A stretch of 64,000 nucleotides of DNA from an uncultured Chloroflexia bacterium (GCA_963828165.1 CAWHDR010000001.1:96001-160000), one strand, 5' to 3'. Positions 1 through 64,000 are shown, numbered from the stretch's first letter. Numbers and translations: made by a program. The notes: a model not told the origin generated them from the sequence alone.

Positions 1-1
1 C

Positions 2-1654
2 ATGACCGAGCGGGACGAGCTCGGCGTCGTGTCCTTCAACGAGCAGGCCCACTGGGTCGTGCAGACCCAGCCGCTCGGTGGCATCACGGACCTGCAGGGC
101 AAGATCGCCGGCCTCCAGCCCCTCGGCCAGACGAACATCTTCGCGGGCCTCGAGCAGGCCGTCGAGTCCCTCGAGGGCGCCGTCGCGACCCGTCGCCACA
201 TCATCCTGCTGACGGACGGCTGGTCGAGCTCCGGGCAGTACGACGCCATCCTCGACCGCATGAACGCCGCCGGCATCACGCTCTCCACGGTCGGGGCGGG
301 CGGAGGCTCCAACCCGTTCCTCGAGGGCCTCGCGACGCGCGGCGGTGGCCGCTTCTACGACGCGGCGAACCCGGCGAGCATCCCGGACATCTTCCTCAAG
401 GAGACCCAGCAGGTCTCCGGCCAGCAGATCGTGGAGGAGCCGTTCTTCCCGATCCTCACGTCATCCTCGCCGATCATGCGCGGACTCGACGAGGGCATGC
501 CGCGGCTGCGCGGGTACAACGGGACCACGGCCAAGCCCGCGGCCCAGACCGTCCTCGTGACGGCTCGCGACGATCCTCTCCTCGCGCAGTGGCAGTACGG
601 CCTGGGCCGGTCCGTTGCGTGGACGTCGGACACGACCGGGCGCTGGGCACGCGACTGGGTCGGCTGGAGCGGCTTCTCGCGGTTCTTCAGCCAGCTCGTG
701 TCGTGGACGTTCCCGGGCGAGGAGACCGGCGGCATCGAGGCGGTGTTCGACACGCAAGGCGGCAAGACCACCCTCCACGTGGAGTCCGTGGAGACCGACG
801 GTTCGCCGCGGGACTTCTACGACACGACCGCCGTGGTCGTGGGGCCGGACTTCCAGCCGAGCGACGTCTCGCTCGTGCAGATCGCCCCGGGGGTGTACGA
901 AGCGCCGCTCGGCGAGATCGACCCGGGCGCGTACGCCATCCGGGTCACGCAGACGCGGCCGGGGTCGTCGCCGCTGGGCCGCACGGTCGGACTCGTCGCA
1001 CCGACCGCCGCCGAGTACCGGCAGCTTGGCGCGAACGAGGCGTTCCTCGGGGCTCTCCGCGCGGCAACCGGCGGGGCCATCGTCGAGACGCCACTCGACC
1101 CGTGGCGCCACGACCTGCTCACGACGTCGCGTTCGACCGACCTGTGGCCGCTGCTGCTCGTGCTGGCCCTGCTCCTCTGGCCGCTCGATATCGCGCTGCG
1201 GCGCGTCTCGGTGGGTCGCCGCGAGTTCGCCGCCGCGGGGGCGTGGGTCCGCGCCATCCCGAAGCGTCGGCGCAGGGCGGCCCCGCGCACCGCCGCGGGC
1301 GAGGGCCTGTTCGCGGCGCGCGAACGGGCGACCTCAGCCTCGGTCCGGGCGGCGATCACGCGGGCGGATGCTGCGCCGACCCGAAGTGGGTCCCGGACGG
1401 AACCGATGGAGGACGGTGCGTTGGCAGCGACGGCAGCGGCCGTGCCTCGACCGACGCCCGAGCCGACTGCGCCGCCGTCGCCCGTGGTGCCGAAGCCCGC
1501 GACGGCACCAGCACCGACCCCGCCCGCTGGCGCCACACCAGCGCCGACGCCGCCTGCCGCCGCCTCCGCCGCTCGGGCTCCCGCTCCCGCTCCTGCTCCT
1601 GCCGACACGATGGCCCGCTTGCGAGAAGCGAAGAAGCGCGCCCAAGAGCGCTGA
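2..1654 (+). CDS. VWA domain-containing membrane protein (5' truncated by window edge), Pro/Ala-rich tail
   Basis: VWA-type motifs (LGVVSF, GQTNI, IILLTDG, GGGRFY), YGLGRSVAWTSD segment, C-terminal TM (LWPLLLVLALLLWPLDIALRR). Confidence 0.8.
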   Translation: MTERDELGVVSFNEQAHWVVQTQPLGGITDLQGKIAGLQPLGQTNIFAGLEQAVESLEGAVATRRHIILLTDGWSSSGQYDAILDRMNAAGITLSTVGAGGGSNPFLEGLATRGGGRFYDAANPASIPDIFLKETQQVSGQQIVEEPFFPILTSSSPIMRGLDEGMPRLRGYNGTTAKPAAQTVLVTARDDPLLAQWQYGLGRSVAWTSDTTGRWARDWVGWSGFSRFFSQLVSWTFPGEETGGIEAVFDTQGGKTTLHVESVETDGSPRDFYDTTAVVVGPDFQPSDVSLVQIAPGVYEAPLGEIDPGAYAIRVTQTRPGSSPLGRTVGLVAPTAAEYRQLGANEAFLGALRAATGGAIVETPLDPWRHDLLTTSRSTDLWPLLLVLALLLWPLDIALRRVSVGRREFAAAGAWVRAIPKRRRRAAPRTAAGEGLFAARERATSASVRAAITRADAAPTRSGSRTEPMEDGALAATAAAVPRPTPEPTAPPSPVVPKPATAPAPTPPAGATPAPTPPAAASAARAPAPAPAPADTMARLREAKKRAQER

Positions 1655-1688
1655 CTTCCGGGTGTCCATGGTTCGTGGGGGCGCAGGG

Positions 1689-1860
1689 TGTCAGTCTCAG
1701 GCACCGATACCAGACAGCCGTGCAGGGCCGGACTCGGGATGTCACCCTCAGGCACAGGATCTGGACAGGTCTGCACGACCGACCGCCCAGATTGCCCGGA
1801 TCTGCGCATGAGGCGATCGATCACGAGGGACCTGTGATTGGAGCGTGCCTCAGGCTGACA
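1689..1860. repeat. Three copies of 16-bp motif TGTCAnnCTnAGGCAC (two direct, one inverted)
   Basis: 1689-1704 tgtcagtctcaggcac; 1740-1755 tgtcaccctcaggcac; 1845-1860 gtgcctcaggctgaca (reverse complement). Confidence 0.65.
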
Positions 1861-1897
1861 TCGGCCTGCGCCCAAGCGCGGTGATAGCCTCGCACCG

Positions 1898-2365
1898 ATG
1901 CCCCTCCGTCAACGCTTTCTGCCGCTGGCCGCCGCGCTCCTGGCCGCGGCGTTCGTGGGAGCGTGCGGGACGATCTCGACGACGCCTCCCGCCCCGACCC
2001 CGGCCGACTTCCAGGGCATCGCCAGCGAGGTCACGAAGCGTGGCATCGCGATCGACCACATCGTGTCGGGCGACGCCGGCTGCACGGACCCGGTCCTGAT
2101 CCCCACGGCGATCGGATTCACCGCCAACGGGCTCGACCAGGCCGCCCCGACGCGCATCTACCTGTACGTCTTTCGGAACCGCGAAGCGTTCGAGCGGCTG
2201 CGCGCGACGGTCGACGGTTGCGCTCGATCGTTCGTGACCGACCCCGACACCTTCGAGACCATCGAGCAGTCGCCGTTCGTCGTGGCGGCGCAGGGCCCCT
2301 GGGCCCCCGAGTTCGAGGCCGCGCTGCGCGATTCCCTTGAGGTCGCCGCCGGCACCGGCGACTAG
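1898..2365 (+). CDS. Hypothetical lipoprotein
   Basis: Signal peptide with lipobox VGAC; TAGCCT -10 box 7 nt before ATG. Confidence 0.75.
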   Translation: MPLRQRFLPLAAALLAAAFVGACGTISTTPPAPTPADFQGIASEVTKRGIAIDHIVSGDAGCTDPVLIPTAIGFTANGLDQAAPTRIYLYVFRNREAFERLRATVDGCARSFVTDPDTFETIEQSPFVVAAQGPWAPEFEAALRDSLEVAAGTGD

Positions 2366-2387
2366 CCGCCCACTGGCATCGAGAGAT

Positions 2388-2556
2388 GCGCGCCGCAGGG
2401 GCGGCGCGGCGAAGGCGCCGAAGGCGCCGGGGGGCACGAGGGCGAGCGCGGAACCGTCGGGCCGATGGCTCGCGGAGCGTCGCCTCGGACTCCGGGGTAG
2501 TGCGTGAGCGAACGCGCGGACCCGGCAACGCGCGCCGCGCCGTTCCTGTGGCGTGC
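2388..2556 (+). repeat. Structured palindromic intergenic element (REP/MITE-like or ncRNA)
   Basis: 24-bp terminal stem 2388-2411/2533-2556 whose 4 mismatches are all G-U on the + strand; several internal hairpins. Confidence 0.55.
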
Positions 2557-2664
2557 CGCCGATGACGATGGTCCGGTCCCGTGTCCGGGACCGCACCTCC
2601 TTCCCATGCGGACTGGGACGACCGGGCCACAGTCCGGTGGCGTCTGGGTGGGGATGCTGCGGTC

Positions 2665-3405
2665 ATGCCCATTCAGGCCCGTGCCGCCCGGTCCCTGCTC
2701 GCCCTCGCCCTCATCGCGAGCCTCGTCGCGGCCGCGACCCCCGCGGCTGCATTCGGTCGCCAGCCGCTCGTCGCCGGCGTCGATCGCGCCGCCTCGAGCG
2801 CGCCACGGCCCGGTCCCGACGCCCACGACGTCAAGAGCCCCCCGCGACTCGTCCGCCGAGCGATCGACGAACGCACGACATTCGTGCAAGCACGTTCCGC
2901 CCGCGTCGCTTGGGTGACCCGGGCGATCCCGGACGTTCCCGCCCCGAAGCCGAAGTCGATCTCCAAGGCCGATCTCGCCGCGGGTGGCTCCGGCGGCTCC
3001 AGTCCGTCGACCTTCAAGGGCCGCAACCACGTCTGGATCCCGGCCCTGGGGATCAATCGGTCCGTGTCGTTCTTCTCCTGCTCGTCGTCGGCCTATCCGG
3101 GCAACCGCGTCTATCGATGGGGCTGTGCCGGTGGCAACAACGTCTACCTGTTCGCCCACGCCCACAGCGTCTTCAAGCCGCTCCACGACGCATACGTCCG
3201 CGGACGGCTCTCGAAGGGCATGAAGGTCGTCTACGCCGACGGCAACGGCCGGGTCAGCAGCTACGCGGTCGCGTGGTGGAAGGTCACGACCCCGGACAAG
3301 GGCGGCTTCGCCTACGCCGGCCAGTCCCGGCCGAGCCTCACGCTCCAGACATGCGTCGGCTCGAGGAGCCAGTACCGCCTGATCGTCCGGTTGCTCAAGG
3401 TCTGA
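2665..3405 (+). CDS. Sortase-domain protein with N-terminal signal/anchor
   Basis: IPALGI strand, catalytic His (FAHAHS), TLQTC and downstream Arg (YRLIV); ATG 2665 precedes hydrophobic signal. Confidence 0.8.
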   Translation: MPIQARAARSLLALALIASLVAAATPAAAFGRQPLVAGVDRAASSAPRPGPDAHDVKSPPRLVRRAIDERTTFVQARSARVAWVTRAIPDVPAPKPKSISKADLAAGGSGGSSPSTFKGRNHVWIPALGINRSVSFFSCSSSAYPGNRVYRWGCAGGNNVYLFAHAHSVFKPLHDAYVRGRLSKGMKVVYADGNGRVSSYAVAWWKVTTPDKGGFAYAGQSRPSLTLQTCVGSRSQYRLIVRLLKV

Positions 3406-3433
3406 CGCCCATCGCCGTAGCTCGGTCCTTGGC

Positions 3434-4600
3434 TCAGACGACGCGCAGACCCAGCACCTTGCGCGCGATCACCAGCCGCTGGATCTGACTGGTCCCCTCC
3501 CCGATCTCGGTCAGCTTCGCATCACGCATGAAGCGTTCCACGGGATAGTCCGAGACGTAGCCGTAGCCGCCGTGGATCTGGATCGCGGCATTCGTCGCGC
3601 GGGCGCTCACCTCGGAGGCGAACAGCTTCGCCTCGGCCGCCACGAGCCCGTAGTCACGCCCCTGATCCTTCAGCCAGGCGGCTTTCCAGACGAGCGCCCG
3701 AGCCGCCTCGATCTCGGTCGCCATGTCGGCGACCATGAACGCGACACCCTGGAACGACCCGATCGGGCGGCCGAACTGCTCGCGCGTCTGCGCGTACGGG
3801 ATCGCGGCGTCGAGCGCCGCCTGGGCGAGACCGACGGCCAATGCGCCGATCGAGATCCGCCCGCCGTCGAGGATCTTGAGGAACATCCGAAACCCGTCGC
3901 CGCGGTCCCCGAGCAGGTTCGCCGCCGGGATCGCCGCGCCGTCGAAGCGCAGCTCGCCGGTCGCCGAGGCGTGGAGACCGAGCTTGTCTTCGAGCCGTCC
4001 GACCGAGAAACCCGGTGTGTCGGCGGGCACGATGAAGGCGCTGATCTCCGCGTCGCCCTTGGCCGTCTCGCCGGTACGCGCCGTCACGATGTAGGTCCCG
4101 GCCTGCCCGGCGTTCGTGATGAACCGCTTGGAGCCGTCGAGCACCCAGCGACCGCCATCCTCCCCGTCGTCGAACCGGGCCGTCGTCCTGGTTCCGCCTG
4201 CGTCCGAGCCGGCACCGGGCTCCGTGAGGCCGTAGGCGCCCAACACCTTGCCCTGCGCCATCGGGACGAGGTGGGTCTGCTTCTGGTCGTCGGTGCCGGC
4301 GAGGTGGAGCGGGCCGCAGCCGAGGCTCGTGTGGGCGGCCACGATCAGGCCCAGCGAGCCCCACACGCGCCCGATCTCCTCGATCGCGACGGCGTAGGCC
4401 AGGGTATCGAGACCCGCGCCGCCCTCGTCCTCCGGGATCGGGATGCCGAGCCAGCCGAGCTCCCCGATGCGGCGGACGATGTCGGTCGGGAAGCGGCGCT
4501 CGCGCTCATGTTCCTCGAGGACCGGAGCGACTTCGGTCAGCATGAAGTCGCGGATCGTGTCGCGGAGCAGCGTGTGTTCGGCGGGCAGATCCAGGTCCAT
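3434..4600 (-). CDS. Acyl-CoA dehydrogenase (short/branched-chain type)
   Basis: [36 protein letters not shown] motifs; TAGGCT -10 box 8 nt before ATG 4600. Confidence 0.95.
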
Positions 4601-4658
4601 CGGCGGCGAGCCTACCATCACAGCAGGACGGCGGTCCCGGTGCTAGCCTTCGGCCACG

Positions 4659-5396
4659 ATGCGCGAGTCGAACGCCGAGCACCAGGCGTCCGTCAACGTC
4701 CACCCCTCGGTCGCCGATGCGGGCCGTCCCGGCACCGTACCGGTCGACGCCGTGGGCGGCTCTTCGAGCCTGCGAAGGGCGCTGTTGCTCCGCCTGCGCC
4801 ACGACGGACCGAGCTCGCCCGAGGATTTGGCCACCGGTCTCGGCGTGAGTCGGACCGGCGTCCTCCAGCAGCTCCATGCGCTCGAGACCGCGGGCCTGGT
4901 CAGCCGCCAGGCCGTCCGTCACGGCGTCGGGCGACCGCGTCACGTGTACGACGTGACGGACGCCGCCCAGGATCTCTTTCCAACCAACTACGACGGGCTC
5001 GCCAGCGGCCTGCTTGCCGCGATCCGGGCGATCGGCGGCGAAGAGCTGGTCGACGGCGTTTTCGAGGAACGCCGGCGCATGACGCGCGACCGGATCCGGC
5101 AGCGGATGACGGATCGCCTGACCCCGCAGGCGCGCCTGGTCGATCGGGCACGGGAGCTGGCGGTGATCCAGGACGAGCTGGGCTATCTCGCCGAGACGCT
5201 CATCGGGCCCGACGGCGTCATCCGCCTGGTCGAACGCAACTGCGCGATCCACCGCGTGGCGGCCGACAACGGCGCCGCCTGCCAAGCCGAGCTCGACCTG
5301 TTCCGCGAGATCCTCGGGCCCGACGTCGTGCGCGAGACGCACATCGCCGCCGGCGACCGCTGCTGCACGTATCGCATCGGTCGCGCCAGCGACTGA
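4659..5396 (+). CDS. HTH transcriptional regulator, SufR/ArsR-like with C-terminal Cys cluster
   Basis: HTH followed by GVGRPRHVY; ERNCAI...CQAEL...GDRCCTY. Confidence 0.8.
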   Translation: MRESNAEHQASVNVHPSVADAGRPGTVPVDAVGGSSSLRRALLLRLRHDGPSSPEDLATGLGVSRTGVLQQLHALETAGLVSRQAVRHGVGRPRHVYDVTDAAQDLFPTNYDGLASGLLAAIRAIGGEELVDGVFEERRRMTRDRIRQRMTDRLTPQARLVDRARELAVIQDELGYLAETLIGPDGVIRLVERNCAIHRVAADNGAACQAELDLFREILGPDVVRETHIAAGDRCCTYRIGRASD

Positions 5397-5409
5397 GGCC
5401 CGCTCCGCC

Positions 5410-6462
5410 TCAGGCTTCCTCGCGCTCGACGGCTACCCGGGAAGCCGGCTCGAGACGCGGCGCCGGCACGTCCGAGACGTTCGGGACGAACGAGGCGGCC
5501 ATCGAGGTCGCGGCAGCCTGCTGCTGGTCGTCCACGGACAGGATCCCGAGACGGCCAAGCTGGGCCATCTCATCGCGGATGTAGGTCTTGAGCATCTCGG
5601 GGCCGTCCGTGTTGATCGTGAACCGGATCTCGTTGCGCCGGAGCGTGTCGAAGATCCAGCGGAACTCGTCCCAGCTCGACACGACCTTCGTGTTGAGGTT
5701 GGAGGTCGGGCAGATCTCGAGCACGATCCCACGCTCGCGGATCATCTCCATGGCGCGCGGATCGTAGGCCGCCTTGACGCCATGGCCGATGCGGTCGGGC
5801 TCGAGCAGCTCCACCACCCGGGCGACCTCATCGACCGGGCCCGCCTCGCCGGTATGGACCGTGAGCCCCAGGCCGTACTGGCGAACTCGCCGGAAGAGTC
5901 GCTTGTAGTCGGCCACCCTGAAGGTCGATGCCTCGGGGCCGGCGATATCGACGCCGACGACACCGCGATCACGCCAGGCGATGGCCTTCTCAGCGATGAT
6001 CTCGTTGAGCTCGAACGGGAACGCGCGGTCGAGGCAGAAGATCAAGCCGGGCTTGATCGGATACTCGAGGGTCGCCTTGTCCATGCCCCGGACCGCCGCG
6101 GCGATGATGTGGTCGAGATCCTGCTCGCCGCCTCGGTTTCGCTTCATCGGATTGAAGCGCAGCTCCATCGTCGTGATGTTGTTCTTGCGGTAGGCGCCGC
6201 CGACGACCTCGTAGACGCTGCGCTCGACCGCCAACGGCGAGCTCTGGATGAGCTCGGTCCAATGGAACAGCTGCAGGTAGCCATCGAAGCTCTGGGTCCG
6301 CTTCGACACGGTGATCATGTCGCGGAATTCCCAGTAGTCCTTGGTCGGCAGCTTGATGCCCTGGGAATGGGCGATGCCCCACATGATGGCCGGGGTGACG
6401 GCGCCGCCGAGATGGCAATGCAGCTCCGCGAGCTGGATCTTGCGGGCAAGCTGACGAGCCAT
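5410..6462 (-). CDS. add: Adenosine deaminase family metallohydrolase
   Basis: LHCHLGG, HTGE, RIGHG, LEICPTSN motifs; real start ATG 6462 (TATCCT 6 nt upstream); upstream part of the listed ORF is a shadow. Confidence 0.85.
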   Translation of the reverse strand: MARQLARKIQLAELHCHLGGAVTPAIMWGIAHSQGIKLPTKDYWEFRDMITVSKRTQSFDGYLQLFHWTELIQSSPLAVERSVYEVVGGAYRKNNITTMELRFNPMKRNRGGEQDLDHIIAAAVRGMDKATLEYPIKPGLIFCLDRAFPFELNEIIAEKAIAWRDRGVVGVDIAGPEASTFRVADYKRLFRRVRQYGLGLTVHTGEAGPVDEVARVVELLEPDRIGHGVKAAYDPRAMEMIRERGIVLEICPTSNLNTKVVSSWDEFRWIFDTLRRNEIRFTINTDGPEMLKTYIRDEMAQLGRLGILSVDDQQQAAATSMAASFVPNVSDVPAPRLEPASRVAVEREEA

Positions 6463-6497
6463 GGTCGCAGGATACCCGGCGAGGCGGATCCAGGGCG

Positions 6498-7862
6498 TCA
6501 GCCGATGCGGATCATCTTCTTGTTCACGAACTCGTCGGCGCCGAAGCGGCCGAGCTCGCGGCCCGAGCCCGAGCGCTTGATGCCGCCGAAGGGTAGCTCG
6601 ACGCCGTCGGCGAGCACGACGTTCACGAAGACCATGCCGGCCTCGATGCCGTCGGCGACGCGCAGCGCCTGCTCCTTGTCGGTGCTGTACACGTACGAGC
6701 CCAGGCCGTACGGGGTGTCGTTCGCGATGCGCACGGCGTCTGCCTCGTCCTTCGCGCGGTAGACCTGCGCGACGGGGCCGAAGAATTCCTCCTTCGACGC
6801 GGGGTTCTCCGGCGTGACATCCGTCAGCACGGTCGTCTGGAAGAACGCACCGTCGCGGGTGCCGCCGTGGACGAGCGTGGCGCCGTGCTCGATCGCGCGC
6901 TTGACTTGCTCGTCGATGTTCTCGGCGGCCTTCAGCGACGACAACGGGCCGAGCGCCGCGTCGGCCGACGTCGGATCGGTCGCCTCGATCTCGGCGAGCT
7001 TCGCGGTGAACTTCTCGAGGAAGGGGTCGTACAGCTCGTCGGCGACGATGAAGCGCTTGGCCGCATTGCACGACTGGCCACTGTTGTCGAGGCGGGCGTC
7101 GACCGCGTTCTGCACCGTGGCGTCGAGGTCGTCGGTCGAGAGCAGGATGAACGGGTCCGAGCCGCCGAGCTCGAGCACGACCTTCTTCAGGTGGCGGCCG
7201 GCGATCTCGGCGACCGCGGCGCCGGCGCGCTCGGAGCCGGTGAGCGAGACGCCCTGCACGCGCGGGTCTGCGATGACCCGCTCGAGCTGGTCGTGCGAGG
7301 CGTAGACGTTCACGTAGGCGCCTGCTGGGAAGCCCGCGTCGAGGAAGATCTGCTGGATCGCGGCGGCGGACTCGGGGCACTGCGCGGCGTGCTTGAGCAG
7401 GATCGTGTTGCCGATGATGAGGTTCGGGCCGGCGAAGCGGGCGACCTGGTAGTACGGGAAGTTCCACGGCATGACGCCGAGCAGCACCCCGAGCGACGAG
7501 CGGCGGATGACCGCCGAGCCATCGCCGGCCAGGAGCTGGATGGGCTCGTCCTTCAGGAAGTCCGGCGAGTGGTCGGCGTAGTACTCGTAGATGTCCGCGG
7601 CGAAGTCGACCTCGCTGAGCGCCTGCCCGATCGGCTTGCCCATCTCACGCACGATGAGCTCCGCCAGTTCCTGACTGCGCTCGCGGTGCAGTTCGCTGAC
7701 GCGGCGGATGAGGGCCGCGCGCTCCTCGACCGTGGTCGACTTCGACCAGGTGCGGTGCGCCTCGTCGGCCGCGGCGACCGCGGCCTCGAGCTCGGCGTCG
7801 GTGATGATGTCGTAGGTCTTGACCGTCTCGCCCGTGGCGGGGTTGGTCACGGCATAGCTCAA
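6498..7862 (-). CDS. gabD: NAD(P)-dependent succinate-semialdehyde dehydrogenase
   Basis: MPWNFP, LTGS, LELGGSDP, NSGQSC, EEFFGPV aldehyde dehydrogenase motifs; TTG start after GGAG. Confidence 0.88.
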   Translation of the reverse strand: MSYAVTNPATGETVKTYDIITDAELEAAVAAADEAHRTWSKSTTVEERAALIRRVSELHRERSQELAELIVREMGKPIGQALSEVDFAADIYEYYADHSPDFLKDEPIQLLAGDGSAVIRRSSLGVLLGVMPWNFPYYQVARFAGPNLIIGNTILLKHAAQCPESAAAIQQIFLDAGFPAGAYVNVYASHDQLERVIADPRVQGVSLTGSERAGAAVAEIAGRHLKKVVLELGGSDPFILLSTDDLDATVQNAVDARLDNSGQSCNAAKRFIVADELYDPFLEKFTAKLAEIEATDPTSADAALGPLSSLKAAENIDEQVKRAIEHGATLVHGGTRDGAFFQTTVLTDVTPENPASKEEFFGPVAQVYRAKDEADAVRIANDTPYGLGSYVYSTDKEQALRVADGIEAGMVFVNVVLADGVELPFGGIKRSGSGRELGRFGADEFVNKKMIRIG

Positions 7863-8082
7863 GGTGGGGTCTCCGTGTCAGTGCGCACGCCGAGGGGGTA
7901 TGCCGCGGTGCAGTCACTCGTGCGCCGAACAAGATATACCACCGACTGATTCACGACGAAGCGGTTGCTCAGGGCTCGACGCGCACCTGGAATGGCCCCG
8001 ACAACGCTGCCGATCTCGGCGAGGCGGACCCAGGTCACGAGCGGGTGGACCTTGGCCTTGGCCCGGCCGGCGCCGCGGCGGG

Positions 8083-8799
8083 TCAGTCGCAGAAGGGCAG
8101 GAACTTGGGGCCGTGGCGACGCACGAGCTGGACGGTGAAGCCGGCTTTTGACGTGAAGATCGCCTGATCGGCCCCGACGGGGGCGATCGTCCCCTCGGCG
8201 GCGTTGATCGCGTCGCCGTGGTCGTAGTCGACGAGTCCGACCGGGTCCCACCAGCTCCCACCGTGATCGATCCCGCTCCAGATCCCGCAGTGCCCCAGCG
8301 AGAAGGGCTGCGGGCCACCGGGGATCGGCGGCCGCGAGGTGGGCGGTAGCTGGATGCCGAACGCCTCCTGGCGCTGGGCGTCCAGGTTCCCGTTCGTGAC
8401 CTTGATGTGGAAGCTCAGTGCGCCGCCGACGAACTCGAGCGTCATGTCGCCCTCGGAGCGCGCCACGAGCGTCGTCGGGCAACCTTGCCCTGCGGGGCAG
8501 CCGAACGGCCCGACCTGGACATAGCCGATCCTCGGGTCGTCGGCGGTCAGGAGGGTCGTGACGTGCGCCACGACGCGACGACAGTCCCCTTCCCCGAGGC
8601 CGATGCAGGCGGTGGGCACACGCGCCAGGTCCACGGCGCCTGCGGCGGTGGCGCTCGGCTGGGGTGGCTCGCTTGGGCTGGTGGTTGCCGACGGGCTCCC
8701 ACTGGCGCTCGCGCAGGCGGCGAGCAGGATGGTCACGACGACGAGGGACGCGATCTGGGCGATGGGTGGCCGCCTGACGGAGCGATGGGGGGTGCTCAT
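8083..8799 (-). CDS. Cys-rich hypothetical lipoprotein
   Basis: Lipobox LAAC, Ser/Pro linker, paired cysteines, LGHCG motif. Confidence 0.7.
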   Translation of the reverse strand: MSTPHRSVRRPPIAQIASLVVVTILLAACASASGSPSATTSPSEPPQPSATAAGAVDLARVPTACIGLGEGDCRRVVAHVTTLLTADDPRIGYVQVGPFGCPAGQGCPTTLVARSEGDMTLEFVGGALSFHIKVTNGNLDAQRQEAFGIQLPPTSRPPIPGGPQPFSLGHCGIWSGIDHGGSWWDPVGLVDYDHGDAINAAEGTIAPVGADQAIFTSKAGFTVQLVRRHGPKFLPFCD

Positions 8800-8848
8800 G
8801 ACGCCCGGGACGCCGCGATGCCGGTCGCGGTTTCGCCCGTCCGCCGTG

Positions 8849-9907
8849 TCAGCCGGCCAATGGGACGACCCGGCCCTCCGCGTCGAGCGTGGCCTCGCGG
8901 CGCAGCCGCTTCAGCTCGGCGCCCGGCACCTGATCGCGCGCGTGGTAGCTCGAGCGGACGAGCGGGGCCGCCTCGACGTGCTTGAACCCCAGCCCGAGTG
9001 CCTGGACCTTCATCTCGGCGAACTCGTCGGGGTGGTAGTAGCGCTCGAGCGGGAGGTGCTTGAGCGACGGACGCAGGTACTGACCGACCGTCAGGATGTC
9101 GACGTCCGCCGCGCGTAGCGCCTCGAACGCCTCGGTGAGCTCTGGGCGGGTCTCGCCCAGGCCGACCATCAACGAGCTCTTCGTGTGGACCGGATAGCCG
9201 ATATCGAGCGCCATCTCCTTCGCCCGGGCGAGGACGTACAGCGAGCGATCCCACCGAGCGCGCTTGCGGACCGGCTTCTGGAGGCGCTTCACGGTCTCGA
9301 GGTTGTGGTTGAGGATGTCGGGGCGGGCATCCATGACCGTCTGCAGGCGATCGTCGGAGCCGTCGAAGTCGGGGATGAGCACCTCGATGCCCATGCCGGG
9401 CGACCGCTCGCGCATCGCGAGGATCGTCTCGGCGAAGATGCGGGAGCCGCCGTCGGGCAGGTCGTCACGCGCCACGCTCGTCACGACGACGTGCTCCAGA
9501 CCAAGCTGGCTGACGGCCTCCGCGACGCGACGAGGCTCGTCGTCGTCGAACCAGGTGGGGCGGCCGGTCTTCACGGCGCAGAACCCACAGGCCCGGGTGC
9601 ACGTGTCGCCGAGGATCATGATCGTGGCGGTGCGCTGGTCCCAGCACTCCCCGATGTTCGGGCAGTGGGCCTCCTCGCAGACGGTGTTCAGGTCGAGGCC
9701 GCGAAGCAGGCCCTTGAGCTCGTGGAAGTTGTCACCGGACGGCATCCGGGCGCGGATCCAGTCGGGGTGGCGCCGAAGGGCGACCGAGCCATCGGCCGCC
9801 GGCAGCCCGGCCGCTCCACCACCGCCGATCGAGATGGGCAGGTCCGGGCGCTGGTGATGGGTGGGTCCCGAGGGCGCGGATTCGAACATCGGGAGCTCGC
9901 GAGCCAT
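8849..9907 (-). CDS. lipA: Lipoyl synthase
   Basis: [20 protein letters not shown] radical-SAM motif, RSSY. Confidence 0.97.
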
Positions 9908-9952
9908 GCTCGGAGTGTAGTGCCTCGGCCGCGCCTGGGCCCTGGACCGCGG

Positions 9953-10925
9953 TCAGCCCTCGTCGAAGGTGGCGCGCAGGCCGGTGCCGAGGTCGCGCGG
10001 CCGGTAGCCGAGCTCCGTGGCCGCCTTGGCGGATGACGCCCAGTACGTGACGCCGAGGCCGGCTCGAAGCACCTCGCCCAGATCGTCCGGCAGGCCGGCC
10101 GCACGCGCCAGCGGCGCGGGTGCGTGGGAGCCGAGGCGGATGAGCGCCGTCGGCAGCTCCAATCGCGGCAGGCTGCGACCGCCGATCCGGGCGGCGACCC
10201 GCATCGCGTCACGCAGTCGCGTGTTCTCCCCACCAAGGATGTAGGACTCGCCGACACGGCCAAGGTCGAGTGCAGCCACGATGCCGGCCGCCACGTCCTC
10301 GACGTAAACGGCCGAGATCCCGACGTCCGCCAGGGCCATGTACCCAAGGCTGCCGTCGTGGGCGCCACGGATCTGCTGCCCGGTCCCCGAGTGGTCGCCC
10401 GGACCGTACGTGACGCCGGGCATGACGATGACGATCGGGGCGCCCGAAATCGACGCGCTCGCGGACCGCGCGGTGAGCGAGGTACTTCGTCTCGTCGTAG
10501 TAGTTCAGGAAGCCCTTGGACAGGTCCCGCCGGTAGCGCTCGTCGATGATCCGGCCCTGCGTGTTCCCGGCGACGTTGACCGTCGACACGTACACGAGGC
10601 GGTCCAGACCGGCCGTGGCGACCGCGTCGAGGATCCGATGGGTGACCCCGACGTTGGCATCGAGCATGGCCGGACGCATCGCGGCCGGGATGCCGACGCG
10701 GTACATCCCCGCGACGTGGATGGCGGCGTCGGTGCCGCGCATCGCATCGACGATGGCCGCGGTCCGCGACAGGTCTCCCGCCCGCATCTCCACCCCGAGG
10801 TCCGCCAGCTGCGCCGCCCGATCGGGATCGCGGACCACGGCCATGACCCGGTCGCCGCGTTGCACGAGCCGTCGCACGACCGCGAGCCCGATGAATCCGG
10901 CACCGCCGGTGACGAAGATGCGCAT
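9953..10925 (-). CDS. NAD-dependent epimerase/dehydratase (frameshift ~10449)
   Basis: TGGAGFIG and YDETK in one frame, GAPIVIVMPGVTYGPGD continuing in another; extra base in a T run. Confidence 0.8.
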
Positions 10926-10958
10926 CAGTGGCCGACGCCCGAGGCGGCGCCCCCCGGC

Positions 10959-12548
10959 TCAGTAGACAGGCGTCTCCGGCCCGATCGCCTCGAGCCAGGT
11001 CTTGATCGCCTTGAGGAGAGCTGCCGCCTGCGCGCCGTCGTTGGCGCGGTGATCGATCGCGAGGACCATGTTCATGATCGGCCGGATCGCGATGACGTCG
11101 CCGTCCGGCGTCTCCTGGACCACCGGGCGCTTGGTGATCGCCTCCATCGTCAGGATCGCGACCTCCGGCACGTTGATGATCGGCATGGTGAGGTTCGAGC
11201 CGAACCAGCCGGTGTTGTCGATCGTGAAGGTGCTTCCGCCGTAGTCGTCCAGCTTGAGCTTGCCCGCCCGAGCCCGGGCCGCCACGTCGGCGATCGCCCG
11301 GTTCAGGCCGCTGATGCTGAGCTGGTCGACGTCGCGGACGACCGGAACGAGGAGCCCGTCGTCGACGGCGACCGCCACGCCCATGTGGACACGCCGCTTG
11401 GCGAGCACGCCGTTCTCGGTCCAGTGGGCGTTGAATGCCGGGAAATCGCGCAGGGCGGCCACGGCAGCCTTGATCACGAAGGGCACGTAACTCAGCGAGA
11501 TGCCCTCGCGAGCCTGGTAGTCGCGCTTGGCCTTCTCGCGTGCCTTGACGAGGTTGGTGGCGTCGACCTCCATGTGCACGTACGCATGTGGGACCGCGAG
11601 GGCCCGGGTCATCTGCGCGGCGATGCCCTTGCGCATCTGGGTCATCGGGAGGAGGACCTCGTCGGCGCCCTCGGGGAACTCGATCGGGGCGCCGGCCGGC
11701 ATGCGGGCCGGTGGGGCGGCTGGGGCGGCTGGTGCCGCCGCGGCGGTAGGGGCAGGTGATCCACCGGTTGCGGGGGCCGAAGCCGTGGCAGTCGCTCCGT
11801 TGCCCTGGGACATGACCGGTACGGGTGGTGTCCCGCCGGTGCGAATCGATTCGACGACCGCCAGGACGTCGTCGCGGGTGATCCGCCCGCCACCACCCGT
11901 GCCCACGATCTGGTCTGGGCGGAGCGCGTGTTCGCGGAGCAGACGACGGACCGCGGGCGTCATCCGCGCGTCGGGGTCGCCGGTCGAGGTGGCGGAGGCG
12001 GCGGCTGTCGCGGTCGGAGCGGCTTGGGCTGTCGCGGTCGGAGTGGCTTGGGCGGCCGGGGCGGATCCGGCGGGAGCCGCGGCTGGCGCCTCCGCCGGCG
12101 TCGGGGTCGGGGTCGGGGTCGTCGGGGCCGGGGCGGGGGCAGCCGCGGCAGCACGGTCCGTGTCGGCCGGCGCCGACTCATCCGAACCGGCGGGTCCCTT
12201 GGCCGGCGCAGCCGCATCGGGGTCGCGCGGCTCGACCTGGGTCGTCCCTTCCGCCTCGGGCCCGCCTTCCTTCTCGAGCGCCATGGGCGCTGGCGCGTCG
12301 CCACCCGCCTCTTCGGCCGTCTCGATGATGGCGATCTCAGCGTTGTTCGGGACGGTCGCGCCCTCCTCGGCCAGGATCTCCTTGAGGACGCCTTCGAAGG
12401 GCGACGGGACCTCGGCGTTGACCTTGTCCGTGATGACTTCGAGCAGCGGTTCGTACTTCGCGACGGCGTCGCCCGGTTGCTTGAGCCACTTGCCGATCGT
12501 CCCCTCCGCGACGCTCTCGCCGAGCTGGGGCATCGTCACCTTTGCCAC
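10959..12548 (-). CDS. bkdB: Dihydrolipoamide acyltransferase E2 of 2-oxoacid (branched-chain) dehydrogenase
   Basis: Lipoyl domain (MPQLGESV...TDKVNAEVPSP), E3-binding domain (TPAVRRL...GTGGGGRITRDD), DHRANDG; GTG start after GAAGGAG. Confidence 0.92.
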   Translation of the reverse strand: MAKVTMPQLGESVAEGTIGKWLKQPGDAVAKYEPLLEVITDKVNAEVPSPFEGVLKEILAEEGATVPNNAEIAIIETAEEAGGDAPAPMALEKEGGPEAEGTTQVEPRDPDAAAPAKGPAGSDESAPADTDRAAAAAPAPAPTTPTPTPTPAEAPAAAPAGSAPAAQATPTATAQAAPTATAAASATSTGDPDARMTPAVRRLLREHALRPDQIVGTGGGGRITRDDVLAVVESIRTGGTPPVPVMSQGNGATATASAPATGGSPAPTAAAAPAAPAAPPARMPAGAPIEFPEGADEVLLPMTQMRKGIAAQMTRALAVPHAYVHMEVDATNLVKAREKAKRDYQAREGISLSYVPFVIKAAVAALRDFPAFNAHWTENGVLAKRRVHMGVAVAVDDGLLVPVVRDVDQLSISGLNRAIADVAARARAGKLKLDDYGGSTFTIDNTGWFGSNLTMPIINVPEVAILTMEAITKRPVVQETPDGDVIAIRPIMNMVLAIDHRANDGAQAAALLKAIKTWLEAIGPETPVY

Positions 12549-12653
12549 GTTCGCTGCTCCTTCGGGTCGCCTGGTCGCGCCAGCACGTACTCGCGTAGTT
12601 TCCTCCATCACGGCGATGCAGGTCGAGTCGGCAATCCGCGATGGTCAGCGTGC

Positions 12654-15437
12654 ATGATGCGCTCGATGTCCTCTGTCGACCATCGGCTCGCCCGCGCACT
12701 GGGCGTTCGCACCGGCGAAGGCCGCTTGGCCGCGCATGTCGCCCTCGTGTTCGCGGTCATCGAGGCGGGCCGCGGCTTCGGGGAGGTCGGCGTCGATACG
12801 CTGATCCTGGGTCGCTTCGGGGGCGACGCCCTGCCCGAAGTCCTGCCGTTCCTGTTCATGGCGCTCGGCGGGACGAGTCTCGTCGTCGCCCTGGCCTACG
12901 GTGCCGCGTTGGGGCGCCTGCCCCGGGGCCCGCTGTTCGTCGCGATCCTCACGGCGATCGCGGGACTCATCGTCGCCTTGCGCTTCGCTCTCGGCGATGG
13001 CTCCCTGGCGATCGTGGCCGTGTTGTGGTTGACCGTGTACGCGGCCGGGATGCTGGCCGTGACGATGTCCTGGACGGTGGCGAGTGGGTCATTCGACGCC
13101 CGGCAGGCCAAGCGCCTGTTCCCGCTGCTCACCGGGGCCGCGATCGCCGGCTCCTTCGTGGGGACCCTCGGCGCAGGGCCGGCGACGGCGATCGGCGGCG
13201 TCGAGGCCTTGATGGTGATCGAGGCGTCCATGTTGGTCGTGGCGGCGGCACTGATCGCGCGGCTCCCGCGCCGCTCCCCAGCGACCGCGGGTCGTGGTGC
13301 CCGTCGATCGATCGTCGGCGAGATCCTTGCGGGATACCAGTTCGTGGTCCGCTCCCCGTTGATGCGCCTCGTCGCGGTCGCCTACGTGCTGCTGGCGATC
13401 CTGATGTTCTCCGTGTCGTACCCGTTCCTCTTGGCCGCTTCGGCCGCCTTCCCGACGGACGTCGAACGCGCCACCGCGCTCGGGCTGCTGTCGGCAGCGG
13501 TGACCGCCACCTCGTTCATCGTCTCGGTCACGCTGGCCAACCGCATCTACACGAGGTTCGGGGTGACGACGGGTGCAGTCGTCCTGCCGGTCGTCTACCT
13601 CGCCGGGTTCGGGTTGTGGCTCGTCAGCTTCTCGTTCGCGACCGCTGCACTGGTCAGATTCGCCCAACAGGTGACCCAGCGGGGCATCTCGAACGCGGCC
13701 TGGAGCGCCTTCTACAGCACGGTCCCGGCCGAGCGACGAGCCCAGGTCATCGCCTTCAACGACGGGGTACCCGGGCAGGTCGGGATCATCCTGTCCGGCG
13801 CCCTGCTGCTGGCGGCCGGACGATTCCTCGCCGCGGACCAGGTGTTCTGGCTGGGCATCGTGACGGCCCTGGTGGCCACCGGCGTCGTCTGGGGGATCCG
13901 CAGCCGGTACGCGGGCAGCCTGTTACGGGCGTTGCGTTCGGGTGGGGCCGAGCAGGTGCTCGAGGGCGGGGCCGGGATGGGGGCGCTGGTGCGCGACCCG
14001 ACGGTGGTGGAGGCACTGCTCGAGGCCGTTCGAGCCCCGGAACCCGGGGTCCGCGAGATGGCCGTCACCGTGCTCGGGCGCACTGCGCCGCCCGGCTCGC
14101 GGGACGCGCTGGTCGAGGCGCTCGGCGACGGAGACGCGCGCGTCCGGGCCGCAGCGATCGGGGCGCTCGCCCGATCCGCCGACGGATCCGCGGGACTCGA
14201 CCTGGGCCCGTTCGCTTCGGACCCGAGCCCGCTCGTCCGGGCCGCAGCCATCGTCGCGAGGGCCGGACCGGAGGTCGCCCCCGGGAGTCCGCTGCTGTCC
14301 GATGTCTCGCCGGAGGTCCGGGCCGCGGCTCTCGGGCGCCTGCACGGCTCCGATCCGGAGCATCGGATCAGGCTGATCGCCGCCCTGGACGACGACGCCG
14401 CCATCGTCAGGGGGGCAGCGGCCACCGCGCTCGGCGCCTCGCCGAGCGACGGCCGCGATGTCCTGGCTGTCCTGACCGATGGAAGCTCGCGCGCCCAGCT
14501 CGCCGCGCTCAGCGCCTTGGCCGGAGTCGCGGAGAGCGATCCGTCCATTCGCGCGCCAGTAGCCGAGTGGGCCTTCGAGCGGCTGGGCCGCGCGCGCGAG
14601 CTGCGGACGGCCCGGCTCGCGATCGCCCGAGCTGCCAAACCCGGGGGCGCGGCGTCCGGTTCGCAGGCGTTCCTCGTATCCGTGCTGGATCGCCGGGAGG
14701 AGGCCCTCGAGGAGTCCGCACTCGCGGCGCTGGAGGTCCTCGGCGCACCGGAGGCCCGAGGCGTCATCCGGCGCTGCCTCGGATCGAACGATCCCGAGAT
14801 CCGCGCCCAAGCCATCGAAGCATTGGAGACCCTGGCCGATCGCCGGATCGCGACGGCCCTGATCCGCCTCCTCGAGGATGGCGCCGAAACGGGGGTCACG
14901 TCGGCCGACACGGCGCTCCGGCGCATGGCCGATGATGGGGACCCGTGGATCCGGGCATTGGCGCGACACTGCATCCTCGATGCCGGAGGAGACGACATGG
15001 CGGCGACTGAGCGGACCCTGTCCGACCTCGACACGATGCTGCTGCTGCGCAGGATCCCGTTGTTCGAGGGACTCGATCCCGAGGACCTGCAGCGGATCGC
15101 CGACACGTCCGAGGAGCGCACGTTCGACAACGGCGAGACGCTCATCCGCGAGGGCGAGGTCGGACACGAGCTCATCGTCATCGTGGATGGGTCCGTGCGG
15201 GTCGTCCAGGCCAACCCGGACGGCGGCGAACGGGAGATCCGCCGCTACGACGCCGGCCAGCACATCGGTGAGCTGGCCGTCCTGCGCGAGCGACCGCGCG
15301 CGGCAACCGTCGTCGCAGCCGAGCCCGTTCGCGGCCTCGTCATCAGCGGTGACGCGCTCAGGTCGATCCTGCGCGAGCGACCGGGGGCGGCGATGGCGAT
15401 GCTGGCCACGCTCGCCGACCGGATCAGCACGCAGTAG
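12654..15437 (+). CDS. MFS/NTT-like transporter fused to HEAT repeats and C-terminal cyclic-nucleotide-binding domain
   Basis: About 12 hydrophobic segments with FDARQAKRLFPL; repeated DxxPxVRxAA HEAT units; IPLFEGL...IGELAVLRERPRAATV cNMP cassette; start 12654-12666. Confidence 0.85.
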   Translation: MMRSMSSVDHRLARALGVRTGEGRLAAHVALVFAVIEAGRGFGEVGVDTLILGRFGGDALPEVLPFLFMALGGTSLVVALAYGAALGRLPRGPLFVAILTAIAGLIVALRFALGDGSLAIVAVLWLTVYAAGMLAVTMSWTVASGSFDARQAKRLFPLLTGAAIAGSFVGTLGAGPATAIGGVEALMVIEASMLVVAAALIARLPRRSPATAGRGARRSIVGEILAGYQFVVRSPLMRLVAVAYVLLAILMFSVSYPFLLAASAAFPTDVERATALGLLSAAVTATSFIVSVTLANRIYTRFGVTTGAVVLPVVYLAGFGLWLVSFSFATAALVRFAQQVTQRGISNAAWSAFYSTVPAERRAQVIAFNDGVPGQVGIILSGALLLAAGRFLAADQVFWLGIVTALVATGVVWGIRSRYAGSLLRALRSGGAEQVLEGGAGMGALVRDPTVVEALLEAVRAPEPGVREMAVTVLGRTAPPGSRDALVEALGDGDARVRAAAIGALARSADGSAGLDLGPFASDPSPLVRAAAIVARAGPEVAPGSPLLSDVSPEVRAAALGRLHGSDPEHRIRLIAALDDDAAIVRGAAATALGASPSDGRDVLAVLTDGSSRAQLAALSALAGVAESDPSIRAPVAEWAFERLGRARELRTARLAIARAAKPGGAASGSQAFLVSVLDRREEALEESALAALEVLGAPEARGVIRRCLGSNDPEIRAQAIEALETLADRRIATALIRLLEDGAETGVTSADTALRRMADDGDPWIRALARHCILDAGGDDMAATERTLSDLDTMLLLRRIPLFEGLDPEDLQRIADTSEERTFDNGETLIREGEVGHELIVIVDGSVRVVQANPDGGEREIRRYDAGQHIGELAVLRERPRAATVVAAEPVRGLVISGDALRSILRERPGAAMAMLATLADRISTQ

Positions 15438-15446
15438 GGTCACCAG

Positions 15447-18074
15447 ATGCAAGAGCTCGCCGAGAGACGCGACCTCCCGACCGGCACGGTCACCTTCCTG
15501 CGAACCGACGTCGAAAGCTCGATGGTGCTGGCACGCACGGCCGGCGCGGACTGGGACGCGCTCAATGCCACCCATGTCGCGCTCATACGCCGCGCGATCG
15601 TCGATCACGGCGGCGTGCTCGTTCGAACGGAGGGCGACGGGATCTTTGCCGTCTTCACGGACGCCGGAGCGGCAGTTGCCGCGGCCATCGACGGACAACG
15701 GCTGATCGGCGACCACGCCTGGCCGCGGGAGGCCACGATCCGGGTGCGGATGGCCCTCCACACGGGTGAGGCGCATCGGGCGGGGGACGACTACGGGGGC
15801 TTCGAGGTCAACCGCGCGGCACGGATCGCCGGCGCCGGGCACGGTGGGCAGATCGTCCTGTCGGAGGCCACCCGGGCACTGGCTGCCGATGTGTTGCCGG
15901 ACGGCGTTCTGGTCCGCGATCTGGGCCTCCATTCGCTCAAGGACGTTCCCCGCCCCGAACGGCTGTTCCAGCTGGACGTCCCCGGCCTGCGCACGGAGTT
16001 CCCACCCCTGCGCACGGCCGGGACCGCCTTGGGCGACGTCCCGGTCCCGCTGACGAGCTTCATCGGTCGGCGTCGAGAAGTCGGGGAGCTGCTCGAACTC
16101 CTGGAGGGTCACCGGCTGCTGACCCTGACCGGACCCGGTGGCATCGGCAAGACACGACTCGCGATCGAGCTCGCCCGGTCGAGTTCGACCGCCGCGCCGG
16201 ACGGCACGTGGTTCGTCGCGCTCGACGAGATCGAAGAGCCGGCGCTCGTTCCGTCGGCCATCGCGCGCACCATGGGTCTCTTCGACGGACCGGAGCGATC
16301 CGCCGCCGATGCGCTTCTCCCGTACCTGGCGGATCGCTCTGCGCTGCTGGTCCTGGACAACCTCGAGCACCTGATGGGAGCGACGTCCGACGTCACGGCG
16401 ATCCTCCGCGGCTCTCCCGGAACGCGTGTCGTGGTCACCAGCCGATCGCCGCTGCGGATCAGCGGCGAACAGGAGTATCCGGTTCGACCGCTCGAGGCGT
16501 CGGCCTCGGGAGCGCACGATTCGGTGGCCCTGTTCGTCGAGCGTGCGCAGCGGGTCCGGCCCGGGTTCGATCCCGGTCCCGAAGCCGCCACTATCGCCGA
16601 GATCTGCGAGCTGCTGGACGGGCTTCCGCTGGGCATCGAGCTCGCCGCGGCACGCACATCGCTGCTGCCACTGCCGGCGATCCGCGATCGTTTGGGGGCG
16701 CGCCTGCCGCTTCCGGGCGCCGGGCTCCGCGACGTGCCCGATCGACAACGGACGTTGGAGGGTGCGATCAGCTGGAGCTACGCCCTGCTGCCGCCGGAGC
16801 GGCAGCGTCTGCTGCGCGACATCTCCGTCTTCGACGGGGGATTCGATCTCGAGCAGGTCGACGCCCTCCAGGGCGGCGCCGATGTGCTCGATGGGCTCCT
16901 GGAACTCGTCGACCAGAGCCTCCTGATGCGTGAATCCGGTGGTGAGATCCGCTTCCGGATGCTGCGGACGATCGGGACGTTCGCGTTGGCCGAGCTGGAG
17001 GCCGAGGGCCGATCCACAGAGCTCCGGCGACAGCACGCGCTTGCATATCTGGCGCTTGCCGAGACCGCGGCGCCCAACCTGCCGGGTGCGGATCAACCTC
17101 GCTGGCTCGATCGGCTCGGCCTGGACCACGCGAATCTGCGAGCCGCGATGCGCTGGGCACTCGACGCGGGCGAGGTGGACCTGGCATTCCGGCTCCTCGC
17201 CGGGCTGTGGCGGTACTGGCAGCTTGACGGCCACCTGGCCGAGGGCGCCGAGCTGGCCCACGCCGCGATCTCCCTGCCCGGGGCGGAGCTCCCGACGCCG
17301 CATCGCCTCGCGGCCATCACTGCCCTGGGCAACATCGCCTACTGGCAGGGTCGTGCCGATGAGGCGGTCCGCTACTACGAGGAGCAGCTGGCGCTGGCTC
17401 GCGAGCTTGGGGACCGCGCCGCGGAAGCGGATGCGGTCTTCAACCTCTCGTACGGCGCCTTCATCCGTCAGGACTTCGCGCTCACCTACGAGCGGGTGGA
17501 AACCGCGCGGGCCCTGTACCTGGAGGTCGGCGACGCCCGCGGCGCGGCTCGGACCGACTGGAGCCTGGCGACCGCTGTCATGAGCGAGGGACGGCCGGGC
17601 GATGCCCTGCCGATGTTCGAGGCAGCCGCGGAACGCTTCGCCGAGCTCGGCGACGTCTGGTACCACGCGATGGCGACCGGCAGCGTCGCGTGGGCCATGT
17701 TCGCGACTGGCGACATGCGCGGTGCCACGCACAAGTTCGCGGAGTCCCTGGCCGAGTACCGCGCGCTGCGCGACGTCGGAACCACCGCGATCTCCATCCA
17801 GATCGGCGCGATCGTCGCGCTGATCGCCGGTCGACCGGAGGACGCGGCTGTGCTGCTCGGCGCCACCGAGAGCCTGACCGAGCGATACGGGGTCGTGCCA
17901 CCAGCCGGCCTCGCATGGCTGATCGGCGCCCAGAACCCGAATGAGCGGGTGGCGGAGGTGCTCGAACCGGACGTGCTGGCGTCCGCGCTTGAACGGGGCC
18001 GGCGATTCGGTCTCGACGAGGCGGTGGAACTCGTCGTCCGGATCGAATCCGAATTGCCTACGGTCGAGAGATAG
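15447..18074 (+). CDS. Class III adenylate/guanylate cyclase + STAND (NB-ARC-like) ATPase + TPR protein
   Basis: PTGTVTFLRTDVE, RTEGD, EVNRAAR cyclase motifs; Walker A GPGGIGKT, Walker B LLVLDN, GLPL; helical repeats. Confidence 0.92.
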   Translation: MQELAERRDLPTGTVTFLRTDVESSMVLARTAGADWDALNATHVALIRRAIVDHGGVLVRTEGDGIFAVFTDAGAAVAAAIDGQRLIGDHAWPREATIRVRMALHTGEAHRAGDDYGGFEVNRAARIAGAGHGGQIVLSEATRALAADVLPDGVLVRDLGLHSLKDVPRPERLFQLDVPGLRTEFPPLRTAGTALGDVPVPLTSFIGRRREVGELLELLEGHRLLTLTGPGGIGKTRLAIELARSSSTAAPDGTWFVALDEIEEPALVPSAIARTMGLFDGPERSAADALLPYLADRSALLVLDNLEHLMGATSDVTAILRGSPGTRVVVTSRSPLRISGEQEYPVRPLEASASGAHDSVALFVERAQRVRPGFDPGPEAATIAEICELLDGLPLGIELAAARTSLLPLPAIRDRLGARLPLPGAGLRDVPDRQRTLEGAISWSYALLPPERQRLLRDISVFDGGFDLEQVDALQGGADVLDGLLELVDQSLLMRESGGEIRFRMLRTIGTFALAELEAEGRSTELRRQHALAYLALAETAAPNLPGADQPRWLDRLGLDHANLRAAMRWALDAGEVDLAFRLLAGLWRYWQLDGHLAEGAELAHAAISLPGAELPTPHRLAAITALGNIAYWQGRADEAVRYYEEQLALARELGDRAAEADAVFNLSYGAFIRQDFALTYERVETARALYLEVGDARGAARTDWSLATAVMSEGRPGDALPMFEAAAERFAELGDVWYHAMATGSVAWAMFATGDMRGATHKFAESLAEYRALRDVGTTAISIQIGAIVALIAGRPEDAAVLLGATESLTERYGVVPPAGLAWLIGAQNPNERVAEVLEPDVLASALERGRRFGLDEAVELVVRIESELPTVER

Positions 18075-18086
18075 CGGCGGGCTGGC

Positions 18087-18818
18087 TCAGGACGCCGGCG
18101 TCCCCGCCGAACTCGCGTCCGCGTGCGATTCCGCGTCAGCGTCAGTCTCGACGTCACCAAGGGTGAGCCAGCCCTGACGGGCCGCAAACGTGACAGCACG
18201 GACACGGTTGGGCACCCCCAGCTTGTGCAGGATGCTCGACACGTGGTTCTTGACCGTCTGCTCGCTGACGTCGAAGAGCTCCCCGATCTCGCGGTTGCGC
18301 TTCCCTCCGGCGATCAGGCGGAGGACGTCCAGCTCCCTCGGGGTCAGCGGGTTGGTCGTTGGGCCGTCCGGGTGTCGGGTGCTCTCCCGGAAGCCCTCCA
18401 TGATCCTGTCGATCAGATCGGGCCTTCCGATCACCTCGGCGCGCAATGGATCTTCGCCATCGGCGACCTGGCGGATCACCGCCACGAGCTCGGCAGGCTT
18501 CGCAGCGGCGGCAACGTGACCCGCTGCGCCGATCTCGACGGCCCCCAGGATGCTCGCGTCGTCGTCTTCACGACCGACGACCACGATCCCGGAAGTCGGG
18601 GCCTCCAGGACGAGTCGCTGGGAGGCGGCACTGGTTTCGGGCTCCTGCAGCTCCACGTCGAGGATGAACACGTCGGGGGCGTCATCCCGGGCGACCGCAA
18701 GCGCGTCGTCGGCAGAGCGGACCTCCGCGACGACCTCCATGTCGACCTCGCGATCGAGGACGCCGCGGATCCCCAGACCCGCGAGGGTCCTGGGTTCGAC
18801 GAGGACGATCCGAATCAT
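18087..18818 (-). CDS. NarL/LuxR-family response regulator with atypical receiver domain
   Basis: LTPRELDVL...SEQTVKNHVSSILHKL HTH; receiver keeps FILD but lacks DD, Thr/Ser and Lys; start 18818 or up to 18857. Confidence 0.88.
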   Translation of the reverse strand: MIRIVLVEPRTLAGLGIRGVLDREVDMEVVAEVRSADDALAVARDDAPDVFILDVELQEPETSAASQRLVLEAPTSGIVVVGREDDDASILGAVEIGAAGHVAAAAKPAELVAVIRQVADGEDPLRAEVIGRPDLIDRIMEGFRESTRHPDGPTTNPLTPRELDVLRLIAGGKRNREIGELFDVSEQTVKNHVSSILHKLGVPNRVRAVTFAARQGWLTLGDVETDADAESHADASSAGTPAS

Positions 18819-18906
18819 GTCGCGACCAGGCATCGTTGCAGGCTGTGATCGTCCCATCGTGGTGCGTCTCCTGGGCGCTGGGGGTACGCGCTTGCGTGGA
18901 GGCTAC

Positions 18907-19150
18907 CTACGAACGGCACATCGCGCATGACCCGAAGGGACCAACTTCGCGCGAGCCGTTCGTTCTCCCATCGGCGCTCGCCCATGCAACGACTTGCGAG
19001 TGCGTGGCAACTCGTAGATCGCGCTGCGCCGCACCCCAGGGCGTATCGCCGCCCGTGGCCTCGTTGCCCGTGACGTGCATGCGCGCGGCATACGGCGAGA
19101 GCATGGCCTTGAACCGATCGAACAGCAGCCCGAATTCGTCCGGCTGCCAC
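18907..19150 (-). pseudogene. Degraded small-gene remnant downstream of E1 beta
   Basis: GGAGG + GTG at 19150, immediate frameshift into protein-like DEFGLLFDRFKAMLSPYAARMHV, then degenerate sequence. Confidence 0.35.
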
Positions 19151-19166
19151 CCCCGTGCCCTCCGCG

Positions 19167-20150
19167 TCAGTACGCCGCCAGCGTCCGGATGCCCGCTTCG
19201 ATCTTCTCGGGACTGACCATGAACCAGTCCTCGAGAACGTGGTTGTACGGCACGCCCGGGACGTCCGGCCCCGCGATGCGCGTGACCGGCCCGTCGAGGT
19301 AGTCGAACGCCTCTTCGGCGACGATCGCCGCGACTTCCGCGCCGTACCCGCCGAACCGGTTGTCCTCGTAGACGATCAGGCACTTGCCGGTCTTGCGGAC
19401 CGACTCGAGGACGGTCTCGGTGTCCAGCGGGCGGAGCGTCCGCAGGTCGACCACCTCCACGCTGATCCCATCGTCCGCGACGCGGTCCGCGGCCTCGAGC
19501 GCGTAGTGCGCCATGAGCCCGTACGCGATGACCGATACCTGCGAGCCCGGGTGCGTGACCGCCGCCTTGCCCAGGGGAACCGTGTAGTCGGTGTCCGGCA
19601 CATCGCCTCGCACGGAGCGGTACATCTTCTTGTGCTCGAAGAACAGCACGGGGTCCTCGTCGCGGATCGACGCGCGAAGCAGGCCGCGAGCGTCGTACGG
19701 TGTGGACGGGATCACGACCTTGAGGCCCGGCACGTGGGTGAAGAACGCCTCGACGCTCTGCGAATGATAGAGCGCGCCGTGGACGCCGCCGCCGTACGGG
19801 GCCCGGATCACCATCGGGACGCCGTAGCCGTTGTTCGAGCGATATCGCATCCGTGCCGCCTCGGACACGATCTGGTTGAACGCCGGGAAGATGAAGTCGG
19901 CGAACTGGATCTCGGCGATCGGCCGGAGGCCGTTCACGGCAGCGCCGATCGACGCGCCGATGATCATCGATTCGGTGAGCGGCGTATCGATCACCCGGTC
20001 GTCGCCGAACTCCGCCCACAGACCGTCCGTGGCGAGGAACACGCCGCCCTTCTTGCCGACGTCCTCGCCCAAGACGATGATCGACTCGTCCCGGCGCATC
20101 TCGTCCGCCAGCGTCTCGCGGATCGCCTCGATGAACGTCCTTGCCGGCAT
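19167..20150 (-). CDS. bkdAB: 2-oxoacid dehydrogenase E1 beta subunit (branched-chain type)
   Basis: GEDVGKKGGVF, DTPLTE, AEIQFADF, HSQS, FEHK. Confidence 0.93.
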   Translation of the reverse strand: MPARTFIEAIRETLADEMRRDESIIVLGEDVGKKGGVFLATDGLWAEFGDDRVIDTPLTESMIIGASIGAAVNGLRPIAEIQFADFIFPAFNQIVSEAARMRYRSNNGYGVPMVIRAPYGGGVHGALYHSQSVEAFFTHVPGLKVVIPSTPYDARGLLRASIRDEDPVLFFEHKKMYRSVRGDVPDTDYTVPLGKAAVTHPGSQVSVIAYGLMAHYALEAADRVADDGISVEVVDLRTLRPLDTETVLESVRKTGKCLIVYEDNRFGGYGAEVAAIVAEEAFDYLDGPVTRIAGPDVPGVPYNHVLEDWFMVSPEKIEAGIRTLAAY

Positions 20151-21212
20151 CTACTCGGTGTCCTCGGCGAACACGTAGCGCATGGCGGTGGACGGATCGG
20201 GGTCGGGCTGGGACTCGGCGTAGTCGGTCGCCTCCTCTACCGAGGCCTTGATCTCGGCCGTCAGCCGCTCCTCGATCTCGTCGGTGAGGACGCCGGCGTC
20301 GCGCAGCTGCGCCCGGAAGGCCGGCACGGGGTCGCGCTCGCGCTCGGCCGCGAGCTCGTCCTCGCTCCGGTACTTCGTCTGCTGGTCGTCCGAGGAGTGA
20401 CCGGTCAGGCGGGTGACCTTGGCCTCGATGAGCGTGGGGCCGTCCCCTGCCCGCGCCCGGGCGACCGCGTCGCGCGCGGCTGCATAGCAGGCCAGGACGT
20501 CGTTGCCGTCCACGATCACGCCGGGGATGCCGTATCCGGCCGCACGATCGGCAACGTTCGGGCTCGACACCTGGCGCGCCATCGGGACGCTGATCGCGTA
20601 GCCGTTGTTCTCGACCACGTAGATGAACGGGAGCTTGTGGATCGCCGCGAAGTTCAGGCCCTCGTGGACGTCGCCCTGGTTGCTGCTCCCCTCCCCCATG
20701 CTCGTCATCGCGACCTGGCCGGTCTTGCGGACCTTGGCCGCGAGCGCGATCCCGACCGCGTGGAGCAGCTGCGTCGCCACCGGCGACGAGACGCTGACGA
20801 GGTTGTGCTCGTGCGAGCCGTAATGCCCGGGCATCTGGCGACCGCCGGAGCTCGGGTCGTTGGCGGTCGCGTACTGCGCCGTCAGGATGTCGCGCGGGCT
20901 CATCCCGAACGTGAGACACGTGGCGATCGAGCGATAGAACGGGGCGATCCAGTCGTGGCCACGCTTGAACGCCCAGGCGATCCCGACCTGGGCGCCCTCG
21001 TGGCCCTGACCGGAGATGACGAACGGGATCCGCCCGGCTCGGTTGAGGATCCACATCCGCTCGTCGAGCGAGCGGGCAAGCGCGACATAGCGGTACATCT
21101 CGACGAGGTCGGCGTCGGTCAGGCCGACCGAGGCCGCGAGGCTGCCCGCCGCTTCGCCGGGGGCGGCGCCCTCGGTGCCTCCCTTGGCGGCGTCGCTCTT
21201 GGTCACGGCCAT
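20151..21212 (-). CDS. bkdAA: 2-oxoacid dehydrogenase E1 alpha subunit (branched-chain type)
   Basis: GRIPFVISGQGHE, GRQMPGH, TPP motif GEGSSNQG...ENN, HSSDD; ATG 21212 after GGAGG. Confidence 0.93.
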   Translation of the reverse strand: MAVTKSDAAKGGTEGAAPGEAAGSLAASVGLTDADLVEMYRYVALARSLDERMWILNRAGRIPFVISGQGHEGAQVGIAWAFKRGHDWIAPFYRSIATCLTFGMSPRDILTAQYATANDPSSGGRQMPGHYGSHEHNLVSVSSPVATQLLHAVGIALAAKVRKTGQVAMTSMGEGSSNQGDVHEGLNFAAIHKLPFIYVVENNGYAISVPMARQVSSPNVADRAAGYGIPGVIVDGNDVLACYAAARDAVARARAGDGPTLIEAKVTRLTGHSSDDQQTKYRSEDELAAERERDPVPAFRAQLRDAGVLTDEIEERLTAEIKASVEEATDYAESQPDPDPSTAMRYVFAEDTE

Positions 21213-21231
21213 CGTGGTCGATCGGCCTCCG

Positions 21232-22674
21232 TCAGAAGTTGATGGACCGGCCGTCCACCGCCATCGCCGCTTCGCCGATGACCTCGGACAGGGTCGGGTG
21301 GGCGTGGGTCGCGCCGCCGATCTCCCACGCGGTCGCGTCGAGCTCGAAGGCAAGCGAGGCCTCGGCGATGAGGTCGGTGGCATGCGGTCCGACGATGTGG
21401 ACGCCGAGGATGTCCTGGTTCTCCGGGTTCGAGATGACCTTCGCGAAGCCCTCGTACTCGCCGCCGATGATGGCTTTGGCGATGGCCTGGAACGGGACCT
21501 TGCCCACCTTGTACGGCGTGCCCGTCGCCTTGACCTGCTCCTCGGTCAAACCGATCGAAGCGATCTCGGGGTGGCAATACGTGGCGCGGGGCTGCTTCGT
21601 GTAGTCCATCTCGTGGACATCGGCTTCGCCGGCGATCACGTGCGCCGCGATGAGCCCCTCGTGCGCGGCGGTGTGGGCCAGCCACAAGCCGCCGATGATG
21701 TCGCCGATGGCGTAGACGTGCGACTCCTTCGTGCGCATCCGTCCGTTGACCTTGATGACGCCCTTGTCGGTCTCGACCTTGGTCGTCTCGAGGCCGATCT
21801 CCTCGATGTTCGCAGCTCGACCGGTCGCGACGAGCATCATGTCGGCGCGCAGCTCCCCTTGTTCCTTGCCCTCGGGGCCGACCATCAGGCAGATGCCGTC
21901 CTTGTCCGTGCTGACTGCCGCCGGATCGAAGCGGGCGTTGGTCATCACCGTCATGCCGCGCTTCTCGAACGAGCGCTGGACGACCTTCCCGACCTCGGCG
22001 TCTTCGAGCGGGACGATCTGGGGCGCGTACTCGAGCAGCGTCACCTTCACGCCGACGTCGTGGAACATCGAGGCGAACTCGACGCCGACGGCGCCGGCTC
22101 CGACGATCACGATGTCCTTGGGCAGGGTGGTCATGCGCAGGATGTCGTCGCTCGTGACGATCTTCTGACCGTCGGGATCCAGGCCCGGCAGGCTCTTGAC
22201 ACGAGAGCCGGTCGCGAGGATGACGTCCGTCGCCTGGAGGACCCGCTCGCCACCCTTGCCGGGGGTGCCGTCCTCACCGGGTTGGGCGACGCGGATCTTC
22301 TGCGGGCCGTCGAGGCGGCCTCGGCCGTCGATCCAGGTGACCTTGTTCTTGTCGACGAGGGTCTTGAGCCCGGTCCACATCCGCTTCACGACCTGGTCCC
22401 GCCGCGCCGCCATCTGCGCGTAGTCGATGGTGGCCTCGCCCGGGAGCGTGAGTCCGAAGTCCTTCGCGTGGCGAAGGCGGTCGGCGAACGCGGCCAATTC
22501 GAGCAGCGCCTTGGTCGGGATACAGCCGCGGTGGAGGCATGTGCCGCCGATCTTGCCCTCGTCGACGAGCGCAACCTTGAGCCCGAGCTGGCCCGCACGG
22601 AAGGCGGCCGTGTACCCGCCCGTGCCAGCGCCGAGCACGACGAGGTCGAAGTCGTTGGAGGAGCCGACGGCCAT
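21232..22674 (-). CDS. lpdA: Dihydrolipoyl dehydrogenase E3
   Basis: GAGTGG, GGTCLHRGCIPTK, GAGAVG, HAHPTLSE. Confidence 0.96.
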   Translation of the reverse strand: MAVGSSNDFDLVVLGAGTGGYTAAFRAGQLGLKVALVDEGKIGGTCLHRGCIPTKALLELAAFADRLRHAKDFGLTLPGEATIDYAQMAARRDQVVKRMWTGLKTLVDKNKVTWIDGRGRLDGPQKIRVAQPGEDGTPGKGGERVLQATDVILATGSRVKSLPGLDPDGQKIVTSDDILRMTTLPKDIVIVGAGAVGVEFASMFHDVGVKVTLLEYAPQIVPLEDAEVGKVVQRSFEKRGMTVMTNARFDPAAVSTDKDGICLMVGPEGKEQGELRADMMLVATGRAANIEEIGLETTKVETDKGVIKVNGRMRTKESHVYAIGDIIGGLWLAHTAAHEGLIAAHVIAGEADVHEMDYTKQPRATYCHPEIASIGLTEEQVKATGTPYKVGKVPFQAIAKAIIGGEYEGFAKVISNPENQDILGVHIVGPHATDLIAEASLAFELDATAWEIGGATHAHPTLSEVIGEAAMAVDGRSINF

Positions 22675-22875
22675 GGGTCAGGGTGCCTCGGGATGCCTCG
22701 GCGCGGGTGCCATCGAGCGTTCGTCGAGGGGCTGCGCGGGCGGATGGGTCATCGCGGGTCATCGTACGGCCGGGGTCGCGCGGGGCGCAACCGAGGCAGG
22801 CCCGGCGGCTGGTGCTAGAGTTCGGCCCGAGCGCCGCCCCCCATCGGCGGCCCGTGATCGAGGTCGAGGCCGAGC

Positions 22876-23523
22876 GTGGACCCAGCGATCCTGTTCCGGG
22901 CGGGGTTGCTCATCGTCCTTGCCTACGTCGCGGGCTCCATCCCGGTCGGATCGCTCGTGGCTCAGCGAGTCGGCGGGCCGGATCTCCGCTCGGTTGGGTC
23001 GGGCCGGACGGGCGGCACCAACGCACTGCGCGTGCTCGGGCGCAAATGGGCCGCGCTCGTCGTTCTCGGCGATCTGTCGAAAGGGGCCTTGCCCGTCCTG
23101 GTCGCGCGAGTCGTGACGGGCGATCCGCTCGTCGAGGTGCTGTGCGGTGTTGCCGCCGTGGCCGGTGCCATCTGGAGCGTGTTCGCCGGGTTCCGCAGCG
23201 GACGCGGCGTGGGCACCGGCGTGGGTACGATGCTGGTGATCCAGCCCCTGGCGGTCGTCCTGGCGGCACCGGTCTTCGTGCTGGTGATCGTGCTGACGCG
23301 GTACGTGTCGCTCGGATCGCTGCTTGGGTCGGCGGTCATGTTCCCCGTGATGCTGCTGCTCCTCCTCGTCGTGCCGGAGACGCCGCTGCCGTACGTGATC
23401 TACTCGGCGGTCGGTGCCGCGCTGATCTGGCTCGCGCACGCGGACAACATCGATCGCTTGATCCACGGGACCGAGCGCAAGTTCGACCTGGGATTGCTCG
23501 CAGGCAAGTCACGGAGCGGCTGA
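22876..23523 (+). CDS. plsY: Glycerol-3-phosphate acyltransferase
   Basis: GSIP, DLRSVGSGRTGGTN, GRGVGT, YVSLGS, HADNIDRL. Confidence 0.92.
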   Translation: MDPAILFRAGLLIVLAYVAGSIPVGSLVAQRVGGPDLRSVGSGRTGGTNALRVLGRKWAALVVLGDLSKGALPVLVARVVTGDPLVEVLCGVAAVAGAIWSVFAGFRSGRGVGTGVGTMLVIQPLAVVLAAPVFVLVIVLTRYVSLGSLLGSAVMFPVMLLLLLVVPETPLPYVIYSAVGAALIWLAHADNIDRLIHGTERKFDLGLLAGKSRSG

Positions 23524-23530
23524 CACCCGC

Positions 23531-24466
23531 TCAGACCGCCGCGTCCCTCGTAGCCGTCCGTTCTCGGGCGATGGCCGCCGCGGCACCGAGCTGAGCCACG
23601 GCCTCGACCGTCCGCGGCCAGAGGTGGACGATGAGGTGGCTGACCCCGAGAGCCTCATAGCCCGCGAGAGCCTCGGCGATCTCGTCGACGCTGCCGGTGA
23701 TCGTCTCCTCGGGCCGGTCGTCGTCGGCCGGGGCGGTGGCGACGAAGATCCCGGCCGTGAGCTCGAGGGAGTCTCGCGGCCGGCCCACCGCGTCGAGTGC
23801 GGCGTGCAGCCGCGTGATCCGCTCGCGCAGCTCGTGGGCATCGTCGGGATGTCCGTACCAGGCCGCGTTCCACGCATCGGCGTGGCGCGCCACCAGGTCG
23901 AGCATCCGCGGCCGCTTGCCGGCGATCAGGATGGGCGGTCCGTTCGGGCGTGGACCCGCGGGCACGGGACGGGCGTCGGCCGCCCGCTGCCAGCGGCCAT
24001 CGAATGTGGCGGTCCCGGCCCGTAGCATCGGGACGATGATCTCGAGCGCCTCAGCGAACTGGCCCACGCGGTGCTCGAATTCGTAGCCGAAGGCGTCGAA
24101 CTCCGGCTCGTGCCAGCCACACCCGAGTCCCAGGATCAGTCGCCCGCCGCTCACCTCGTCGAGCGTCGTCGCCATCTTGGCGGTGAGCGCGGGATTGCGG
24201 AACGGGACACACAGCACGAGCGGGCCGATCTGGACGCGAGTCGTGATGGCGGCCACCGCCGAGAGGATCGTCCACGCCTCGTGGATGCCATCGGTGCCGC
24301 CGGGCTCCGCGGTCTCGTCGTGGCGGAACAGCAGGTGATCCGCGCACCAGACGGAATCGAGGCCGCCCTCGTCCGCGGCGAGGGCCATGGCCCGGAACAG
24401 GGACCAGCGGTCGGGTCCGGCCAACAGCTCCTGCTGGCCGATGGGCAGCATCAGGCCGATCTTCAT
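23531..24466 (-). CDS. LLM-class flavin/F420-dependent oxidoreductase
   Basis: DSVWCADH, FRNPALTAKMATTLD, GGRLILGLGCGW. Confidence 0.9.
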   Translation of the reverse strand: MKIGLMLPIGQQELLAGPDRWSLFRAMALAADEGGLDSVWCADHLLFRHDETAEPGGTDGIHEAWTILSAVAAITTRVQIGPLVLCVPFRNPALTAKMATTLDEVSGGRLILGLGCGWHEPEFDAFGYEFEHRVGQFAEALEIIVPMLRAGTATFDGRWQRAADARPVPAGPRPNGPPILIAGKRPRMLDLVARHADAWNAAWYGHPDDAHELRERITRLHAALDAVGRPRDSLELTAGIFVATAPADDDRPEETITGSVDEIAEALAGYEALGVSHLIVHLWPRTVEAVAQLGAAAAIARERTATRDAAV

Positions 24467-24508
24467 GACCCGATGCTAGCTCGCGTGGACCGTCCCTGGG
24501 GAATCGTT

Positions 24509-24537
24509 CGACCCGGGTCGGCTGACAACCCGGGTCG
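24509..24537. terminator. GC-rich hairpin downstream of zinc-ribbon gene
   Basis: cgacccgggt...acccgggtcg inverted repeat. Confidence 0.4.
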
Positions 24538-24590
24538 GGATCTACGCTGGTTCGGCGGGCCGTTGGTCGGCCCGCGCCGAGAGGACTAGG

Positions 24591-24968
24591 TCAGCCGCCG
24601 CGCTGGGTGCGGAAGCAATCGCTGCAGTAGACGGGCTTGCCGCTCGTGGGACGGAACGGGACCTGGGCTTCCTTGCCGCAGGACGAGCACGTCGCCTCGA
24701 ACATCTCGCGCGGGCCGCGGTCGCGGTAGCCACCGCCGCCGCCGCCGTAACCACCCTCGCCGCCGGCGGAGTATCCGCCGCCGGCGCCGTAGCCGCCGTA
24801 CGAGCTACCGCCACCCTCCGCGTTGCGCGCGGCCTTGCGGCTTGCGCGACACGAGGGGCAACGTCGCGGCTCGGTGAAGCCGCGCTGCGCATAGAAGTCC
24901 TGCTCGGACGCGGTGAACACGAATTCCTGTCCACAGTCCGCACAGGTCAGGTTCTTGTCGTTGTACAC
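24591..24968 (-). CDS. Zinc-ribbon / CxxC-x17-CxxC domain protein with Gly-Tyr-rich linker
   Basis: CADC...EQDFY...PRRCPSC and CSSC...VPFRP...VYCSDC. Confidence 0.92.
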   Translation of the reverse strand: MYNDKNLTCADCGQEFVFTASEQDFYAQRGFTEPRRCPSCRASRKAARNAEGGGSSYGGYGAGGGYSAGGEGGYGGGGGGYRDRGPREMFEATCSSCGKEAQVPFRPTSGKPVYCSDCFRTQRGG

Positions 24969-24977
24969 GAAGACGAA

Positions 24978-25107
24978 ACTCCTCTCGGTAGCCGGCGCGA
25001 TCCCGTCGGGTTTCTCGCGTCAGCCGTGAGAGGAGTCCGAGTGAGTGCCTGCGTCGAGCTACGTTCTGGCCACGGACGTTTCCGTGGCGTTTTCAGGCGG
25101 GATGGTA
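24978..25107 (-). promoter_or_regulatory. Structured 5' leader sequestering the SD of the zinc-ribbon gene
   Basis: ACTCCTCTC/GAGAGGAGT stem 24978-25036 contains the SD; upstream gcctg/caggc-closed junction 25047-25098; TACCAT -10 at 25102-25107. Confidence 0.55.
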
Positions 25108-25153
25108 CGCGCTCACATCGTGCCTGTATAGCCCCGACTTTTGGGGCATCCGC

Positions 25154-25865
25154 TCACGCGCCGAACGGCGCGACCGCGAACAGGTGGCTGAACTGTTTGC
25201 ACCAGATGAGGGCGCTGCGGAATCGGGCCGGGTCGATGCCGTCAGGGAGGTCGTAGCCGAACGATCCGTCGGTCGCCTTCAGCTTTCCGAGCTCGAGCGC
25301 ATCTTCCGCGTATCCCTCGGCATCGGGCGAGAGATACACGAACAGGTCGGGGCCGTTGCGGACCGAGAATTCGTCGAGCCGCAGGTGATAGCGACCGGGT
25401 TCGACTTCGACGATCGACGCCGTCCCGCTTCCGAAATGGAAGTCGTCGGTGCCGCTGAATTCGCCGCTCGCCACGGTCGTGGCGGTGAACGGCGTCGGCT
25501 GCCGGGGTCGGAGGCGCCGTCGGCGAGCCCGAGGGCACGACCGACGGCGCCGATTCGTTCGATGGGGCTGCGGAGACGGCCGGAACCGGGGTCGACGCGA
25601 TCGCGGCCGGTCCCGGTTCGAGGAGTGACGTGCGGATGAAGATCGGCGAGCCCAGGTACCAGCCAACCGGCAGCATCACCGCCAGCGCGACCGCGGCCAC
25701 GACGGCGGTGCGCCCAGGGTGGCGACGAGCCGCGGCGATCCAGCCCAACCGGGCGGCGACGAATACGGCCAGGACGGCCAACGCGATCGACGCGATGGCA
25801 ACCGGGATCCGGAACTCGTACAGGGCTCGGGCGACGTCGTTGGCGATGTCGCCGATCGATGGCAT
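25154..25865 (-). CDS. DM13 domain membrane protein (frameshift ~25498)
   Basis: Two TM segments, WYLGSPIF; DM13 motifs HFGSG, NGPDLFVYLS, IWCKQFS in second frame. Confidence 0.8.
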
Positions 25866-25907
25866 GGCGCGATGGTGGATGCCGCGCGTGACCGTCGTAT
25901 GACGGCG

Positions 25908-27640
25908 TCAGCCCGTGATCGGCGGGGCCGCGAGCGCCGGCTCGGTCGCCGACTCGTGCGCCGACGGCGATGGCGCGATCCCGTATTCGACGGTCGCGGT
26001 CGCGAGGTACGCATCGACCTCGAGGTCGCGGCGCGCGGCGTCCCAGCCGAGCTCGCCGGCCATGATCTCGGCGACCCGCGGCGCGACGCTGGCCCCGCGA
26101 TCGGCCAGCTCCGGGCTCAGACGCAGCCGGCGTGACAGGACGTCGTCGACCGACAGGGCGAGCTCGCGCCGGACACCCCAGGCCACCTCGGCCTCGAGGA
26201 ACGGCCGACCCGCCACGAGCGGTCGGAGCAGATCGAGCTCGCCGCCGAGCGCAACGACGCCGGGCGCCTCCGTGCCGTGACGGGCCACGAGTCGCGCGGC
26301 GGCTTCGGGATGGGCCGCCGCGATCGGCCTTGACGCTGCCGATCTCCGCGACGATCCGGTCCAGCACCGCACGTTCCGCCGCCCCGACGAGCCGTCGCTC
26401 GGCCGTCGCGCTTGGCAGCCGCTCCGCTCCCTCACGCCCGAGGACCGCGTCGATGACGTCGCGGGCCATGACGCGGTAGGTCGTGTACTTGCCGCCACCG
26501 ATCCGGACGATGCCGTTCTGCTCGATGGTGACCCGGTGCTCGCGCGAGGCCTTGACCGTCGAGCCGTGGCTCGGCGCGATGAGCGGCCGCAGCCCCGCGT
26601 AGGTGCCGACGACGTCGCTCCGCCGCAGGTCGACGTCGAGCGTGTCGTTGACGGTTCGCAGCAGCTCGTCGATCTCCCAGCCGTCCGCGGCAGGGCGGGC
26701 GGAACGGCCGTCATAGGGCGCGTCCGTGGTCCCGATCAGCCAGTGATCCGGCCACGGGATGAGAAAGACGACCTTGCCGGGGACGCGGATCGTGAGTCCG
26801 GCCGACATCGGGATCCGCGGACGAGGCACGACGAGATGGGCACCGCGGCTCGGGAGGATCCGGGTCGACCGACTGGATAACGGGTGCTCCGGATCGGCCG
26901 CCCAGACGCCGGTCGCGTCGACGACCGCCCGTGTCCGGATCTCGAGCTCCGCGCCCGAAGCGACATCGCGGGCGCGCAACACGCGATGCGATCCCGACGT
27001 GGAGGCATGACCAAGACCGCGGGCCTGGACCCGGGTGACGGCCAGGGACCGGGCATCCTCGGCAAGCGCGGTACGGACGACGGCGAGGGCCAGTCGGGCG
27101 TCGTCCTCCATGCCGTCGTGGTAGAGCAACCCGCCACGCAGGCCCTTGCGTCGCAGGGACGGGGCGATCGCGATGGTCTCGTCGACGTTCAACCGGCGGT
27201 GCCATCCGCCGTCGTGGCGGGCACCCAGAAGGTCGTACAGCGTCAGACCCGCGTCGTAGAACGCCTTGCTCAGGAACGGGATGCCACGGATCGGGAAACA
27301 GCTGCGGTTCGAGGGTCACGAGGTGCGGGGCGTTGCGCAGAAGCCGGCCCCGTTCGGCGAGCCCTTCTCGAACGAGCCCGATCTGGAGCTGCTCCAGGTA
27401 TCGCAGGCCACCGTGGATGAGGCGCGACGATCGCGACGACGTTCCGGACGCGATGTCGTCCTGCTCGATCAGGGCGGCGTGAAGGCCGCGCGTCGCGGCA
27501 TCCAGCAAAGCTCCGGCGCCGACGATCCCGCCGCCGACGATGACGACGTCCCAGGCCGTGTCGACGAGGCGCGACAACTCCGTCGCGCGCCGCTCGGTCG
27601 GGGTGGGTGCGTTCGCCGTCGAGGGCGTTGCCTCGCTCAC
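25908..27640 (-). CDS. glpD: FAD-dependent glycerol-3-phosphate dehydrogenase/oxidase (frameshifts ~27296 and ~26329)
   Basis: GGGIVG, GTSSRSSRLIHGGLRYL, DATGVWA, AGLRPL, SREH, GGKYTTYR, DDVLSRR spread over three frames. Confidence 0.88.
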
Positions 27641-27867
27641 TGGCCGTCGTCGATCGGCCGACCTCGCGAGATCCGCCACAGCAACCAGCCCGTGCCCACG
27701 ATGAGCACGCCGATCATCACCGGCCCATCGAGGATCGCCCCCCGGATCGGATCCGGCAGGAGGCCCGTCAGCGCGGCGGCCCCGATGACCACCACGACGA
27801 CGCCGGCCGCGACCGTGAGGACCTCGAGCCAGCCCGGCTGGGAGCCGCGGGGACGTGCGTCAACCAC
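27637..27867 (-). CDS. Small two-TM membrane protein
   Basis: Two hydrophobic helices; overlaps both flanking genes as in an operon. Confidence 0.65.
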   Translation of the reverse strand: MVDARPRGSQPGWLEVLTVAAGVVVVVIGAAALTGLLPDPIRGAILDGPVMIGVLIVGTGWLLWRISRGRPIDDGQ

Positions 27868-28693
27868 GATCGGCCTCTGGCGGGATCCCGATCGGCGCGA
27901 CCAGGACCTTGCCGGCATGCGCGGCTCCGCGTCGGGTCGCGAGACCGGTCTTGGGTCGGTGGAACGTCACGGTCAGGTCGGCGCGCACCGCGGGCTCCGA
28001 GGGCTCACCGCTCGACAGGTCGATCGCTGTCGGAGTGTCGACCGCCACGACCGGGATGCCGCCGGACCGGGCGTGCTCGATGAGCTCGACCGCCGACCGG
28101 ATCGGATCGCGAAGCGGTCCGCGGACCCCCGTTCCGAGCAATGCGTCGACGATGACCGCGGCCCGCTCGATCCCGTGGCCGAACAGCGCCACGTCACGGG
28201 CGACCGGGGCGTGCACCTTGCTGATGCCGGTGTCGCGGGCGATGCGGTCCCAGTTCCGCGATGCGGCCGTTCCCCTGGGTCTCGCCTCGGTCGCTACGAC
28301 GGCAACGACGACCCCCGCGCCGGCGAGGGCGAGACGCCGTGCTGCCACGAACCCGTCGCCCCCGTTGTTGCCCGGGCCGCACATGATGACGATGGGCCCG
28401 GTGCCCCAACGGCCCGTGTCGACGGCCAGGGCACGGACCGCCGCCGCCACCGCCGTCCCGGCGTGCTCCATCAGCCGCTCCTCCGTCACACCCAGGGCCT
28501 GGGCGCGGCGGTCGGCGCCGGTCATCGCCTCGGCACCGATGGCCGGCATCGCGGCCCGATCGGCCCAGCGGCGCCGGAGCTCCCGCAGGTCCATCTCGAA
28601 GATCGAGGGATCGTTGGCGGGCAGGGACCGCATGCCCGCCGCATCGGGCGCGGCGCTGCGCCGATCGCCGGCCGGGAGGGAGGTGGAGGACAT
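27860..28693 (-). CDS. nnrE: NAD(P)H-hydrate epimerase (stand-alone YjeF_N)
   Basis: LMEHAG, CGPGNNGGDG, VDALLGTG, AVDTPT. Confidence 0.9.
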   Translation of the reverse strand: MSSTSLPAGDRRSAAPDAAGMRSLPANDPSIFEMDLRELRRRWADRAAMPAIGAEAMTGADRRAQALGVTEERLMEHAGTAVAAAVRALAVDTGRWGTGPIVIMCGPGNNGGDGFVAARRLALAGAGVVVAVVATEARPRGTAASRNWDRIARDTGISKVHAPVARDVALFGHGIERAAVIVDALLGTGVRGPLRDPIRSAVELIEHARSGGIPVVAVDTPTAIDLSSGEPSEPAVRADLTVTFHRPKTGLATRRGAAHAGKVLVAPIGIPPEADRG

Positions 28694-28727
28694 GGCGAGC
28701 CAAGCGTAGCCGACCGGGCTCGACGGG

Positions 28728-29651
28728 TCAGGCGAGAGGCAGCCGTGCTCGAAGCGCCGAGTCCGCGCCCTTGGCCGATCCGATCTCGAGGACCCCGTCG
28801 GCGGCCATGGCGTCGGCGGCGGCCCGGACCTGTCCGAGGTCGTGGGTCCCGATCGCGTCGTCGAAGGCGACCCAATGCCCGTCCGGCGCCGCGCGCAGCC
28901 GATCCAGGATCCGGCCGCGAAGCCAGCGGTTCGTCGCTGGGAAGCGGATGGCCGGTGGGCGACGGGTACGCGGACGGGGCGCTGCCGGCGGGGCGGGCGA
29001 GGCGGTCGCGCGCGAAGCGAGGCGACACCAGGGACGGGCCGGACACGCGTCGCACCGAGGCTCGCGAGGGCGGCAGAGCATCGCGCCGAGGTCCATGAGG
29101 GCGTGGGTCCAGTCGCCCGGCCGGTCCTGCGGGACCGCGTCATCGGCGACGTCCTGGAGCGCACGTGCCGAAAGGACGACGGCATCTCCCGCGACGATCC
29201 GCCCGAGGACGCGACGGACATTGACGTCGACCGCGCCCACCGGCGTGTCGAACGCGATCGCAGCGACGGCCCGCGCGGTGTAGGGCCCGATCCCGGGGAG
29301 CGCCTGCAGCTCCGCCACGGTCGACGGGATGCGACCGTCATGCTCGGCGACCACGATCCGGGCCGTCCGCCACAGCGCCAGGGCCCGCCGGTCGTACCCG
29401 AGACCCTGCCACGCCCGTAGCACGGCCGCCGGGGTCGCTGCGGCGAGCGCCTCCACCGTGGGGAATCGCTCCGTGAACCGCTCCCAGTACGCCGCCGCCC
29501 GCGACGCCTGGGTCTGCTGGGCCATGACCTCGGACACGAGGATCCCGTACGGGTCTTTCGTCCGCCGAAACGCGAGCGTCCGGCCCTGCTCCCCGTACCA
29601 GGCGAGGATCGCGTCCCGAGCCTCGGGCGGGACGCTCGTCGGGGTGGTCAC
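28728..29651 (-). CDS. mutY: A/G-specific adenine glycosylase (short MutY type)
   Basis: VSEVMAQQT, WQGLGY, LPGIGPYTA, VDVNVRR, CRPREPRCDACP...C Fe-S motif. Confidence 0.9.
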   Translation of the reverse strand: MTTPTSVPPEARDAILAWYGEQGRTLAFRRTKDPYGILVSEVMAQQTQASRAAAYWERFTERFPTVEALAAATPAAVLRAWQGLGYDRRALALWRTARIVVAEHDGRIPSTVAELQALPGIGPYTARAVAAIAFDTPVGAVDVNVRRVLGRIVAGDAVVLSARALQDVADDAVPQDRPGDWTHALMDLGAMLCRPREPRCDACPARPWCRLASRATASPAPPAAPRPRTRRPPAIRFPATNRWLRGRILDRLRAAPDGHWVAFDDAIGTHDLGQVRAAADAMAADGVLEIGSAKGADSALRARLPLA

Positions 29652-29733
29652 GCCACGAGGATAGCCCGGGTGAAGCCGTCGTTGATGGCGGGGTGAGCGG
29701 CACGCGGTAGGATGCGAAAGCAGCATTCACGAG

Positions 29734-30450
29734 GTGTCGCCGATGGTCGTCGAGACCAGCACGTTCACCGGATTCCGGCCTGAAGCCATCGACTTCCTGG
29801 CCGAGCTCGCGCAGAACAACGATCGATCCTGGTTCCAGCCTCGCAAGGCCGAATACGAGCGCCTGCTCAAGGAGCCGATGGAGGCGTTGGTCGGCGCCCT
29901 TGCGGATCGATTCGAAGCCCGCGGGCTGCCCCTCGGGGCGGATCCGAACCGCTCCGTATCCCGGATCTACCGCGATACGAGGTTCGCCAAGGACAAGTCG
30001 CCGTACAAGTCGAACATCTACGCCAGGTTCCCGTGGATCGGCCGCGGCTCGGACCACGACGCTTCGGACGAGGGTGCCCACGGTCCCGGCGCCTACGTCA
30101 GCGTGATGCCCGGTGAGAGCTACGTGGGCGGTGGCATGTGGCGGCCGGAGAAGCCCCGACTCGACGCCTTCAGGGCGGCGATCCTCGACGACCCCGATCG
30201 CGTCCGGGCAGCGCTGGAGGATCCAGGCTTCATTGCCGAGTTCGGGCCGGTCCACAGCCACGACTCGCTCAAGCGCGTGCCGCCCGGATTCCCACCGGAC
30301 CATCCCATGGCCGAGCTGTTCCGGTACAAGGACGTGATCTTCGGGCGCAACCTGTCGGACGACGAGGTCCACTCGCCGGACCTGCCGGACATCCTCGCCG
30401 ACGCGTATACCGCGGCCGTGCCCGTGTTCCGGCTCCTCTCGAAGCTCTAG
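29734..30450 (+). CDS. DUF2461 / TIGR02453 family protein
   Basis: FLAELAQNNDRSWF, RIYRDTRFAKDKSPYK, LKRVPPGF. Confidence 0.9.
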   Translation: MSPMVVETSTFTGFRPEAIDFLAELAQNNDRSWFQPRKAEYERLLKEPMEALVGALADRFEARGLPLGADPNRSVSRIYRDTRFAKDKSPYKSNIYARFPWIGRGSDHDASDEGAHGPGAYVSVMPGESYVGGGMWRPEKPRLDAFRAAILDDPDRVRAALEDPGFIAEFGPVHSHDSLKRVPPGFPPDHPMAELFRYKDVIFGRNLSDDEVHSPDLPDILADAYTAAVPVFRLLSKL

Positions 30451-31382
30451 CGATCCTGGGCGGACGTCCGGCGCCAGAGCTCGGCGGCCAGGAGCTCGGC
30501 CGTCACCGACTCGACGATCGCTCGATGAAACGGGTCGGCGTCGGACGAGGTGCTCGGGACCGGGATCACCGTCCCGCCACGCCGCTCGATCGTGGCGCTG
30601 ACCTCAGCGTCGGCCGCCGCGCCCGGGAAGAGCAGGGCCCGGTGCCCCGGGAGCGCGAGATAGACGGCCGTGTGGAGCCAGTCGCCCGTGTCGCGCGCGG
30701 TAGCACGGAGCCTGGGCGCCTCCCGGAGCATCAGGGCCGCCTGCTCCGCGAGGCCGAGGATCCCGGCGTCGGCCAGGACGTCGATCGCGGGTGCGCCGTC
30801 CAGGGCCTCGCTCATGTCCGCCAGCCAGTGGTCCCGACCCTCGATCGCCGTCGTGAGGTCCGAGACGGTCGACGCCAGCGCCGCCGGCGTCCGACCGGCG
30901 AGCATCGCCAGCACCGCGACCGTGGCGCGGAAGGTGCGCGTGGCGACCCCCGCAGCTTCGATGCCCGCAAACACCGGCAGGACATGATCGGCGGCCGACG
31001 CCAGCTCCGACTCGGGATCGTTCGTCACGGCGATGACGAGACTCGTACCGCGATGTCGGCGCGCCGATGCGATCACCTCGGCCGTCCCGCCGGAGGCGGA
31101 GATGGCCACGAATGCCAGGTCCGGAGCCGGCGCCGTCGGCGCTCCGGTCGACGCGTACTCCACCCAAGCCGACGCCCCCGCGGCCCGCAGGTCGGAGCTT
31201 GCGATCATCGCGGCATATCGGGAGCTGCCGAGCCCCGTGAACGCGACCCGCGACATGACCCGCATGGTCGGCAAGAGAGCCGCGAGTGGCGTCTCGGCCC
31301 GGTCGTAGGCCTCCAGCAGGCGCTCGAGGGCGGCCGGGCCACCGAGGATGTCCGCCACCAGCTGGTCGACTCGATCGGTCAC
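30447..31382 (-). CDS. SIS (sugar isomerase) domain protein
   Basis: FTGLGSS, AISASGGTAE, AVTND...LA, ALMLRE; GTGA overlap with upstream gene. Confidence 0.82.
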   Translation of the reverse strand: MTDRVDQLVADILGGPAALERLLEAYDRAETPLAALLPTMRVMSRVAFTGLGSSRYAAMIASSDLRAAGASAWVEYASTGAPTAPAPDLAFVAISASGGTAEVIASARRHRGTSLVIAVTNDPESELASAADHVLPVFAGIEAAGVATRTFRATVAVLAMLAGRTPAALASTVSDLTTAIEGRDHWLADMSEALDGAPAIDVLADAGILGLAEQAALMLREAPRLRATARDTGDWLHTAVYLALPGHRALLFPGAAADAEVSATIERRGGTVIPVPSTSSDADPFHRAIVESVTAELLAAELWRRTSAQDR

Positions 31383-32818
31383 TCGCCGTCCTCGAACAGG
31401 GCGCGCATCCCCTCGGTCGGGGCGTAGAGCCACGACGGTAGGTAGGTGGTGGCATAGGCGAACTCGTACAGCTCCTTGTCGATCTCGAATGCCCGCAGCA
31501 GCGCTGGGTCCATGGCGATCCAGACCCGCTCCTGCCGGAGACCGGCCTGGTATGCCTCGAGGAACCGCTCCCGCGAGCGGCGGATCCAGCCCTCGAGGTC
31601 CAGTCCGACGTGGTCGAGCGGGCCATCGTTGGTCACCTCGGCCCGCCGAAGCGCGCTGCGAGCGACGTGGTCGAGCGAGCGCAGCATCGAGGCCACGTCA
31701 CGCAGCGGCGACCGATGCGCACGTCGGGCATCCGGCGGACTGAGCGGCTCACCCTCGAAGTCGATGACGCGAAAGCCGTCTGGCGCCAGCAGCAGCTGAC
31801 CGAGGTGGTAGTCGCCATGCGCCCGGATGACCTCCGGTGTCGTGGGGAGCGCGTCGAGCACGGTCAGTGCCTCGGCGATCTTCGGGGCGAGCTCGCGCAG
31901 GGTCGCGCGGGCCTCGTCCGCCGTAGTGACATCGAGCGCCGTCTCGAGGTGCGTCCGGGCGTCACGGGCCCATGAGCGGATCTCGTCGCGCGTCGCCTCG
32001 CGCGGCGCCATGTCCGGGAGCCCATGGCCATCGGAAAGCGCGGCGTGGAGGCCGGCGGTCAGCGTCCCGAGGTCGGCCGCGACTTCGGTCGCGTACTCGA
32101 CGCTCACCGCCCCCGGAGCTACGAGCCAGGCGGTGAGGGTATCGGCCAGCCATTCGAAGGCGTCGGCGCCGTCATGCACGTACTCCTGGGCCATCGCGAC
32201 CGTCGAGGTCCCGTCGCGAACCGACACGATCTCGGCGAAACCGGCGAGCCGCGGGACGGCCGAGAAGGCGGCCTCCTCGGACAGGAACGCGGTCATCTCG
32301 AGATCCGGGTTCAGCCCGGGCCGGAGCCGGCGGTACGCCTTGAGGATCAGGTGCTCGGCGAGGACCACGGAGGTGTTCGACTGGTCGGCGCCGAGATCGC
32401 GTTCCGTGCCCGCGGCGATCTCCTCTGCTCCGCCCGGCATGAGGTCGGGGAGCGCGGGGGCGGGGCGGCAGACAAGGACGGCCGTGGGTGGCGCGTCCGC
32501 GTCGGGATCCGTCGGGAGGGCCGCGACCATCCGTCCCTCCCCCATGGCGACACCGAGTGCCCGCCACGCACCGTCTCCTGGCATGGCCTCACGCAGCGGC
32601 GACCCCGTGAACGCGAACGAGTACGACTGCCGAGCGCCGTCGTCGAGCGTCAACGCCACGACGGCGAGCACGTGCGGCGCCGCTTCATCGAGGATGAACG
32701 CCTCGTCGAGGACCGCGGCGGTGACCGCGCGACCCTTCGCGCCAAACCAGCGAGCCGTCGCGATCGTCTCACGGTCGAGACGCCCGATCGCGGCCTCGAC
32801 GTCCCCGCGCGTGCTCAG
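31379..32818 (-). CDS. Maltokinase-like phosphotransferase (Mak/Pep2 family)
   Basis: RWFGAKGR, DQSNTS, LKAYR, HGDYHLGQ, IDFEGEP, RDVASMLRS; start uncertain (likely CTG 32818). Confidence 0.85.
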   Translation of the reverse strand: MSTRGDVEAAIGRLDRETIATARWFGAKGRAVTAAVLDEAFILDEAAPHVLAVVALTLDDGARQSYSFAFTGSPLREAMPGDGAWRALGVAMGEGRMVAALPTDPDADAPPTAVLVCRPAPALPDLMPGGAEEIAAGTERDLGADQSNTSVVLAEHLILKAYRRLRPGLNPDLEMTAFLSEEAAFSAVPRLAGFAEIVSVRDGTSTVAMAQEYVHDGADAFEWLADTLTAWLVAPGAVSVEYATEVAADLGTLTAGLHAALSDGHGLPDMAPREATRDEIRSWARDARTHLETALDVTTADEARATLRELAPKIAEALTVLDALPTTPEVIRAHGDYHLGQLLLAPDGFRVIDFEGEPLSPPDARRAHRSPLRDVASMLRSLDHVARSALRRAEVTNDGPLDHVGLDLEGWIRRSRERFLEAYQAGLRQERVWIAMDPALLRAFEIDKELYEFAYATTYLPSWLYAPTEGMRALFEDGE

Positions 32819-34131
32819 ACGGCTGCCGCCGTGACAGCCACGCGTTCGATGAGGTCGGCGGCACGCTTGGTGCCGGACGTGGACTTGATGCGCTTCGACA
32901 TCGCCTTCAGGCGCTTCGCCAGGGGTTTGTCGGCGACGAGCTCGTCGATCGCGTCGGTCAGCTCCTCGTCGCGAAAGCCGTAGGTCGAGAGGCGGCGGCC
33001 CAAGCCGGTCTCCTCGACGCGCTGGGCGTTGTCGACCTGGTCCCAGAAGAGCGGCAGCACGATCATCGGCTTGCCGTGGTGGAACGCCTCGGTGACGGTG
33101 TTGTTCCCGCCATGGGTGATCACGAGGTCGACCTGGGGCAGGATGGCCGGCTGGGGCAGGAACGCCTCGCCCACCTGATTGTCGTGGAGCGAGATCTGGT
33201 CGGCGAGTGGGCCCTTCGAGACGATGACCCGGTTCTCGGTGGTCGCCAGCAGGTCCACCAGGCGCTGCATGAGGGCGACGTCCGCGGAGCCGAGCGACCC
33301 CAGGGAGAGGTAGATCAACGCCCCGTCCCGCTCGGCCAGCTGCGTCGGAAGCTTCCACTTCGCCTCGGCGGCGCGGATCGTCGAGTCGAGCCGGTGCCAC
33401 GTCGGTCCGAGTGGGACCTCGCGTTCGTAATCGGCCTCGGCCGGGTACGAGTACAGGTTGAGGAACGGGGACTCGGCGATGAACTCGGGACCGAGCGTTC
33501 CGTACGTGAGGCCGGTCTCTCCGTTCGCGCGGCAGAAGGCGTCGAAGTCCATCCACATGTCGGCGTGCGTCCGGCGGACCTCGCGCAGGAATTCTGGCCA
33601 GCCGGTCTGGTCCGCCACCGCGTACCCGCTCGAGAATGGGGCGATCGCTGGGTCCTTCATCTCCATCGGATTGCACGACACGATCCGAACCCACGGCCGG
33701 CCGCTGGCCGCGATGGCCGGGAAGGCCACGACGTTGTCCTCGACGATCGCATCCGGAGCGAGCTCATCGAAGATCTCCGTCAGCCGCGGGTTCACGTGCT
33801 TGGCGCCATCGATCAGGGCCTGCCAGGTCGGCGCGATGAACTCGCCGAGCTGCTCGATGGTGCTCTTGCGAAAGACCGGCGCCGTGTCCCGGATGAAGTC
33901 GATCCAGAACTGGCCCGGGACCTCGACCTTTGCGTCGGCGGGCGGCGGGGGACCTAGCCGCATCAGGCGCTCCTCGAAGCCCTTCGCCTCGAGCGTGCCC
34001 GCGAACGACTCCTCCAGCACGAACACGACTCGGTGGCCGCGTTGCCGCAGGACGTTCCCGATCCCGACGCAGTTGTTGGTCGGGCCGAAGGCCCCCTCTG
34101 GAAAGAAGATGATCGTGCGCGGCTCGGTCAC
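32815..34131 (-). CDS. GT1/UGT-family (MGT-like) glycosyltransferase
   Basis: IYLSLGS, FLPQPAIL...ITHGGNNT...PLFWDQ UGT signature. Confidence 0.9.
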   Translation of the reverse strand: MTEPRTIIFFPEGAFGPTNNCVGIGNVLRQRGHRVVFVLEESFAGTLEAKGFEERLMRLGPPPPADAKVEVPGQFWIDFIRDTAPVFRKSTIEQLGEFIAPTWQALIDGAKHVNPRLTEIFDELAPDAIVEDNVVAFPAIAASGRPWVRIVSCNPMEMKDPAIAPFSSGYAVADQTGWPEFLREVRRTHADMWMDFDAFCRANGETGLTYGTLGPEFIAESPFLNLYSYPAEADYEREVPLGPTWHRLDSTIRAAEAKWKLPTQLAERDGALIYLSLGSLGSADVALMQRLVDLLATTENRVIVSKGPLADQISLHDNQVGEAFLPQPAILPQVDLVITHGGNNTVTEAFHHGKPMIVLPLFWDQVDNAQRVEETGLGRRLSTYGFRDEELTDAIDELVADKPLAKRLKAMSKRIKSTSGTKRAADLIERVAVTAAAV

Positions 34132-34217
34132 AGAAGCCTCCGTGAAGGGATGTCGCCCAGATGATGGCGATCCGCCTGGCCACTCGCTGACCGCCGTCGC
34201 AGCACGGAACGGCCGAG

Positions 34218-34253
34218 CCTATGCATCCACCTATGCATCCATCTAGGCATCCC
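34218..34253. promoter_or_regulatory. 3 x 12-bp tandem repeat, candidate operator upstream of the glycosyltransferase operon
   Basis: cctatgcatcca cctatgcatcca tctaggcatccc; overlaps a minus-strand TAGGCT -10 box. Confidence 0.5.
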
Positions 34254-35406
34254 AGCGGACCGGAAGATACTTCGGCTTCCTGAACACCACGCCGGTGGGC
34301 GGCGTCGCCCCGTCGGCAAGGTGCATCCCGCGCCAACCGTCGAGCGCGGCGTCCAGGGCCGCCTGAGTTTCCAGCCGCGCGAGGTGACTCCCGATACAGG
34401 CGTGCGGCCCCTGGGCGAACGCGACGTGCGATCGCGCGTTGGGCCTGGCGAGGTCGAACCGGTCGGGGTCCGGGAACGTGGCCGGGTCGCGGTTGGCGGC
34501 CGTCAGGGACACGATCACGAGGTCGCCCTTCCGGATGGCGGCGCCGGCGAGCTCCGTGTCGACGGTCGCGTAGCGATCGACCCGCCCGGCGGCCGGCTCC
34601 AGGCGCAACGATTCCTCGATGGCACTCGCGCCGAGCGATCGGTCCGCCCGCACGGCCGCCATGCCGTCGGGGTTCGTCAGCAGGTGCCAGAAGACCGACG
34701 TGGTCATGCCCTCGCTCGTCTCGATCCCACCGAACATCATCACCGCGGCGTTCGAGACGACCTCGGGATCGGTGAGCGTCCGTGCGGCTTCCGCCAGCAC
34801 GCCGCGATCCTGCTCGATGGTCTCCGAGACGTGACCGGCGAGGGCGCTCACGGCGGAGCGCGCGTCCGGGCCGATCTCGCCACCGACCGAGACGCGGTCG
34901 ACAGCGGCGACGATCTCGTCATACCACCCGAGAACGGTCCCGGGCGCGACGTCGAGTAGGTCGAGCGCGTCGGCCACGACGTTCACCGCCAGGGGCCCGG
35001 CGAGATCTCGCCGGATCTCGGCCGCACCGGCCGGCGCGAGGGTGGCGACGAGCCGCCGTGCCTCCTGTGCGACACGCCGGGCGAGTCGCTCGCGCAGCTC
35101 GGTCGCACGCAGGGCCTCGGCGAACGGGTCGCGGTGCCGCCGGTGCGTCTCCCCGTCGAGCGAGAGCATGCTCGGGCCAACGACCTGCGCCGTCGAGAAA
35201 CGCGGGTCGTCCACGGTGAAGGTCCCGGCGTCCCGCATGACCTCGACGCAGAGGTCGCGCCGGGTCACCAGCCAGCCGTCGAGGACCGGCACCCACGAGA
35301 CGGGCTCGCGCTCCCGCAGGGCTGCCAGGGGCCCATGCGGATCGGCGTCGAGATCATCGAGCGTGACCGCTGCGCCGAGCGGATAACGGGCGAGATTCGA
35401 GGTCAC
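34243..35406 (-). CDS. Cytochrome P450
   Basis: GGIETS I-helix, EESLR, FAQGPHACIG heme ligand. Confidence 0.93.
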   Translation of the reverse strand: MTSNLARYPLGAAVTLDDLDADPHGPLAALREREPVSWVPVLDGWLVTRRDLCVEVMRDAGTFTVDDPRFSTAQVVGPSMLSLDGETHRRHRDPFAEALRATELRERLARRVAQEARRLVATLAPAGAAEIRRDLAGPLAVNVVADALDLLDVAPGTVLGWYDEIVAAVDRVSVGGEIGPDARSAVSALAGHVSETIEQDRGVLAEAARTLTDPEVVSNAAVMMFGGIETSEGMTTSVFWHLLTNPDGMAAVRADRSLGASAIEESLRLEPAAGRVDRYATVDTELAGAAIRKGDLVIVSLTAANRDPATFPDPDRFDLARPNARSHVAFAQGPHACIGSHLARLETQAALDAALDGWRGMHLADGATPPTGVVFRKPKYLPVRWDA

Positions 35407-35416
35407 GCGCCCGAGT

Positions 35417-36181
35417 CTAGGCGGGAACAGCCAGCGCGACCACGAGCACGGCAAGCGCCCCCACGGAAACGACGAGGTCGCGCCAATGCCAGCCGCTTGG
35501 CCGGTAGAACGTCCGCGGCCCCGAGCCGAACGCCCGCGCATCCATGGCCAGCGCCATCCGATCGCCATGGCGGATCGCCAGCACGAGCACCCCGACGAGC
35601 AGCCCTGGATGCCATCCGCCGCGCAAGCCGCGCACCCGGCGTGCCTGCCGCAGCGTCGCAAGGTCCTCGCCGAAGCGCGGGATCGCGCCGTAGGCCGCCA
35701 ACGCCCCATACGCGAAGCGCGGCGAGACCCTCGCTTGCTGCACGAGCGAATCCACGAGCCGGGTCGGTTCCGTCGTCAGCGAGAACACCGCACCGACCGA
35801 CGCGATGGCGATGACCCGGCAGGCCAGTCCCACACCTGCGACCGCCGCCTCGGTCGCGATTCGGATCGGACCGATGCGCACCAGCTCGGCGGCTGCCGGA
35901 TCGCCGTTGGTCGCGGCGAACACGGTGTTCGAGATCCCGATCAGGACCGCCGCGACCCATAGCGGCGCCGTCGCTCTCGCCAGCATCGGCACCGGGATGC
36001 GGCCGAGCCACAGTCCGCCGACCATGGCGACCAGGGCGAGAAGCAGCGGCGGCAGGATCCGGGTCGTCAACGCAAGGCCGACCAGCCACGCCAGCGCGAT
36101 GGCGAGCTTGACCACCGGGTTAACCAGTCCGAGCGGGCTCGCGAGACGCGGCTCGTCGAGCTCGAGTCGGTCGAAGGTCAC
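35417..36181 (-). CDS. ECF transporter T component (YkoC-like)
   Basis: Hydrophobic; ARRVRG and AMDARAF conserved Arg motifs. Confidence 0.88.
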   Translation of the reverse strand: MTFDRLELDEPRLASPLGLVNPVVKLAIALAWLVGLALTTRILPPLLLALVAMVGGLWLGRIPVPMLARATAPLWVAAVLIGISNTVFAATNGDPAAAELVRIGPIRIATEAAVAGVGLACRVIAIASVGAVFSLTTEPTRLVDSLVQQARVSPRFAYGALAAYGAIPRFGEDLATLRQARRVRGLRGGWHPGLLVGVLVLAIRHGDRMALAMDARAFGSGPRTFYRPSGWHWRDLVVSVGALAVLVVALAVPA

Positions 36182-37680
36182 GACGCCCGCTGGTCGGACA
36201 CGATCCAGCCCCCGTCAAGCTCGATGGACCGCGTCGTGGCATCCGCCACGAAACGCTGGTCGTGCGTCGCGGCGATGAGCGTGGCGCCGGCCGACAGCCG
36301 CTCGTCGAGGATCTCCAGCAGGCCCTCGTAGCCGAAACGGTCCTGCCCGAAGGTCGGCTCGTCGAGCACGAGCACGGCCGGTTCGCGCACCAGCGCGGTG
36401 GCCAGCGACAGCCGCCGCTGCTCGCCGCCCGACAGCCGGTACGGGCTGCGCCGACCGAATCGATCGAGCGGGAGTCCCATCCGCCCCATCAGGATCCTGG
36501 CGGCGGGCCGCTGGGCGAACCGGAGGCCAAGGAGCACCTCGTCCTCCACGGTCTGCGCGAGGAACTGGCGCTCCGGGTCCTGGAAGACGTAGGCGGCCCG
36601 CCGGGCCAGTTCCGCGGGCGCCAGGCGGGCGGGATCGTCGCCGAGGAGCCGGACGGCACCCATGTCCGGCCGAAGCAGGCCCACGAGGAGACGAGCGAGC
36701 GTGGACTTCCCGCTGCCATTGGGTCCGACGAGGGCCACCCGCTCTCCGGCCTCGATGCGCAGGTGCACGTCGCGGATCACCGGTTCGCGTCGATCGAACC
36801 CGAAACGAAGGTTGGACGCCGCGATGATCGTCGGCCCTTCGCCACCCGGCTCGGGGCTTGACGTGAGGGCGAGTCCACGCCTCCCGCCCCCGCGGATCCG
36901 CCGTTCGACGGCCGCTGGCAGCCAGATCCCGGCATCGCGGAGCCGGGCGGCCGAGCGGCGCTCGACCTCCTGCGGCGTCCCGAAGTCGATCGGCCGACCC
37001 TCGCCGTCGAGCGCCAGGATGCGATCGGCCATGGACCACGCGGCCTCGACCAGGTGCTCGATCAGGACGATGGTCGTCGATCGCTCGGCGCGCAGGCTCG
37101 CGAGACGCTCCATGAAGGCCGCGGCCCCTGCCGGATCCAGGTTGGACGTCGGCTCGTCCAGCACGAGGACGCCGGGGCGGGGGGCCAGCGCGCCGGCCAG
37201 GGCCAGGCGTTGCTGCTGACCGCCGGACAGGCGCCGCGAGCGTTGCCGTTCCAGCCCGTCAAGTCCCAGCTCATCCAGCACCTCGGGCACTCGCGAGCGC
37301 ATCGCATGTCGCGGCCAGGCTCGGTTCTCGAGGCCGAAGGCGACGTCGTCCTCGACTCGCTCCATCACGAGCTGGCTGTCGGGGTCCTGCCAGACCATGC
37401 CGATCCGTGCTGCGACCGCGGCCGGCGCGAGGCTACCGATCTCGCGATCGTCGAGGGCGAGATGACCGCCCACCGCTGCCGGGATGTCGCGCGGGATGAG
37501 GCCTCCGATGGCAAGCGCGAGCGTGCTCTTGCCGGACCCGGACGGCCCTACGACCAGCATCGTGTTGCCCGCGGGCAGCTCGAACGAGACGCCGTCCAGG
37601 GCGAGGCGATCGGAGCCCCGATGGCCGATCGAGAGGTTGCGTGCCTCGAGCGACCCAGGCGGACGGTCGGGGGTCGTCAG
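36178..37680 (-). CDS. ECF transporter duplicated ABC ATPase (YkoD-like)
   Basis: Two Walker A (GPSGSGKS, GPNGSGKS), two LSGG signatures and two LDEPT motifs; start likely CTG 37680. Confidence 0.9.
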   Translation of the reverse strand: MTTPDRPPGSLEARNLSIGHRGSDRLALDGVSFELPAGNTMLVVGPSGSGKSTLALAIGGLIPRDIPAAVGGHLALDDREIGSLAPAAVAARIGMVWQDPDSQLVMERVEDDVAFGLENRAWPRHAMRSRVPEVLDELGLDGLERQRSRRLSGGQQQRLALAGALAPRPGVLVLDEPTSNLDPAGAAAFMERLASLRAERSTTIVLIEHLVEAAWSMADRILALDGEGRPIDFGTPQEVERRSAARLRDAGIWLPAAVERRIRGGGRRGLALTSSPEPGGEGPTIIAASNLRFGFDRREPVIRDVHLRIEAGERVALVGPNGSGKSTLARLLVGLLRPDMGAVRLLGDDPARLAPAELARRAAYVFQDPERQFLAQTVEDEVLLGLRFAQRPAARILMGRMGLPLDRFGRRSPYRLSGGEQRRLSLATALVREPAVLVLDEPTFGQDRFGYEGLLEILDERLSAGATLIAATHDQRFVADATTRSIELDGGWIVSDQRAS

Positions 37681-38273
37681 TCGGGGAATCCTTCGAACAC
37701 GCCGGCGCGCTTGAGCGAACGGTGCAGGGCGACCGATCCACCTGCCACGATGACGACGGCGGAGACGGCCATGAAGGCGAAGCGGATGACCTGGACGGTC
37801 GGGTCGACCGTGGCGTAGTAGAGCACCCAGTCGTGGATCCAGGCGGCGGCAGCACTGGCCACAGCCGCGATGGCCAGGACCGGGAACGTCCAGATCCGGT
37901 ACAGCGTGAACGCGAAGATCAGCTCCGCCGCGGCGCCCTGGACGAAGCCGGACAGAAGCGTATCCACGCCCCACAGGCTGCCGAGGAATGCCGAGACACC
38001 GGCCGCGACCATCTCGGCGAAGAGGGCTGCGCCCGGCTTGCGGATGACCAACGGAGCGAATACGGCGGGCATCAGCCAGACCGCGTAGCCGAGATCACGC
38101 AGCGGCAGAGCCAGGGTGGACAGGAAGGCCAGCGGGCCGTACCAGACCAGGCTCCATGCCCAGAACACCACACCGAATGCGACGCCGATGATGGCGGCGA
38201 TGACGATGTCGCGGGTGCGCCAGCGCGTGTCGGGCGCGGATGTCGGCCCCGCCGCGTCGTAGGTAGCTGTCAT
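37677..38273 (-). CDS. ykoE: ECF S component, thiamine/HMP (YkoE family)
   Basis: WRTRDIVIAA, IRKPGAALFAE, QGAAAE; directly downstream of TPP riboswitch. Confidence 0.88.
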   Translation of the reverse strand: MTATYDAAGPTSAPDTRWRTRDIVIAAIIGVAFGVVFWAWSLVWYGPLAFLSTLALPLRDLGYAVWLMPAVFAPLVIRKPGAALFAEMVAAGVSAFLGSLWGVDTLLSGFVQGAAAELIFAFTLYRIWTFPVLAIAAVASAAAAWIHDWVLYYATVDPTVQVIRFAFMAVSAVVIVAGGSVALHRSLKRAGVFEGFPD

Positions 38274-38351
38274 GTCGTCTTCCGAACCTCCGAGTCCAAT
38301 CAATGCGATACGCCGCCTCCGCTCGGGGGACGGCGTCATCGGATGACGTTC

Positions 38352-38446
38352 GGCCTGCTTCCTTCGCCGGTATGAGCCGGATCAGGTTCAGCGGGTAAGT
38401 GGCGGATGCCACACTCTCAGCGCTCGGACGCGCTCCCCGGAGGCGG
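38352..38446 (-). ncRNA. TPP riboswitch
   Basis: Reverse strand reads GGGG...GCTGAGAG...ACCC.CTGAACCTGATCCGGCTCATACCGGCGAAGGAAG, matching the THI element. Confidence 0.95.
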
Positions 38447-38512
38447 TGTTCGGTTGTGCGGAGAGCCTAGCACGGGGCGATCTCGGTGGGTTCGGCTCGA
38501 TATCATCGGCGC

Positions 38513-39353
38513 ATGGGCGTCGCCGATGGCTGGGTCGAGATCGGGGATCGTGTATTCGTGCGCCGGTACGAGTTCTACGACCAGAACATCGGCGTGATCC
38601 TGGGCGATGCCGAGACCCTGGTCATCGACACGCGTGCCACGTACGGGCAGGCGCGCGAGATCCTCGACGACCTGCGCTCCCTCACGAAGGATCCCGTGAC
38701 GGTCGTCATCGACACCCACGGGCATTGGGACCACACCTTCGGGAATGCCGTCTTCCGGCCCGCGACGATCTGGGGCCACGAGGGTTGCGTCACGTTCATG
38801 GAGCGGACCGGCGAGGCGCGCAAGCCGGCGATCGGCACGAACACCCCGGAGCTTGCGGGCTTCCTCGACGAGATCGTCATCGACCCGCCCGACCGGACGT
38901 TCGCCTCGAACGCGACGGTCCGAAGTCGGCGGCCGGGTCGTCGAGATGCGGTATCTCGGCCGTGGCCATACCGACCACGACATCGTGGTGTCCGTGCCCG
39001 GCACCGATGTGCTCTTCGCGGGCGACTTGCTGGAGAACGGGGCGGTGCCGTGGTACGGCGACGGATACCCCATCGAGTGGGCGACGACCGCCCAGCAGCT
39101 CGCCCAGCTCATCGACCCGGAGCGAGGCGTGGTCGTCCCGGGGCACGGCGACCATGCGGGTCGGGCCTTCGCCGACACCCAGACGGCGTCGATCGCGGAG
39201 GTGCCCGCGCTGGCGGCGCGGGTGCACGCCGGCGAGATCACCATCGACGATGCCGTCGCAGCCCATCCCTTCCCGGAGCACCCCGCGGAGGACGCGCGCC
39301 GGCCGCTGGTGCGGGCGGTGGCGCAGCTCCGCGGCGAACTGGCCCAGCCTTGA
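38513..39353 (+). CDS. MBL-fold metallohydrolase (frameshift ~38921)
   Basis: THGHWDH in first frame; GRGHT, FAGDL, VVPGHG in second frame. Confidence 0.85.
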
Positions 39354-40558
39354 GCGAGGTGCTCTGGAACGTCCGCCTGCTCGACCTCGAAGCGGGAGCG
39401 GCGACCGAGCGGCGGGCCATCAGGATCGACGACGGACTCGTGACCTCCATCGACGACGCCGACGGCTCGCCGCCGGAGGGCGCCCGCGATCTCGCCGGCG
39501 CGACGCTCCTGCCGGGCCTGATCGACGCCCACTGTCACGTGCTGTCCGACACGGACCGGAGCCCGGGCTTCGGGCCGCGGCCGATGCTCCACGGTGAGGC
39601 CCCACGCCCCGCGGCACTCGGCCACTACATCCTCGCCGCGTCGGCCGCCCGGATCGTCCAGTCCGGCTTCACGACCGTCCGCGATGTCGGCAGCTTCGAC
39701 GACGAGGCGAGCGCCCTGAAGATCGCGGTGGACCTGGGTGTCGTGCCGGGCCCGCGCATCCTGACCTGTGGGCGGATCGTCTCGGCCACGGCGCCCGGCG
39801 GCGTGATCTTCGGCACGATGTACCGGGAGGCCGACGGGCCCTGGGAGATGCGCAAGGCCGTGCGCGAGCAGATCCGGCGCGGCGCCGACTTCATCAAGTT
39901 CATGGCCACGGGTGCACGATCGGTCGTCGCGGAGGATCCGGAACCGGCCCAGATGACGCTGGAGGAGATGACCGCGATCGTCGACGAGGCGCATCGAATG
40001 GGCCGGCGGGTAGCCGCGCACGCGGAGGGCCTCGCCGGCACGCGCTGGGCGATCGAGGCCGGCGCCGACACGATCGAGCATGGCCTGTCCTTGCATCGGG
40101 ATCCATCGCTCCTCGATGCGATGGCGGCGCGAGGCGCGGTCCTCGTCCCCACGCTGACCACGTTCCACGACCTCGCCGAGCGCTTCGCGTCCGACTTCGC
40201 GCCCGCGCTCGTCGAGCAGGCGAAACGGCAGCTGGAGGAGGCGCTCAAGACGGTAGCTTCGGCCCGGAGCGCGGGCGTGACCCTCGCGCTCGGCTACGAC
40301 AGCGGTCCGCCCGGGGCATCGGCCAACGAGCTGGTCCGGCTGTCCGAAGCCGGCCTGCCCCCGATCGACGCGCTCCGCGCCGCCACGATCGGCGGGGCCG
40401 CGGCCCTGGGGCGGCCCGAGCTCGGGCACGTGGCCGTCGGGGGGCCGGCGGACCTCGTCGTTGTCGACGGCGCCCCGGAGGTCGACCTTACGCTGCTGAC
40501 CCGACCGGACTCGATCGTGATGGTCCGCAAGGCCGGCGTACCGGTCGCACTCGGCTAG
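39350..40558 (+). CDS. Amidohydrolase family (Xaa-Pro dipeptidase-like)
   Basis: PGLIDAHCH, GFTTVRD, GADFIK, AAHAEG, TIEHG, ADLVVVDG; TTGA overlap with MBL stop. Confidence 0.9.
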   Translation: MSEVLWNVRLLDLEAGAATERRAIRIDDGLVTSIDDADGSPPEGARDLAGATLLPGLIDAHCHVLSDTDRSPGFGPRPMLHGEAPRPAALGHYILAASAARIVQSGFTTVRDVGSFDDEASALKIAVDLGVVPGPRILTCGRIVSATAPGGVIFGTMYREADGPWEMRKAVREQIRRGADFIKFMATGARSVVAEDPEPAQMTLEEMTAIVDEAHRMGRRVAAHAEGLAGTRWAIEAGADTIEHGLSLHRDPSLLDAMAARGAVLVPTLTTFHDLAERFASDFAPALVEQAKRQLEEALKTVASARSAGVTLALGYDSGPPGASANELVRLSEAGLPPIDALRAATIGGAAALGRPELGHVAVGGPADLVVVDGAPEVDLTLLTRPDSIVMVRKAGVPVALG

Positions 40559-40562
40559 TCGA

Positions 40563-41579
40563 TCAGCCGCCGACGCGCACGATCCAACGGCCGCGGGCCT
40601 CCCCGGCCAGGATCCCGTCGAGCGCCCCGTCCAGGGTGTCGAGCGTCACCTCGGTCACGTGCTCGCCGAGCGATCGCGGCCGCAGATCCGTCGCGAGCCG
40701 ATCCCAGATGGCGCGGCGTCGATCGATCGCGAGCTGGGCCGAGTCCATGCCGAGCAACGCGACGCCTCGGAGGATGAACGGGAACACGGTGGTATCGAGC
40801 TTGGGGCCGGATGCGTTGCCGCTTGCCGCGACGGCGGCACCGGTCCGCAGGGTCCGCAGCACGTACGGAAGCGTGGCCGCGCCGACCGCGTCGACGGCCC
40901 CGGCCCACCGTTCCGACTCGAGCGGCTTCCCAGCGGCGGTCACCTCATCGCGCGTCAGGATCCCGGCCGCACCGAGGCCCCGCAGGCGGTCGGCTTCATC
41001 GGGTTTGCCGGTCGCAGCCCAGACCTCATACCCAAGGTCGGCCAGGATCGCGAGGGCCGTCCCACCGACCCCGCCGCTGGCCCCGGTCACGAGCACTGGC
41101 CCATCGCCAGGCTGCAGGCCGCGTTCCTGGAGTGCCACCACCGACATCGCCGCGGTGAAACCTGCCGTGCCGATCGCCATGGCGTCGCGCTCGGTGAGGC
41201 CGCCGATCAGGGGTACGACCCAGCCGGCCGGCACGCGCTGGTACTCGCTGTAGCCACCGTGCCGGGCCACGCCCAGGTCATAGCCATGAGCCACGACCGA
41301 CGAGCCCACCGTGATCCCCGGTTCTTTCGACGCGACGACCTTCCCGGCCAGGTCGATGCCGGGGATGATCGGGTTGATCCGCGCGACCTTGCCGTCCGCC
41401 CGCGTCGCCAGGCCATCCTTGTAGTTGACGCTCGACCAGCCGACCTGGATCTCGACCTCGCCCGGTGGCAGATCCGCGGCGGCAAACTCGCGTACGCCGC
41501 GGTTGACGCTCACGGTGCCGTCGGTCGGATCGACCTTCTCCGCCACGTAGGCGCGGAACATCGTCGGGATGTCGGTCAC
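40563..41579 (-). CDS. Acryloyl-CoA reductase / YhdH-YhfP family quinone oxidoreductase
   Basis: SSVNYKD, PGIDLAG, IGTAGFTA, TGASGGVG, TVFPFILRGV. Confidence 0.9.
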   Translation of the reverse strand: MTDIPTMFRAYVAEKVDPTDGTVSVNRGVREFAAADLPPGEVEIQVGWSSVNYKDGLATRADGKVARINPIIPGIDLAGKVVASKEPGITVGSSVVAHGYDLGVARHGGYSEYQRVPAGWVVPLIGGLTERDAMAIGTAGFTAAMSVVALQERGLQPGDGPVLVTGASGGVGGTALAILADLGYEVWAATGKPDEADRLRGLGAAGILTRDEVTAAGKPLESERWAGAVDAVGAATLPYVLRTLRTGAAVAASGNASGPKLDTTVFPFILRGVALLGMDSAQLAIDRRRAIWDRLATDLRPRSLGEHVTEVTLDTLDGALDGILAGEARGRWIVRVGG

Positions 41580-41619
41580 CCCCGAAGGGTAGCGCGACCG
41601 GATCGGGGCTCGCCGTGCG

Positions 41620-42129
41620 CTAGCGCCGCTTGAACAGCTCCTGGTAGCGCTGTCGGAACATGTCGATCTGCGCCTGCGTATCGTGCCATTCGGCGGTATC
41701 GGGCGGGATCTCGATCATCCGGCGTTCCGCGGCGCGCCACTCCGCGAGGACCTCGCCCGCCGTGTAGACGGTCGGCGGTCGCTCGGTCGGACCGGCGACT
41801 GGCTCGAGCATGGCGAGGAATCGACCGTTCTCGATCGGCGTGATCCCGAACTTCACGCGGATGCTCGTGCCATCAAGCCGCCGCATCGTGGCCTCACCGC
41901 CGAGATCGGGTGAACCCTGGCTCTCCCATTGCTCGCGGAAGGCGGCTTGCGCTGCGGGATCCGTGGGCTCGGGTGACAGGGCGCCCGGCGGTAGTGCGCG
42001 CAGCTGCTCGAGCGTCAGGCCCAGCAGTTCGAGGGCAGCCGGACTCGCATCAGCGGTGGTGCCATCCGCATTGATGACCATGGTGGCCACTGACGATCCG
42101 ATTCCTCGTGCAGGCTCAAGCCCGGCCAT
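41620..42129 (-). CDS. PAS-like domain protein with C-terminal helical hairpin
   Basis: ASPAALELLG, RRLDGTSIRV PAS features; start uncertain. Confidence 0.6.
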   Translation of the reverse strand: MAGLEPARGIGSSVATMVINADGTTADASPAALELLGLTLEQLRALPPGALSPEPTDPAAQAAFREQWESQGSPDLGGEATMRRLDGTSIRVKFGITPIENGRFLAMLEPVAGPTERPPTVYTAGEVLAEWRAAERRMIEIPPDTAEWHDTQAQIDMFRQRYQELFKRR

Positions 42130-42231
42130 TTCGGCGCGGTTCGTTCCAGGGTCTTCCGAGTGCCGGCTGAGTATGGCCGGGCAAACGACCGCTGCCAAGG
42201 GGTCGAAACCGGTCAGAAACGATCACGACGG

Positions 42232-43101
42232 TCAGGCAGGCGTGGGCGTCGCTGTCGGGGTCGGCGTCGGTGTCGGGGTCGGCGTGGGAACCGGCGTGGG
42301 TACGGGAGTCGGGCGTGGCGTCGGCGTGGGCGTCGGGCGCGGCGTCGGCGTGGGCGTCGGGCGCGGCGTCGGCGTGGGGGCCGGCGTGTTCTGCTCCCGC
42401 CACAGGAACTGTCGCAGCGTGAGGCCGCTCGCCCGGATCTTCGCAGCGCGTGTGCGGCCGACGTAGCGGTAATGCCACGGTTCGTACGTGTAGCAGGTGA
42501 CCGCGGTCTTGCCCTTGGGGTACGACATGATGAAGCCGTACTTGTGGGCATTGGCCTTCAGCCATGCACCCGCTTTGGTCGTGGCCCAGTCCGTGTAGTT
42601 CCAGGGCGCGCCACCACCGTAACTCCGGAGGTCGACGGTCGTACCGAGCTGGTGCTCGCTATGGCCGGCCCGGGCGCTCTCCTTGAGGGCGACGGCGTAG
42701 CCGTGAACGCGGACCCAGTAATCGAACGTCGACTTCTGGGTCGCATAGCTGCGATACGCCGACTGCACGGAGAACCGCGCACCAGCACGCCGCGCAGCCT
42801 CGGCCATCAGCTTGAGATCGGCGACGACGTGGCGTCGCACGAGGAAGCCGGAGTTGAGGCTCGCGTTGGAGGTCGAGCGAAGGTCGGTCGGCTTGTAGTT
42901 GCTCGACAGACGGTAGGTCTGGTCCAGGAGCGACTTGGCCCAGTCGCCGTAGAGCCGGTGTTTCGTCAGGGTGTCGGCGACCCGGCACGACGGCAACGCG
43001 GGCGCGGCCGAGACCGACACGGTGGCGGCAAACCCGGTCACCAGGACCGCGACGAGCAGCAGGGCGACGAGCCGGGGGCGTCGATCGTGGGCGGATGTCA
43101 T
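42232..43101 (-). CDS. M15 family D-Ala-D-Ala carboxypeptidase (VanY-like), secreted
   Basis: SAYRSY..Q, SARAGHSEHQLGTTVD, EPWH; signal peptide; PT-repeat tail. Confidence 0.92.
   Translation of the reverse strand: MTSAHDRRPRLVALLLVAVLVTGFAATVSVSAAPALPSCRVADTLTKHRLYGDWAKSLLDQTYRLSSNYKPTDLRSTSNASLNSGFLVRRHVVADLKLMAEAARRAGARFSVQSAYRSYATQKSTFDYWVRVHGYAVALKESARAGHSEHQLGTTVDLRSYGGGAPWNYTDWATTKAGAWLKANAHKYGFIMSYPKGKTAVTCYTYEPWHYRYVGRTRAAKIRASGLTLRQFLWREQNTPAPTPTPRPTPTPTPRPTPTPTPRPTPVPTPVPTPTPTPTPTPTATPTPA
42241..42381 (-). repeat. Pro-Thr coding tandem repeat in the M15 peptidase tail
   Basis: PTPTPRPT units encoded by 6/24-bp repeats. Confidence 0.8.
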
Positions 43102-43225
43102 GCCCCCACGATGTCAGCGCGCACCACCCCCGTCCACTCCCCCGAACGTACCGGCGGCCACCGGTCCCGAGGCGCCTGTCAGGTGGTCCCGAAGGGCCGA
43201 TGCGGTATCATCTCGGCCGCTCCAC

Positions 43226-43300
43226 TGGCGAGTGGCCAAGCGGTAAGGCGCCTGACTCTGGATCAGGAGATCGAAGGTTCGAATCCTTCCTCGCCAGCCA
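43226..43300 (+). tRNA. tRNA-Gln (anticodon CTG)
   Basis: TGGCGAG acceptor stem, CCTGA-CTCTGGA-TCAGG anticodon arm, GGTTCGAATCC, encoded CCA; TATCAT -10 upstream. Confidence 0.97.
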
Positions 43301-43519
43301 CACCACGTGCCTCAAGGCACGGGCCTGATGGGCTATCAAGAACGGCTCCGGCCCAGGTGTGAGGGGCGCGCGACTCGTGTTCCGCTCGGCCAGCGACCGC
43401 CGTCCCCCGCCACCAGCAGGCCGCGTGCAACGGCCTTCGCGCACGTATCTCGGACGATCCGCCTGGGACGATCAGTGAACCGCCGCTATGCTCAAGTTGA
43501 TGCTGCCGATGGTCCACCC

Positions 43520-44329
43520 ATGACCGACCCTCTCGTCCTGGAGGCCGCGGACGCCCGGCTGACCGTGAGCGCCATGGACGGCGGTCGGATGACATCGCTC
43601 GTGGTTCGGGGGTACGAGCTTCTCGTCACCACGGGCGACGGGCCGATCATGTGGGGCGCCTACCCGCTCGCGCCGTTCGCCGGGCGGATCCGCGACGGAC
43701 GGTTTCGGTTTGACGACATTGAGGTGGAGCTTCCGATCAATCTTCCACCCCACGCGATCCACGGCACCGTCTTCGAACGAGCCTGGCGCGTGGAAGGCCC
43801 CGACACGATATCGACGGACCTCGGCCCCGACTGGCCTTTCCGAGGGCGGGTCGTGCAACAGTTCCGCCTCGACGCCCACGGGCTCAACGTCGCACTCCGA
43901 CTCGAGGCCGAGGAGCGGATGCCCGCCACGATCGGCTGGCATCCATGGTTCGTGCGTCGGCTACTGGGAACCGATGCCGACGTCGAACTACGGTTCGAGG
44001 CGGAACGGATGTACGAGCGCGACCTATCCGGCCTACCGACCGGGCGCCTGGTCATGCCTAAACCGGGGCCATGGGATGACTGCTTCGTCGGCCTGCGCGC
44101 GGCTCCGCGGCTCACCTGGCCGGGCCACCTCGCTCTCGAGCTGCGATCGACGTCCGACCACTGGGTCGCGTACACGGAACTCGGCCACGCCCTGTGCGTG
44201 GAGCCCCAAACCGGACCTCCCGATGACGTCAACCTCGGAACGAGCGGCATGGTGGAGCGCGGCGACACCCTTGAGGTTGAGATGAGCTGGTTGTGGTGGT
44301 CTGCCGGGGAGCCGGCTCCGTCACGATAG
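43520..44329 (+). CDS. Aldose 1-epimerase family protein
   Basis: LAPFAGRIRDGRF, HAIHG, GWHPWF, CVEPQT. Confidence 0.88.
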   Translation: MTDPLVLEAADARLTVSAMDGGRMTSLVVRGYELLVTTGDGPIMWGAYPLAPFAGRIRDGRFRFDDIEVELPINLPPHAIHGTVFERAWRVEGPDTISTDLGPDWPFRGRVVQQFRLDAHGLNVALRLEAEERMPATIGWHPWFVRRLLGTDADVELRFEAERMYERDLSGLPTGRLVMPKPGPWDDCFVGLRAAPRLTWPGHLALELRSTSDHWVAYTELGHALCVEPQTGPPDDVNLGTSGMVERGDTLEVEMSWLWWSAGEPAPSR

Positions 44330-44348
44330 GAACACGTCCCAGTCGGAC

Positions 44349-45832
44349 TCACATCCGGTGGAAGGCCGGTGCCAGCGACGGGTAGAGGCCCCGATAGATG
44401 TCGAGGGCGTCCGCGTACTGCGCCGCGTCCGGTCCCGGCTCGGCGATCGGGGTGGCCCTGACCAGTGCTGCGCCGGCTGCCTCGACGGAGCCAAACCAGC
44501 CAGCCCCGACCGCCGCGAGCAACCCCGCGCCGTACGCCGCCCCCTCGGTCGTGTGGACGGTGGCGATCTCGGCCCCCAGGACATCGGCGAGGATCTGGCG
44601 CCAGAGCGGGCTCGCCGTTCCCCCACCGGATGCGCGCACCTGCGACGGCGCCGGCATCCCCGTCGCCAGCACCTGGTCGAGGCCGTCGCGCAGCCCGAAC
44701 GCCACGCCCTCCAGCACCGACCGGGTGAGATGCCGGCGGTCGTGGCCCACGGTCAGCCCGACGAACGCGCCACGCGCGAGCGGGTCGGCATGGGGGCTCC
44801 GCTCGCCGGTCAGGTGCGGGAGGAACAGCAACCCGTCACTCCCCGCCGGAACCTCCGAGGCCGGCCCGACCAGCTCCCCGAAGTCCACGCCCGGCGCCAG
44901 CGCATCGCGAAACCAGCGCAGGCTGCCGGCGGCTGACAACATCACCGTCATCAGGTGCCACCGATCCGGCACCCCGTGGCAGAACGCCTGGACCTGGCCG
45001 CGTGGATCGCGCAGCGGGGACTCGGTCGTGGCGAAGATGACACCCGACGTCCCGAGCGAGAGGGCGACGACGCCCGGAGTGACCGCTCCGACCCCGACCG
45101 CGTTCGCCGCCTGGTCGCCGCGCCCGCCACGACCGGCGTCCCCTCTCGCAGTCCGGTCACCGCGGCCGCCTCGGCCGTCACCGACCCGGTCACCGCGGGA
45201 CCCTCGAACGTCGGCGGGAGCCACACCGGATCGATCCCGACTGCCGCCACCACCTCCGCCGACCAGTCGCGGGCGGCGAGATCGAACAGGATCGTGCCGG
45301 CGCCGTCGGCCTTGTCGAGCGCGTACTCCCCGGTGAGCCGATGCCGCACGAAGTCCTTCGGCAACAGGACATGGGCGATCCGCTCCCAGACCGCAGGCTC
45401 GTGGTCGCGGACCCAGACGAGCTTCGGCGCCGTGAATCCGGTCAGCGCGTCGTTCCCAGTGATCTCGATCAGCCGCGCCGCGCCGACCGCCTCACGGATC
45501 GCGTCGCATTCGGCGGCCGTCCGTTGGTCGTTCCACAGGATCGCCGGCCGCAGCACCTCCCCCGCCCCATCGAGGAGCACCGCCCCGTGCATCTGGCCCG
45601 TCAACCCAACGGCCGCGATGTCCGCCCCGCCGACGCCGGTCGAGGCGAGAACGGACCGAACCGCCGCGATCGTCCCGTCCCACCACAGCCGCGGGTCCTG
45701 CTCGCTCCAGAGCGGCCGCGGGCTGTCGAAACCGTACTCGGCATGGCCGATCCCGACGACGGCGCCCGCCTCGTCGAGGATGACGGCCTTCGTCGCCGTC
45801 GTCGAAACGTCGATCCCTAGGACGTTGCCCAT
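44349..45832 (-). CDS. xylB: Xylulokinase (frameshift ~45122)
   Basis: LGIDVST, TGQMHG, ILWNDQR, then GGDQAA, SLGTSG, GERSP, GGG; missing G in GGG codons. Confidence 0.9.
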
Positions 45833-45840
45833 CGCCGGGC

Positions 45841-47178
45841 TCAGCGGTCCGCGGCCCAGATCCGCTGGTTGACGAGGTTCTCCAGCCGCTCCTGACCACC
45901 CGAGACGCGACGAGGGTCGATGCTGCCGTTCGCGACTCGCGCCTCGAGCGCCGCGAGGTCGAGCGACCCGTCCATGATCGCGGCGCCGAGCGGCCCGTCC
46001 CAGCCCGCGTACCGCTGGTCACGGAGCTCGGCCAGTTCGCCACGCTCGACCAGGTCGGCCGCGACCAGCAGCGCCTGCGCAAGCGTGTCGAGCGCGCCGA
46101 TATGCGCGTGGAACAGGTCGGTGCGGTCCGTGCTCTGCCGGCGCAGCTTCGCGTCGAAGTTGAAGCCGCCCAGCCCCAGGCCACCCGACCGCAGGATCTC
46201 GAACATCGGCAGGACGAGATCCTCGACCGAGTTCGGGAACTGGTCGGTGTCCCAGCCGTTCTGCGGGTCGCCGCGGTTGGCGTCGACGCTGCCCAGCATC
46301 CCGTTGGCGACGGCGTACGCGATCTCGTGATGGAAGCTGTGGCCGGCGAGGGTCGCGTGGTTCGCCTCGATGTTCGTCTTGTACTCGTCGTCGAGGCCAT
46401 TGCGCGCCAGGAAGCCGTGCACCGTTGCCACGTCGTAGTCGTACTGGTGCTTGGTCGGCTCCATCGGCTTCGGTTCGATGAGCAGCTGGCCCTCGAACCC
46501 GATCCGGTGCTTGTGCTCGGCCACCAGGTGCAGGAAGCGCGCGAGCTGGGCGCCCTCGCGCCGGAGGTCCGTGTTGAGCAGAGTGTCGTAGCCCTCGCGA
46601 CCGCCCCACAGCACGTAGTTCTGGCCACCCAGTCGCTGGGTCACCTCGAGCATGTGCTTCACCTGGGCGGCGGCGTAGGCAAACACCTCCGGATCCGGGT
46701 TCGTGGCGGCGCCCGCCTGGTAGCGCGGATGCGTGAAGAGGTTCGCCGTGCCCCACAGGAGCCGCACGCCCGTGCGCTCCTGGTAGCCGGCCGCGTCGTC
46801 CACGAGCGCGTCGAGATTCGACCGGAAGTCCCCGAAGCCGGACCCTTCCGGCGCGACGTCGCGGTCGTGGAAGCAGTAGTACGGCACGCCGAGCTTGGTG
46901 AAGAACTCGAACGCCACCGCCATCCGGTTCCGGGCCGCATCCATCTCGTCGCCCGTGCCGTCGAGCCACGGCCGATCGAGCGTGCCGGTGCCGAACATGT
47001 CCGCGCCGGGCCAGGCCAACGAGTGCCAGAAACACACGCTGGGCCGGAGGTGGTCCTCCATCCGCTTCCCAAGGACGAGCCGGTCCGGCTGATAGACCTT
47101 GAAGGAGAGTGGGTCCGTCGAATCCAGGCCCCTGAAGGGGATCTGCCCGGCGACATCAGGGAAGAAGTCAGCAGCCAA
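45841..47178 (-). CDS. xylA: Xylose isomerase (class II)
   Basis: [46 protein letters not shown]. Confidence 0.97.
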
Positions 47179-47222
47179 TTTGTCAGCTCCTCATACGGGG
47201 CGTCCAGGCCCTGCCCATCGGG

Positions 47223-48758
47223 TCAGGATGTCGCGGCGTCGTCGCCGAGTGCCGCGGGTTCGAATCGCAGCATCGACCAGGAGACCGGGGGCAACGTGAC
47301 CGTGAGCAAGCCATCGACCGCGGTGGCCGGCGATACGCGCCGAGGCGCGACGCGCGCGGGTTCGTTAGTCGTGTTCCGCGCGTGGGGATCGTCGTCAGCC
47401 AGGACGACATGCTCGATGATGCGCATGCCGCCAAAGCCCTCCGAGGCCAGGTCCAGCGAGACCAGGTCCGTGGCGGAGCGGTTCACCATGAATGCCGAGA
47501 CACCACCGGAGGCCGCGTCGTACGTGGCGATCCCGTCCACAGCGGGCACGGGCCCGTGCGCGGCCGTGTCCACCATCGGCACGTCGAGCACCAGCGGCAC
47601 CACCGTTCCGATAGCGTGGCGGGCGGTCAGCGAGAACGGGAAGAAGGTGGTCTGGCGCCATGCCGCTCCGCCTGCCTCGGCTCGGATGGGCGAGATCGCG
47701 TTCACGAGCTGCGCGAGGCAGGCACACGTCACGCGGTCGGCGTGACGCAGGAGGGAGATGAGCACGCCACCCACGACGACGGCATCGGCGACCGAATAGT
47801 CGTCTTCGGACAGGCTCGGTGCCACCGGCCAGTCGCCGCGGGGTGGCCGCGCCTCGAAACGACGCAGGTACCAGACGTTCCACTCGTCGACCGACACCTG
47901 GATGCGCTTGGCGCTGCCGAGCGCGGCACCGACGCCATCCGCCGCCTCGACGACGGTGTCGATGTACCGGTCCAAGACGACGCCAGAGGCCAGGAAGCTG
48001 GCAAGATCACCCGCCTCGTCCTCCTCGAAATAGGCATGCAAGGAGATGTAGTCGACGAGGTCGTACGTGTGCTCGAGGACCGTCCGCTCCCACTCGATGA
48101 AGGTCGGCATCCAGCCGCCCGAGCTGCCGCAGGCCACCAGCTCGAGCCCCGGGTCAAGCATGCGCATCGCGCGCGCGGTTTCGGCCGCGACGCGCCCGTA
48201 CTCGCTCGCCGTCTTGTGCCCGATCTGCCACGGCCCATCCATCTCGTTGCCCAAACACCACATGCGGACGTCGTACGGCGCGCCGCTCCCGTTGGCGATG
48301 CGCTCGTCCGACCGCCTCGTGCCGCCGGGGAAATTCACGTACTCGAGGAGCCCGAGTGCCTCGTCCACGCCGCGCGTCCCGAGGTTGACCGCCAGCATCG
48401 GCTCCACGCCCGCCCGGGCGGCCCAGCGGGCGAACTCGTCCACACCGAACTCGTTGGTCTCCGTCGTGTGCCAGGCGAGATTCAGCCGGCGCGGTCGCGC
48501 TCCACGGGGCCCGATCCCGTCCTCCCAGCGATAGCCGGACACGAAGTTGCCGCCGGGATAGCGGACGACCGTGACGCCGAGCTCGCGGACGAGGTCAAGC
48601 ACGTCCTCGCGGAGCCCGTCGGCGTCGGCGCAGGGGTGGCCGGGCTCATAGATGCCGGTGTAGACGCACCGGCCCATGTGCTCGACGAAGGCGCCGAAGA
48701 GGCGGCGATGCACCTCGCCGATCGGTTCGCCGATCAGGATCTTGGCGCTGGCCTTCAC
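47223..48758 (-). CDS. abfA: Alpha-L-arabinofuranosidase GH51
   Basis: FVEHMGR, RYPGGNF, WCLGNEMDG, DEWNVW, LAQLVN. Confidence 0.93.
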   Translation of the reverse strand: MKASAKILIGEPIGEVHRRLFGAFVEHMGRCVYTGIYEPGHPCADADGLREDVLDLVRELGVTVVRYPGGNFVSGYRWEDGIGPRGARPRRLNLAWHTTETNEFGVDEFARWAARAGVEPMLAVNLGTRGVDEALGLLEYVNFPGGTRRSDERIANGSGAPYDVRMWCLGNEMDGPWQIGHKTASEYGRVAAETARAMRMLDPGLELVACGSSGGWMPTFIEWERTVLEHTYDLVDYISLHAYFEEDEAGDLASFLASGVVLDRYIDTVVEAADGVGAALGSAKRIQVSVDEWNVWYLRRFEARPPRGDWPVAPSLSEDDYSVADAVVVGGVLISLLRHADRVTCACLAQLVNAISPIRAEAGGAAWRQTTFFPFSLTARHAIGTVVPLVLDVPMVDTAAHGPVPAVDGIATYDAASGGVSAFMVNRSATDLVSLDLASEGFGGMRIIEHVVLADDDPHARNTTNEPARVAPRRVSPATAVDGLLTVTLPPVSWSMLRFEPAALGDDAATS

Positions 48759-48783
48759 GACGCGCCCCCGATCCTGTCCCAGT

Positions 48784-49677
48784 TCATTGCGCGCCCGTGC
48801 CCATCGACGCAGTGCCCTCCATGAAGTGCCGTCGCAACACCACGAACAGGAGGATGACGGGCAACGTCGCAAGCGCCGTCCCGGCCAACACGAGGTCGTA
48901 GGACACCTTGTACTGGTTCACCAGGGATGCCAGGCCCACGGCCAGCGGCATGTTCTCCGGCTTGCGGAACACGATCAACGGCCAGAGCAAGTTGTTCCAG
49001 TACTCCAGCGCGAACAGGATGAACATCGTCGCCAGGGCGGGCCTGACGTTGGGCAGCACGACCGACCAGAACATCCGGTATTCGCCTGCCCCATCGACGC
49101 GCGCCGCGTCGAGCATCTGGGTGGGCAGGCCGAGCATGTACTGGCGCATGAAGAAAAGCCCGATGGGATGTGCGGCCAACGGGACGACAGCGCCGAAGTA
49201 CGTCTCGACCAGACGCAGGTTCACGATCAGCAGGAAGAGCGGCACGATCAAGAGCTGGAAAGGCAGCATCTGGGAGGCGAGCACCCCAACGAAGATCACC
49301 GAGCGCCCTCGGAAGCGGAACCTCGCCAGCGCATAGCCGCCCATCGCGCACAGGGATACGGTCAAAGTGGCATACCCGAGCGACTGCACCACCGAGTTGA
49401 AGAACCAATGGACATACGGCGTCTGGTCGAGCAGGCGGGCGTAGTTGTCGAGCGACAGGTCCGTCGGCAACAGCGAGATGTTCGCGCCGAAGATATCGCT
49501 CTGCGGCCTCATCGAGCTCAGGAACATCCAGTACATGGGCACGACGAAGATCACCGCCAGGAGAACGAACAAGATGAGGAGCCCGAGACTCGGGCGACGT
49601 CGGCTGGGCAGCCTTCCTCGCGCTCGCGTTCCCATCAGCCTGACCAGATCGATCGGCGTGCGTCCGGGGGTGCTCAC
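48784..49677 (-). CDS. Carbohydrate ABC transporter permease (AraQ-like)
   Basis: DAARVDGA EAA loop, WNNLLWPL; start 49635-49692. Confidence 0.9.
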   Translation of the reverse strand: MSTPGRTPIDLVRLMGTRARGRLPSRRRPSLGLLILFVLLAVIFVVPMYWMFLSSMRPQSDIFGANISLLPTDLSLDNYARLLDQTPYVHWFFNSVVQSLGYATLTVSLCAMGGYALARFRFRGRSVIFVGVLASQMLPFQLLIVPLFLLIVNLRLVETYFGAVVPLAAHPIGLFFMRQYMLGLPTQMLDAARVDGAGEYRMFWSVVLPNVRPALATMFILFALEYWNNLLWPLIVFRKPENMPLAVGLASLVNQYKVSYDLVLAGTALATLPVILLFVVLRRHFMEGTASMGTGAQ

Positions 49678-50566
49678 CGCTCTGCCCGCCATCCCCCGAA
49701 GAATCGGAATTGAATGAGCGCGACCACCAGGACGACCACGGACAGGAGGACGCCCATCGCGGCGGCTGCACCGAAGTCGAAGGACGTGAATGCCGTCTTG
49801 TAGATCAGGAGGGCGATGGTCATGCCGCCGCCCCCGGGCGAGTTACCGGCGTTCCACAGCACGAATGGCTCGACGAACACCTGGAACCCGCCGATGATCG
49901 ACAGCACGACGACGAACAGGATCGTCGGCTGGATCATCGGCAGCGTGATGCTGCGGAAGATCCGCCAGCTGCCGGCGCCGTCGAGCGCCGCGGCCTCGGT
50001 GATCTCTCGCGGGATGTTCACCAGGCCCGAGCTGAAGTACAGGATGTTGACCCCCGTCCAGCGCCAGGCGGCCATGATGATCAGTGACGGGACAGCCAGG
50101 TCGGCGGCCTCGAGCCACGGCGGAGTCGGGAGACCCACCGATCCCAGTGCGGTGTTCAGGAGACCGTCCTTGGCGAGCACGATGCGGAAGATGATCGCCA
50201 CCGTCACCAGCGAGGTCAGTGCCGGCAGGAACAGTGAGACGCGGAAGACGGTCTGCTTGACGACTCGACCGCTGTCGAGCAATGCGGCGAGGATCAAGGG
50301 CAACGGGATCAGGATCGCGAGCGTCCCGAGCGTGTAGAGCACCGTGTTCAGAAGGCATTTCCCAGCCGGGGATCTTTGATCACGGTGGCGTATTGCGAGA
50401 TCCCGACCCACCCGGTCATGTCCGTGCCTTCCCACTGTTGGAGGCTCATGATCACCGCGTGGACGGAGGGCCAGACGCGGAACACGATGAACACGAGCAG
50501 GAACGGCGCGAGGAAGACATAGGGCGCCAGCCGCCGGTCCAGGAGCACGGAACGCGCTCGGGTCAT
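49674..50566 (-). CDS. Carbohydrate ABC transporter permease (AraP-like; frameshift ~50352)
   Basis: PYVFLAPF N-terminus, WRWTG, EAAALDGA, FQVFVEP. Confidence 0.88.
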
Positions 50567-50584
50567 CGACTGTCCTCGAATGAC

Positions 50585-50615
50585 ACCGGCGCCGCGCAGG
50601 GTGCGCGGCGCCGGT
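50585..50615. terminator. Stem-loop between substrate-binding protein and permease genes
   Basis: accggcgccgcgca-ggg-tgcgcggcgccggt perfect 14-bp stem. Confidence 0.65.
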
Positions 50616-50647
50616 CGGTTTCGCTACTGATGGCTATCCGCACCCAT

Positions 50648-52020
50648 TCAGGGCGCCGCTTCGATCGCCTCTTGCATCTTTGCGAGCGCCTCAGCCGGCG
50701 CGACACCGTTGACGACGACATCGTAGACGAGCGTCTGCGCGATGTAGGAGTTGATGTCCGCGAACTTCGGCCCCATCGTCAAGCCAGCCACGTTCACCGA
50801 GCTCGCTCTTGATGACCTCGAAGGTCACCTGGTCGCTGAAGCAGGGGTCCGGCTTCTGGAGCGACGGGTCGTCATAGACGTCAGGTCGATACGGATCGAA
50901 CCCTAGATCGACCCAGCCTGACACTTGTCCTTCCTTCGTCAGCTTGGCAAAGGTCACGAAGTCCTTGGCCAGCTGCTGCGTTGTCGGCCGGGGTCTGGTC
51001 GGTGACGGCCGTCCCCGTGCCACCGCCCATGGAGGTGGTGACGGTCTGCCCGTCGAACGTGGGCATGGGCTTGATGAGCATCGAGCCGCACAGGCCGTCC
51101 ATGTTGTCCGGGAACCGGGTCATGTACCACTGCGGCATCACGAACGCGGCGATCTTGCCGGCCTGCATCGCCGCGTAGAACTCCGGCGCATGGAGGAAGC
51201 CACCCGGTGACGCCATCGCGATCTTGTCGGTGTTGACCATGTCAGCGGCGAGCTGCAGCGCCTTCTCGTTGCCGGGCGAGGTGATCGTCAGGTTGCCGCT
51301 CGCGTCATAGAACCCGCCGCCCGCCATGAGCATCGGGCCGATCATCGTGTGGACGTCGGTGGTCTCGATCGTGGAGAAGAACGCGCCATTCGGGTCGGCG
51401 GTCGGATTCTGCTTCGCCATGAAGGTCTTCCCGGCGGCCTGGAAGTCAGCCCAGGTCTTGATCGAGTCGGCGTCGATCCCGGCCTTGGTCAGCAGCGCGC
51501 CGTTATAGAACGCGAGGTACGCACCGAGGTGGTAGTCGATGCCGTACTGCTTGCCGCCGAACTGGTAGGGAGCTAGCCGAGATGCGATGAGATCCGGTAC
51601 GTACGGCTGTGTCTCGGCGGTCAGATCCAGCAGATGGACCGTGCCCTTGAGGAAGTTGCTGAACTTGCCGATCTCGATGTCGACGATCTTCGGACCGCCA
51701 CTGCCGTTGACGAACGCGGCGGCCAGGTTGTCATGCATCTGGGCGTACTCGATCACCGAGGGATCGAGAGCCACCGGACGGTCCGGATTCGCCGCATTCC
51801 ATTCCTCGGCTCGCTTCTGGAACCAGGTGGCATGGCGATCGACGAACGTCCAGAAGGTGAAACGAGTGGCCTCTGCCGGCGGCGACGCTGCCGGAGCGGC
51901 GCTGCCCGTGGCGGGTGGGGCGGACGCGGATGCCTGCCCGGTCGGCGGTGCTGCGGTGCCGCAGGCCGCCGCGACAAGCGCGATGACCACGAGCAGACCC
52001 AAGTGTCGTAGCTGACCCAT
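50648..52020 (-). CDS. ABC sugar-binding lipoprotein (AraN-like; frameshifts ~50980 and ~50797)
   Basis: Lipobox AAAC, FWTF, DIEIGKF, MPQWY, GGGTGTAVT, WVDLGFDP; C-terminus ...AEALAKMQEAIEAAP* at 50648. Confidence 0.88.
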
Positions 52021-52105
52021 ATGCCCTCCTAAGTTGGCGAGGCTATGCCGCGTCCATTTCCTCACTCGGGACGCTGAAGCGCCGACACGATGCTCGCCGA
52101 CGGTA

Positions 52106-52143
52106 AACCTAGCACATGCTACGTGTGCACGCAAGCGTGTGCA
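52106..52143 (-). promoter_or_regulatory. Sigma70-type promoter with overlapping LacI-type operator for the araN operon
   Basis: Minus strand TTGCGT-17 nt-TAGGTT; CGCAAGCGTGTGCA (52130-52143) overlaps the -35. Confidence 0.65.
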
Positions 52144-52290
52144 TACAAAACGCGTGCCTCTGGGAACGGCCTCCTTGCTGGCTGCGTTCTCGGTGCCGTC
52201 ACGAGCACGAAGCCCTTCGTTGCCGCCCGTCGTGACCTTCCTCGCCGCTCATGGTCCGCGGCCGCAGCACGGCGGCGATGGGAGACGGAT

Positions 52291-52330
52291 CGAAAAGGGG
52301 GCGCCGGATGATGCCGGGCGCCCCTTTCGA
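52291..52330 (-). terminator. Intrinsic terminator downstream of the large esterase
   Basis: aaaagggggcgcc...ggcgcccctttc hairpin with T tract on the minus strand. Confidence 0.65.
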
Positions 52331-52597
52331 TGGATCGTGGTCCACCGCCCTGGTTCCGGGTGGAATCCCACGGACACCGCTCGCTGCAAGCGTGGGCACG
52401 TCCGGGACGGGCGTGACGCGTCGACCGGAGGGAGGAGCCTGCGGTGGCCCTCGGAGGAGTCGAGGTGCCACCGCAGGATGTGTGGATCGATCGGGTTTAC
52501 CGGCCGCCGGGCTTTCGCCGCGACGGCCGCATGACTTCGTGGGTTCGGCGAGCTCTCACGATGGATCGTGTATCGCAAGCCGACCCGGACATTGCGT

Positions 52598-55500
52598 CTA
52601 CTGGATCTTCACTCGGCCGCTGATCGTGTTCCCGGACGCGTGCACGGGGCCCGTGTCCGGCGGCGGCAGGGAACCGGAGTTCCCCGTGATCGTGACCGGC
52701 CCGGTCACGTGATTGCCGTTGAACTCGACGCCGGCGGTGTTGTTCTGGATCTTGGTGGGGCCCGTCACCGAGTTGCCGGCACAGGGGCCGGTCGCCGCGT
52801 GACCGCCGAACAGCACGAGTCCGCTGCCTCCGGTGAGCGTGAGTGGACCGGTCACGGTCGCGCCGCAGAAGCGAAGCACACCTGCACCGGTGGAATCGAC
52901 CGGGCCGCTGATGCTGCCGCCTGCGACGTCAAGCACGCCACCGGGCTTGACGGTCACCGGTGCGGCTACGCTGGCGCCGGAGCCGATGCGGACCACTTCG
53001 CCGGCCGAGACGACGAGCGGGACGGACCGGTTCCCAGTGATGGTGGATGTGTACGTGACGCTGAGCGTGCCTGGCGCGAACGGGCCAAAGCTGTAGTTGG
53101 CCGCGGCGAGGCTGCCGATCGAGCAATCGATCGGGTATGTCCCGCCGGTGCTGAACTGCGTCGCGGGAGTCGTGCACGAGGCGTTGCCCGTGACACCAGA
53201 AGTAGCAAGGGTCTCGCCGGCCACGAAGCCTGAAAGGTTCGCGGTCAGTGGTGGGTTCGCACTCCCGAATCGACGGGTCTGGTCGTTCCCGGTCACGGTC
53301 AGCGCGGCCTTGCCGATGCTGAAGGTCTGCGGCACGTCGGGGGCCAGGTTCCAGTTGGCGTCGCCGGTCTGCAGCGCGGCGATGGTGCATGAACCGGCAC
53401 CGGTGATGTGGACGGTCGTCCCGGCTACGGTGCAGTCACCGTCCGCGCCGAACGAGACGTCGAGACCGGAGGATGCGGTGGCGCTGACCGCGAAGTCGGC
53501 GTCGCCGTAGGTCTTGTCCGCGAGGGCATCGAAGCTGATCGTCTGGTCGGCCTTGGCGACCTGCAACGTCCGGACGACGTCGGCCGCGGCATTGAAGCTG
53601 CCGTTGCCAGCCTGCGAGGCGGTGATGGTGCAGGCGCCGGCGCCACTGATGTGGACGTTGGCCGGTGAGGTCGCCGAGTCGAGGCTGCACGGGCCCGATG
53701 TCACGCTCAGGCTGACCGGCAGGCTCGACGACGCCGTGGCGCTGATTCCGAAATCGGGGTCGCCGAACGTCGCGTTCGAGATCGCGCCGAAGGTGATGTG
53801 CTGATCGGTCTTGGGGGCTGTGTACACGAAGGTCTGCGGCGGCTTCCACAGATAGTCGCGCATGAACTTCGTCAACAACTGGTCCCAGGCATTGAAGTCG
53901 TGGCCAGCCGCGACAGACTCATACTGGAAGTGCAGGTTCGGGGACGCTGCCAGGTTGTTCAAGGTCGTTGCACTCGGCGGTGCCACCGTCGTATCCCATC
54001 GGCCGAAGCCGACGAGGATGTAGGCCTGGTTGAGGTTCGCCGTACTCGTGTTGATACTCGGGGTCCAACTGAAGACGCCGTAGTAGCCGAAACGCAACGG
54101 GTTGTTGTTGATGATGTTCACGGTCGTCGACCCGCCCGCCGACAGACCCGCGAACGCGCGATCCATCCGGTCTGTCGAGACGTTGTAGTTGTTCTGGACG
54201 AACGGGATGATCGTGCTCTCGAGGATGGTGTAGGGAGAGCCTCCCAGGTAGTTCTGGTCCGTGGTGACGATGACCGCGGGCTCCGTGAGGCCGTCCTCAA
54301 TCAGATTGTCCATGAGCACCGGGGCGTCGCCGATGTTCAACCAGTCGGAGGCATCCTGCCCTGAGCCGTGCTGGAGGTAGATCGTCTTGTACGGCTGCGC
54401 CCGATCCGGGTCATAGCCTGGCGGGGTGTAGATGCCCAGATATCGCTGCCGGGAGCCTTGGGCGGTCGCACCGGCGGCATGGGCGATGGTGAGCGGAGCG
54501 CTCACGGTCACGCCAGTGCCGGAGCCGCGGGTGGTGGTGCCGATAGCATGGCCGGCATTCAGTCCAGCGGAGAACGTGATGCCCGTGCCCGGCTGACTCT
54601 GGTCGCGCACTGCGGCCGCGGTCGCGTGAGCGAGCGTGAGCGGGGCGGTCACGGTGACGCCCGTGCCGCCGGGACCCTGGGTGCCGACGATCGCGATGGT
54701 CGCCGTCTCGAGGTTGGCGCCGGTGTCGATGGTCAGCGTGTCGCCGACGACCAGGCCGGTGACGCTCCCGACCTTGATGTTGGTCGCGCCGGCCGCCGCC
54801 GCGGCGGCCAGCGTCGTCGCCCGGCCTGCCGTGCCGACGGTCGTGATCGTCCGCGACTCGAGGTTCGCAGCGGTGTCGATGAGGATCTGCTGCCCGACGA
54901 CGAAGCCCGCGACCGACGGGACCTTCACATTCGTGTCGCCGCTGTTTGCGGCCGAGAACAGGGTGGTCACGCCGCCGGCGGCCGTGCCGACCGCGCTGAT
55001 CGAGCCGGTCTCCTGGTTGGCTGCGGTGTCAACGCTCAGGTTGCCGCCCACGGCCAGGCCGGCCACGCTCGCGAGGAACAGCTTGGTGTCACCGACCGCG
55101 CTCGGCGCGACGAGGGTGGTCGCCGCACTGCTGGTTGTCATGAACGGGACGTAGCCCCAAGACCCACCGCCGGCGCTTCCCGTGCCGGTCGGGGCATACG
55201 GCCTGACGTTCTCGATAACGCGCGCCGCAAGGGGCGCGAAGTTCTGCTTCTCGTCGTACGGGACGTTCACCTTGTTGAAGGCGCGCCGGGCGGTCCCGGT
55301 CAGGCCGTCGGGAGCGTAGATCGGCGGATTGGCGGGATCGGTCACCCACAGGTTGGTGTTGTTGTTGACGTAGAACCAGTACTGGTTGGCGCCGGCCGCC
55401 AACGGCACATCGGTGACCCAATAGCCGTCGCCGACGTTGGTCATCTGGACGTCATATCCGCCACCGCCGCGCATCAGACCGGGCCGATACTGGGACGGCT

Positions 55501-55750
55501 GGTAGATCGTCGGACTGGTGGGATTCTCCCAGTCCCGCAACAGGATGTCGGCCACGAACCGGACGCTGGTGGCGGTCGGGTTGTGGTAGACGAAGTGTCC
55601 GGTGTAGCCGGTCGGCGAAGCCGGATCCTGGATGATCGTCGGCCCTGGGGTCAGATCCACGTCCTCGGCCAGCGCCGCCGCGGGCGAGAGACCCAGAACC
55701 ATGGCTGACGCCAGTACCAAAGCCGAGATTTTTCGTGCGATTTTCACCAT
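52598..55750 (-). CDS. Secreted multidomain esterase (CE1-like alpha/beta hydrolase) with inserted repeats, Ig-like/MBG-type domains and C-terminal beta-rich domain
   Basis: Signal peptide; YTPPGY, YLQHG, AFAGLSAGG nucleophile elbow, GHDF; two KxDQxIxF Ig-like repeats. Confidence 0.82.
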   Translation of the reverse strand: MVKIARKISALVLASAMVLGLSPAAALAEDVDLTPGPTIIQDPASPTGYTGHFVYHNPTATSVRFVADILLRDWENPTSPTIYQPSQYRPGLMRGGGGYDVQMTNVGDGYWVTDVPLAAGANQYWFYVNNNTNLWVTDPANPPIYAPDGLTGTARRAFNKVNVPYDEKQNFAPLAARVIENVRPYAPTGTGSAGGGSWGYVPFMTTSSAATTLVAPSAVGDTKLFLASVAGLAVGGNLSVDTAANQETGSISAVGTAAGGVTTLFSAANSGDTNVKVPSVAGFVVGQQILIDTAANLESRTITTVGTAGRATTLAAAAAAGATNIKVGSVTGLVVGDTLTIDTGANLETATIAIVGTQGPGGTGVTVTAPLTLAHATAAAVRDQSQPGTGITFSAGLNAGHAIGTTTRGSGTGVTVSAPLTIAHAAGATAQGSRQRYLGIYTPPGYDPDRAQPYKTIYLQHGSGQDASDWLNIGDAPVLMDNLIEDGLTEPAVIVTTDQNYLGGSPYTILESTIIPFVQNNYNVSTDRMDRAFAGLSAGGSTTVNIINNNPLRFGYYGVFSWTPSINTSTANLNQAYILVGFGRWDTTVAPPSATTLNNLAASPNLHFQYESVAAGHDFNAWDQLLTKFMRDYLWKPPQTFVYTAPKTDQHITFGAISNATFGDPDFGISATASSSLPVSLSVTSGPCSLDSATSPANVHISGAGACTITASQAGNGSFNAAADVVRTLQVAKADQTISFDALADKTYGDADFAVSATASSGLDVSFGADGDCTVAGTTVHITGAGSCTIAALQTGDANWNLAPDVPQTFSIGKAALTVTGNDQTRRFGSANPPLTANLSGFVAGETLATSGVTGNASCTTPATQFSTGGTYPIDCSIGSLAAANYSFGPFAPGTLSVTYTSTITGNRSVPLVVSAGEVVRIGSGASVAAPVTVKPGGVLDVAGGSISGPVDSTGAGVLRFCGATVTGPLTLTGGSGLVLFGGHAATGPCAGNSVTGPTKIQNNTAGVEFNGNHVTGPVTITGNSGSLPPPDTGPVHASGNTISGRVKIQ

Positions 55751-57491
55751 TCTCCAATCTTTGGCTCGGAGACCACGCGATCTCGAAGGAGCGGGATTCC
55801 GCTAGATGCGGCAGACGCTGTCCGTGAACGCCCACGAGTGCACGAGGAGGGCGCAGGCCTGCACGGTGTCCGAGCGAGCGAGGAGGTTGCTCGGCTGGTG
55901 ACTCTGAGAGACCGGTCGTCGTCCCCTTCGGCACGCCACCCGCACTGCCCGTGCCGCTAGGTGCCAGGGACCCGGTGATCGGGGTTGCTGGCAGAACCCC
56001 TCGGCCAGCAACCCCTTCGACTCCTGACGGATAGAGCTGATCAGACTCCCATCTACAACCAGAACCCGACGTTGAAGATGATCTTCTCCGCCTTCGTGCG
56101 AAGGCCTGCTGCCTGCTCTGCAGTCAGCTTCCCTTCGCTCTCCAGCGAATCGACCTGAACGACAAGCCCGTTCAGCACGTCGATCATCTCGCTCCTCTGA
56201 TCCTTGAGGAACAACTTGTACGCCTGGTCGAGCTTGACCGTGAGGGCGTTACGGACCCCCTTGTTCAGGCTCGTGCTTGCAACGTCACTCTTGAGGATCT
56301 CGATCTTGTCGTTGATGAACACTTCCGGGTGCCACAGATAGTCCCTGGCGAACGTCGTGAACAACTGGTTCCAGGAATTGAAGTCGTGGGCACCGGCAAC
56401 GACCACGTTCTTGGCGAACGCGTTGGTCCGCGCGGCTACTTGCGTGGCGTTCGGCAGCCCGAAGTCCCATCGTCCCCCGCCCCACACGATGTAGGGCACG
56501 CCCAGGTTCGCCGCGTTGTTGTTGACGCTCACGCCGCCGCTCCACGGGCCGTAGTACCCGAACTTCGTGGCGTCGAAGTTGATGAGGTTGGACGTGACGA
56601 TCCCGCCCGCCGAGAGACCGGCAAACGCCCGATCCGTCGGATGCGTCGAGACGTTGTAGTTGCTTTCCACGAACGGCAGGACGATGTTGCGTAGGTTGGG
56701 ATACCCCTGATTGGCGGCACCGAGGTAGTTGGTGTTCGTCGTAACGACGATCGCTGGCTGGGTGAGGCCGTCCTGGAGCAGGTTGTCCATGATGACCGGT
56801 ACGCTGCCGATGTTCATCCAGTCGGACTGATCCTGGCCGCCGCCATGCTGCATCCAGATGGTCTTGTACGGCTCGGCGCGCTCGGCGTCATAGCCGGGCG
56901 GCAGGTACACGCCCAGCGTCCGTGTGGCGGTACCGATCTGGATCGGCACGTAGCTCCACGTACCCTTCGGCGAGTCGGGCCTTGGGTTCTCGATCACACG
57001 CGCCGCCAGCGGGCCGTAGTTCTGCTTCTCCGCGTCGTACGGCACGTTCACCTTGTTGAAGGCGCGCCGGGCGGTCCCGGTCAGGCCGTCGGGAGCGTAG
57101 ATCGGCGGATTGGCGGGATCGGTCACCCACAGGTTGGTGTTGTTGTTGACGTAGAACCAGTACTGGTTGGCGCCGGCCGCCAACGGCACATCGGTGACCC
57201 AATAGCCGTCGCCGACGTTGGTCATCTGGACGTCATATCCGCCACCGCCGCGCATCAGACCGGGCCGATACTGGGACGGCTGGTAGATCGTCGGACTGGT
57301 GGGATTCTCCCAGTCCCGCAACAGGATGTCGGCCACGAACCGGACGCTGGTGGCGGTCGGGTTGTGGTAGACGAAGTGTCCGGTGTAGCCGGTCGGCGAA
57401 GCCGGATCCTGGATGATCGTCGGCCCTGGGGTCAGATCCACGTCCTCGGCCAGCGCCGCCGCGGGCGAGAGACCCAGAACCATGGCTGACG
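55263..57491. repeat. Apparently identical 448-bp direct repeat (55263-55710 and 57044-57491) in the 5' ends of the two esterases
   Basis: Manual line-by-line comparison found no mismatch at offset 1781. Confidence 0.9.
55981..56015. terminator. Hairpin between the two esterase genes
   Basis: ggggttgctggc...gccagcaacccc 12-bp stem. Confidence 0.6.
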
Positions 57492-57534
57492 AGAGTACCA
57501 AAGCCGAGATTCGTTTGAGGTTTTTCAAACCCAT
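56053..57534 (-). CDS. Secreted CE1-like esterase with C-terminal helical (FIMAH-like) domain
   Basis: AGGAGG + ATG 57534, signal peptide, YLPPGY, AFAGLSAGG, AHDF; tail GVRNALTVKL...GKLTAEQA. Confidence 0.82.
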   Translation of the reverse strand: MGLKNLKRISALVLSSAMVLGLSPAAALAEDVDLTPGPTIIQDPASPTGYTGHFVYHNPTATSVRFVADILLRDWENPTSPTIYQPSQYRPGLMRGGGGYDVQMTNVGDGYWVTDVPLAAGANQYWFYVNNNTNLWVTDPANPPIYAPDGLTGTARRAFNKVNVPYDAEKQNYGPLAARVIENPRPDSPKGTWSYVPIQIGTATRTLGVYLPPGYDAERAEPYKTIWMQHGGGQDQSDWMNIGSVPVIMDNLLQDGLTQPAIVVTTNTNYLGAANQGYPNLRNIVLPFVESNYNVSTHPTDRAFAGLSAGGIVTSNLINFDATKFGYYGPWSGGVSVNNNAANLGVPYIVWGGGRWDFGLPNATQVAARTNAFAKNVVVAGAHDFNSWNQLFTTFARDYLWHPEVFINDKIEILKSDVASTSLNKGVRNALTVKLDQAYKLFLKDQRSEMIDVLNGLVVQVDSLESEGKLTAEQAAGLRTKAEKIIFNVGFWL

Positions 57535-57726
57535 CCTCCTTCTGAACAACGCGCTATCTGAGCATTCCCGGTACTCGCCGACGTCGAGTCCCGCGGGACA
57601 ACCGCGACCTTCGCTTGTACAGTTGGGCGTCGTGAACCACGCCATCTCAAGGAGAGAAGGGATCTATCGGATGCCGTCCGAACGAAGTGAACGGGGACTC
57701 CTGTGGTGACGGGAGCTGTGCAACGC

Positions 57727-57755
57727 GTGCAAGCGTATGCGGTCAGTGGTATGCT
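57727..57755 (+). promoter_or_regulatory. Promoter of lacI-araA with LacI-type operator
   Basis: GTGCAA-17 nt-TATGCT with TG extension; TGCAAGCGTATGCG (57728-57741) matches the 52130 site in reverse orientation. Confidence 0.6.
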
Positions 57756-57796
57756 GTCAGTCGAATGCTGATGCTGTCAAGCCCCAACGTCTAGCT

Positions 57797-58912
57797 GTGG
57801 CCACCACGCCGACTCCCGGACCGCCGCCGCAGGCCACCATGCGGGACATCGCCCGTGCGGCCAGGGTCTCCCAGAGCACCGTGTCGCGGGTCTTGAACGC
57901 GGCCTCCTCGTCGATCCCGATCAGCGAGGAGACACGCGAACGAGTCCTTGCCTCGGCGCGTCGCCTTGGGTACAGCCCCAACCCGCTCGCCAGGGGCCTG
58001 CGAGGAGCTCCCACCATGCTCCTCGGTGTCATCGTTCGTGACATCACCGACCCGTTCTTCGCCGGTCCCATCGAGGCCGTCTCGATCGAAGCCGCGCGCC
58101 GTGGCTACAACGTTGTCCTGGGGCACGCCCACGGTCGAGCCGATGAGGCGATGGTGCTCCGATCGGCGCTGGAGACGCGACACGTCGACGCGATCCTCGT
58201 GCTCGGTGACATGACCGATCAGCCGCGCTTGATCGACGATCTCCAGAATTGCCGGGTCCCCGTCGTGGCACTCTGGCAAGGCACTGCGCTCCACGGATTG
58301 CCCATGGTCAACGTGGATAACGCCACGGGAGTCTCCCTCGCGCTTGACCACCTTCTCGCGCTTGGTCACCAGCGCATCGCCTTCGTGAGCGGTCGTCCGC
58401 TTGGAGACATCGAAGAGCGCCGCACCGCGTTCGAGAGCCGGATGCATGCCGCAGGGCTCGAGATCGCCGATGGGTTCGTGCAGCATGTCTCCAACGACCC
58501 AGCCGGTGGCGAGCAAGCGCTCGTGGCACTCTTGAGCCTCGCGTCCCGACCGACGGCGGTCGTCTGCTCGACCGATCATCTCGCGATCGGGGTCCTTCAC
58601 GGCGCCGCGGGACTGGGACTCGGTGTGCCTTCGGACCTTTCGGTCACGGGATTTGACGATCTCCCGATCTCAACTTTCACCGTACCTGCGCTGACGACGG
58701 TCCGAATGCCGATTTGCGAGATGTCCGCCCTTGCCGTTCAGATCGCCTTCGACCCAAGATCTGCTGAGCCGACCGTCGAGGTACTGCGACCAGAGTTCGT
58801 GATCCGAGAGTCGACCGGGCCGGCTCCAGACGTGGACGACCGGTCCAGTCCTCGCCGAGCGGGATCCGGCACCGGGCGCAGGAAGAGAGCCACACCGAGA
58901 TCCCCCGCGTGA
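57797..58912 (+). CDS. LacI-family transcriptional regulator
   Basis: [46 protein letters not shown]; start 57797 or 57839. Confidence 0.93.
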
Positions 58913-60414
58913 AGCCTCTGGCGGGACTCGAGGTGTGGTTCGTCACGGGCAGTCAGGACCTGTATGGCGATGACGCGCTGCGGCAGGTCGCCGATCACGC
59001 CATGCGGATCGCAGAAGCCCTCGATGCCGCCCTTGCGATCCCCCTACGTGTCTGCTTCAAGCCCGTCGTGACGTCACCCGAGAACATTCGGGCGGTTTGC
59101 CAGCAGGCGAACGCGTCCGATTCCTGCGTCGGGGTGATCGCCTGGATGCACACGTTCTCGCCAGCCCGAATGTGGATCGGGGGGCTTCAGGACCTGCAGA
59201 AGCCCCTCCTACATCTCCACACGCAGTTCAACCGTGATCTTCCCTGGGCGGAGATCGACATGGACTTCATGAACCTCAATCAGTCGGCCCACGGCGACCG
59301 CGAGTTCGGATACCTGCAGACCCGACTTCGCCGCTCGCGCAAGTCGGTCGTCGGGCATTGGCAGGATCCATACGTGGCAGACCGCGTCGGGGCATGGGCC
59401 CGAGCTGCCGCGGGTTGGAATGAGGCCCGGCGCCTTCGGGTGGCGCGCTTCGGCGACAACATGCGGCACGTTGCGGTCACCGAGGGTGACAAGGTCGAGG
59501 CCCAGATCCGCCTCGGCGTCGCGGTCAACGGCTATGGCACGAGTGATCTTGTCGAGGCGGTCCGAGACGTCCCGCCGGAGGCCGTTGAGCGGCTGCTGGA
59601 AGCGTACGACGACGAGTATGTCGTGGCCCCGGAGCTCGGGCCATCGGGTGCGCGACGAGCGGAACTGAGGGAGGCGGCGCGGATCGAGGCTGGCCTCCGG
59701 GCGTTTCTCGAAGCTGGGGGGTTCGGTGCCTTCACGGACACGTTCGAGGATCTCGAGGGGCTCGTGCAGCTGCCCGGCATCGGCGTCCAGCGACTGATGG
59801 CCGAAGGCTACGGGTTCGGTGCCGAGGGGGACTGGAAGACGGCGGTGATGGTCCGCCTCGCGAAGGTGATGGCGACCGGACTGCCCGGCGGAACGTCCTT
59901 CATGGAGGACTATACCTACGACTTCGATGTCGACGGGCCCAAGGTGCTCGGTGCGCACATGCTTGAAGTCTGCCCGTCGATCGCAGCTTCGCAGCCCACC
60001 TGCGAGATCCACCCGCTCTCCATCGGCGGTCGCTCCGACCCCGTGCGACTGGTGTTCACTGCTGCGCCCGGACCGGCCGTCGTCGCATCGCTGATGGATC
60101 TTGGCGATCGGTTCCGCATCGTGGCCAACGAGATCGACCTGGTGGACCCGAAAGCGCTCCTACCGCGGTTGCCCGTAGCGCGAGCTGTCTGGAAACCCCG
60201 GCCGGACTTCAGGACCGCAGCCGAGGCCTGGCTGCTCGCTGGCGGTTCACACCACACCGTGCTCACACAGCCGCTCACTCGAGAGCACTTCGAGGACTTC
60301 GCAGAGATGGGTGGGCTCGAATTCCTCTCGATCGACGCCGACACACGCATGACGACGTTCAAGAACGAGCTTCGTTGGAACCAGACGTACTACCGCCTTG
60401 CCGGCAGCCTGTAG
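58909..60414 (+). CDS. araA: L-arabinose isomerase
   Basis: [57 protein letters not shown]. Confidence 0.97.
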
Positions 60415-60563
60415 TCAACTGGGGGACACGGAATACTTCACCGCTGGCGCGCAGGGATGTCTCCTCCTTCCTGCGCCGCCTGCGGCTCTGCAGTGCCCGA
60501 TCACGCAGTTTCGGCGGCTGCGACCTCTCGCGTGGAGGTGACAGTCACTGACCCCCGAGCGCG

Positions 60564-62258
60564 TTAGCGCAAGGCCTGGACAGCGGCTCGCTCGATCGCG
60601 AGCCCGGCTCGATGACGGACGAAGAACGCGTCGAATCCGGCAACGTCGCGCGGGTCCGGGGCGACCGGCGCCCCGATGCTCCCGGCGATCAGCTCGTCAA
60701 GGAAGTCGGGCAGCGACAGGTCCGGATCGTCGCGGAGAAGGTACGCCGCCAGGAGGGCCATGCCCCATGCGCCGCCTTCGCTGGCCGTCGCCGGGATGCT
60801 CACGGGCACGTTGAGCGCGGCCGCCATCATCCGTTGGCCCGTGTCCGCGCCCTTGAAGAAGCCGCCATGGCCGCGGATCTGGTCGATGGCAACACCCTCG
60901 TCCCGGGTGAGGATGTCCAGTCCGGTCCGGAGCGCGCACAGCGATGCGAAATACTGGGCGCGCATGAAATTCTCGAGCGTCAGCCGGGCATCCTGGTTGC
61001 GGGCGAACAGCGGCCGGCCCTCCGTGAAGCCCGTCATGTGCTCGCCTGACACGTAGTTGATCGCGAGCAGGCCGCCAGCATCGGGCTCGGCCGCGGCCGC
61101 CAGCGGTAGAATCCGCTCATAGAGTTCGTCGGAGGTCAGCTCGGCGCCGAGCGATCTGCCGACCTGGCCGAACAACGCGACCCAGGCGTCCAGGTCGGAT
61201 GACCCGTTGTTGGCGTGGGCCATTGCGGCCGGCGAACCGTCCGGCGTGACCACGATGTCGATCTCTTCATGGAGGCGCGAGAGGCTCGACTCCAGCACGA
61301 TGACCGCGAAGTTCGATGTGCCGGCGGATACGTTGCCCGACCTGGGGCGAACCGCGTTGGTCGCGACCATGCCGGTGCCGGCGTCTCCCTCCGGCGGGCA
61401 CATCGGGCTGCCCGCCTCGAGCATGCCTGACGGGTCCAGCAGGCGCGCCCCGTCCGTGGTCAGCCTCCCGGCAGGAGCGCCCGCGGGGAGGACGTCGGGC
61501 AAGACGTCACGCAGGGTCCGGCCGAAGCCGCGCGGTGCGACGAGCGCGTCGAACGCAGCCATTCGTGGGCCGTCCCAATCGCGGGTGACCGGGTCGATCG
61601 GGAACATGCCCGAGGCCTCGTTGAGGCCCACGACATGCTCGCCGGTCAGCTTCCAGTGGACGTAGGCGGCGAGCGTCTTGAGGTGGGCGAGCTGCCCCAC
61701 GTGCGGCTGCCCATCGAGGATGGACTGGTACAGGTGGGCGATGGTCCAGCGCTGGGGCACCACGAAGTCCAACAGGGGTGTCAGCTCCGCGCACGCGGCG
61801 CCGGTGATGCTGTTGCGCCAGGTCCGAAACGGGACCAGCAGCTCGCCCTCGCGGTCCAGCGCGATGTAGCCATGCATCATCCCGCTGACGCCCAGTGCGG
61901 CCACCGTACACAGGTCCACCCGGTATCGTGCCCGGACGTCGTCGACCAGCGATGCGTAGCACGCGGCCAGGCCCGACCAGACATCGGCAAGATCGTAGGT
62001 CCAGACGCCGTTCCGCAGCTTGTTCTCCCAGGCATGAGACCCGCCGGCGAGCGGGGTGCCGTCGGGGGCCAGCAGGGCGGCCTTGATACGCGTCGACCCG
62101 AACTCGATTCCCAGGATGGCGCCACCCGACGCGATCAACTCCATGCTGATTCCCCTGTGCCGCTCGTTTGCGGCCAAGCGTAGCCGGTCCCGGAACGTGC
62201 CGATGTCCGCCCAGAGTTTCGAGTGCCTCGGGTCGGCGGACTGCCGAACGGGGACCAC
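60564..62258 (-). CDS. FGGY-family carbohydrate kinase, probable L-ribulokinase
   Basis: [47 protein letters not shown]; start between 62144 and 62258. Confidence 0.85.
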
Positions 62259-62289
62259 GACGTGCTTTCTCCTGCGTCAGGAGGGCGCG

Positions 62290-62937
62290 TCAGTGCTGGC
62301 CGTAGACCTTCGTGTAGCGGTCGTGGAGCCGTGCGACGGCGTCGGGCGGGATCTCGTCCGGTGTGCCGAGCTGGAGCGCCATGAACACCGTCGCCGCGAT
62401 ATCCTCCGTCATCACAGCGGCCTTGACCGCCGCCGATGCCGTTGGCCCGACCGTGAACACGCCGTGGTTCTTGAGCAGGATCGCCGGTGATCGACCGATC
62501 CCCTCCACCACCAACTTCCCGATTCCCTCGTCGCCGATCAGCGCGAAGCCCGCACATGGGATCTCGCCACCGAACTCGTCAGCGTGGGCCGTGAGGTAGA
62601 CCGGGATCGGGCGTCCGACGGCCGCGAAGGCCGTGGCGTAGCGTGAGTGGGTATGGACGATCCCGTTGATGTCCGGCCGGTGACGGTAGATGTAGAGGTG
62701 GCTAAGCGTGTCCGAGCTGGGTGACAAGCCGCCTTCGATGACGTTCCCGTCGGGATCGACGATGACCATCGACGCCGCCGTGAGGTCCGGGTAGCGAACA
62801 CCAGACGGCTTGATCGCAACCAGCCCGGTCCCCGGGTCCCGTGCGGACACATTGCCCCCGGTCCAGCGGACAAGGTCGTTCGCTGGGAGTTCCGCGTGGA
62901 GCTCAGCCAACTGCTCCCGGAGCGCCTCGATGAGCAT
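62290..62937 (-). CDS. araD: L-ribulose-5-phosphate 4-epimerase
   Basis: WTGGNVS, IKPSG, PSSDT..H, VHTHS.YATA, TAHADEF, LLKNHG. Confidence 0.92.
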   Translation of the reverse strand: MLIEALREQLAELHAELPANDLVRWTGGNVSARDPGTGLVAIKPSGVRYPDLTAASMVIVDPDGNVIEGGLSPSSDTLSHLYIYRHRPDINGIVHTHSRYATAFAAVGRPIPVYLTAHADEFGGEIPCAGFALIGDEGIGKLVVEGIGRSPAILLKNHGVFTVGPTASAAVKAAVMTEDIAATVFMALQLGTPDEIPPDAVARLHDRYTKVYGQH

Positions 62938-63300
62938 CAGCCCGCGCCCGCCTGTGCGCTGGCGCGGAGCTCCGGCGCGCTGCTCAGCGGTGTGCCGTCG
63001 GTCGAAGGCGGCATCATGGGGCATGCGCCGAAGCCGAAACCTGGCCCAACGACGCCCGCATGGTCGACCCCGGAATGAACGGGCGCCCTGGGCGAACGTC
63101 TCGCGGAAGACGCTGAGGTAATCATCGGCATCCTGTAGGGCCCAAGGGGCCGTTCTGGTCGCAGCTATCGAGCGGGTGGTGCTCGTCCATCAGCCTGCAT
63201 GTCACAGACCCGCCGTCGTTCGCACGCTGGGTGCTGCCGGGGGCGTCCCTGAGGGCACGACCGGATTCCGTCAAGAAATCCCCTCCGATCCCGTCTTGGC
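62937..63300 (-). pseudogene. araB: Decayed, internally deleted classical ribulokinase (araB) remnant
   Basis: Three frames give GIGGDFLTESGRAL, QDADDYLSVFRET and SGVDHAGVVGPGFGFGACPMMPPSTDGTPL, collinear with the AraB N-terminus; ends in TGATG overlapping araD. Confidence 0.65.
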
Positions 63301-63889
63301 CACATGCGTCCTTCCTCGGCTGCATGCCCGACCGCTATCGCGACAGTACCATCCGGCCACGCGTTCCAACCAAGTGCGATGGTACTGACGGAGGTGACAC
63401 GTCGTGGAGTAGCTTGCTCAGAATGTGCGCCCTGCATGAGACCCGCGGTCGATCCCGTGGACCTCGTTGACCGCCAACGTGTCTACTGCCCCGATGGGTC
63501 GCCACGCCCTGGCCGCGACGCGGAGCAAGGCTTCCAGCCCAGCCCACCCGGAGCCAGGGCTAGCGCCGTGCTACAGGATTCTGGAGGGATCCCAGGGCTG
63601 CAACATGGTTGACGCGGGCCCAGAGGGTTAACGGAACCGCGGAGGTCACGGTGAGGACCGAATGCCACCCAAAATGGACGCGACCCGGTCGATCCGACGC
63701 TCTCGGACGACTGAAATTCTACGAGCGGTCATACAATTGGGGGAGCGCCGTGAGTTCGCTTGATCCCTATGCGAATTCGGAAGTGCGCATGACTCTTCTG
63801 GGAGTGTTCGCCTGACACTCCCGGATTCAGACGGCGCGAGGCGTCGGGCTGAGTTCGAAGATCGGCTGGCGAATTCAGATTCACGTCGT

Positions 63890-63938
63890 CTGACTCTGGA
63901 TCAGGAGATCGAAGGTTCGAATCCTTCCTCGCCAGCCA
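63890..63938 (+). repeat. attR: duplicated 3' 49 bp of tRNA-Gln
   Basis: ctgactctggatcaggagatcgaaggttcgaatccttcctcgccagcca identical to 43252-43300; followed by caccacg as in the first copy (1-nt indel); no tRNA 5' half. Confidence 0.95.
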
Positions 63939-64000
63939 ACACCACGACCTGTTGGGGTGTAGAGGAAAACGACCACAACGTCTTGTGGAGGAGCCGTTTT

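Follow-up and report, generated by a model that had tools for sequence, protein, structure and literature searches.

Does a gene for a membrane transporter that ends in a cyclic-nucleotide-binding (CNB) domain form one functional unit with the nucleotidyl cyclase gene that directly follows it? The question is raised by two genes, called T and C here, in a stretch of 64,000 nucleotides from an uncultured Chloroflexia bacterium (GCA_963828165.1, CAWHDR010000001.1:96001-160000). This whole stretch is referred to as the window, and positions are counted from its first nucleotide. The features considered are as follows.

10959..12611, minus strand: E2 (dihydrolipoyl acyltransferase) of a 2-oxoacid dehydrogenase complex (Pfam 2-oxoacid_dh, Biotin_lipoyl, E3_binding)
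12654..15437, plus strand: gene T, NTT-HEAT-cNBD transporter, 927 aa (ORF and translation)
12720..13937, plus strand: T aa 23-428, 12-helix NTT/MFS-type membrane domain (hydrophobicity scan, AlphaFold2 model helices, Foldseek)
13998..14984, plus strand: T aa 449-777, HEAT-repeat solenoid (HEAT_2; helical repeats in the model)
15024..15431, plus strand: T aa 791-926, CNB domain (PF00027, Foldseek)
15267-15305, plus strand: T aa 872-884, phosphate-binding cassette GELA...RAA (GELA 872-875, RAA 882-884)
15447..18074, plus strand: gene C, class III cyclase-NB-ARC(STAND)-TPR protein, 875 aa (ORF)
15468..15974, plus strand: C aa 8-176, class III nucleotidyl cyclase catalytic domain (Ma1120 and LipJ matches)
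16059..16646, plus strand: C aa 205-400, NB-ARC/STAND P-loop NTPase (NB-ARC above cut-off)
17160..17861, plus strand: C about aa 572-805, TPR sensor region (TPR_12; AfsR and FxSxx-type TPR matches)
18087..18857, minus strand: NarL-type response regulator, receiver and GerE/LuxR HTH, 256 aa (Pfam, NCBIfam)
19167-20150, minus strand: E1 beta (Pfam; NCBIfam PDH E1 beta, 337.5 bits vs a cut-off of 321)
20151-21383, minus strand: E1 alpha (Pfam)
21232-22674, minus strand: E3 (Pfam)

The stop codon of T (TAG, 15435-15437) and the ATG of C (15447) are separated by a spacer of 9 nt. Reading frames, domains and spacer thus confirmed the layout given in a preliminary description of the locus, i.e., an MFS/NTT-like-HEAT-CNB gene and, 9 nt on, a cyclase-STAND-TPR gene. 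The LuxR-type regulator that was also described does converge on C, as its stop lies 12 nt from the C stop, but it is really a two-domain response regulator (Response_reg and GerE). Among the scanned loci it was found only in L001, L002, L003, L005, L025 and L119. As it is limited to the closest relatives, the conserved T-C module does not include it.

Domains and conserved residues of T and C

About 12 hydrophobic helices were seen in T, both in the hydrophobicity scan and in the AlphaFold2 model. The N-terminal 439 aa gave a weak TLC/NTT match (PF03219, E 0.003, 16.7 bits vs a cut-off of 21) and an E value of 0.77 against MFS_1, and phmmer found no PDB match. The predicted structure could be superimposed on the solved structure of AtNTT1 (9j3m_A) with a TM score of 0.70 over 482 columns at 16% identity (Foldseek). 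All of the 30 named matches in the ESM Atlas were TLC/MFS 'ATP:ADP antiporter' clusters, and some relatives of T bear PF03219 together with the name 'Npt1/Npt2 family nucleotide transporter'. T is a putative member of the NTT family by this predicted fold and by the weak sequence signals.

HEAT_2 was matched by three stretches of the whole protein (E 5e-24) and by the fragment (E 3.6e-26), and cNMP_binding (PF00027) by aa 822-908 (E 1e-20, 73.8 bits vs a cut-off of 27.5). The CNB domain resembled those of CRP, GlxR, PKA and PKG (TM 0.5-0.8, Foldseek). The GELA...RAA cassette, already noticed in the preliminary description, is present; none of G872, E873, L874, A875 and R882 varies among the 24 sequences of the T alignment (A1; mean column identity 57%), and the RAA is the same as in PKA. 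Full-length relatives of T are 44-100% identical to it. Mean column identity was highest in the CNB domain (0.81), 0.74 in the membrane domain and lowest in the HEAT part (0.56-0.61). The highly conserved 12-helix domain contains many invariant polar residues in the same alignment, and its positively charged loops would place the HEAT-CNB part on the cytoplasmic side.

Relatives of C carry the name 'predicted ATPase/class 3 adenylate cyclase'. In phmmer searches the catalytic domain matched the solved class III cyclase Ma1120 (4wp3, E 1.7e-17) and eight further solved class III cyclases (E up to 3.4e-4). The cyclase domain of LipJ matched as well (E 1.3e-11), and Pfam Guanylate_cyc (PF00211) stayed below its cut-off (18.2 vs 21.9 bits). 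The TD, GD and NxxxR motifs reported earlier were all recovered: the metal-binding D21 (TD) and D64 (GDG) occur in 47/47 relatives, as does R126 of the transition-state NxxxR (N122...R126). The position of N122 is occupied by Asn in 36 of the 47, by His in 7 and by Ser in 4; Ma1120 has Ala at the transition-state Asn position and is yet active. D115, the counterpart of the adenine-specifying Asp157 in the alignment with Ma1120, is found in all 47 relatives. The earlier observation of Arg in place of the Lys of adenylate cyclases also holds, with R60 aligning with Lys101 of Ma1120 (Arg in 38/47 relatives, Gly in 7, Gln in 2). Since the canonical adenine-binding Lys is replaced by Arg, or by Gly or Gln, the product of C is uncertain.

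The central part of C scored 26.2 bits against NB-ARC (cut-off 23.5), with a Walker A motif GPGGIGKT (229-236) and a Walker B motif LLVLDN (299-305). None of the 26 orthologues (alignment A2) deviates at G229, G231, G232, G234, K235 or D304. The Pfam models nSTAND1 and nSTAND3 remained below their cut-offs on C, and no GerE or HTH was found in it with Pfam. The C-terminal part matched TPR_12 (E 4e-10) as well as AfsR and FxSxx-type TPR models, and conservation within C is lowest there (0.55).

Gene neighbourhoods of T and its relatives

E2 is divergent from T, with the starts of the two ORFs about 42 nt apart, and it adjoins T in most close relatives. The T-C block, here including the response regulator, splits E2 from E1 beta, E1 alpha and E3 of the same complex. 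Where a genome lacks T, E3-E1a-E1b-E2-LipA stand in a row on one strand, with a gap of 0.5-2.3 kb between E1b and E2. The same slot of this pyruvate-dehydrogenase-type operon holds the T-C pair across two families of the class. As distant relatives sit in other contexts, function probably does not require a place between E1 beta and E2, which this lineage probably owes to an accident of its history.

Relatives whose T is 42% or more identical were counted as close. They comprise 71 loci, and 49 of these were assessable, i.e., reached the 3' end of T and at least 150 nt beyond. A cyclase domain was present on the same strand within 400 nt downstream of T in 44/49, which does not amount to 44 independent events, since the close relatives are kin sharing one synteny block. 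In two more of the 49 (L039, L042) C lies upstream of T. In L090, L091 and L100, where the upstream side is cut off, no C was present in the DNA at hand. C also directly precedes T, in other genomic contexts, in L061, L062 and L096. In most of the 64 loci for which the distance from the T stop to the C start was estimated, the two genes are 8-11 nt apart or overlap by 4 nt, an operon-like linkage. In a sample of whole genomes of the class, 25 belonged to two families (f1 and f3); 21 of them have a largely intact C adjacent to T, 3 have a broken C or a remnant of it, and in 1 it was not seen. C was tandemly duplicated in L084 and L116, and it was decayed with T kept in L038, L119 and L121, so T has no strict need for C.

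T was present in 17/28 other genomes of the genus and in 44/401 of the class. In same-genus genomes without T, the C orthologue was absent in 5/5; the best full-length matches of C in those five genomes are 38-43% identical and are thus taken as paralogues. Mean pairwise identity was 0.54 for T and 0.54 for C vs 0.89 for E1 beta, with r(T,C) = 0.57; judged by these identities, the rates of change of T and C are equal. With 12 cyclase-domain matches in a genome of 3.31 Mb as the basis for the chance expectation, the association of T with C is far beyond chance.

Distant relatives of T (31-41% identical) provided 18 assessable loci. The immediate neighbour of T was a cyclase-fold gene with an architecture unlike that of C in 13/18, and no adjacent cyclase was present in the DNA at hand in the other 5. 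The partners include DUF2652-SRPBCC, zinc-ribbon-cyclase-AAA, TPR-cyclase and small cyclase proteins. In family f4, 7/15 genomes have such a neighbouring cyclase and 7/15 have none in the available DNA. The DUF2652 neighbour retains the D/D/NxxxR motifs, and the top 50 Foldseek matches of its model were all class III cyclases (E 1e-9, TM 0.7-0.78). DUF2652 was predicted to be class III cyclase-like, and Rv2561 lies near the CNB genes Rv2564 and Rv2565 (available part of Ramakrishnan et al. 2016, Biol Direct, PMC4886424). Here DUF2652 proteins are the immediate partners of distant T relatives; they belong to another cyclase subfamily than C and are fused to SRPBCC (Polyketide_cyc2), without STAND-TPR.

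Gene neighbourhoods, by which the preliminary description had proposed to judge co-occurrence, bore it out: adjacency is nearly universal in close relatives and found in both gene orders, other cyclases take the place of C in distant ones, and the two genes are absent together. That T and C would act as one functional unit is strongly supported by these neighbourhoods, with conserved catalytic and cNMP-binding residues. However, to call the circuit 'self-contained' was too strong. The genome has 12 cyclase-domain matches including C and 9 CNB matches including T, so the 11 other cyclase and 8 other CNB matches make cross-talk possible and the T-C pair need not be exclusive. As a parallel to T-C, a stand-alone CNB gene of the same genome directly precedes the closest paralogue of C, and its CNB domain is the one most like that of T (40%).

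A putative cyclase-gated transporter

Previous work described a monophyletic NTT-HEAT-cNBD family that occurs widely in bacteria and has members in oomycetes as well. The available part of that paper gives the architecture without known function and proposes that the cNBD may bind cAMP made by adenylate cyclases (Major, Embley and Williams 2017, Genome Biol Evol, PMC5381601). T fits this family: the HEAT repeats and the C-terminal CNB domain are present, and its membrane domain is NTT-like by predicted fold. No linkage to a cyclase is reported in the available part of PMC5381601, whereas here a cognate cyclase adjoins most of the members examined. In the literature, no report of a systematic link between this architecture and cyclases was found.

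The architecture of C also has a counterpart. The mycobacterial proteins Rv0386, Rv1358 and Rv2488c consist of an N-terminal class III cyclase, a MalT/STAND-type P-loop ATPase, TPR and LuxR, and at the substrate positions they have Gln/Asn where C has Arg/Asp (available part of bioRxiv 10.1101/2024.03.06.583649). The order of cyclase, STAND-type ATPase and TPR is the same in C, and Rv0386 is catalytically active. However, C lacks the C-terminal LuxR HTH of the Rv0386 type; here the HTH belongs to the response regulator, which is encoded by a gene of its own and is not conserved. Unlike the mycobacterial proteins, C is encoded beside a CNB-bearing membrane protein.

The reading that we consider fairly probable from these sequences is that T and C are a two-gene cyclic-nucleotide module in which the product of a sensor-cyclase gates a transporter through its CNB domain. 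C would be the input. A ligand or protein would bind to its TPR region, the NB-ARC NTPase would then oligomerise, and the N-terminal cyclase domains could form the head-to-tail dimers required for catalysis; the ligand-induced oligomerisation of the STAND part is assumed here by analogy. The dimerised C would make a cyclic purine nucleotide; D115 and the RAA of the cassette point to cAMP as the most likely one. T would be the output: the messenger would bind to its cytoplasmic C-terminal CNB domain, and the HEAT solenoid could relay the change to the NTT-type 12-helix domain, altering transport of a cargo that is probably an anionic nucleotide. The kind of regulation proposed here for T is found in SLC9C1, the sperm Na+/H+ exchanger, and in the bacterial channel SthK, the activity of which is set by cAMP/cGMP at a fused cytoplasmic CNB domain. 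However, their membrane folds are unrelated to that of T and the likeness is limited to the CNB domain (TM 0.13 for SLC9C1), and unlike T they have neither a HEAT linker nor a co-encoded cyclase.

Alternative explanations

The pair could instead be an export module, in which C makes cAMP and T exports it for extracellular signalling or fast clearance of the messenger, with the CNB domain as a substrate-sensing gate. The nucleotide-transporter fold of the membrane domain (AtNTT1, Atlas matches) is in line with this. If the product of C were the cargo of T, linkage to any cyclase type, whatever its sensor, would follow naturally. Moreover, exchange of ATP/ADP with the environment would seem of little obvious use to free-living soil bacteria. 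On the other hand, we know of no NTT that carries cNMP, the data fit the messenger as regulator and as cargo of T alike, and substrate recognition needs no CNB domain. Known NTTs import or exchange NTP/NDP or NAD (available part of Major et al. 2017, PMC5381601). The canonical NTTs, i.e., AtNTT1 (PDB 9j3m) of Arabidopsis and the chlamydial Npt1/Npt2, have a 12-helix fold like that of T with marginal sequence similarity, but are without HEAT or CNB domains. We regard export as unlikely.

The preliminary description had also compared the pair with Pycsar and Avs. Pycsar is a pyrimidine cyclase anti-phage unit made of a cyclase and a CNB effector, often with membrane helices, and this two-gene layout is common to T-C. 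In such a hybrid the STAND-TPR part would sense a phage protein, the cyclase would signal, and the CNB-gated T would kill or arrest the cell, e.g., by a nucleotide leak. A STAND-TPR sensor with an N-terminal effector beside a CNB membrane protein fits this logic. The patchy distribution of T, the frequent gene decay (a fourth case being L137), the tandem copies of C, and the faster evolution of T and C than of their flanks, with the TPR region least conserved, could all be read in this way. The CNB domain of T, and no other part of it, also matched Pycsar effector models (PycTIR, E 2.5e-14, aa 813-925), the rest being transporter and HEAT. However, C gave no match to the PADLOC PycC models at E up to 0.01 nor any PADLOC cyclase, Avs or STAND match, only a generic TPR model (E 6.8e-7). 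T-C differs from Pycsar in its STAND-TPR sensor, its effector of a 12-helix NTT domain and HEAT repeats, and its metabolic operon context; the pair occupies a core metabolic slot across two families and not a defence island. No relatives of T were found in 72,556 plasmids and 50,697 phage records. Distant partner cyclases bear small-molecule-type sensor domains such as SRPBCC, and T is a conserved transporter with invariant polar residues, unlike simple pore-forming effectors. A defence role is therefore improbable, and this part of the preliminary description was not upheld.

A reversed flow of information, or direct contact between the proteins, is about as doubtful. T would then be a transceptor, the transport state of which would act through the HEAT solenoid to switch C on, and the CNB domain would provide feedback. 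Both HEAT and TPR repeats serve in protein interactions, complex-forming proteins typically show tight operon coupling, and a simple diffusible-messenger model gives the HEAT region no role. However, the non-catalytic domains of the partner cyclases are unrelated, so the cyclase domain itself would be the only candidate for a conserved contact with T. Finally, it is very improbable that T and C lack any specific coupling, being neighbours only by descent in one lineage and each serving a cell-wide cAMP network, as the many cyclases and CNB proteins in the genome, the one inherited synteny block common to most close relatives and the survival of T beyond C might suggest. Against this, adjacency persists despite changed gene order or context (L042, L061, L062, L096, L134), and in distant T clades cyclases of no fewer than five other architectures are found beside T. 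Moreover, T and C are close enough to be translationally coupled, and both genes are missing from the same five genomes.

Based on the results of this study, the transporter-cyclase unit of the earlier interpretation is retained, while defence and self-containment are not, and the regulator falls outside the unit. An enzyme that would make a messenger adjoins a transporter that would sense it. As many soil bacteria share this pairing, the transporter is predicted to be messenger-controlled.

Domain composition of the transporter and the cyclase

The two genes of the pair and the regulator gene converging on them are arranged as follows.

12654-15437, + strand: T, the NTT-HEAT-cNBD transporter gene, 927 aa, TAG stop at 15435-15437
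15447-18074, + strand: C, the class III cyclase-NB-ARC (STAND)-TPR gene, 875 aa, ATG 9 nt after the T stop
18087-18857, - strand: RR, the response-regulator gene, 256 aa, its end 12 nt from the C stop

The 9-nt spacing given in the preliminary description was borne out by these ORF coordinates. In the alignment of 24 full-length relatives of T, the relatives start near residue 5-10 of the 12654 start. A longer plus-strand frame (11928-12653, 242 codons open upstream of the T start) was considered and rejected; it is Arg/Gly-rich, lies antisense to the dehydrogenase E2 gene, and is an artefact of the high G+C content (approximately 70% in the window) rather than a coding extension. No promoter or terminator was found in a scan of 12300-19300. 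Short contigs of the soil metatranscriptome library X2 matched C at 15660-15810 (3 differences), 15826-15976 (2), 16653-16818 (0), and 17353-17503 (6), which is no proof of transcription because DNA carry-over or close relatives could account for them.

The fusion of an MFS/NTT-like transporter with HEAT repeats and a cyclic-nucleotide-binding (CNB) domain, proposed earlier from the sequence, was confirmed for the two C-terminal parts by Pfam matches to HEAT_2 (E 5e-24) and cNMP_binding (aa 822-908, E 1e-20). For the first 439 aa, TLC/NTT was matched below the Pfam threshold (E 0.003) and MFS_1 very weakly, and a phmmer search of the PDB with the membrane domain returned 0 matches; the proposed NTT assignment comes from the fold together with this weak sequence signal. 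The AlphaFold2 model (mean pLDDT 77.5; pTM 0.51, so that the arrangement between domains is uncertain) and a hydrophobicity scan placed twelve long helices in aa 23-428, and the model showed a helical-repeat solenoid at aa 449-777 and a beta-sandwich CNB domain at aa 791-926. In Foldseek, the 12-helix domain resembled the Arabidopsis ATP/ADP translocator AtNTT1 (9j3m_A; TM 0.70 by target, 482 columns, 16% identity), and the CNB domain aligned with those of CRP, GlxR, PKA, and PKG. All 30 named matches of T in the ESM Atlas belonged to TLC/MFS clusters labelled "ATP:ADP antiporter / NTP/NDP exchange", which is taken as a lead only. Arg-rich segments occur at the N-terminus, in the center, and after helix 12, and by the positive-inside rule the HEAT-CNB part would be cytoplasmic. 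The phosphate-binding cassette (G872, E873, L874, A875, and R882) was invariant in the 24 full-length relatives. The HEAT region was less conserved (0.56-0.61) than the CNB (0.81) and membrane (0.74) domains.

Among solved structures, the N-terminal 198 aa of C matched the class III cyclase Ma1120 (E 1.7e-17) and eight other cyclases; they fell just below the cut-off of Pfam's own cyclase model. Alignment with Ma1120 placed R60 at Lys101, D115 at Asp157, N122 at Ala164, and R126 at the conserved Arg; in Ma1120 the Lys contacts adenine N1 and the Asp the adenine 6-amino group (PMC4215837). The metal-binding Asp residues (D21 and D64), the N122/R126 pair, and the Arg in place of Lys (R60) are thus all present as first described. 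Among 47 relatives of C, D21, D64, D115, and R126 were found in every one, N122 was Asn in 36, His in 7, and Ser in 4, and R60 was Arg in 38, Gly in 7, and Gln in 2. The NB-ARC domain scored above its Pfam cut-off and its Walker A and B residues were invariant in 26 orthologues; TPR repeats form the C-terminal third, the least conserved part, and Pfam found no helix-turn-helix (HTH) domain. Prediction of a complex between T aa 430-927 and C aa 1-200 gave a score of 0.00, a "no answer" with no bearing on binding either way.

Linkage of the transporter to cyclases

Ninety-one loci with a T relative were collected, 7 of them from species-representative genomes, 5 from a phylum sample, and 79 from metagenomes, and were scanned by tblastn and two HMMs built from cyclase and DUF2652 domains, with genes called by a simple GC3-based caller. 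T was at least 42% identical in 71 loci, 49 of which reach the T 3' end and at least 150 nt beyond. In 44 of these 49, the strand of T carries a cyclase domain that begins no more than 400 nt downstream, and C lies upstream in two others (L039 and L042), so that the adjacency, which the preliminary description had left to be checked in other genomes, is not rare. C was not seen in the remaining three (L090, L091, and L100), which form one sub-lineage and are cut on the upstream side by a contig end. The close-relative loci are kin, so that there were fewer independent events than 44/49 suggests. With 12 cyclase-domain matches in the 3.31-Mb genome, the chance of a cyclase adjoining a given gene is expected to be well under 1/100. 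The spacing from T stop to C start, estimated in 64 loci, was mostly 8-11 nt or -4. The order is reversed in L061, L062, and L096, where C directly precedes T and the two either overlap by 4 nt or lie about 3 nt apart.

In the class sample, T was present in 44 of 401 genomes, a tally that takes in the genome under study and two unpublished genomes (G478 and G506).

Genomes with T in the class sample (genome under study not counted)
Genus g1: 17/28
Family f1: 24/137
Family f4: 16/92
Family f3: 3/153

Neighborhoods were examined in 40 T-bearing genomes of the sample, G478 and G506 being left out. For families f1 and f3 together (25 genomes), C was adjacent and largely intact in 21 (upstream in L134, in two copies in L116), a remnant or broken in three (L119, L121, and L137), and not seen in one fragmentary genome (L139). 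Tandem duplication of C downstream of T was observed in a metagenome (L084:1492-6701) and in the genome with two C matches (L116); T was kept while C decayed to a short cyclase remnant in L038:8027-8429 and L119:5815-5988, and an apparent deletion at L137:7977-9136 takes the 3' part of T and the 5' half of C. Same-genus genomes without T (5/5) had only paralogue-level matches to C (38-43%, full length), indicating that T and C are absent together. Mean pairwise identity was 0.54 for both T and C and 0.89 for the dehydrogenase gene E1 beta, with r(T,C) = 0.57 (78 non-independent pairs); the two genes diverge equally fast.

The more distant T relatives (31-41% identical) lie in DNA of 52-67% G+C and in varied contexts. 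A cyclase-fold gene of differing architecture was the immediate neighbor in 13 of the 18 assessable loci.

Cyclase-fold neighbors of distant T relatives
DUF2652, mostly fused to SRPBCC: L026, L028, L029, L060, L078
Two tandem zinc-ribbon-cyclase-AAA_16 genes, the first with TPR: L055, L059
C-terminal cyclase: L072
Small cyclases: L076, L077, L079
TPR-cyclase: L102
C-type: L081

No cyclase neighbor was seen in L027, L064, L105, and L108, and L075 is cut after the start of a TPR region. In family f4, a DUF2652 gene and/or a small cyclase adjoins T in 7 of 15 genomes, DUF2652 lies approximately 3-4 kb away in one, and no cyclase was near T in 7, three of which are cut by contig ends. The DUF2652 partners retain the motifs ADISGYT, LEGDAVFA, and GSDVNLIHRL. 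Their profile comparison with C was not significant (probability 2.2%, E 0.021), with the motif columns aligned, and no cyclase came up when the PDB was searched with a profile of the DUF2652 alignment; the question was decided by fold. The top 50 Foldseek matches of the AlphaFold2 model (pLDDT 74) were all class III adenylyl or guanylyl cyclase domains (E 1e-9; TM 0.70-0.78 to CyaC, Rv1900c, and Cya2). DUF2652 proteins have also been predicted to be cyclase-like, and their genes have been found close to CNB genes in mycobacteria (PMC4886424). In a quick tree of T (41 rows; L040, L052, and L063 not assessable on the downstream side), a fully supported clade of 24 rows was marked by the STAND-type partner; its sister clades hold the remaining partner types, DUF2652 in three places.

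Cyclase and CNB genes are also paired elsewhere in the genome under study. At L112:3309-7115 (G000:C1, approximately 2021300-2025100), a second cyclase-NB-ARC-TPR gene, the closest paralogue of C, lies immediately downstream of a stand-alone CNB gene of 149 aa, whose domain is the most T-like of the CNB domains in the genome (40%). A second CNB gene lies opposite, divergent from it. The order of CNB and then cyclase is thus repeated here without a transporter. Further cyclase/CNB clusters occur at L113:3776-7805 and L114:2269-10575. A Crp-type regulator lies one gene from a zinc-ribbon-cyclase-AAA_16 protein, and a TPR-cyclase and a 549-aa cyclase are found 2-4 kb from a 630-aa MFS_1-CNB fusion.

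The dehydrogenase operon and other neighbors

On the minus strand, a 2-oxoacid dehydrogenase operon is split by T, C, and RR, with E3, E1 alpha, and E1 beta (above the PDH E1-beta subfamily cut-off) on one side and E2, a small gene, and lipoyl synthase on the other. The E2...E1 beta context is common to most close-relative loci, with E1 beta about 90% identical; PDH genes are absent from the locus sequence of L061 and L062 and gave no match in L096, which has only about 1.2 kb upstream. In three genomes without T (two of the same genus, one of the same family) the operon genes are consecutive on a single strand with an E1 beta-E2 gap of 0.5-2.3 kb, indicating that T-C(-RR) is a presence/absence block at a variable spot of the operon. 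Here this slot holds T-C-RR (flanks 18857-19167 and 12611-12654); in G124, of the same genus, it holds an AlkZ-like DNA glycosylase gene (L109:4477-6690) and a 252-aa ORF on the opposite strand with no Pfam match, and in two other genomes it is only 0.5-0.8 kb long. A functional link of the module to the pyruvate-dehydrogenase-type operon was rejected, since distant T relatives adjoin unrelated genes (mannosyl-3-phosphoglycerate synthase, lactate permease, carbonic anhydrase, and glycogen phosphorylase) and the AlkZ-like gene occupies the same gap elsewhere.

The "LuxR-type regulator" of the preliminary description does converge on the pair and carries a GerE domain; it is more exactly a two-domain response regulator (receiver and GerE; Pfam/NCBIfam). 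NarL-type receivers usually carry an acidic DD pair at the position where the RR receiver reads LVEP; it does have the phospho-acceptor Asp (ILD) and the KP motif. Among the gene calls of the window, none next to RR is a histidine kinase.

Several further observations concern other neighbors. An adenosine deaminase gene, L061:1870-2949 (+), lies upstream of a C-then-T pair with an unassigned ORF (L061:3374-4528) between, a single case. In L064 and L105, T has mannosyl-3-phosphoglycerate synthase upstream; in L060 this gene is the second one upstream, on the far side of the DUF2652 gene. L064 and L105 are related metagenome loci without an adjacent cyclase, and both encode, convergent with T, a protein of 1111 aa (L064:3713-7048 (-) and L105:9975-13310 (-)) for which Pfam and NCBIfam gave no match. 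The only defense- or toxin-like neighbors seen were a TIR_2-WD40 protein of 1002 aa, L029:12647-15655 (+), 1.6 kb downstream of a distant T relative, and a PIN-domain gene, L039:10257-10664 (+), downstream of a T relative.

Proposed signaling, alternatives, and significance

TPR-mediated sensing and NB-ARC oligomerization are established for these protein families, and in C they would assemble cyclase dimers. C would thus be the sensor and T the receiver, the messenger acting on the cytoplasmic CNB domain of T, from which the HEAT solenoid would pass the effect on to transport. As the product, cAMP is favored by the PKA-like RAA cassette of T and by the Asp conserved at the adenine position of C, whose Arg in place of Lys leaves the product open. 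It is reasonably probable that C senses and makes a messenger, most in line with cAMP, to which CNB-gated transport by T responds.

Alternatively, T could export the messenger made by C, for which we see a small chance. A role in anti-phage defense, also raised in the preliminary description, did not hold up well: patchiness, gene decay, tandem duplication, and fast TPR change are shown by defense genes too, but PADLOC matched C to no cyclase or STAND model, the pair keeps a fixed place within a core operon, T had no relatives among the plasmid and phage records searched, and the other partners carry metabolite-type sensor domains, so that such a role is very unlikely. Reverse or contact-based signaling between T and C is just as improbable, and the least probable explanation, by a little, is that the two are neighbors by descent only.

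Major et al. (2017) described the NTT-HEAT-cNBD architecture as monophyletic and widespread, with no function reported, in many bacterial phyla, pathogenic chlamydiae (as NTT-HEAT), and oomycetes, and named cAMP from an adenylate cyclase as a possible ligand of the cNBD; no mention of a neighboring cyclase gene was found in their text. T is therefore placed in a described, uncharacterized family. Later literature found on the architecture consists of mere mentions of NTT-HEAT, and no earlier report of the T-cyclase linkage was found in the literature searched, which included few subscription journals and no supplements. Mycobacterial cyclase-ATPase-TPR proteins with a LuxR domain are known (preprint, bioRxiv 10.1101/2024.03.06.583649); C is alike in architecture but lacks the HTH, and by its predicted domains is an HTH-less relative of that architecture. 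What appears to be new here is the conserved T-C pairing, within the known "cyclase plus CNB effector" kind.

The systematic association with class III cyclases, whose architectures are many, supplies NTT-HEAT-cNBD proteins with a cognate enzyme for biochemistry and with a concrete, testable model, a transporter gated by a cyclic nucleotide. It is independent support for DUF2652 proteins as real cyclases, and adds a putative example of a STAND NTPase with a second-messenger cyclase output and an identifiable dedicated receiver. Should T carry ATP or the messenger itself, free-living bacteria would have a new way to release or exchange nucleotides. More broadly, and with low probability, NTT-HEAT-cNBD proteins might be dedicated cNMP exporters or cNMP-gated nucleotide valves, each with its own sensor-cyclase; free-living bacteria would then release cAMP-type signals or nucleotides on cues sensed by the partner cyclase, and the same logic would extend to uncharacterized family members in cyanobacteria, chlamydiae, and oomycetes.
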